From positions 1-31,852 of IMG/VR virus record IMGVR_UViG_3300031949_000128: 31,852 nt of DNA; one strand, given 5' to 3'. The notes under the pieces are model-generated. The model was not told the origin of the DNA. It saw only the letters and a list, made by a program, of their open reading frames with translations, and made no database searches. Position numbers and translations under genes: made by a program. The DNA is from a virus (lineage: Duplodnaviria; Caudoviricetes). Shown in pieces: positions 1 through 31,852 of this stretch; the first letter of the stretch is position 1, and the number at the start of each line of letters is the position of its first letter.

Positions 1-63
1 CGTCTTGGCGGCGCCGCAGTTCAGGCAGGTGGGCGGCTCCGAGGGCGTCGCGTCAGGAGCCAT
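1..63 (-). CDS. Partial small protein with CxxC (runs off the window edge)
   Basis: ATG at 63 overlaps the end of the upstream holin-like gene and reads MAPDATPSEPPTCLNCGAAKT... Confidence 0.45.
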   Translation of the reverse strand, partial: MAPDATPSEPPTCLNCGAAKT

Positions 64-256
64 TCGCCTTCTCGGCGGCGCGAGTGATGAAGTAGAAGCC
101 TACCACCAGCTCGCCCAGCGTCTTCATCTGGTCTGGCGGAATCTCACCCTTCACCGCGAGGTAGATCGCCGCACCCACGATGGCGAAGGCCAGCAGGCTC
201 CGTACCCTCAGCAACCCGCCGGGGCCAAACAACGCCAGCCCGATTCGCTCGTTCAT
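53..256 (-). CDS. Holin-like small membrane protein (67 aa)
   Basis: ATGA overlap start with GGAGG upstream. Two hydrophobic segments (SLLAFAIVGAAIYLAV, LGELVVGFYFI). Lies in the lysis cassette. Confidence 0.65.
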   Translation of the reverse strand: MNERIGLALFGPGGLLRVRSLLAFAIVGAAIYLAVKGEIPPDQMKTLGELVVGFYFITRAAEKANGS

Positions 257-594
257 CGCCGTTCCTCCTCCCGCTCCTTCACGATCTTGATGACGATGCG
301 ATTGAGTTGCGTCAGCCTCCGCTCCATCGCCTTGTTGTGGCGCTGGACCTCCCGCAGGAATGGCCCGAGCGTCTCCGCGTTGGCTTTCACCACGATCTCC
401 GCGATCCACTTCTGCCAGTCGCCGACGGTGGCCGCCCCGGCGGCGGCATCGGCGACGGATCGCCCGGCATGATCGCTGCCGTTGCTACGGCCGCGGGCGA
501 TCGCCAGAGCGCCCGACACGAAGGCCGCTAGCACGCCCAGACCTCCGACGACGTAGGCGGCGACGACGCCGGTGTCCGCTGCCAGTGCCAGCAC
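253..594 (-). CDS. Membrane protein with N-terminal TM helix and C-terminal coiled coil (lysis accessory or holin-like)
   Basis: Hydrophobic VVAAYVVGGLGVLAAFVSGALAIA followed by a charged helical tail. Downstream of the endolysin. Confidence 0.6.
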   Translation of the reverse strand: MLALAADTGVVAAYVVGGLGVLAAFVSGALAIARGRSNGSDHAGRSVADAAAGAATVGDWQKWIAEIVVKANAETLGPFLREVQRHNKAMERRLTQLNRIVIKIVKEREEERR

Positions 595-595
595 G

Positions 596-694
596 TCACT
601 TCAGTCGCTTCCCGCACCAGGCGCAGAACCGCCATGCCTTCTCGACGAGCTTCGGGCAGCGCGGGTTTGGGCAGCCCTTGTACTCCCCATCGAC
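596..694 (-). other. Zinc-ribbon reading frame lacking its own in-frame start
   Basis: Reads VDGEYKGCPNPRCPKLVEKAWRFCAWCGKRLK*, in frame directly after the endolysin TAG. The nearby ATG (690) is out of frame by one base. Confidence 0.55.
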
Positions 695-1501
695 CTAAGC
701 CTTGGCCCTCAGGGTCGCGCCCTCGATCTCGGCCCGCACCTGCGCCAGGGTGACGCCCGCCCCCACTGGTCGCGCCTTCAGCGCCGCGATCTCCGCCGCC
801 TGCGCGTCAATGATGGCGCGGAGTTTGGTGCGGCCCACGATGGCGTTGTCCGCACCGATCAGCCCGTCCAGCGCTGCCGCCCTGAACAGGTCCGCCAGTT
901 CCTGCTTCGTCATGTGTTCGTCCTCCTGTCCTGTGATAAAGCCATCGCCGAACGTGTTCAGGTCCACGGCGTAGCCCGCGAGCTGCGTCGTGCCCCGGTA
1001 CTGCTTGCCGATGACGGACCCGAGCCGCCCCAGCCTCGCGGTGTCTAGGGCGGGGCTGCTGTCGTAGTCCGCGAGCCAGGCGGGCACGTCGCTGAAGTCG
1101 AAGTTGCCGCCCTGCTGGAGCATGAACCAGTTCCAGAACCAGCCGCCGGTGTAGATGCAGACCTTCTTGCCGAGGGCGCGCAGGCCATCGACCGCCTGCC
1201 GGACGATCGCCGGCGTCGTCGGCACCTCCACGTCCACGGAGATGAAGTCCAGGTGGCCCCACTCGGCACCGGCCGCGCCGACCGCCTTGTTGACCGCCGT
1301 GGCCGCGGACTGCATGTTGACGACGGTGTAGCCGGCCGTGCTGAAGCCCGCCGCCCGTGCGTTCGCCAGGTTCGCCCGCGCCGGCGTGGGGCTGGCCAGG
1401 CCCGTCCAGAGGTTGACGACGGCGACCCGCCAACCCTCGGCGTAGCGGGCCGTCCACCAGGACGCAGGCGGCTGGGCGAAGCTGAGATCGAGCCCCTTCA
1501 T
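695..1501 (-). CDS. Endolysin, GH25-like muramidase (268 aa)
   Basis: MKGLDLS start, DVE catalytic-type motif, IYTG..W, WLADY, KQY.G and VDLN are GH25 lysozyme hallmarks. TGATG overlap start. Confidence 0.85.
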   Translation of the reverse strand: MKGLDLSFAQPPASWWTARYAEGWRVAVVNLWTGLASPTPARANLANARAAGFSTAGYTVVNMQSAATAVNKAVGAAGAEWGHLDFISVDVEVPTTPAIVRQAVDGLRALGKKVCIYTGGWFWNWFMLQQGGNFDFSDVPAWLADYDSSPALDTARLGRLGSVIGKQYRGTTQLAGYAVDLNTFGDGFITGQEDEHMTKQELADLFRAAALDGLIGADNAIVGRTKLRAIIDAQAAEIAALKARPVGAGVTLAQVRAEIEGATLRAKA

Positions 1502-1734
1502 CAGTCGCTCGCGTCCGTCCCGAGCGCCGCGATCGCCGCGGTCATCCGTGCCTGTATCGCCGTCACCGCCGCCCTCGTCATGGCGAGCTGCGTCCCCACC
1601 TGGAGCAGCGGCTCGTCCTCGAGGTTGCGGATCGCCTCGCCCAGCGACTGCAGCCGCTTGCCCTCGCGCTGCAGATCCAGGGCGATGTCCACGAACTCCT
1701 GCCCCCGCTGGAACTTCTCTAGGCTGTCGAACAT
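1501..1734 (-). CDS. Hypothetical coiled-coil protein (77 aa)
   Basis: Strong SD (GAAGGAGGAAAGCC-ATG). Coupled to the endolysin start. Confidence 0.7.
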   Translation of the reverse strand: MFDSLEKFQRGQEFVDIALDLQREGKRLQSLGEAIRNLEDEPLLQVGTQLAMTRAAVTAIQARMTAAIAALGTDASD

Positions 1735-1751
1735 GGCTTTCCTCCTTCACC

Positions 1752-2048
1752 CTACTTTGGGCCGATCCCGAAGAACTCGAACAGCTCGTCCCTCTGGCCG
1801 TCCGTCAGTTCAGCGATCATCCGCGCAACCGAACGGATGCCGTCCGAAACGTGGCTGAAGCTGTGCGGCTGGACCTCCTCGGTGATCAGGTCGCGCCCGC
1901 ACACCTTGCACTGGCCGACGATGGCCCAACGCTCGTTGTGCTCCCTGATGTACGCCGCCTGCCGTTCGACATCCAGCGGCGCCAGGGCCTTGCGGATGTT
2001 GCCGGGGATCACGGGATCGTCGGGGCCGGAGAACGTCAGTCCCTTCAT
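1752..2048 (-). CDS. Hypothetical protein with CxxC...HxH metal-binding motif (98 aa)
   Basis: GGAGGA SD. CKVC...HSFSH. Confidence 0.65.
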   Translation of the reverse strand: MKGLTFSGPDDPVIPGNIRKALAPLDVERQAAYIREHNERWAIVGQCKVCGRDLITEEVQPHSFSHVSDGIRSVARMIAELTDGQRDELFEFFGIGPK

Positions 2049-2050
2049 CG

Positions 2051-2524
2051 CTAGTCCTCCCTCACGGTGATCGTGCCGCACATTGTGAGCGCGTCGGCAG
2101 GCGCCGCTAGCAGGCGAAGCACCCAGAGCTGGCCGTTCTCAACTCGCTGAAGCGCCTCCGGCACCTCCTGCCTGCCGTAACCGACCCGGTTGTTCATGCC
2201 CATCGACCGCATCTTGTTGGCCGTGCCCGTCGTCGTCGCCAGCGTCGTGTTGTTGATCTCGCAGGTGAAGCCGGCGCCGGCGTCGTTCGGATCGCATGGC
2301 CGCGGCGTGGCGGAGGAACCGCCGCTCCCACTGGTTGGCGTAGCGGGAAGGCGGATCGCCTGCAGCCGCAGCCCCTCTTCGGCGGCGTCACCCATATCGC
2401 TGATCTGGGCGATCTCGAAGTCGAGGATGCGACAGGGCTTGTTGGCGGCGGGGTTGACCTCGAAGAAGTCCTGCGCCGCGCTCACCGCCACGTTCTCGAA
2501 CTCGACTGTGTACGTCCGTCCCAT
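2051..2524 (-). CDS. Putative minor virion or tail-associated beta-rich protein (157 aa)
   Basis: ATG 2524 with AGGAAGGGG upstream. Small-residue-rich beta-type sequence following the tail-tip genes. Confidence 0.6.
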   Translation of the reverse strand: MGRTYTVEFENVAVSAAQDFFEVNPAANKPCRILDFEIAQISDMGDAAEEGLRLQAIRLPATPTSGSGGSSATPRPCDPNDAGAGFTCEINNTTLATTTGTANKMRSMGMNNRVGYGRQEVPEALQRVENGQLWVLRLLAAPADALTMCGTITVRED

Positions 2525-2541
2525 CGTTGGTTTTCCCCTTC

Positions 2542-4092
2542 CTACATCGTCAGGAGCGCGTTCGCCCGTCGCGGGATCACGAGACTGGCCGCCGCGCTCC
2601 ACGGCGATTCGTCCGCGTGGTCTGCCGCCGCGTTATCGTTCGCTGCCTGCGCCTTCAGCCGGTGCCCCGCGACCTCCATGAGCAGCCAGTTGCAGGAGGT
2701 GGGGTAGGTGAACTTCACCCGTAGCGCCTGGAACGCCGCCACCGTCCAGGCGCCGCCCCAGGGCATCGCCGCCATGTAGTCGTTGTGCGCGGAGCCGCTC
2801 GTGGAGCGCGCCGCTGAGTTCCCCTCCGAGTAGAGGGTGTAGCTCAGGTCGATGTCCGTGAAGACGTCCACGGCGTCGATGGACTGCGGCGAGCCCGTCA
2901 CGAAGTCGGCGTCGGCCATCGCCACCATCTGCTCGTTGCCCCCTGCCTGACCATAGATACTGCCGCTCTCCGACGTCGTGCGCGGGCTGGAGGCGGGGCC
3001 GGGGTTCTTCTCCCACTTGTCGTCGATGCCCCGGTACTTCTTGTGCGAGGTCGGGGCGGAAACCACGTCCCATGCCTGACCGCTCGATGGCGTCCCGCCC
3101 GTCCACGCTCCCGTGCCGTTCAGGATGCGGTTGTTCGTGCCGGTTTGGCTCGTCACCACCATCGAACTCGCCCCAACCGTCACCGTCGCCCCCACCCACT
3201 CGGTTGCGCCCCAGCTCTCGTCGGTGTCCTCCAACCAGGCGTTCCCGCCGGTCTCGCCCGCCGTCATCCCCGCCGCCGTGCCGGTGTGGTCGAGCACGTA
3301 GTCGTTCGGGCTGGTGACGTCGGCGTAGGGGACGTAGCCGTTCGTCCCCCAGTCCACGCCCAGCAGCCCCTTCAGGGTGTCGTCGCTGCCGCCGTCGTCG
3401 TTGTACGTCCCGTGGGCGTAACTGACAGTGATACCGGTGTGGGTCTTCGCGCTCCCTGGCGTAATCTCCTGCTGGATGAGCGAGAACTGCGTGGAAGCAA
3501 CGCAGGCGGTGTCCCGGTGGTTAATCTCCGGCGTGGCCGAGCCCCCGTCGTGGGGGTTGGAGTCCGCCGCCGCGTCCAGCCAGACCTTGATGCGCCGGTA
3601 GTCGGCATGACCACTATCGGTTATCATGCTCACGCCTATGTTCAGCCGGTAGATGGTGCTCAGGGAGAGCGTGGTCGCTCCGTAGGCTAGGTTCGTATAG
3701 GTCGGAGGAGCTGCGACGGCTCCAGCGCGCTTCCACAGTCCTAAGGTAATGATGCCGCCGGTCTCCCTGACTCCTACGGCATACGACGTCCCTGTATCAG
3801 CGTCGTCCGCTGTCCAGAACATCGACCACTCGCTGGCGGCTTCAACTGCTGCAAGATTAAAGAGGACTTGCAGGTAGACCCAATCGCCGCTGATGGTGAG
3901 GTTGTTCCCGCCGTTGACGCTGAAGCCCGCAACCCGCCACGAAGCCAGCCCCTCTTGCCCCGAAACCTGGTGAAAGGGTTCCATCGTAAAGGGGGAATTC
4001 CCAGCGATGTTCTGCCAGGGGATGATGGCAGGGCCGAGCGATGCTATCCGGTCAGCGCACAGGTGGTTGCCGCCGTGCAGCAGGATGGCCAC
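2542..4092 (-). CDS. Putative receptor-binding or tail fibre protein (516 aa)
   Basis: GTG start overlaps the upstream TAG. G/T/S/W-rich, positioned after the hub gene. The N-terminal half has lower GC. Confidence 0.6.
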   Translation of the reverse strand: MAILLHGGNHLCADRIASLGPAIIPWQNIAGNSPFTMEPFHQVSGQEGLASWRVAGFSVNGGNNLTISGDWVYLQVLFNLAAVEAASEWSMFWTADDADTGTSYAVGVRETGGIITLGLWKRAGAVAAPPTYTNLAYGATTLSLSTIYRLNIGVSMITDSGHADYRRIKVWLDAAADSNPHDGGSATPEINHRDTACVASTQFSLIQQEITPGSAKTHTGITVSYAHGTYNDDGGSDDTLKGLLGVDWGTNGYVPYADVTSPNDYVLDHTGTAAGMTAGETGGNAWLEDTDESWGATEWVGATVTVGASSMVVTSQTGTNNRILNGTGAWTGGTPSSGQAWDVVSAPTSHKKYRGIDDKWEKNPGPASSPRTTSESGSIYGQAGGNEQMVAMADADFVTGSPQSIDAVDVFTDIDLSYTLYSEGNSAARSTSGSAHNDYMAAMPWGGAWTVAAFQALRVKFTYPTSCNWLLMEVAGHRLKAQAANDNAAADHADESPWSAAASLVIPRRANALLTM

Positions 4093-4844
4093 TAGAGGAA
4101 GCTCCCCGTGAGGTTCTTCAGCCCTGCCTCGATGAGCGGGAACGGCGCTACCTGCTTGACCAGCACCCGCCACGGCTCCCCGTACAGCTTCTCCAGCAGC
4201 GCCTCCAGCGCCCGCGCCAGCCGCCAGCGGTCACGCCGGATAGCGGGCGCGATGGACAACGGCGAGCCGTCGTCGAAGTCCAGTCCGTTTGGGAGTGCGG
4301 CCCGCCCCGCCTTGAAGTCGACGAGCCCGCCGGGCGCTGTCTGCTTGTTCAGCTGGTCATCCAGATCAGGGCGTAGAAGCGGCGAGTCCTGGACAAGAGC
4401 CCGAAGGTCTGCGGCGGTGTAGCCCTGCGAGAGGGCGTACTTCACCCCATCAGACAGGCAGGCCGTGTAGTTCCGGCTGAGGTAGTTGAGGATGGTGTTG
4501 CCGACCGGCTGGTCTCTCGCGGGCATCAAGGCGAGCCCCTGCCGGTACGCCTCTATCAGCAGGTCATGGCTGATGGCGTTGGCCCTCAGATCGGCTGGCG
4601 GGATCGCGCCCGTCCACGAAGTCTCCCGCGACAGCAGCCAGGCCGTGCCGCCCACCGGCAGCCTCACGCCGTCGCAGTTGCACCACCACCAGTCGGTGTA
4701 CGAGAGGTTGTACGCCGAGAGGTCGAGCCCGCTAGCGTCCACGTACTCGAAGTGCGAGAACGACAGGTCGCGGTCCGCGGGCAGGTCACGCGCACGCGGG
4801 CGGTAGAGCGTCGTAGGGGTGCCGGTCAAGACGATGCGGCTCAT
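4092..4844 (-). CDS. Hypothetical tail-region protein with N-terminal pentapeptide-like repeats (250 aa)
   Basis: ATGA overlap start (MSRIVL). 5-residue periodicity RDLSF SHFEY VDASG LDLSA YNLSY TDWWW CNCDG. Confidence 0.65.
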   Translation of the reverse strand: MSRIVLTGTPTTLYRPRARDLPADRDLSFSHFEYVDASGLDLSAYNLSYTDWWWCNCDGVRLPVGGTAWLLSRETSWTGAIPPADLRANAISHDLLIEAYRQGLALMPARDQPVGNTILNYLSRNYTACLSDGVKYALSQGYTAADLRALVQDSPLLRPDLDDQLNKQTAPGGLVDFKAGRAALPNGLDFDDGSPLSIAPAIRRDRWRLARALEALLEKLYGEPWRVLVKQVAPFPLIEAGLKNLTGSFL

Positions 4845-6580
4845 CGCCTGCGCCTTCCCTTGTCCGTCGCGCCGCCCGCGGCCGCGAGCATCTCCTCCAG
4901 CCGCAGCGGCGACGAGTCGAGCGACAGCCGCGCCTCGTTCCGCGCCGCGTCGTAGGCCACGGCGACAACCCGGAAGACGCTCACGCCGTCCCGATCGGTC
5001 GCGTTGAGGGCATCGACCCGCGGCTCGATATCGCGGACGCGGATCAGTTTCCCCGGCCGGATCAGCCAGGGATCGACCATCCGCCCCGCCTCGGCGTCCA
5101 GGATCGGCGCGGCGATGGTGAGCTCGCCCGCGTTCGGCGGCGAGGAGTGCTGCGCCAGAAACTCGTCGCCGGCGCGCTCCGCGTTCGTGGTCGTGCCCGC
5201 GTCGTCGCCCAGGTCCAGGGGCGCCTCTCGCGTCAGCCCAGCGTCGTCCAGAGCGGTGACGGTCGCGGTCCGCCGGGTTCGCCGGATGCGGCCGAGCGCG
5301 TCGCGCCAGCGCACGCTGACGGCGTTGTAGAGATCCCCGGCGGACCCGGGCGAATCGAAGCCGTGCGCCGTATCCGCTTCGTAGGCGACGGTCGTCGGCC
5401 AGGCACGCCACTCGAATCGGGCCTTGGCGGCCGCCGTGTCCTCCCATGCGGCCCAGTAGTGGTCACCCTCGAGCGCGATCAGGTCGTCGAGGACCTGCGC
5501 CGGCGTCACGCCATCGGGATAGGCGAGCTGCTCGATGGCGTAGGTCGTTGCCGCGATGCTGGCGTTGGCTCCGTCGAACTGGCCGAGCAGCCGTCCCAGG
5601 AGGTCCGCCACGACCTCCGACGCCAGGACGGTGTTGAGCGTATAGCCTGTCGTGATCTCCGCGCCGGCCTTCGTCAGCAACAGCGCGCGGACAACGATCC
5701 CGCTGATCTCGCTCCAGACAGTGTTGCTCGCGACCACCGTGGTAGCGCCGCCACGGTCAAGGCGCAGCTCTACGATGTCCCGTGCGTTCGTGAAGTCCGT
5801 TACGACGACGGCCGCCCGCGCTACGGGACTCGTCGTGAAATTGTCCGTGAACACGGCCACCCTTGAGGGGCCGCCGGCGAAAGCGGTTTGGACGACTGAC
5901 ATGACCTGCGTATTCACCGAGGCGACGCCCTCAACGTGGCTGTAGGCGAAGCGCGCCAGCTTCTGGCCGGCCTCCGCGATGTCCCTGTACCAGCGCCCGA
6001 AGTGGTAGCCGTTCGGCAGGTCCATCCCCTGCGGCAACTGAAGCTCCAGAATTGGCGCGTCGGTGCTCTCGATCCGAACCTGATCCTCGCCGCCCTTGTC
6101 GGAGATATCGCTACGGAACCAGCGCTCAAGCGAGCGCTCGACGTAGATCAGCGGCACCGTGCGGTCGCGGGCGTGGGCGGCCGGGCCCACCGCGCGCAGG
6201 CTCCATATCTCGCCGTCGGGCCCGGCGCCGCGGCCGGGGTCCTCCATACGCCCCTGCCAGGCGATCTCGCCGCTGCGCCCGTCGTAGACGTAGAGCTTGC
6301 CGTAGATCGCGATCTCCTCGGGGTCGACCCGCAGCGGGCGGTCCAGCCTGATCTCGCAGGACGCGAATCCGCCGGGCACGGCCGAGCGGAACGCCAGTTC
6401 GCGCACATCGGCCGAGACGTGGATATCCCTGCGCCCCGTAGAGAGGCGGACGGCCAGCGGGACATTGAGGACTGTCACGCCTTCGTACCCCGTGGTCGGC
6501 GGGGGCTCCGGCGGAACAGGGACGGTGCCGATCCACGGCCTGCGCGGTCGGTAATCGGCCGGGCGTCGGTAGACATGCAA
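4841..6580 (-). CDS. Tail tip / baseplate hub protein (Tal-like minor tail protein)
   Basis: Follows Dit. PGGFASCEIRL, WQGRMEDP and the C-terminal IRPGKLIRV pattern are typical of siphovirus hubs. Start uncertain (TTG 6580 or a later GTG, VTVLNVP). Confidence 0.75.
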   Translation of the reverse strand: MHVYRRPADYRPRRPWIGTVPVPPEPPPTTGYEGVTVLNVPLAVRLSTGRRDIHVSADVRELAFRSAVPGGFASCEIRLDRPLRVDPEEIAIYGKLYVYDGRSGEIAWQGRMEDPGRGAGPDGEIWSLRAVGPAAHARDRTVPLIYVERSLERWFRSDISDKGGEDQVRIESTDAPILELQLPQGMDLPNGYHFGRWYRDIAEAGQKLARFAYSHVEGVASVNTQVMSVVQTAFAGGPSRVAVFTDNFTTSPVARAAVVVTDFTNARDIVELRLDRGGATTVVASNTVWSEISGIVVRALLLTKAGAEITTGYTLNTVLASEVVADLLGRLLGQFDGANASIAATTYAIEQLAYPDGVTPAQVLDDLIALEGDHYWAAWEDTAAAKARFEWRAWPTTVAYEADTAHGFDSPGSAGDLYNAVSVRWRDALGRIRRTRRTATVTALDDAGLTREAPLDLGDDAGTTTNAERAGDEFLAQHSSPPNAGELTIAAPILDAEAGRMVDPWLIRPGKLIRVRDIEPRVDALNATDRDGVSVFRVVAVAYDAARNEARLSLDSSPLRLEEMLAAAGGATDKGRRRR

Positions 6581-6591
6581 GTCATGGGCCT

Positions 6592-7986
6592 CTAAGGCTT
6601 CACATACAAATGTCGAGGCCAGTAGGAGAGCACCACGGCCGCGCTGTCCGCAAGGTCGTCGGCCTGAAGATCGCCGCCGACGTTCACGAGCAAGGCGATC
6701 CGGTTCGTCTGGTTTGGCGACAGGAGGGGTATCGACCCGGCGCGCGGGATCGGCGCCGTCGTGTAGAGCGAATCCGAGGCGCTGGCCAGGCGCGAGTAAA
6801 CCGAGTCATTGGGCCCATCGATGATCGCGTCCGACGTGGAGGTCGGCCAGGCGATGATCGCCAGCTCCTCGTCCGCCGGAACGGCGAGCACGACGTCCCA
6901 GTCCAAGTTCCCGCTTCCGCTCACCCGCTCGGCCTGAAAGTTCAGGCTCATTATCCTGGCTGCGTTCGGGACGTTCGAGTAGCCTTCGCCCGACACAGGG
7001 TCGTCAACGCTGGCCGGGAGGCGAACCAGCCCCAGGTCTACCCACATGAGCCAGGTCTGGTTCGGCAGCGTGACCGGCTCCGTCGCGATCCCGGTCGGGC
7101 CATAGGTCATTTTGATCCTGATGGTGTCGCCGGCGACGCTATGCCGGACGCGGGCGAAGATGCGGTACGTCCCGCGGTACTCGACGGACTGCCCCGCCGC
7201 CGTCACCGGAAAGTTCGCCGCGGTGAGGCGCGTCTGCATCGTCGCCGTCGCGAAGGACGTGCGCGCGTAGTTGGAGCCGGCGCCACTCATGGCGGCATCG
7301 TTCCCGGGCAGCGTGGTGTCCGTGCCGAGCGTCATCCCCTCCGCCTGTAGTGGATAGACGCCGCCGGGCGTCCCGTGTCGCCTGACGCCGAGAGCCATCC
7401 GCTGATTCGCCACCGAAGGTGACGCGGCGAACTTGAGAAACGCCGGCGTCGGGACGTCCCCTGTCACCCCCGTCACGTCCCAGTAGCAGGGGTTGCTCCC
7501 GGCCGCCGGATCATTGTTCACGGTGACGCTGTTCAGCGTCACCCGCTCGCCGTAGGCGAACGGCTCCGCCAGCAGCTCCAGGCCCAGGCGCACCCGGAAC
7601 ACCGGCTCGCTCTCGACGTTCAGTGAGTAGCCCGGCGAGCGGAACGTGCGGAAGTAGACGGGGTTGGTGGCACCGATAGGCTGGTACTTTAGGATGTTGT
7701 TCGCCCGGTCCAGCTCCCGGTTGAGCTTTTGCAGCTCCGTGGCCAGGAGGTCCTCCGTCGCTGCCTGCGCCACCAGGTCGAACTTCAGGACCCGGTTGTC
7801 GTAGGCGGAGGCGACGATCTTCGCGCCCTGCCGCATCAGCGTGGAGACGACAGCGCGCTTGAGCGGCGGCGGCGACAGGTCCGGCAACGGCTTCCGCTGG
7901 AAGAGCCACTTGGTGCCGTCGTTCAGGTCAAGGCGCGTCGTCGGCGCGGCGTCGATCTTGTCGACGAACTGCAGCGTGATTGGCAT
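6592..7986 (-). CDS. Distal tail protein (Dit-like) with internal insertion domain
   Basis: Directly follows the tape measure. Contains AEPFAYG, GDVPTPA and PLLSPNQTN..YWPRHL Dit-like motifs. Confidence 0.75.
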   Translation of the reverse strand: MPITLQFVDKIDAAPTTRLDLNDGTKWLFQRKPLPDLSPPPLKRAVVSTLMRQGAKIVASAYDNRVLKFDLVAQAATEDLLATELQKLNRELDRANNILKYQPIGATNPVYFRTFRSPGYSLNVESEPVFRVRLGLELLAEPFAYGERVTLNSVTVNNDPAAGSNPCYWDVTGVTGDVPTPAFLKFAASPSVANQRMALGVRRHGTPGGVYPLQAEGMTLGTDTTLPGNDAAMSGAGSNYARTSFATATMQTRLTAANFPVTAAGQSVEYRGTYRIFARVRHSVAGDTIRIKMTYGPTGIATEPVTLPNQTWLMWVDLGLVRLPASVDDPVSGEGYSNVPNAARIMSLNFQAERVSGSGNLDWDVVLAVPADEELAIIAWPTSTSDAIIDGPNDSVYSRLASASDSLYTTAPIPRAGSIPLLSPNQTNRIALLVNVGGDLQADDLADSAAVVLSYWPRHLYVKP

Positions 7987-10277
7987 CAGCCTCCCCTTCC
8001 GATGAGCGATGCGGCGCCGGCGAACCGCGGCGACAGCACGCGCCCGACCTCACGCCCGTCCAGCGTGATCGAGAGCCCGGCGATCTGCTTCGCGACGGCG
8101 TCCCCGATCATTCGGGCCAACATTGCCTCATCGCGCGCTGGCCCGCCGCTGCGGCCGGCCAGCATCGCCCGCGTCTGGTCGGCCGTAAAGACTTCGCTGC
8201 GCTGCGGTAGCGCCACCAGTTCCGGCCCCCGCTCTCCCACGAGCTGGAGCGCCGAACGCACCGTCCCGCCGCCGGCGTGGGGGGCGACCCAGAAGCGCGA
8301 GCTGATGCCAAGCTCGCTGGAAGAGAGCTTGATTCGCTCCACCGCCGCCGCCGCGAGCCAGAGTTCCGGGTCGACGTCAGCCACAATGCTGATGCGCGTC
8401 TTCTCCGGCAATGCGTTGAGGGCGCCGATGACGTTGGTCTGCCATGCCTCGTTAAACTTCGAGGTGGCGGCGACGACCTTGGCGATCGCCGTCTCGGCGG
8501 CCGCCCGCATGATGCCCGGCATAACCTGCTGCAGCGTCTTCGCCGCCGCGATCGGATCGTCCCGGAAGAACTGGGCGAAGTCGGCCGCGAACTCCGGCCC
8601 CTGCGTCCGCACGACGGCCATGATGTCGTCGACGCCGCGCACATGCTGCTTGACCAAGGCGTCCATGATGACCTGCAGGTTCCCCTCCATCGTTGAGTAG
8701 TCCTGCCCCAGGTCCGTGAGCCGCTGCTTCCAGTCGCCGAAGCTCTCGTCGACGTCCGGCATCACCTCGCTGAGCCCGTCCTGAATGCCCGACGTGAAGT
8801 CCTTGAACAGCTCGCTCGCCTTCCCGGCCTCCTCGGCGGCTGCCGCCAGCGCCGGGTTCAGCTCGTCCTCCAGCGCGCCCGCCATCTCCTGCGCCCGGCG
8901 CTGCATTCCGGTGATCTCGCGGGCCGTCTCGCCGGCTGAGATCGCCAGATCGCTGGCGTGAATCGCTGCCTCTTCTATACCGCCGAAATCGCGGCTGCCG
9001 GTTACGATCTCCTTGATGGCATCCTTAAACAGAACCAGATTCTGGAAGTCTGGACCTCCCAGCACCCCCAGGAAGTCCAGACCCTTCTCGGCCATCTTCG
9101 CCAGGCCCTCGGCCGACAGTCCGGTCTGCTCATCGAAGCCGCTGACGTCGCCCTTCGCTACCCGCGCCATCGCGGCTAGCACGGCAATGGCATCCGAGGC
9201 CGTCGTCGCTGCCGACGCCACCAGCGGCAGCGTCTCCGCCCCCAGCTCCTGCAGGGCGACGTTCAGGTCGTTCATCGCCTTCTGCATCTTGAACTGGGTG
9301 GTGTCGGAGACCTCCTCGAAGCCCCGGTCCAGGTTTCCCGTGGCCGTGTCCATGTTCCCGAGAATCTCCGCGTAGGCGTCGCCCTGGACGCCCGCCGTCG
9401 CCAGCACGTTCGTCAGCCCGCGCACGTCGGGGAACAGCGTGGAGATCGCCTCTTCGTTGCCCGCGAACTTCTTCATCAGCATGTCCAGCACGGAGAGCAG
9501 CCCCTTCTCGCGCACCTGCTCACGGACCTGCTCCATCGACATGCCGACGCTCGCCAGCAGCTCCTTCGCCTCCTCTGACGGCTTGAGGAGCTGCACCATC
9601 ACGCCGCGCAGGCCGGTGGCCGCCTCCTCCGCCGACACGCCCAGCCGCGTGAACGTGGCCATGTTCGCGGCCACCTCCTCGAAGCTGATGCCCATCTGCG
9701 AGGCGATAGGCACGACGCGGCCCAGGACGCCGGAAAATGCATCAGCTTCAGCTTTTCCGTCCTTGACCGCCTGCATCAGGACGTCCGTCACCCGGCCGGC
9801 CTGGCCCGCCTCCATCTGGTAGGCGTTCAGCACCGTCGTCAGGGCGTCGGCGACGACGGCGGTGTCGCCCAGGCCGACCGTGGACGCCTTCGCGGCGATC
9901 TCCAGCACGTCGGCGGCGTCGGCGGCGTCCGTGATGCCCGATGAGAGGATGAAGTAGGCGCCGGCGCCCAGCTCCGCTGACGACTTGGGCATCGTCTTCT
10001 GCATGTCCCGAATGGAGCCCTTGAGGAAGTCGGTGTCCTCTGCCGTAGCGCCGGTCAGGGCGCGTATCTGGGCCATCTGGTGCTCGTAGGCGGCGGCCGC
10101 ACCTATGGACTTGACGATGACGTTCTTGGCGCCCATCATCGCGGCCTCCATGCCGCCGAAGCCGATTGCTGCGGCAGCGCCCGTCTTGACCATTGAGCCC
10201 AGGCTCACCGTGGCCTTGCCCACGGGGCCCGAGAACTGGTCCCGGCCCTTGATGACGATCTCCAGTACGGCCGGCAT
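7986..10277 (-). CDS. Tail tape measure protein, TP901-type core (763 aa)
   Basis: Ala-rich helical protein with a TP901 core-like region. C-terminal HAGGG..LVGERGPELV and ITLDGREVG motifs. Follows the chaperone pair. Confidence 0.93.
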   Translation of the reverse strand: MPAVLEIVIKGRDQFSGPVGKATVSLGSMVKTGAAAAIGFGGMEAAMMGAKNVIVKSIGAAAAYEHQMAQIRALTGATAEDTDFLKGSIRDMQKTMPKSSAELGAGAYFILSSGITDAADAADVLEIAAKASTVGLGDTAVVADALTTVLNAYQMEAGQAGRVTDVLMQAVKDGKAEADAFSGVLGRVVPIASQMGISFEEVAANMATFTRLGVSAEEAATGLRGVMVQLLKPSEEAKELLASVGMSMEQVREQVREKGLLSVLDMLMKKFAGNEEAISTLFPDVRGLTNVLATAGVQGDAYAEILGNMDTATGNLDRGFEEVSDTTQFKMQKAMNDLNVALQELGAETLPLVASAATTASDAIAVLAAMARVAKGDVSGFDEQTGLSAEGLAKMAEKGLDFLGVLGGPDFQNLVLFKDAIKEIVTGSRDFGGIEEAAIHASDLAISAGETAREITGMQRRAQEMAGALEDELNPALAAAAEEAGKASELFKDFTSGIQDGLSEVMPDVDESFGDWKQRLTDLGQDYSTMEGNLQVIMDALVKQHVRGVDDIMAVVRTQGPEFAADFAQFFRDDPIAAAKTLQQVMPGIMRAAAETAIAKVVAATSKFNEAWQTNVIGALNALPEKTRISIVADVDPELWLAAAAVERIKLSSSELGISSRFWVAPHAGGGTVRSALQLVGERGPELVALPQRSEVFTADQTRAMLAGRSGGPARDEAMLARMIGDAVAKQIAGLSITLDGREVGRVLSPRFAGAASLIGRGG

Positions 10278-10280
10278 CCC

Positions 10281-10840
10281 CTACTCCCGCTGCTGCTCTC
10301 TGATCTGCTTCACGATCTCGTCCTCAACCTCCAGCAGCTCCGCTTCCGCCGCCAGCTCGTCCTCGGGCACATCCATTAGCGTCCACGGCGGCACGCTGTA
10401 CGCCTTGGCGACCCGCCGGACCGCCCAGAGCGTGTACCCTATCCTTCCCCCGTCCCCGCCTTCGGCGTCGGGGAAGCCGTGGTATCGGGCGATCCCTTCG
10501 TCGATGAGCCGCTCTCTAAAGGGCCGGGCATGGCCCCCTCTTGGATCACCGCCGTTCGCACCTTCAGCATCGCCGCCACCAGGTCGCCGGGGATCTCCTC
10601 GAACCCGGCCGTGCTGTGCGGGATGCGTTTGCCTTCGCCGTCGTAGAGCCGCCAGCCCGGAAAGAGCTGCAGCAGTATCTCCTCCGCCTCGCCCTCCGGC
10701 GATTTCTTGCTGAGCCCGAAATAGCGCTTTATCAGCCGCGGCGGCGCGTTGGTGCGCACGTCGATCTCGAATCCGGGGTAGCCTTCATCGTCCAGCGCGG
10801 CCGTCACCGTCTTGATCGGCATCTTCGGACCCTTCGCCAT
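10281..10840 (-). CDS. Tail assembly chaperone, -1 frameshifted long form (gpGT analogue)
   Basis: The -1 frame after CCCTTTA reads RERLIDEG...VAKAYSVPPWTLMDVPEDE...QQRE* and ends 3 nt before the tape measure start. Confidence 0.8.
10439..10840 (-). CDS. Tail assembly chaperone, short form (gpG analogue, 133 aa)
   Basis: Lies between tail tube and tape measure. Contains the GWRLYDGEGKRIP motif. Confidence 0.8.
   Translation of the reverse strand: MAKGPKMPIKTVTAALDDEGYPGFEIDVRTNAPPRLIKRYFGLSKKSPEGEAEEILLQLFPGWRLYDGEGKRIPHSTAGFEEIPGDLVAAMLKVRTAVIQEGAMPGPLESGSSTKGSPDTTASPTPKAGTGEG
10517..10523 (-). promoter_or_regulatory. -1 programmed ribosomal frameshift slippery site C CCT TTA
   Basis: X XXY YYZ heptamer in the correct register in the chaperone ORF (GGC CCT TTA GAG). 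Confidence 0.8.
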
Positions 10841-10907
10841 AAAGCCCCACCCTTCCGTTGACGAGCCGTAGCCCGCTTCGTCCGCTCCCATTAACGCCGT
10901 CGCCCGG

Positions 10908-11315
10908 CTAGACTTCCGTCACCGCGCCCGTCGTCTGCAGGATCACCTCGACGCCGTGAAAGGCGCCCTTGACCGGCTTGCGGCTGATCTTCGACAGCCA
11001 GCATTCCACGCTGGAGGTCTTACCAGACTTCCAGGTGATCAGCAGCGTCGAACTCGCCGCCACGCCGACCAGGTTCAGCGCGACGCCGTTCAGGCTGGCC
11101 GCGGCGTCGTCATACGGCCCCCTGAGCGTGACCTGGCCGGCCCGCTTCAGCCCTACCGGGGCGTGCGCCTCGTCGTCGTCTCCCGCCGCCGTCACGTCCT
11201 GGAGGACCATCTCGCGCTCCAGCCCGTCGATCTCCGTGACATAGGCGCTGATGTCCGCCGGCGAAGTCGGGTTATCCAGACTGATCGCCAGAACGTCCCA
11301 TCCTACTCGGGCCAT
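10908..11315 (-). CDS. Tail tube protein paralog B (135 aa)
   Basis: DISAYVTEID, PVGLKR and LQTTGAVT motifs. Strong SD GAGGAGG. Aligns by eye to the N-terminal domain of the upstream gene. Confidence 0.75.
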   Translation of the reverse strand: MARVGWDVLAISLDNPTSPADISAYVTEIDGLEREMVLQDVTAAGDDDEAHAPVGLKRAGQVTLRGPYDDAAASLNGVALNLVGVAASSTLLITWKSGKTSSVECWLSKISRKPVKGAFHGVEVILQTTGAVTEV

Positions 11316-11336
11316 CTCCTAACCTCCTCTGGAATG

Positions 11337-11360
11337 CCAGAAGCCGCCCCGAAGGGCGGC
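11337..11360 (-). terminator. GC hairpin with UUCG tetraloop, weak intrinsic terminator or stabiliser
   Basis: Minus strand GCCGCCC-TTCG-GGGCGGC followed by only TTCT. Confidence 0.55.
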
Positions 11361-11391
11361 CCCTGTGTGCTGCCTTTACTGTTGAGCTTTC

Positions 11392-12126
11392 TTAGCCGCG
11401 CGCGAACCCTACGACGAACGTCACGCTCTGGCCCGATCCCGAACCCCCGTAGGCCCACGAGCTGGCCAAGTGGCGATTAATTACCCCCGCGACCGTCAGC
11501 CGCTGGCCCGCCGGCGCCGCCGTGATCGCCGTGAACGCGATCAGGTCCGCGTAGGTCACATCGTCCGCGGAATGCCGGACCTTCAGCGCCACGTTCGTGT
11601 AGCCGCCCAGCGTGAGCTGCGACACCTCCGCGTACCCGGCGCCGCCGTTGGCGCTCGACCCCAGGTTGTCCACGGAGCTCGCGCCCTCGGTGTTCCCTGC
11701 CGTCGTCTCCTGCGTGTGCGCGTGCAGGATGATCCCCTCGTCCACCGGCCCCGTCACCTGGTACTCCGCCTCCGCCTTGTGCAGCGTTCCCTTGCTGGCG
11801 AGCCGCCGGTACTTCGTCGTGATCGCCCCGGCCCAGCCGATGAACTTCTTGCCGATCGTGTTCCCCTCCAGGGCGATCGCGGCCGTCCTCTGGGCGAAGG
11901 CGACCAAGTGATCGTGCACGGAGTTGGCGGCGTCGTCGAAGAATCCGCGCTGGCTCAGCGTGCCGCGCTTCAGCCCCACCGGCAGCCAGGCCTCGTTGGC
12001 GTCGCCGAGCACGGTGTTGTCCTCCAGCACGACCTCACGCTCCGTGTCGATCTCGGTGAGCGTGCTGAGGATGCTCCGGCCGTCGAAGAGGGCGAACCCT
12101 ACGTCTGGACTACCCTTGCGCGTCAT
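11392..12126 (-). CDS. Tail tube protein paralog A with C-terminal beta-sandwich extension (244 aa)
   Basis: SD GGAGGAGG before ATG 12126. TEIDTEREVVLEDNTVLGD..PVGLKRG tube-like N-domain plus about 120 extra residues. Confidence 0.75.
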   Translation of the reverse strand: MTRKGSPDVGFALFDGRSILSTLTEIDTEREVVLEDNTVLGDANEAWLPVGLKRGTLSQRGFFDDAANSVHDHLVAFAQRTAAIALEGNTIGKKFIGWAGAITTKYRRLASKGTLHKAEAEYQVTGPVDEGIILHAHTQETTAGNTEGASSVDNLGSSANGGAGYAEVSQLTLGGYTNVALKVRHSADDVTYADLIAFTAITAAPAGQRLTVAGVINRHLASSWAYGGSGSGQSVTFVVGFARG

Positions 12127-12379
12127 CCGCCACCTCCTCCAGATACCTTTGCTCAATGAGCCAAGGCACGCTCACGGCCGGCACGTCGTCCACCACCGCC
12201 CCCGCTGGCACTTCCTTCACTCCGCGCTCCTCAAAGGCGATGCTCTCGCCCGCCTGGATGCGCTTGATGATCTCCGGGTCCGTCGGGTAGGAGATCCGGT
12301 ACAGCCGTTGCACCTTCGCCGGCGCCTCCTGCCAGGACTCCGGCAGCAGCACGCGGTATCGCTTCTTCGTGATCGTCAT
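12110..12379 (-). CDS. Small neck/tail-region hypothetical protein (89 aa)
   Basis: ATGA overlap start. Contains AGAVVDDVP..SVPWLIEQ. Confidence 0.65.
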   Translation of the reverse strand: MTITKKRYRVLLPESWQEAPAKVQRLYRISYPTDPEIIKRIQAGESIAFEERGVKEVPAGAVVDDVPAVSVPWLIEQRYLEEVADDAQG

Positions 12380-13065
12380 ACTGTCCCCGCTTTCAGGATC
12401 GCGGCGCCGGCGCTGTGGGCCGCCACCGTGGTGCCGTCGTAGGCGCGGCCAAGGATGAGTGCGTTCGACGGAGCGTATGCCCGCGCCACAATCATCCGCT
12501 CACTATCAATCTGGATGATGTCGAAGTCCTGAATTGGATCGCCGGTGGACGCGTAGATCGCATTTGTCCCGTTCACATCGGCGGCGAGGCCGGCCCCGCC
12601 CAGCGTACAGGCGGGGTCGTAGGGCACGGCGCCGACTGTTGCCGGAGAGTTCACGTGGAAGCCGATCAGGAAGTCCAGGCCGGCGTAGTCGCGGGCGCCG
12701 TAGGTGAACCCCTTCGGCTCCTCCCAGCGGAACCCGAAGACGGTGGCGTGGCTCTGCAACCCGCTCTCAGCCTGGAACGCCACGATGGTCGCCGCCCGGA
12801 ACGCCCGCACTAGCCGCGCCGCCGTACCCAGGTCCGAGTCCTGCAGTAGCAGTCGGCAGCGCTCCGTGTGATCTTCCTCCGTCGCGTCTCCGCCCACCAT
12901 CCACTCCACCTGGCCAGCAGAGCCGTAGAGGATAAAGCAAGGGTGATCCTCCACCGTCGCCGGCGGGTCTTCGTAGACCTTCTTGATCGCCATCGCGGTC
13001 GGTGACGTGATAGCGACTGTAGCCAGCACCGTCGCTATGCGGGACCGAGCGTCTTCGTATCCCAC
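12376..13065 (-). CDS. Tail terminator-like protein with extra C-terminal domain
   Basis: Position after the neck gene. About 140 aa core (DPPATVEDHPCFILY) plus an IQIDSERM...GRAYDGTTVAAHSAGA module. Confidence 0.6.
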   Translation of the reverse strand: MGYEDARSRIATVLATVAITSPTAMAIKKVYEDPPATVEDHPCFILYGSAGQVEWMVGGDATEEDHTERCRLLLQDSDLGTAARLVRAFRAATIVAFQAESGLQSHATVFGFRWEEPKGFTYGARDYAGLDFLIGFHVNSPATVGAVPYDPACTLGGAGLAADVNGTNAIYASTGDPIQDFDIIQIDSERMIVARAYAPSNALILGRAYDGTTVAAHSAGAAILKAGTV

Positions 13066-13584
13066 CTACGCCGCCCGCCTCGCCCAGCGCTCCTCGATTC
13101 GCCGTTCGTGCTCCCGGATCATCTCCGGCAGCTTTTCCCCCAGCGCCTCCGCCGTGTGCTCAAGGAAGAACACGCCCTGCGTGCCCCGCGCCGCGATCAG
13201 CCTCTGGATCGCCTTCGGGTTCGCGTGGTAGCCGTGCGACTTCAGCCAGCGCTTTATCGTCCTCACCGGCGGCGCCAGGCCGGCTCGCCGCCCGTAGTTC
13301 ACCGTCGGCGCCAGGCCGCCCAGCGACGACCGCATCCCGTGTCCGCGGCCGATGATGCCGACGCGGGCATGGAGCGCCACCCCGCCGCCGCTCAGCTCGT
13401 AAGTCACGGCCTCGGCCAGCGTCCCCTTGTCCGCAGCGTGCGGCTTCGCCCGCTTCGCCATCTCCTCGCGCCCGAACTTAGCCGCATCCTCGTACAGCGG
13501 CCGCAGCATGTCCGGCACCTGCCGGAGCTGCGCCGCTACCGCCTCCCCGCCGATCACCGTGACGGTCGTGCTCCGCTCCACCAT
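13066..13584 (-). CDS. HK97 gp10-like neck/tail completion protein
   Basis: DKGTLAEAV, VNYGRRAG..PP and RGTQGVFFL motifs. Basic protein in the expected position. Confidence 0.75.
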   Translation of the reverse strand: MVERSTTVTVIGGEAVAAQLRQVPDMLRPLYEDAAKFGREEMAKRAKPHAADKGTLAEAVTYELSGGGVALHARVGIIGRGHGMRSSLGGLAPTVNYGRRAGLAPPVRTIKRWLKSHGYHANPKAIQRLIAARGTQGVFFLEHTAEALGEKLPEMIREHERRIEERWARRAA

Positions 13585-14213
13585 CAGACGAACAGCCTCC
13601 TGCGGCCATACTCAGCCTTTATCCGCTGGATGAGGCTGAACGCCGCCGGCGAGAGGTTGACAGCCTGGTCGATGTTCTCCAGGCTGAGCGTGAAGCCCGC
13701 CTTCTCCAGGTCCCGCAGCTCCCGCGTCACCAGGACCGTCGCCTCCTTGATCGCCGGCGGCACCGCCGCCCAGCCGAACTTCGCCGTCACCTGCACCTTG
13801 CGCAGCCCAGACGGCCACGCGCTCAGGCGGCCGTTGGCCGGCACGATGTCCAGGAACCGGAAGGGCGAGACCTCCGGGCCCAGCGCCGCGTTGGCCGGCC
13901 CGATCCAGTAGTGCGTGTCCTGCGTTAGCGTCTCGTCCGCCCCGGTGAAGGCGTAGTCGTCGTCCAGGTCCGCCTTCACGATCAGGCCCGTCGCCGTCGC
14001 CACGTCATCGATGTAGAGCCGTGTCAGGCCGTTCCCGTCGTACAGCCGCGCGACGACCGCCGCATCGATGCCGAAGAACCGCTCCGATTCCCGCTCGATC
14101 AGCCGTGAGACGGCCGCCAGCAGGGCGTCCAGCAACGTCGTATCGGTCGCATCGGACTGGCCTGCCCTGCTCCGGTATTCCGCCGCCGTGGCGTAAGCTG
14201 CATCGACTGCCAT
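13584..14213 (-). CDS. Head-tail adaptor (gp6/gp15-like)
   Basis: YATAAE..., AVSRLIERESERFF and VQVTAKFGWAAVPPAIKEA motifs. Confidence 0.85.
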   Translation of the reverse strand: MAVDAAYATAAEYRSRAGQSDATDTTLLDALLAAVSRLIERESERFFGIDAAVVARLYDGNGLTRLYIDDVATATGLIVKADLDDDYAFTGADETLTQDTHYWIGPANAALGPEVSPFRFLDIVPANGRLSAWPSGLRKVQVTAKFGWAAVPPAIKEATVLVTRELRDLEKAGFTLSLENIDQAVNLSPAAFSLIQRIKAEYGRRRLFV

Positions 14214-14219
14214 CTACGG

Positions 14220-14705
14220 CTAGCCCTTTGCCTTCTTCGTGCGCCGCTTGCGGACGGCCTTGTCCTGTGGTGGCCCCTCTACCTCCTTCGCCTCCCCGGC
14301 GACGGGGTCCGACTCGCCCTCCGGCGCCTGCTCACCAGCCTCAGACTCCGGCGGGGCTTCGGCGTCAGGACTCGCCCCTTCGGGGGCGCCTTCGTCTTCC
14401 CCCCGGTCGCTCTCCTCCGTCTCCGGCTCGCCCTCCGGCTCGCCCTCGGTCTCCTCGACAGTGCCCGGGATCTCGGACTCCGGGTCCGCCGCCATATCCG
14501 CTTCCGCCTCCAGGCTCGGATCAAGCTCGAAGCGCTCGAACTCCTCCCGCGACACCTCGTGCCCCGGCGTGCAGTAGAGGAAGGCCGCGTCCGGGTGGCC
14601 TTCCGGCACGAGCCGCGTGCCGTCGGCCGTCCGGTAGAGCCGCTGATCGACTGCCACCTTCGGCGACGGCGCCTCCTGCTTGATGTAACTGATGTTGAGT
14701 GCCAT
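14220..14705 (-). CDS. Head-module hypothetical protein with acidic low-complexity linker and basic tail
   Basis: RLYRTADGTRLVPEGHPDAAFL N-domain, E/P/G-rich middle, KRRTKKAKG end. Confidence 0.7.
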   Translation of the reverse strand: MALNISYIKQEAPSPKVAVDQRLYRTADGTRLVPEGHPDAAFLYCTPGHEVSREEFERFELDPSLEAEADMAADPESEIPGTVEETEGEPEGEPETEESDRGEDEGAPEGASPDAEAPPESEAGEQAPEGESDPVAGEAKEVEGPPQDKAVRKRRTKKAKG

Positions 14706-14722
14706 CGTTCCTCAGCCTCCTG

Positions 14723-15064
14723 CTAGCCGGCCTTCGCGATCCCGACCACGGTGGCGGTGCCGGGCGTGTCCGCCACGGTCGACTTGATCTTCACGCGGTA
14801 GTAGCGATACGGGGCCTGGGCCACCACGTAGGTGCCTTTGCCCGCGGCCGCTACAGCCGCCTCGGCCTGCACCACCACCTCATCGCTGTAGTCGGCGGCG
14901 TTGGCCCCGAAGACCGTCCAGTCCACCGAGGCCGTGGCCACCTTGATCGTGTAGGCCAGGGACTTCCACGGCCCCGTATCGATGGCCGCCAGCGCCACCA
15001 GCGCGTTCGTGCTCGCCAGCCCAACCGGCGCCACCGTCTCGAAGTTGTTAGTCGTTACCGCCAT
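14723..15064 (-). CDS. Putative capsid decoration beta-sandwich protein (113 aa)
   Basis: GGAGGA SD. A/V/T-rich with PYRYYRVKIK. Head module position. Confidence 0.6.
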   Translation of the reverse strand: MAVTTNNFETVAPVGLASTNALVALAAIDTGPWKSLAYTIKVATASVDWTVFGANAADYSDEVVVQAEAAVAAAGKGTYVVAQAPYRYYRVKIKSTVADTPGTATVVGIAKAG

Positions 15065-15078
15065 GCCGTCCTCCCGCC

Positions 15079-16047
15079 TTACGTCTGGACCAGTTCGAGC
15101 ACGACCGGCGTGCTGTTCAGGGCCGAATTGAGGTCGGCCGTGTTGTCCTCCAGGTCGGTGGCGTCGAACACGACGGTCGGCGCCGTCCCTTCGAGCACGT
15201 TGTCCAGGTAGGCTGCCCGTAGCGTGTTCCGGGCCAGGCGGTGGCCGATGCCGATCACGTCGCCGAAGCCGATCGCCGTCGTCGCCCCGGTGCCGTCGTG
15301 GGCGGGGATCGTCACGCTGGTGATCGTCTTGAACGCCTTCGCTCCCGCGACCGTGCCTGCGGTGTTCACCGTGAACGCGGGTAGCGTCTCCGTGATCGCC
15401 TGGTCCTCAGCATTCGTGCCCGCGACGATGACCTGGATCGCCTTGATGTCGGCGGCCGTGCCGCCCGCCGTCGCCGTGATGTTGCGCGGCACCTCGGGCG
15501 TGTTCAGGCCCGTCGTGATGACCTGCTGAACGCCCGTATCGGTCACCGCCGCCAGGATGCCGTCCGTATCCGCTACGGCCGGTGCGCCCGCCGCCCCGAT
15601 GGACGTTGTAGCGCCCGTGCCGTCGTGCGCGGGGATCGTCACGCTCGTCACCTTCGAGAAGACCTGGACGCCCGTCACGGTTCCTGCCGTGTTCACCGTG
15701 AAGGCGGGCAGCACTTCTGTCAGTGCTTCACCCTTCGCGCCCAGGCCGACGATGGTCACCGTGATCGCCTTAATGTCCGCTGCTGTCCCGCCCGCCGTCG
15801 CGGTAATGCGCCGCGGCCGGTCAAACGGGTTGATGCCAGTCGTGATCACCTGCTGCGCGCCGGTGTCCGTTACCGCTGCCAGGATCGCCGCCACGCCCAG
15901 GGCCGATGCCCCGATGGTGTCAGCCAGGACGTTCTGCCGGGCGCCGGGGATGACCACACCGCCCTCAATGATCGCGGCACGCACCATCGCCCCGATGAGC
16001 CAGAACAGCGCCAGCCAGACGATCCCCTTCGTAAGCTGCTTCCTCAT
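15079..16047 (-). CDS. Putative head decoration/structural protein with two 109-aa repeats and a hydrophobic N-terminal leader
   Basis: Follows the major capsid gene. ILAAVTDTG...TSVTIPAHDGTGATT occurs twice, 327 nt apart. Strong SD. Confidence 0.7.
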   Translation of the reverse strand: MRKQLTKGIVWLALFWLIGAMVRAAIIEGGVVIPGARQNVLADTIGASALGVAAILAAVTDTGAQQVITTGINPFDRPRRITATAGGTAADIKAITVTIVGLGAKGEALTEVLPAFTVNTAGTVTGVQVFSKVTSVTIPAHDGTGATTSIGAAGAPAVADTDGILAAVTDTGVQQVITTGLNTPEVPRNITATAGGTAADIKAIQVIVAGTNAEDQAITETLPAFTVNTAGTVAGAKAFKTITSVTIPAHDGTGATTAIGFGDVIGIGHRLARNTLRAAYLDNVLEGTAPTVVFDATDLEDNTADLNSALNSTPVVLELVQT

Positions 16048-16084
16048 CTCGGTTTCCCTTCCTCCTTGCCGTCCTCTTGAAGCC

Positions 16085-16150
16085 GAGGGGAGCGGCCCGC
16101 TAGGGGGGGGTGTCTAAGAAATTGGCCCCCCAAATGAGGCCGCTCCCCTC
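16085..16150. promoter_or_regulatory. Long intergenic stem-loop after the major capsid gene
   Basis: Perfect 13-bp inverted repeat GAGGGGAGCGGCC / GGCCGCTCCCCTC with an inner G-run/C-run stem. No U-tract. Confidence 0.6.
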
Positions 16151-16173
16151 TGGAAGCTCAGGTCAGGCGGTTG

Positions 16174-17445
16174 CTAGATGCCTGTGACGGAGCAGAACGC
16201 CGCCGCCCGGTAGACCACGAACGCGGTCCGCAGACCGGCGCGGATTGTCTGCTCTCCCTCCTTGAACTGATCGGCGACGAAGCCGACCTCCACCTCGATG
16301 CCCCGGCGCGGCCGCAGCTCGCAGTGCGTCGCGAAGTCGCCCACCAGGCCGGTGTTCTCGGTGATCTGGTTGCTGGTCACCACCGGCAGGCTCCACAGCC
16401 GCTTCGGGCCCGCGTCGGCGGGGTTGCCGAGGATGTAGATGCCGTCCGTCGTCCTGGTCAGGCGGATGCCCTCCCAGTCGTTGGGGTGCAGCACGATGGC
16501 GCTGGGATCCGCCGCGCCCGTGACGAGCACCTTCGTGATCGCCTTGTGGATGGCGTCGAACACCGGGTCCGTGCCCTTCGCCTGCGTCTGCAGCCCGCTC
16601 TGGTCCAGGATGCCGCTCAGGTTCGGAGCCGTGCCGTTCCCGACCAGCACCTGGCCGTCCAGCCGGCGTCGCAGGAAGAGCGAGAGACGGCCGTTCAGGA
16701 GCCCCTGTATGCCGGGCACGTCCTCCAGTTGCTCGTCGGTGACGGGCAGGCTGACGCCGAGGCTCCGCACAGTGCTGGACGCCTCAGCGTACGAGATGTC
16801 GGCCTCGGCGTAGGCCGCGCCCTCAGCGCGCTCCGCGGCCGCCTCGGTCGTCACCGTCTCCTCCATGTACACGACGGCCGCCTGGGTCGTCGGCACCGAG
16901 GGGATGATGTCCAGGACCTGCGGACCCAGCAGGGCCGCTTCCACGATCCGGCCGGTCCGCGTCGACTCCGGCGGGAAGCCGTCCGTCGTCAGGAACAGCG
17001 TCTTCAGGTACGCGATGGGGTTGTCGATGTCCTTGTGCTCGATGCTGAGGGACTTCCGCGAGTGTCCCATCGTCGCCTTGAACTCCTCGGACTCCACGAC
17101 GTACTGGCCCAGGCTCTTCCTGGGCTTTTCCGCCGTGCCCTTGCCCTCGCCGCCCGGCTGCTGCGGCCGGTTCTGTGGCTCTTCGAGCCACGCCTGCCGC
17201 TTGGCGGTGTCCGCCGCCGCCGTCGCCAGGCCCTTCGCCTCCGTCAGCTCGGTGCCCAGGCCGTTCAGCTCCTCATTGAGCCGCTGCGCCTCCGCCAGCT
17301 TCTCCTCCGGCGTCCCGCTGACGCTGGTCACCTTCGAGAAGTCGTACTGGCCGTCCTCGGTCTTGGCCTCTTTGAAGATGGCGAAGACCTTCGCCTGCTT
17401 CGCGGCGATCATTTCCAGGATTTCCTTGACTGTTCTCACCCTCAA
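16174..17445 (-). CDS. Major capsid protein, HK97 family with N-terminal delta domain
   Basis: AEGAAYAEAD, LVGNGTAPNLSGIL, IVLHPNDW, LWSLPVVTS and LVGDF motifs. Confidence 0.96.
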   Translation of the reverse strand: MRVRTVKEILEMIAAKQAKVFAIFKEAKTEDGQYDFSKVTSVSGTPEEKLAEAQRLNEELNGLGTELTEAKGLATAAADTAKRQAWLEEPQNRPQQPGGEGKGTAEKPRKSLGQYVVESEEFKATMGHSRKSLSIEHKDIDNPIAYLKTLFLTTDGFPPESTRTGRIVEAALLGPQVLDIIPSVPTTQAAVVYMEETVTTEAAAERAEGAAYAEADISYAEASSTVRSLGVSLPVTDEQLEDVPGIQGLLNGRLSLFLRRRLDGQVLVGNGTAPNLSGILDQSGLQTQAKGTDPVFDAIHKAITKVLVTGAADPSAIVLHPNDWEGIRLTRTTDGIYILGNPADAGPKRLWSLPVVTSNQITENTGLVGDFATHCELRPRRGIEVEVGFVADQFKEGEQTIRAGLRTAFVVYRAAAFCSVTGI

Positions 17446-17449
17446 CCTC

Positions 17450-18202
17450 CTACGTGGTGACAGGCACGCCCTGACGGATCAGCTCCGCCAGAGTGTGCTG
17501 ATACTGCGCGTACAACTGGCCGGCCTTCTCTGCGCTAGGCTCGGTCTCGGCCAACAGGTCGGCGAGTTCCTTCTGAAGGGCCGCCGCCCGCTCAGCCAAC
17601 TCCTTGAGCCGGTCGCGGTTCTCAGCCGATAGAGCCCGGCCCTCCTTCGCCCGGTAGTCAGCAAGCGACTCCGAGCGCTGGACGAACGCCTGCACGTCAG
17701 CAAGCACGTGCTCGGCGTGTTCCAGATAGGTCAAGCCCTCATTGCCGTTCTTGATAGCTATAGTCATCGTGTCGACGCCGGCGCCGACCATGACGGGCGA
17801 TACCTCCCAGACCTTCATCCGCTTCAGGAAGCGGACCTGCTGCCCGTTGAACTCACCTTCAGCGCGCTCCAGGATGCGGAACCCGTAGCTCCATTCCTGC
17901 AGCTCGGCCAGATTCTTCACCGTCGTGAAGTGCTCCTGCCCGGCCATCGTGTCGAGGAAGAAGCGGCCATCGAACACGGCCTTCTCCTCCTCCTCGAAGA
18001 TGCGGCCGCGGCCTACGGGCAGGTGGCCCCAGTCGTGGCCCCAGGCCGCAAGCTTGACGCTCTGCTCGCCGAAGGCGCCGGGGAGCGTGACGTCTCCGTC
18101 CTCGTCGATGACGTTCAGCGTCGCAAACACGGCCCGGACAAGCCCCTGGTCGCCCTCCTGCTTGAGCTCCAGGCCCGTAGTCGTGTAGACCTTCTTATCC
18201 AT
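17450..18202 (-). CDS. HK97-family prohead maturation protease
   Basis: DEDGDVTLPGAF, WGHDW..PVG, EWSYGF and WEVSPVMVGA (His/Ser/Glu motifs). Confidence 0.95.
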   Translation of the reverse strand: MDKKVYTTTGLELKQEGDQGLVRAVFATLNVIDEDGDVTLPGAFGEQSVKLAAWGHDWGHLPVGRGRIFEEEEKAVFDGRFFLDTMAGQEHFTTVKNLAELQEWSYGFRILERAEGEFNGQQVRFLKRMKVWEVSPVMVGAGVDTMTIAIKNGNEGLTYLEHAEHVLADVQAFVQRSESLADYRAKEGRALSAENRDRLKELAERAAALQKELADLLAETEPSAEKAGQLYAQYQHTLAELIRQGVPVTT

Positions 18203-18214
18203 GCGATCTCCTCC

Positions 18215-20266
18215 TCATGCCATCACCGGCGCCAGGCTGAGCGTCCCCGAGGGGTGCTCCGTGTTCGTCGCCGCCTCGCCCGCCGAAACCGAGACGACGG
18301 CCCCGTTGCGCGCGGCGCAGGCCGGGTCGCCGTCGCCGTCCACCATCTGCACCCTCGAGATACCATTCCCCCGGTAGGCCGCGGCCGTCCCCATATTGGT
18401 CGACCACATCGCCTCCGTGACGGCTACTATCTGTGGCCGGCCGGCGTAGTAGGACTCGACGCGCTGTCGCAGCGCCGGGAAGTCGTCGTCAGGCACTCCG
18501 GTGACGATCTGCTCCAGGCTGTAGCCCCGCCGCTGCCCTTCGTCGAACGCGTCCGTCAGCGCGCCCCTCGTGCCGTCGTTGATGCGCCGGCCGCGGTGGG
18601 CCGCTTCACCGAGGACGGCCGCAGTCGCCGCGCTGTCCTCCTCGAAACCCGCCTCCAGGCTGAACGTCTCGGCCGCGAGATCCCAGCCGCCGGCGATGCC
18701 CGCCAGCCAGAGCGGGCGGAGCGCCTCCGCCGCCAGGCCATCCTCTTCGTCCGGCAGCAGCGTCCGCACTCCCACCACGGCCTCCTTGCGGCCCGCACCG
18801 TTGCCGCTGCGCAGCGTCACCGCCGCCGCCAGCCGCTCCATCGCCCGCTCGGCCTGGGCCGCGAAGAACGCCGCCACGTCGGCCTTGAACCGCTCCGCGA
18901 TCCGCTGCCTCAACTCGGCCACCTGCCGCGCGAAGGCATTAGCCGGATCGCTCGCCTTGAACCCCTTCGGCATCGCCGGCGGCGCGCTGCCATCGCGGGT
19001 CGGCACGATGGTAAACGGCCGCAGGTAGACGTCGTCGTCCACCCCTACGGGTAGACCGACCGCGCGCTTGGCTTCCGCCACCTTGCCCCAACCGCCGCGC
19101 ACGGCCCGGTCCACCCGCTCGTACACCTTGTCCATGTCGGGCTGCAGCGCTCGCACGTTCGTCAGATCGAAGGCGACCGTCCTGTTCTCGTCGTCATCGA
19201 AGTCCGGCAGCGCCTGGATCGTCAGCTCCGCGGCCACGATCCGCTGGATCGGCACGATCCCCTGCTCGATGGCGAACTCAATCAGGGCCTCTATATTCGT
19301 AAAAGTGGACCTGCTCAAACCTGCGCCAAGGCCCGCCACGATGGCGGGCACGCCCAGCACCGCGCTCACGCGCTCCTCAGGCACCTGTCGCAGGTCGCGA
19401 AGATTCATCTGCTCCGGCGAGAACGAAAGCACCTGCACACGGGTAGGCTGCGTCATCACCATAGCTTCCCCACGACGGTCGCCGCCGAACTTCTGCATCG
19501 CCATCTGCTTGATCTCTTCGGCATTCTCCGGTGTCACCCTCGCCCCCGGCGCTGAACTCTCCGGCGAGATCACCAGGCCCGGCACGCCCAAATTACGCAC
19601 TAGACTCGCCGAAAAATTCGCGCATTCGTCATCGGTGAACAGCTCCCTTAAGACTGAGAACAACGGCGATAGCCCCTTGCGCGTGTTCTCGGGGTCGAGG
19701 CCCCAGCGGAAGTGAACGACGTCGCGCGGGTCGTACTTCACCGGCTCCAGCATCCGCCCCGGCCGGTACTCATAGTGACTGATGAACACCGAACCGTCGT
19801 CGGGCCATCGCGGCTCCATCGTCCACGACGGCGCCCACCAATACTCCGCGACCTTGCCCCGGCCGTCCATGCCCCCTTGTTCCCGGCTTCGCACCTTCAG
19901 CCAGTAGGCGTTGCCCGTCGTCGTCCTGTCGACGAGCGTGGCGTACCAGAGCAACGGGCCCGGATAGTGAGGGTTGGGGCGCTCGACGAGCCGCGGGAAG
20001 GGATGGCGCGCCACCCGAAGGCGCTGCCCGTCGCTACCCTCATCGAGCACCGTCACCGGCGCTTCGGGGAAGGTCCGCGCGATCCAGTTGACGCAGGCGA
20101 CGACGATGCTGTTGCCCGTCCCGTCGCCCACCTCCTGGCCGTAGTCGAAACGGGTGCGCGGCAGCAGGAACTGCCAGAAGGGGCCGGTCCGCCCGGACCA
20201 GCGCATCGCAGCCTTGAGGCGCGCCCCGATGGCCCTGAACGGTGCCGCCAGCGCCTTGCGGATCAT
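18215..20266 (-). CDS. HK97-family portal protein fused to a C-terminal MuF-like minor head domain (683 aa)
   Basis: GNAYWLK, DVVHFR..GLSPL and VLGVPAIVAG portal motifs. The C-terminal ~240 aa has RINDGTR, VAVTEA, DPACAARNG and EHPSG. Confidence 0.9.
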   Translation of the reverse strand: MIRKALAAPFRAIGARLKAAMRWSGRTGPFWQFLLPRTRFDYGQEVGDGTGNSIVVACVNWIARTFPEAPVTVLDEGSDGQRLRVARHPFPRLVERPNPHYPGPLLWYATLVDRTTTGNAYWLKVRSREQGGMDGRGKVAEYWWAPSWTMEPRWPDDGSVFISHYEYRPGRMLEPVKYDPRDVVHFRWGLDPENTRKGLSPLFSVLRELFTDDECANFSASLVRNLGVPGLVISPESSAPGARVTPENAEEIKQMAMQKFGGDRRGEAMVMTQPTRVQVLSFSPEQMNLRDLRQVPEERVSAVLGVPAIVAGLGAGLSRSTFTNIEALIEFAIEQGIVPIQRIVAAELTIQALPDFDDDENRTVAFDLTNVRALQPDMDKVYERVDRAVRGGWGKVAEAKRAVGLPVGVDDDVYLRPFTIVPTRDGSAPPAMPKGFKASDPANAFARQVAELRQRIAERFKADVAAFFAAQAERAMERLAAAVTLRSGNGAGRKEAVVGVRTLLPDEEDGLAAEALRPLWLAGIAGGWDLAAETFSLEAGFEEDSAATAAVLGEAAHRGRRINDGTRGALTDAFDEGQRRGYSLEQIVTGVPDDDFPALRQRVESYYAGRPQIVAVTEAMWSTNMGTAAAYRGNGISRVQMVDGDGDPACAARNGAVVSVSAGEAATNTEHPSGTLSLAPVMA

Positions 20267-21870
20267 ACCGCCACCCACGGCACCGGCTGCCCCGCCCCCG
20301 CCGCGATCGCGTCCGTGCGCGCCTCCCACGACAGGGCCGCCGCCATCGCCCCGTCGATTTTGTGCGGCGAGTCGGGCCGTTCCTTGCAGATCACATAGAG
20401 ACGCTCACCCTCGCCGTCACGCAGGTTCGTCACCCGGCGGCAGGCGTTCCCGATGTGCCGCGCCAGGTCCTCATTTCCGTCGTGCGTCAGCTCCCCGGAC
20501 TGGATCGCCGTAGCGAAGTCCTGAAGCGACGCCGCCATCTGCCCCAGCCGGTTCGTCCGCCACTCCATCACCCGGTCGCCCCAGCGCGCATGCCAGGAAG
20601 CCAGCCAGCCCTCCCACCAGTAAGGGTCCGCGTACATCCGCCAGACCTCCCAGCGTTCGAAGGCGGCCGTCACGATGGCGTCCACCTCGCGCTCTGGCAC
20701 CGCCCACTCGGCCGCGCCCAGGGGCCGCTCCCACAGGCCAAGCAGCCACTGGTAACCGGTCTCAACGTGGGTCCCGACGAGCGCCGTCGCGTCGTCGTAG
20801 CGCGCGCCGTCAAAGCCCAGCGTTATCAGTTCGCCGTCGGCGATGACCACGCCCGGCCGCGCCAGCTCCCTCCAGCGCATGGCGTCGAACGCCTTGGCGG
20901 AACCCTTAACAAGCCTGTTGGTCCAGACCTGCTCCCAGTGGGCCCGGTCTGTTTGAGGGTCACGCCAAAGCTCGATGATGCTGTCGATGTCGGACCAGGG
21001 AGCCGCCGGGCCACGCGCTTCGATGGCGGCCGCCCGCGCCCCTTTCTCAGTGCTCACGTCGTGGCGAGCGCTCGCCTCACGGTGGAAGAAGAAGAGACGT
21101 GAGTCCTTCAGTCGTCCCTCAGCGACCGCCCGCGCGTAGTCCATGGTTCCCTCTGCCACCGACCCCGACCCCGGTTCCGGTGCCGTTGTTGTCTCCAGAC
21201 TCCAGGCATCCGCCTCCCGTCGCTTTGGGATATTCGCCAGCATGATCCGATGTGTTCGAACCATGCGCGGGAGGGTAAAGAGCCAGGTTTCGTCAAAATG
21301 TTGCCAACTCGTCCGGGCACCTTCCCTGGCGCCGGGCGCTGTCGCTAGGGCCTCTGCCTTGCCATCCCCGCCCTTGCGCATAATGCGCTCCAGGCCGATG
21401 TCGAAGTCACCTGCCAGGCGTCCCTCCGAGAGGATCACCAACAGCGCACCAAACGCTAATTCTTCGGTCGTCTGTTCTGTGTACCCAACCATCGGCAGAT
21501 AAGGATCGCGAACTGGCCCGCCCACAGGCTGCGTAGGGTCGCCACGCACCCCCCAGCCGACACAGCGGACTGGCCCATCCCGATGAAGTTCTACGGCCGC
21601 TATCAAGGCCGCCTTTTCGGTCTTCGCCGTCCCTTTGGCGCTAGACAGCCCGACGCGCTTGAACCGCCGCCTGCCAGCGTTGGGATCATCCCGCGGATAG
21701 ACTTCGTACATGCGGTAGATCAGAGCCCGCGTCTCATCGTCCAGTCGCACGGGCTCGCCCCGGATGTCACCTGGTCCATGAACCAGATAGGACTCGATGA
21801 ACTCGCAGACCTGCGGCCCCAGCGTCGGCCAAGGCTCCTCCTCCAGAGACGGCACGCAGAGGACCGTCAC
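20263..21870 (-). CDS. terL: Terminase large subunit (535 aa)
   Basis: Walker A-like AKGTAKTE, Walker B-like HFDET, nuclease LGFDGA..DATAL, YADPY and KIDGAMA. GTGA overlap start. Confidence 0.95.
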   Translation of the reverse strand: MTVLCVPSLEEEPWPTLGPQVCEFIESYLVHGPGDIRGEPVRLDDETRALIYRMYEVYPRDDPNAGRRRFKRVGLSSAKGTAKTEKAALIAAVELHRDGPVRCVGWGVRGDPTQPVGGPVRDPYLPMVGYTEQTTEELAFGALLVILSEGRLAGDFDIGLERIMRKGGDGKAEALATAPGAREGARTSWQHFDETWLFTLPRMVRTHRIMLANIPKRREADAWSLETTTAPEPGSGSVAEGTMDYARAVAEGRLKDSRLFFFHREASARHDVSTEKGARAAAIEARGPAAPWSDIDSIIELWRDPQTDRAHWEQVWTNRLVKGSAKAFDAMRWRELARPGVVIADGELITLGFDGARYDDATALVGTHVETGYQWLLGLWERPLGAAEWAVPEREVDAIVTAAFERWEVWRMYADPYWWEGWLASWHARWGDRVMEWRTNRLGQMAASLQDFATAIQSGELTHDGNEDLARHIGNACRRVTNLRDGEGERLYVICKERPDSPHKIDGAMAAALSWEARTDAIAAGAGQPVPWVAV

Positions 21871-22310
21871 TTCACGGCCCTCAGCCGTGCGCGCGGGTCG
21901 CCCGTCGCCGCTACTGGTCCCGATCTGCGCTGTGGCGCCGGGCTCTCCTCCTCCGGCTGCCTGATCGTCCATTCAAGGCGCCGCCGGTCGATGGGCGTCA
22001 GCCCGAACGCCAGGCGTTGTTGACGGATCTCCGCCGCCAGCGCCGTGGTCGGCTCTCTCCAGAAGCGGTCCACCAGCTCGGCCAGGATATAGAGCTGGTG
22101 GACATCCGCCTCCAGGAAGCGCGGCGCCATCGGGCTCCGCCAGATGTCCTCCCACCAGGCTCGCGTCAGGTTCGTCCACGTCCGGCGCCTCGGTCGGCGC
22201 GGCAGCGCCGGTCCCTCAGCGAGCGGCGCTTCTGGCTCCAGATCAGCGGCCGTCACTGTCCGATTCCGCCGCTGGCGGACCTGCGGGTCCTTCGGCTGCG
22301 GTCCCCTCAC
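21867..22310 (-). CDS. terS: Terminase small subunit
   Basis: RGPQPK..RQRRN, WWEDIWRSPMA and AFGLTPIDRRRLEW motifs. Directly upstream of TerL. Confidence 0.88.
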   Translation of the reverse strand: MRGPQPKDPQVRQRRNRTVTAADLEPEAPLAEGPALPRRPRRRTWTNLTRAWWEDIWRSPMAPRFLEADVHQLYILAELVDRFWREPTTALAAEIRQQRLAFGLTPIDRRRLEWTIRQPEEESPAPQRRSGPVAATGDPRARLRAVK

Positions 22311-22399
22311 GTCAGAGCCCCAAACTCGTACACAGAAAAATCAGCTTGCGGTGCGGTAGGCCGGATACGAACCGTCAGAGATTTTTCGAGAGGTGGGGT

Positions 22400-22427
22400 A
22401 GTATACTTTGCACAACATGGCGACCAA
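22400..22427. promoter_or_regulatory. Palindromic -10 element AGTATACT (TATACT on both strands), putative divergent promoters
   Basis: Plus TATACT 22402-22407 is 9 nt before the HNH ATG. Minus TTGGTC-N16-TATACT points toward terS. Confidence 0.5.
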
Positions 22428-23022
22428 GGCGGCCCTCGCCGAGAAGCAGCGCGCCTACTACCAGCGACACAAGGCTGCCACCAATGAGCGGGTGCGCGTC
22501 TATCGCGAGCGCTACAAGGATGCCTACACCGCCTACCAGAGCGCCTACCGAGAGCACCGTCGCACTACTTACCGCGAGTCGCCGGATATGCGGGAGCAGC
22601 GGCTCGCCGCCGGGCGTGCTTGGTACCAGGAACACCGGGAGGAGATCGCAGTCAAGGGCCGCGCCTATCGGCGCCTTCCCCATGTCAGGGAACGGCGCCG
22701 AGCCTACAACCTGCGTCCTGATGTCCTGGCACGCCGGCGCGAGAAGGCACACGTTGAGAGGCAAGCGCGCCGGGCGAAGGCGCGCGGCGTTCGCATTCGG
22801 CCCCGTGATATCTATGAACGCGACGCTTGGCGATGCGGCGTCTGTCATCGGCGGATCGATCCCCGCCTGCGATGGCCAGACCTCAAGAGCGCGTCGCTCG
22901 ATCACATCATGCCGTTGGCCCAGGGAGGGAAGCACGTCCTCGCGAATCTCCAAGCGGCTCACCTCTACTGCAATTCTCGCAAGACCGACCGAGGGCCAGG
23001 CCAACTCCGGCTGATCTCATAA
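22417..23022 (+). CDS. Free-standing HNH endonuclease (putative homing endonuclease)
   Basis: IYERDAWRCGVC...SLDHIMPLAQGGKHVLANLQAAHLYCNSRK HNH domain with an R/Y-rich helical N-terminus. Only counter-oriented gene. Confidence 0.9.
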   Translation: MATKAALAEKQRAYYQRHKAATNERVRVYRERYKDAYTAYQSAYREHRRTTYRESPDMREQRLAAGRAWYQEHREEIAVKGRAYRRLPHVRERRRAYNLRPDVLARRREKAHVERQARRAKARGVRIRPRDIYERDAWRCGVCHRRIDPRLRWPDLKSASLDHIMPLAQGGKHVLANLQAAHLYCNSRKTDRGPGQLRLIS

Positions 23023-23348
23023 ACCCGTCCCCCGTCGCGCGTCATCGTCTTGCGGCTGTGGCACGGCTTGCAGAGGCCCTGGCCGTTCGTGAGGCTCCAG
23101 CCGCCGCCCTGACTGAGCGGGGTGATGTGGTCCGCCTCGCGCGACGGTGCTTGCCCGCACGCCCTGCAGATGGGGTCGCGAGCCAAGACCGCCGCCCTCC
23201 ACTGGCGGTGAGCGGCCCCGTACCCGCGCTCGGCTGCCGTCCCGCGCCGACGCTCGTAGGCCCGCGCGTGCCCGGCGCAGAGGCCGCGTGGTCCGGCGAT
23301 GGCCGGGCAGCGCGGCGTCCGGCAGGGGGTCGCGAGTCTGATTGGCAT
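22965..23348 (-). CDS. Packaging-associated HNH endonuclease (HK97 gp74-like)
   Basis: PCRTPRCP..LCAGH, RGYG..W, RDPICRAC, ADHITPLSQGG and NGQGLCKPCHSRKT. Upstream of terS. Confidence 0.92.
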   Translation of the reverse strand: MPIRLATPCRTPRCPAIAGPRGLCAGHARAYERRRGTAAERGYGAAHRQWRAAVLARDPICRACGQAPSREADHITPLSQGGGWSLTNGQGLCKPCHSRKTMTRDGGRVYEISRSWPGPRSVLRELQ

Positions 23349-23704
23349 CAGGAGTACCACTCCTCGCCGGGCCGCCCGCTGAGTTCGGCGACGACATCAC
23401 GGGTGCGGTGAGTCGCGCAAAGGGGGTAACTCCCTCCGTGGCCCAAGTCGGCCCACAGCGCCGTCCAGTCGCCACACTTCGCGCAGTGATGCTGGCTGTC
23501 GGTCTCCGACAGCCTTATGTGGTCGAGTTGGTACTCGTGGTAGTGGGCCGCCGCTTCGTCAGCCGTCTCATGGCCTGGGCAGTCGCCGCAATAGCCCGAT
23601 GCGTAGACACGCTTCGTGTTGTCGTTGTAGACGGTCCAGCGCCACTTGCCGGCGTCGGCGCGGTCGGCGCTCTCGTCTATCTGGCGCGGCTTGGCAAAGT
23701 TCAC
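23348..23704 (-). CDS. Hypothetical Cys/His-rich protein (118 aa)
   Basis: GTGA overlap start. CGDCPGH, CAKC and LCATH motifs. Confidence 0.7.
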   Translation of the reverse strand: MNFAKPRQIDESADRADAGKWRWTVYNDNTKRVYASGYCGDCPGHETADEAAAHYHEYQLDHIRLSETDSQHHCAKCGDWTALWADLGHGGSYPLCATHRTRDVVAELSGRPGEEWYS

Positions 23705-24156
23705 GCCATCGCCCCCGCTCGGAGCTTCTGGCGCAGCCGGCACAGGTGGACGCGCTCAGCGACCGTTAGGGGCCGCAAGTCGTCGAGCATCGCGGCCAGG
23801 GCCTGGCGCTGACGTGGCGTGGCCGCAGCCATGGCTGAGGCGAGCTGCTCCCGCGTCTCAAGGGCCGCTGCGGGGTCCTGCCGGCGATCCTCGAGCCAGG
23901 CGCCGTCCTCCAGCGTGTTGTGAACGGGCGCTCGGCGGCGCTGCCGGAAGAAGTCCATCGCCACCGAACGGACGACTGTCCACCAAAGGGCCTTCGGGAA
24001 GTCGACGCGCTCCAGATCGTATCCTAGCAGGCGAAGCGCCACTTCCTGGCTGGCGTCATCCACGTCGGGCCCACGGAGACCGAAGTAACCGATAAGGATC
24101 GCCCGCGTACGGTTCTCGTGTTTGAGGGCGAACTGTAGGACTGTGTTCACGGGCAT
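23701..24156 (-). CDS. ECF-like sigma-70 factor with shortened region 4 (151 aa)
   Basis: Region 2 motifs DDASQEVALRL and WWTVVRSVAMDFFRQRRR, linker DPAAALETRE, region 4 start TPRQRQAL. Confidence 0.8.
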   Translation of the reverse strand: MPVNTVLQFALKHENRTRAILIGYFGLRGPDVDDASQEVALRLLGYDLERVDFPKALWWTVVRSVAMDFFRQRRRAPVHNTLEDGAWLEDRRQDPAAALETREQLASAMAAATPRQRQALAAMLDDLRPLTVAERVHLCRLRQKLRAGAMA

Positions 24157-24185
24157 AGAAAAGGCCCGCCGTGGTGGCGGGCCTT
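24157..24185 (-). terminator. Intrinsic terminator abutting the sigma start codon
   Basis: AAGGCCCGCC-ACCAC-GGCGGGCCTT then TTCT-ATG (10-bp stem, TTTT tract). Confidence 0.75.
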
Positions 24186-24214
24186 GACGCGCCCCCTGTG
24201 GGCGCACTCTTGCA

Positions 24215-24268
24215 ACTCTAGCGTATCACGCCAGTGTCAAGGGTTTGGGTGCTGCTGGTGCTGCTGGT
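24215..24268 (-). promoter_or_regulatory. Putative promoter with upstream direct repeat
   Basis: TTGACA (24240-24235) and TAGAGT (24220-24215), but the spacer is only 14 nt. ACCAGCAGC x2 + ACC at 24268-24248. Confidence 0.4.
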
Positions 24269-24831
24269 TACACGTTCGGGATGTGGCCCTTGCGGGGGCC
24301 GTGCCCGATGGGGGTGTTGCGGGCGGCGTAGACCGACCAGCCCGCCTTGGCCCGCTGCCCTACGAGCCGCACATCTTGGCCTCGCTCGGTTCGATTGTAC
24401 GCTCTCTTACTGGCCCTGACCTTGTCCGGATACACCGCGCGGTATTGAGCCATGTATGCGCGCATATACGGCCGGCTGTCCCATTCTCTGGGGCGTCTGC
24501 CGTCACTGCGGGAATACGACAGGGCGGGAACCTTCATCAGGCTGCCCTTCGCATATTTCCATCCTTGCTCACGGCAGCCGAGGCAAATAGGCCACTTAGC
24601 GCGGGAGACACCTCCATTGTTCCGAATCATTTCCACCAAGAACCACTGGAGACAACGCCCACATCGGGCCTCCGGCTTCCTCCAATCAATCGGGCGCAGC
24701 TTTAGATAGCGATTTGTTCTTCGGAGCTTGCTGGCGCATTTGCGGCATCGCGGGCTTCGGCGCGTGTATGAAGGATAGGAAGAGTAAGCGCGAGGCTTCC
24801 CGCAGTCGGGGCAGCGGGCAGGCGGCTTCAC
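24268..24831 (-). CDS. Basic zinc-finger protein with four CxxC pairs (187 aa)
   Basis: GTGA overlap start. CPDC, CRKC, CGRC, CLGC and a YMRAYMAQYRA helix. No nuclease motif. Confidence 0.7.
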   Translation of the reverse strand: MKPPARCPDCGKPRAYSSYPSYTRRSPRCRKCASKLRRTNRYLKLRPIDWRKPEARCGRCLQWFLVEMIRNNGGVSRAKWPICLGCREQGWKYAKGSLMKVPALSYSRSDGRRPREWDSRPYMRAYMAQYRAVYPDKVRASKRAYNRTERGQDVRLVGQRAKAGWSVYAARNTPIGHGPRKGHIPNV

Positions 24832-25889
24832 TCCGGCATCTGCCTCCACTCCCTGCCGTCCAGCAGCCGCCCGCCGCTCGTGGGGTGCGGGCCGCCCCAC
24901 TGCTTGAAGAAAAAGGGGATGCCCGCCGCGACGCACTGGTCCCGCAGGCTCCGCACCCGCTCCAGCGCCTGTGGCTTCGGGCACCAGTGACCCGCCCAAA
25001 GCTCGGACAACTCTTCGCCAAGGCGCTCCGCCAAGGCGAGCAGTTTCATGGCCGTGCTCGCAGGAGGCCCGTCCGGCCAATGATGATGTGCTTGATCGTT
25101 GCGACCCTCTTCGCATTCCATCCGATGACGGTCGCAGCAGTGCCAGCAGCGCTCGACCAGCTTCCGTTCGGCGCGGCCCGGCCCGCTCTCTCCGCCCACG
25201 ATCACCCACGAGATGCGGGCTCCGGCTTGGCAGTCGCACCGCCGCCCATCCTCGTAGACGAACAGACACCCGCGCTCTCGGTGATGAAATTCCTTGGGAT
25301 GACCACACGGGTCTCGGAGCCACTTCCGCAAGTCCAGCGGCCCCAGCAGCGGCTCGCAGGACAGAAAGCGCACGGCGGCGGGTGTGTCCAGCAGCACCGG
25401 GATGCGCTCGTCCGCCCAGTGCTGGTTCTCCACCGAGACGCCCAGATGGACGTTGGGCAGGGGCCATGTGCCGCCGCCCGCGACTCGCTCTCGGAAGTGT
25501 GAATTCGTCAGAATAGCCCGCATTCGTTCGGGGCGCTTCGTGAGCACCTGAAACGTGTGGCGCCGGGCGGACAGCATCGTCCCGAACACGCGGTCGATGA
25601 AGACGTCCGGCACGTCCTCGTGGAACAGATCGCTCATGCTGTCCACGAAGACGAGCCTCGGCTTCTTCCAACGCAGCGGCAAGTCCAGCAGGTCGGGGTG
25701 AACCGTCAGCCCGAAGCCGGGGCCACTAGCTGGCCCGCCGTCCTTCTGGTAGCGCGGATTCCCCGCCGCCTTGAGCCGCTTCGCCATCGCCAGGGCATAG
25801 CAATTGGCACAGCCGGGACTCACGCGGTCGCAGCCCGTGGTTGGATTCCAGGTCGCTTCCGTCCAGGAGATTGCGCTCTGCTCGCTCAC
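24828..25889 (-). CDS. Phage gp37/gp68 family protein (DUF5131, three-Cys motif)
   Basis: ISWTEATWNPTTGCDRVSPGCANCYA, FVDSMSDLFH, FQVLTKRPER, FLSCEPLLG, WVIVGGESG and PFFFKQWGG. Confidence 0.95.
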   Translation of the reverse strand: MSEQSAISWTEATWNPTTGCDRVSPGCANCYALAMAKRLKAAGNPRYQKDGGPASGPGFGLTVHPDLLDLPLRWKKPRLVFVDSMSDLFHEDVPDVFIDRVFGTMLSARRHTFQVLTKRPERMRAILTNSHFRERVAGGGTWPLPNVHLGVSVENQHWADERIPVLLDTPAAVRFLSCEPLLGPLDLRKWLRDPCGHPKEFHHRERGCLFVYEDGRRCDCQAGARISWVIVGGESGPGRAERKLVERCWHCCDRHRMECEEGRNDQAHHHWPDGPPASTAMKLLALAERLGEELSELWAGHWCPKPQALERVRSLRDQCVAAGIPFFFKQWGGPHPTSGGRLLDGREWRQMPE

Positions 25890-26314
25890 GGCGTCGCCCC
25901 CAGCGCCACGTCCATCGGTAGTGGCTCCGGCCTCGCGGCGACCGCCTGCGCACCCACGACCTCCACCAGCTCGAAGCGCACGACCCACATCTGCTGCGGG
26001 TACACGTGCCACGCCCGCCAAAGCACCTTCGGGCGCATCCCGTCCACCTTCGCCCCCACGCTCTCCAGATAGGCGAAGCCCTCCGCTTCCCAGTCGCTCG
26101 CAGGCGCCTCAGCCGTGCTCTGCCGGTAGGGCGCCTGCGTTAGCCGGATCGTCGCGACCTGGCGGCCCCGGTAGCGCGGCTGGCGGTCGTAGGCGGCGAC
26201 GAGCTGGCCTGCCCGGAACCGCGCGGCGTACTCCGGTTCCCAGTTGCGGCGCGTGACCGTCTTCACGCCGGCAAGCAGCGCGGGCGTAGTCCAGGCGAAC
26301 GATATCGTCATCAT
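25886..26314 (-). CDS. ASCH domain protein (142 aa)
   Basis: ISF....LLAGVKTVTRR (GxKxxTxR), AEGF and WVVRFEL motifs. Confidence 0.85.
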   Translation of the reverse strand: MMTISFAWTTPALLAGVKTVTRRNWEPEYAARFRAGQLVAAYDRQPRYRGRQVATIRLTQAPYRQSTAEAPASDWEAEGFAYLESVGAKVDGMRPKVLWRAWHVYPQQMWVVRFELVEVVGAQAVAARPEPLPMDVALGATP

Positions 26315-26469
26315 CGCTTCACCACCACCGCCGGGTCCGGCTCCAGCGCCGCCCAGTAGGCCAACGCCACCGGCGCCAGGCGGTTCGCCAGCGACACGTC
26401 CGCCAGCCCGTGGCGCCCCAGGTGCCGCCAGATCTCGAAGGCTGCGACTGCGCGGCTCAGATCGTCCAT
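26311..26469 (-). CDS. Small hypothetical protein (52 aa, not in the ORF track)
   Basis: TAATG overlap start and ATGA overlap end. MDDLSRAVAAFEIWRHLGRHG...VVVKR fills the gap exactly. Confidence 0.7.
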   Translation of the reverse strand: MDDLSRAVAAFEIWRHLGRHGLADVSLANRLAPVALAYWAALEPDPAVVVKR

Positions 26470-27086
26470 TAGAAGGCCTCCAGCCGTTCACGAATCGCCG
26501 CCATGACAGCCTCGGCCTGCCCGAATGCTTCACTGAAAGTCCCTTCCGTGCGTTCGCCCAGCGCCTCCTCGCTCATGACCTCTAGCGCCTGCAGGGCTTG
26601 CCGTAAGAGAAGGGGCGGGCCTTTATCGACCCTGCCGGGACCGAGGAACATGCCTTCCTTCAGCTCCGCCAAGGGGGGCAACACAAACCCTGTCTCAATC
26701 TCCGCGCGAACCCAAGCCTGCTGCACTGGCAACTCCTCGTTCTGACGCCAAGGCTCTTCGATGGCGAGATCGACCAACCGCTCCCGTATGGCCCGCAGGA
26801 CCCAGCGAGCACCCTCGTAGCACCTCCAGGTAGCCTGGAGATTGTCCAGGTGGATGACTTCGTATCCCAAGCCCCGCAGGAAAACGTCGCGCCTCCTGTC
26901 CGCATCGAGTTTCGTGGCGTGCGAGCGCCCATCGACTTCCACAACCAACCTCACTTCGGGGATGAGGAAATCGACTCGGAACTTTCCAACCGGAATCTGT
27001 GGCAGCACCCTGAAGTGCTCGGAGAGGAGGCTATCCAGCCAATAGTGAGCCCACTCCTCAGGCTTCGTCTCACAGACATCGCACAT
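26469..27086 (-). CDS. DUF559 / Vsr-like PD-(D/E)xK endonuclease
   Basis: QIPVGKFRVDF...LVVEVDGRSH...DRRRDVFLRGLGYEVIH. Confidence 0.88.
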   Translation of the reverse strand: MCDVCETKPEEWAHYWLDSLLSEHFRVLPQIPVGKFRVDFLIPEVRLVVEVDGRSHATKLDADRRRDVFLRGLGYEVIHLDNLQATWRCYEGARWVLRAIRERLVDLAIEEPWRQNEELPVQQAWVRAEIETGFVLPPLAELKEGMFLGPGRVDKGPPLLLRQALQALEVMSEEALGERTEGTFSEAFGQAEAVMAAIRERLEAF

Positions 27087-27451
27087 CAGACCTTCCTCCG
27101 AAGCCGTGTCCGAACCTGAACCCGCAACAGACCGGCCGGGTTTGTGAGCCCCGGCGTCGGCTGCCAGCGACCCCCTTCCCAGATCAGCACGTCGTCATGC
27201 AGCGCTTCGAGCACGAGCTTCGCGCCGACCTCAGCGACGAAGGCGTCCGCCCCGTTGAAGCGCAGGTGATTTCGCAGCCAGCGCGCCACACGTTTTTCGG
27301 AAGACGTAGGCTTGTGGTGTTGATGTTGATCTAACTCCAGTCTGGGATGTAGTTCACCAACAACAACACCATCACCAACACCACCCCCCGCCGACGGGCG
27401 CGCGCGCGAGGGGAACGGTGTGATCTTCGGTTTTCGCAGGGCTTGGCCCAT
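27086..27451 (-). CDS. Hypothetical protein resembling the C-terminal part of a phage replication initiator
   Basis: GGAGG SD. Low-complexity RAR/GVGDGVVVG/QHQHH stretch, then a helical domain ending NPAGLLR. Confidence 0.5.
   Translation of the reverse strand: MGQALRKPKITPFPSRARPSAGGGVGDGVVVGELHPRLELDQHQHHKPTSSEKRVARWLRNHLRFNGADAFVAEVGAKLVLEALHDDVLIWEGGRWQPTPGLTNPAGLLRVQVRTRLRRKV
27314..27408. repeat. Imperfect inverted GTT/CAA-rich repeats and a (GC)n tract, origin-like
   Basis: GGTGTTGATGTTG (27316-27328) versus CAACAACAACACC (27358-27370), 12/13 complementary. GCGCGCGCGCG nearby. Confidence 0.45.
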
Positions 27452-27470
27452 GAGCGGCCTCCTGTCTGGC

Positions 27471-27567
27471 GGCGCAGGGGTCAGTTCCCCCGCGCCGATG
27501 TTTCTCGGCTGTGTTCGCTATCTGCGATTACGTCTTCGGTTGGCCGCCGGCGAGCTCGTCCGGCGGC
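27471..27567 (-). promoter_or_regulatory. Structured intergenic leader with four hairpins
   Basis: Stems at 27543-27567, 27515-27527, 27494-27509 and 27471-27496, just upstream of the SD. Confidence 0.45.
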
Positions 27568-27582
27568 GGGCAGGGGTTCAGG

Positions 27583-28467
27583 TCAGGCGGTCTGCGATGC
27601 GGGCGCCTCCTCGATGCGGTTGCCTTCGCGGTCGACTTCATAGAGTGCCCGGCAGCGCCGTGCCTTGATCTTGTCGGGATAGTCGGGCCGGGCGTGGACC
27701 ACGATATCCGCCACGGCGACCTCGCAGGCGACGTAGCGATCGCCCTCGTTCTCGCGGAAGAGGTCGCAGGCCGCTGGCTCACCGCAGAAATGCAGCCCGC
27801 CACCGCACTCATGGTTGCCGCCGTCCCAATCGGATGCCTCAACGTCCGTGCCAGGCACGTAGCGGACGCCGTGCTGCGTCTCGAACTCCGGGCCCGTTCG
27901 CTTGTAGAGGATCGCCTTACCGCGGCTAACCTTCGCACCGACGGCCTTCAGCCAGGCCTTCGGGTCGGTGCTCTGCTCGAACGCCTGAACGACCAGCAGG
28001 CCGCTGACCTTCGCGTTCGGCGAGCGGCGGATGGCTACTGCGAGGGGACCTTTGGCCACGACGTGGGCGCTCCCCCGGGCCTCGACGTGGGCGCTCCCCC
28101 AGGCCTCGACGTGGGCGCTCTCCCAGGCCTCGACGTGGGCGCTCCCCCAGGCCTCGACGTGGGCGCTCCCCCGGGCCACGACGTGGGCGCTCTCCCAGGC
28201 CTCGACGTGGGCGCTCTCCCAGGCCTCGACGTGGGCGCTCTCCCAGGCCTCGACGTGGGCGCTCCCCCGGGCCACGACGTGGGCGCTCTCCCGGGCCACG
28301 ACGTGGGCGCTCCCCCGGGCCACGACGTGGGCGCTCCCCCGGGCCACGACGTGGGCGCTCCCCCGGGCCACGACGTGGGCGCTCTCCCAGGCCACCTCAA
28401 AGTCCGTGGTGGTCAGGCAGACGTAGCAAAAGAGCTTCTCGATATCGGGCTTCGGTTCTTTCGTCAT
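27583..28467 (-). CDS. Octapeptide-repeat (beta-solenoid-like) protein with a C-terminal CGGGLHF domain
   Basis: 14 x A(W/R)(E/G)SAHV(V/E), then YKRT..Y.PG..CGGGLHFC..KIKARRC. Confidence 0.85.
   Translation of the reverse strand: MTKEPKPDIEKLFCYVCLTTTDFEVAWESAHVVARGSAHVVARGSAHVVARGSAHVVARESAHVVARGSAHVEAWESAHVEAWESAHVEAWESAHVVARGSAHVEAWGSAHVEAWESAHVEAWGSAHVEARGSAHVVAKGPLAVAIRRSPNAKVSGLLVVQAFEQSTDPKAWLKAVGAKVSRGKAILYKRTGPEFETQHGVRYVPGTDVEASDWDGGNHECGGGLHFCGEPAACDLFRENEGDRYVACEVAVADIVVHARPDYPDKIKARRCRALYEVDREGNRIEEAPASQTA
28057..28392 (-). repeat. Tandem repeat, 14 x 24 bp
   Basis: Unit GCC YGG GRG AGC GCC CAC GTC GWG, variable at only three positions. Confidence 0.97.
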
Positions 28468-28649
28468 GTCGTACTTCCCGTCATCTGCGACAAGGCCCGA
28501 AGTCGCCCCGTCTGCCGGTTGTGCCAGGCTCCATAGACCGCCGCCACACTGCGTCCCGGCAAGGAGGCTGCGATCTCACGCCAAGTGTGGCCCTCCTCGC
28601 GCAGCCGCCAAAGGGTCAGCAGCTCCGCGCGGGCCCAGCGCCTGAGCAT
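28464..28649 (-). CDS. Small HTH/Myb-like DNA-binding protein
   Basis: RRWARAELLTL..LREEGHTWREIAASLPGRSVAAV. Confidence 0.7.
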   Translation of the reverse strand: MLRRWARAELLTLWRLREEGHTWREIAASLPGRSVAAVYGAWHNRQTGRLRALSQMTGSTT

Positions 28650-29244
28650 TCATGCCATGCTTCGAGCGTTCGCCCGGCGGGATGAAGCCCGCCAGGTCGC
28701 TCTCCCGTATCCACCAGTTGCCCCACCTCTGCGCGGGCAGTAGACCCTTGCCGATCCAGGTGTTGACGGTGGAGTGATGCACAGACAGGAGACGACCGAC
28801 CTCCCCCGAACATAGGTAGCGGACTGTCCTCATATCGAGCGCCCAGGCCCGCAGACTCGGCTCCGTGATGAGCCCTGGCCTCCATACGTGCCAGTGGGCG
28901 GGGTTCTCAAGGAAGGTCAGGAGCTGCTCCCGGCTGACGTAGCGCTCGAAGTGGCGGCCTATTCTGGCTCCCCGCCTTGAACGCAGCCATCCACGCTTTA
29001 TCCAACAGGCCACCGTCTTCTGGCAGGACACCCCCATGAGCCGAGAGATACCCCGCTGCGTGCTTATCAGCTTTCGGCGGCAGGGGATGCCATGACGCTT
29101 GCGGGCGAGGCAGACAGCGTTGACGGTCTTACCGAGGCGCACCGCGATAGCATCATCGGTCAAGCCTCTCGCCAGCAGTTCCTCCAATGCGAGTAGCCGA
29201 TCCGGTGTCCAGTTGGTCCGCCGAAGCCACTGCCCTTTAGGCAT
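28576..29244 (-). CDS. Multi-HTH DNA-binding protein (N-terminal HTH plus two excisionase/MerR-like HTHs)
   Basis: WTPDRL..GLTDDAIAVRLGKTVNAV; LMGVSCQKTVACWIKRGWL; YLCSGEVGRLLSVHHSTVNTWIGKGLLPA..WWIRESDL. Confidence 0.8.
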   Translation of the reverse strand: MPKGQWLRRTNWTPDRLLALEELLARGLTDDAIAVRLGKTVNAVCLARKRHGIPCRRKLISTQRGISRLMGVSCQKTVACWIKRGWLRSRRGARIGRHFERYVSREQLLTFLENPAHWHVWRPGLITEPSLRAWALDMRTVRYLCSGEVGRLLSVHHSTVNTWIGKGLLPAQRWGNWWIRESDLAGFIPPGERSKHGMNAQALGPRGAADPLAAARGGPHLA

Positions 29245-29410
29245 CCAGTTCCTCAGCGGGGTCCGGCTCTAAGCTGATTGTCTCGATGGCTCGCCCTTCC
29301 TTGGCCCATCGCGCCACGTCCTGCGCGGCATCCTTGTCGGCGACGGCGGCAGCGACAATTCGCCCGCATGTGTGGCGCGTAGCATAGATGGCTGGGTCGT
29401 TTGCGCTCAT
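29237..29410 (-). CDS. Small hypothetical protein (57 aa)
   Basis: TGATG overlap start, MSANDPAIYATRHTCGRIVAAAV. Confidence 0.65.
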   Translation of the reverse strand: MSANDPAIYATRHTCGRIVAAAVADKDAAQDVARWAKEGRAIETISLEPDPAEELDA

Positions 29411-30048
29411 CACGGCTGACAACTCCACGGTCGCCAGCCGCTTTCGCGCCACAACTCCCACGCCCAATCCGTGTTCACCTCCGGATCGCTCCAGCGCTCC
29501 CAGAAGCCGGCGAAACGATAGGCGTGGATGCTCGATATCTGGAACAGGCCAAAAGACTCACCCGTCCACGAGACGGCGTCGGGCCGCAGCGTGCTCTCGC
29601 AGCGGGCGACGGCCAACGCCTCCGCGCAGGGCCAAGGCAGGGAGCAGATCGCATCCGCTACCGCACCCGCCGCGTCCGGGGGTACGTCAGGCCGTAGTAG
29701 TTCTGCCACGTCTCGAAGCGGGCCATCTGCTCCAGCGTTGGCGGCTCCAGGCGCAGCTCCATCAGCCGCGCCTCCACCTTCGCCCGGTGCCCGTTCGCGG
29801 CCATCCGCGTCAAGAGCCAGACGAAGCCAGCTATCGCCACCAGCCCGAGCACGAACGCCGCCTCCGGGGTCCGGCCCTGCGCGCCGTAGAACGCTATCCG
29901 GTCTGCCCAGTAGCCCAGCCACGCGATGCTCACGAGCAGGGCTTGGAGTATGAACGCTGTCACGATCCCACGCATGTTCGTCTCCTCTGATCCCGCCGAG
30001 CCCCGCCAGTAGCAGCGCCACCGCGAGCCCGACAAGGACGCTTCTCAG
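29410..30048 (-). CDS. Membrane-anchored or secreted lytic transglycosylase (SLT/lysozyme-like, about 212 aa), probable CTG start
   Basis: C-terminal AVARCES..PDA..SFGLFQI..DPEVN..A..GWRPWSC. In-frame hydrophobic N-terminus (M)RSVLVGLAVALLLAGLGG begins at a CTG overlapping the upstream TGA. Confidence 0.75.
   Translation of the reverse strand: MRSVLVGLAVALLLAGLGGIRGDEHAWDRDSVHTPSPAREHRVAGLLGRPDSVLRRAGPDPGGGVRARAGGDSWLRLALDADGRERAPGEGGGAADGAAPGAANAGADGPLRDVAELLRPDVPPDAAGAVADAICSLPWPCAEALAVARCESTLRPDAVSWTGESFGLFQISSIHAYRFAGFWERWSDPEVNTDWAWELWRESGWRPWSCQP
29658..29975 (-). CDS. Two-TM membrane protein nested in the transglycosylase gene (105 aa)
   Basis: SD AGAGGAG before ATG 29975. Mostly G/C-ending codons. 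Two hydrophobic helices. Confidence 0.7.
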   Translation of the reverse strand: MRGIVTAFILQALLVSIAWLGYWADRIAFYGAQGRTPEAAFVLGLVAIAGFVWLLTRMAANGHRAKVEARLMELRLEPPTLEQMARFETWQNYYGLTYPRTRRVR

Positions 30049-30359
30049 ACGCGATCCCCGCCGCTAGGCTCCGCCGCCGCAGCCTTCCCGTTCCGCCCCA
30101 GGTGGTGAAGGACCGTCGAATGGTCCATGACGAACAGCTTGCCGATCGCTGTGAGCGGCAGGTTCGTCTCCTCCCGAATGCGCCGGATGGCGCACGAGCG
30201 GGCGTCCACCAGGTGACGCTGCCGCCCCTTGCCGAAGATGTCCTGGGCGGGAATACGGTGCTCGCGGGCGACCTCTTCCACGATGTGCACCGCCTGCGTC
30301 TCCGGGCTGGACATCGCGCCGCAGAACCGGCACGCTCCCTGTAGCGCCTGCTGCGTCAT
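30045..30359 (-). CDS. DnaA C-terminal (domain IV) HTH-only protein with N-terminal CxxC
   Basis: IVEEVAREHRI..DIFGKGRQRHLVDARS.A...LPLTAIGKLF.MDHSTVLH resembles the DnaA domain IV signature. Confidence 0.85.
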   Translation of the reverse strand: MTQQALQGACRFCGAMSSPETQAVHIVEEVAREHRIPAQDIFGKGRQRHLVDARSCAIRRIREETNLPLTAIGKLFVMDHSTVLHHLGRNGKAAAAEPSGGDRV

Positions 30360-30988
30360 CGGACGGTCGCGTTCGCCAGCGCCTTCACGCGGAAGTCATC
30401 GTCGGCGAAGCTGGGCATCAGCCCGCCGTAGAACGTCCCCAGCGGCGTCGAAAACGGTATGGCGCTATGGCCCGTTGGGTCAGCGAACTCTAGGTGGACG
30501 AGCACTTCGCCGTCCCGCTCGACGGCGCGGCCCAAGTCCGAGATCATCAAGGCACTGACCGTGACGCGGACGGCTCCCTCCTCACCCCTCGGCTTCATGC
30601 CGTCGAAGTCAGGGAAGTCGATCTCCTCTCGCGCGACGTAGACGGAGTGATAGTCCGTTCGAAGGCGGCAGGTCTTCGCCCGAACCGACACGGTTACGGC
30701 CAAGTGCTTCAACTTCTTCTGTGAGATGCCCTCCAGGCAGGCCACAAGAGCGCTGACGGGCAGCACCAGCTCGTCCGGCGGCCCCTTCGGCTTCACAAGG
30801 TACTGCACCTCCTGACAGGCCCAGCGCATGCCGTCCGTGGCGTAACCGCGGAGCATGTCGACGTCCGTGCGCAGGCAGAGAGAGTGGAACATCGGCATCG
30901 CCGAGTCGGGGTCGACGATGGGCTTGAGGCGCTTGACCAGGACCGAGAGGTCGTAGGCGCCGACTTCGAAACGGTAGGTACGCATCAT
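30356..30988 (-). CDS. DNA polymerase III beta sliding clamp-like protein (about two domains, 210 aa)
   Basis: YATDGMRWA, IDFPDF and terminal GLMP motifs resemble DnaN domains. Confidence 0.7.
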   Translation of the reverse strand: MMRTYRFEVGAYDLSVLVKRLKPIVDPDSAMPMFHSLCLRTDVDMLRGYATDGMRWACQEVQYLVKPKGPPDELVLPVSALVACLEGISQKKLKHLAVTVSVRAKTCRLRTDYHSVYVAREEIDFPDFDGMKPRGEEGAVRVTVSALMISDLGRAVERDGEVLVHLEFADPTGHSAIPFSTPLGTFYGGLMPSFADDDFRVKALANATVR

Positions 30989-31191
30989 GCCACCCTCTTG
31001 AGCCGCGTCCAGTTACGGCGGTTCGTCTCCAACTGCCGGATGAAGCGCTCGCGCTTCCGGTCGCACGGGGCGCAGGCGTAGACGCTGCCGCCCGTCTGCT
31101 CCGGGCGCGGATCGCCGTCCGCGCAGTCGGGCCGGAACGGGCGCAGCGAGTCCTCGTGGTGGCGGCGTCCGCAGAACGAGCAGCGGTTCAT
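30985..31191 (-). CDS. Small zinc-finger protein (68 aa)
   Basis: CSFC...CAPC. ATGA overlaps at both ends. Confidence 0.7.
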   Translation of the reverse strand: MNRCSFCGRRHHEDSLRPFRPDCADGDPRPEQTGGSVYACAPCDRKRERFIRQLETNRRNWTRLKRVA

Positions 31192-31673
31192 GCCGTCCCC
31201 TCGTCGCCGGCGTCCGGCGGAACATGGGATTGCCTCAGGGAATAGCGGAGCGAGGCAATGAGGCTTCTCTCCTCATCGCTGAACTGAACCCCGTCATATC
31301 CCAACCGTCCAAGAAGACGGTGAGCGCCAGCTATCAAACTCAGGGGGTCATTGAGATTTACATTGGCCATCTCAGCCCTGATTTGTCGACTCTCTTCGCG
31401 CCCCCGAAACTTCTCGTCCCTAATCCAGCGCTTCAGTTCGAGAATTTCTCTCTCCGCATGCCCCTTGGCGTAAATAGCCGAATGCCGCCAAGCCCAATAT
31501 TCCTCGCCGTCTAGCCTCTGCCCATCTGGATGGCGGCGATCTCGGTCGCCCAACTGGACCTCAATTTCCGACTTGCGCTGTTTCAGGAGGAGGAGTCTCT
31601 CTTCTGCCTCAATGAGAGACGCTGGCTCGATATAACGGTTCTGGCGTTCCGGCGTTGCCGTATCTATCGTCAT
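31188..31673 (-). CDS. Hypothetical helical protein (161 aa)
   Basis: ATGA overlap start with a GAGGAG SD. Lower GC than its neighbours. Confidence 0.7.
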   Translation of the reverse strand: MTIDTATPERQNRYIEPASLIEAEERLLLLKQRKSEIEVQLGDRDRRHPDGQRLDGEEYWAWRHSAIYAKGHAEREILELKRWIRDEKFRGREESRQIRAEMANVNLNDPLSLIAGAHRLLGRLGYDGVQFSDEERSLIASLRYSLRQSHVPPDAGDEGTA

Positions 31674-31852
31674 GCCTGCTCCTCGCCGCCCTGGTCGCGG
31701 TCCCACGCTTCGCCGGGCGCGGCTGGCGGCTCATCCTCCGGCGGCGGTGCGTCTTCGGCGCGCGCCTCCCACAGCGCCTCTTCCTCCGCGACCTCCGGCG
31801 GCACCCCGGCCTCGGCGTCGTGCTCGCGGGCCTCCCGCAACAGCATCTCCAT
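31670..31852 (-). CDS. Partial acidic protein (C-terminal end; may start outside the window)
   Basis: Open to the window edge, E/P/A-rich, stop overlaps the next ATG. Confidence 0.55.
   Translation of the reverse strand: MEMLLREAREHDAEAGVPPEVAEEEALWEARAEDAPPPEDEPPAAPGEAWDRDQGGEEQA

Follow-up and report, generated by a model that had tools for sequence, protein, structure and literature searches.

Complete out-of-frame nesting with an internal Shine-Dalgarno (SD) sequence is known from phiX174, in which gene B is nested in A and E in D. These are fixed pairs, whereas in the locus described here the inner content is exchangeable and may comprise as many as three genes in tandem. SAR endolysins follow a rule of a Gly/Ala-rich N-terminal anchor. 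In our locus, too, a weakly polar, Gly/Ala/Ser-rich N-terminal segment, which may be a cleaved signal or an uncleaved anchor, stands ahead of a wall enzyme (mean 40% in 34 loci); in the part of the source cited (PMC6139136), the SAR segment directly precedes the enzyme and the gene lies in the lysis cassette beside the pinholin, whereas here a 20-150-residue linker intervenes and the locus lies in the early region. The embedded spanins Rz/Rz1 are closer in layout. According to the same part of that source (PMC6139136), the inner gene is wholly inside the outer one in the +1 frame, and the outer gene encodes an N-terminal membrane segment and an extracytoplasmic part, as in our locus; Rz1, however, is a fixed lipoprotein partner that binds Rz, and the pair belongs to the lysis cassette. 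Here the inner product has no Cys or lipobox, the inner content varies (34 families, one to three genes at a time), an SLT_3 enzyme domain forms the end of the outer product, whereas Rz, a TM protein with coiled coils in the periplasm, is no enzyme, and the locus is an early-region one, outside the lysis cassette.

For the outer product, the kayvirus protein Tgl is a precedent, described as an early, secreted second lysin beside the main endolysin (PMC7150955). Tgl resembles our enzyme in having a signal peptide and a lytic-transglycosylase-type domain, in early expression and in being a second wall enzyme; its gene is a few genes from lysK, and the part of the source cited (PMC7150955) mentions neither a nested gene nor a near-cognate start. 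The two are likened here by architecture. Rpf and SLT_3 (PF18896) proteins also have a small lysozyme-like domain with C-E-S, G-x-x-Q and a terminal W-x-C, behind a leader and a low-complexity linker. Our enzyme differs from the Rpf domains in being phage-borne (17-26% identity in structural alignments) and in that its linker is a second reading of other genes. A full-text literature search, covering papers outside subscription and without their supplements, gave no description of a linker that houses a variable, multi-gene slot. Nested genes and secreted phage muramidases are each known already.

The muramidase locus and its setting

The window, i.e., the whole stretch of DNA analysed, is one virus record of 31,852 bases with 67% GC and genes nearly all on the minus strand. 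Its mid-part carries terminase, portal, capsid and tail genes, and its right end a group of small regulatory or replication-type genes. The muramidase locus (29410-30048) belongs to the latter group and is surrounded by HTH and clamp genes, with replication and methylase genes beside it. On one side lies a gene for a DnaA C-terminal-type HTH protein of 104 aa (30045..30359, minus strand; Pfam Bac_DnaA_C, E 6.9e-15), and on the other a small gene (29237..29413, minus strand), which by its sequence is coupled to the muramidase stop (GTG 29413 or ATG 29410), and then a second HTH gene. No sigma-70 promoter or terminator was found in 28500-31852. A separate GH25 endolysin is encoded at about 698-1498, near the left end of the window and some 28 kb from the locus, in agreement with an earlier note on this DNA, which had placed the locus in the early region, far from the lysis cassette.

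The enzyme frame runs on the minus strand from an in-frame TAG (30066-30064) through a CTG (30048-30046) to a TGA (29412-29410), with 212 codons from the CTG. The CTG (30046..30048), the putative near-cognate start of the muramidase gene, is six codons past the TAG, is preceded by GGGGA and overlaps the TGA of the upstream gene as CTGA. There is no ATG, GTG or TTG between the TAG and the hydrophobic stretch that follows; the first is GTG 30021, inside that stretch. Residues 1-19 (29992..30048) form a hydrophobic leader, either a signal peptide or an anchor (KD19 about 2.0). Residues 20-128 (29665..29991) are an Ala/Gly/Asp/Pro-rich linker of 109 residues, and residues 129-212 (29410..29664) an Rpf-like lysozyme-fold domain of 84 aa, with Glu151 at 29598-29596. 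The reading of leader, linker and SLT-like domain as one frame from CTG 30048, proposed in the earlier note, is borne out by the sequence and by a Pfam SLT_3 match.

The linker is read in the -1 frame of a nested gene (29658..29975, minus strand). An SD-like AGAGGAG (29982..29988) stands 6 nt before the nested ATG at 29975, and the gene ends at a TAG (29660-29658) where the catalytic domain begins. As the earlier note described, its product is a two-TM protein of 105 aa, encoded largely with G/C-ending codons (91% of third positions). The protein has no Cys, and its two hydrophobic segments have KD19 2.03 and 2.06.

That note had also cautioned that such an alternative frame often stays open by chance in high-GC DNA. 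Taken alone, the window agrees: the open frame is not significant against synonymous shuffles (P 0.21 with pooled codon usage, 0.44 with the window's own usage). The acidity of the linker is less easily reached by shuffles (P 0.011), and a shuffle both open and equally acidic less easily still (P 0.003).

Several other features of the window's minus strand were observed. The frame of the GH25 endolysin gene (698-1750) is open for 84 codons upstream of its likely ATG, across a 77-aa gene at 1501-1734. This extension has a GTG and an acidic, Gly-rich look and no hydrophobic leader, and is probably a chance-open -1 frame. A 294-aa protein (27583-28467; phrog_15773, E 1e-61) contains about 15 tandem 8-residue repeats, and the repeat keeps several other frames open. 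A phrog_2045 protein is encoded at 24828-25889; in two other virus genomes (G004, G005) the nested muramidase likewise has DUF5131 genes a few kb away, and these may be a recurrent neighbour. Past the capsid gene, a 322-aa protein (15079-16047) has a hydrophobic N-terminus and internal repeats and no PHROG match. Two adjacent genes (10908-11315 and 11392-12126) both match the major tail protein family phrog_10528. The gene directly before the large terminase, where the small terminase is expected (21867-22310), matches phrog_226, labelled minor tail protein (E 5.5e-30).

Relatives keep the enzyme frame open back to a leader

We collected 90 loci by patterns in the domain, not in the linker: eight viral, 80 of 171 confirmed metagenome matches and two from genomes. 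The window itself is one of them (L009). Wherever the upstream DNA sufficed, in 78/78 loci, the domain frame continues without a stop back to a hydrophobic leader (14-mer, KD 1.88 or more); in the remaining 12 of the 90 the frame runs off the contig without a stop, and no closed frame was seen. Among control genes of the same loci, the frame was open over 80 codons in 14/108, a hydrophobic segment lay upstream in 2/141, and none had both. The caution about chance openness, right for the window alone, is therefore removed by the relatives, none of which has a stop in the linker frame. Scanning viral contigs with the full frame of a single protein gave 122 candidate stretches, none of which was confirmed.

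Third-position GC and the cover by +1 ORFs divide the 78 loci into 54 with nested genes and 24 plain ones. At 90% identity the nested loci represent 34 distinct linkers, and at 70% identity 30. These 34 loci are related, with 17 in one weakly supported group, so that P values overstate their independence. Their linker frame has no stop in 3090 codons, where synonymous shuffles predict 57.5 and the control rate predicts 106; the zero depends in part on the way the limits of the linker were set, and the non-circular figure is the 78/78 above. Two loci classed as plain may be intermediates between plain and nested: L055, yet with an SD-preceded +1 ORF that covers half of its linker, and L064, yet with a CTG/A overlap. 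The Pro/Thr linker of L064 is presumably LysM-like. The leaders of five near-identical loci (L031, L032, L033, L035, L037) carry an Ala run of 5 to 9 codons, always in whole codons. One protein (P0004) has a beginning like the TM-type nested frame and the end of the enzyme domain; this could reflect a chimera made in read assembly or a natural fusion of the two frames.

In 34/34 loci the acidity of the linker exceeds that of its synonymous shuffles (0.086 vs -0.006; control genes, -0.089). Its Arg content is lower (7.6% vs 10.6%), and His and Cys are lower as well. T is never found at the third position before AA, AG or GA in nested genes (0/371), against 700/3949 in control genes. Sec transport is limited by arginine, according to the part of the source cited (PMC9110029), and an acidic, Arg-poor linker is thus the bias to be expected of an exported spacer. 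Translation of both frames, the leader-linker-domain one and that of the nested genes, is very likely.

The catalytic domain and its predicted role

The window protein matches Pfam SLT_3 (E 6e-8; 33.4 bits against a curated cut-off of 27) and SLT (E 1.7e-4). Across 58 aligned domains C22, E23, G39, Q42, W80 and C82 are invariant (C-E-S, G-x-x-Q, W-x-C). In the predicted domain model (pLDDT 97), the catalytic Glu is at the end of the first core helix (residues 13-24), followed by G-x-x-Q. Structural alignment of the model gave EtgA (Z 10.9, rmsd 2.2, 76 aligned) and Slt (Z 10.1, rmsd 2.0, 80 aligned), and the model also matches an insect lysozyme, MltE and RpfB. Foldseek returned the same families as the structural alignments, none at E <= 0.001. 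Among solved structures, RpfC is the best match by profile (E 1.6e-5); the Rpf transglycosylase family PF06737 did not match the window protein at E <= 0.1 and was listed for one of 18 relatives (P0035). By its modelled fold, the domain is a lysozyme-fold wall enzyme that has its catalytic Glu. We use "muramidase" loosely; a lytic transglycosylase proper is one that makes 1,6-anhydromuropeptides.

We read the locus, from its sequence, as likely to encode an exported, low-dose accessory muramidase whose linker is an exchangeable gene slot. Most ribosomes would leave on ending the upstream gene, and the small fraction that reinitiates at the overlapping CTG (in some relatives ATA) would translate the leader-linker-domain frame at a low level. 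The leader would route the protein through Sec; the acidic, arginine-poor linker would pass the channel and space the enzyme from the membrane, and the invariant Glu of the domain would serve to cleave glycan strands. Meanwhile, the nested gene or genes would be expressed at an ordinary level from the strong SD that follows the leader. Any small gene with a stop-free -1 frame could occupy the slot, which would probably be filled by recombination between the conserved flanks. The enzyme would be an early accessory lysin, loosening the wall ahead of the late GH25 endolysin.

The lysis reading is drawn from the kayvirus Tgl precedent, as far as the part of that source cited extends, and from the separate GH25 gene of the window. 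One other virus genome (G001) also has an amidase. A limited scan found no second endolysin in G004 and G005, and family searches in five virus records found none either, by a procedure so insensitive that it also missed the amidase of G001. Given the architecture and the near-cognate start, we put the accessory lysis role at about an even chance.

The same architecture could serve another role, in which the exported enzyme remodels the wall or releases muropeptides and so keeps the host growing or wakes it, as Rpf proteins do. The profile match to RpfC points this way, as do the place of the locus in the early region beside replication and methylase genes, a very weak start that would suit a non-lethal enzyme, and the related domains in 51/401 sampled genomes of Chloroflexota, the phylum of one of the genomes compared (G007). 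The fold, however, is matched not by Rpf alone but also by EtgA, c-type lysozyme and Slt. As an account of the locus as a whole we consider the Rpf-like role rather unlikely; once the architecture and the near-cognate start are granted, it is a tentative option, and superinfection exclusion, which the earlier note had raised along with wall remodelling, would be improbable.

Variety, structure and selection of the nested genes

The 54 nested loci hold 74 nested proteins in 34 single-linkage families. The number of nested ORFs in the 34 distinct loci is one in 20, two in 13 and three in one. The first nested start is 40-85 nt past the leader start in 34/34, and in the relatives, as in the window, an SD-like element and an ATG follow the leader, with comparable spacing. 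Tandem nested genes were joined in frame at 15/15 junctions (a search of the +1 frame only), nine of them a TAG directly followed by ATG, whereas 33/58 short junctions of control genes are -4 overlaps. Couplings of the -1 or -4 type would put the next gene into the enzyme frame, and nested tandems are thus joined in frame. Stops of nested genes are TAG in 31/33, against 21/147 in control genes; yet 11/33 genes of the window also end in TAG, and avoidance of an NTG restart is only a suggestion for this bias. At several loci the last nested ORF continues into the +1 frame of the domain, and its end, and sometimes its reality, is unsure.

The nested genes are under purifying selection. Over eight disjoint close pairs (10 were tried; one was dropped as too divergent and one as cut by its contig), dN/dS was 0.49 for the nested frame (P 1e-6), 1.27 for the enzyme frame of the same DNA and 0.17 for the domain. 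Among 49 nested proteins compared with PHROGs there was one strong match only, that of the nested protein of L060 to phrog_18063 (E 4e-25). Phages DrLupo and VarioGold each have an annotated, free-standing gene of this family, Mx1 has a match that is not annotated, and in 3/3 of these the -1 frame has stops. Since constraint falls on the nested gene (0.49 vs 1.27), and one family stands alone elsewhere, the linker is better seen as a passenger reading of real genes. For 26 nested proteins searched against Pfam, nothing was above the cut-off.

The window's nested protein could also be the dedicated functional partner of the muramidase, such as a holin-like or regulatory protein, as Rz1 is to Rz. 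Its family, with 31 of 74 proteins, is the largest of the nested ones, 24 of the 49 nested proteins are TM-like, and there is a weak Holin_2-3 match (E 0.077, below the cut-off). Against such a pair, the slot is filled by 34 families, 25 of the 49 proteins are not TM-like (10 of the 49 have CxxC), and six loci (L001, L002, L058, L060, L070, L090) have no TM-like nested gene; the phrog_18063 family lives alone in other phages with its -1 frame closed; and plain relatives have no nested gene at all. We therefore find a dedicated pair unlikely. The earlier note's interpretation is supported in that both frames are very likely genes and that leader and domain share a frame in every relative examined; a specialised pair on the Rz/Rz1 model is not supported, since the content of the slot varies.

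A homologue search with the window's nested protein returned only itself among four candidates, and its relatives came from the DNA loci; the alignment of its family has no conserved stretch. Members of one nested family occur at about 15 of the 34 distinct loci, and part of the slot content is inherited, not swapped. To return to the exchangeable slot, we somewhat favour a history in which small phage genes were recruited by recombination into the linker, up to three together, and then tuned at synonymous sites for a stop-free, acidic and secretable -1 frame, with the near-cognate start keeping the enzyme at about 1% of the level of its neighbours.

The putative start codon

No ATG, GTG or TTG lies within 25 codons before the leader in 21/32 distinct nested loci with upstream DNA, and 11/32 have a canonical start upstream of it. 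The enzyme-frame codon overlapped by the stop of a +1-frame upstream gene in these 32 loci is CTG in 16, ATA in six, GTG in one and ATG in none. The earlier note's suggestion of CTG as a near-cognate start is supported by this overlap; ATG or GTG as its counterpart in relatives, which that note had allowed for, was found once only, relatives having mostly CTG or ATA. The base before TGA is C in 16/17, against 16/109 in control genes, where A is the commonest (59/109). Four nested loci fetched afterwards (L130, L133, L137, L147) all have the CTG/A overlap, and five loci (L001, L002, L005, L048, L085) fit the overlap rule poorly. An in-frame stop directly before the CTG or ATA in four loci (L016, L026, L038, L085) pins the start. 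In E. coli, initiation at CUG and AUA reaches about 0.02-3% of that at AUG, according to the part of the source cited (10.1101/063800). These codon patterns make it probable that the muramidase start is near-cognate, CTG or ATA.

If instead the catalytic domain alone were translated, from an internal start at GTG 29709 or by restart at the nested TAG, the openness upstream would be a by-product of high GC. The frame is indeed often open by chance in shuffles of the window (P 0.21-0.44), the GH25 gene has its chance-open extension of 84 codons, and the enzyme stop is coupled to the next gene either way (a -4 coupling to the next start in 23/32 distinct nested loci). Against this, 78/78 loci are open to a hydrophobic leader, with an acidic bias in 34/34. 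GTG 29709, which the earlier note had named as a start that would remove the linker, has no SD, and an SD with a canonical start occurs within 20 codons of the domain in only 3/34. A domain of this disulfide type without a leader would presumably stay in the cytoplasm. We regard translation of the domain alone as very improbable. Alternatively, ribosomes could slip by -1 as they finish the upstream gene and so make a fusion protein; this gene mostly lies in the +1 frame and stops just ahead of the leader. Such a frameshift is highly improbable, as there is no conserved slippery heptamer, the upstream genes vary from about 35 to over 200 codons, and in the four loci with a stop directly before CTG or ATA the P-site tRNA could not re-pair.

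Distribution, host and significance

Plain relatives with ATG or GTG starts, and with leader, linker and domain in the same order as in nested loci, occur in other phages and in Chloroflexota genomes. Of the 401 Chloroflexota genomes sampled, 51 match; among the 30 loci returned, 28 are plain, one is nested (L090) and one is borderline. In a domain tree (85 columns, unrooted) nested and plain loci interleave, which means that nesting was gained or lost several times, or that domains recombine. A single origin of nesting is not supported, as this tree needs 11 changes, at least seven of them forced by supported branches. One nested locus is in an Ardenticatenales assembly, and relatives of the capsid at 43-45% were found in 3/301 genomes of Chloroflexota, the only phylum compared. 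A Chloroflexota host is plausible.

Standard annotation would miss an enzyme of this kind with its nested genes. The protein collection contains the nested protein of the contig, and two canonical-start versions of the enzyme that we looked up were both absent; in a search with the full-length protein, the enzyme itself was not among the matches listed. The locus thus marks an annotation blind spot. It also offers a comparative case of near-cognate starts (CTG, ATA), apparently retained to hold down the amount of a wall-cutting enzyme. The nested phage genes known so far come in fixed pairs. At this locus one inner gene can take the place of another, and a single outer gene thus samples dozens of unrelated inner ones. 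This is a natural series for the origin of overlaps and for the speed of adaptation at synonymous sites, in which members of the same gene family that are not nested can serve as controls.
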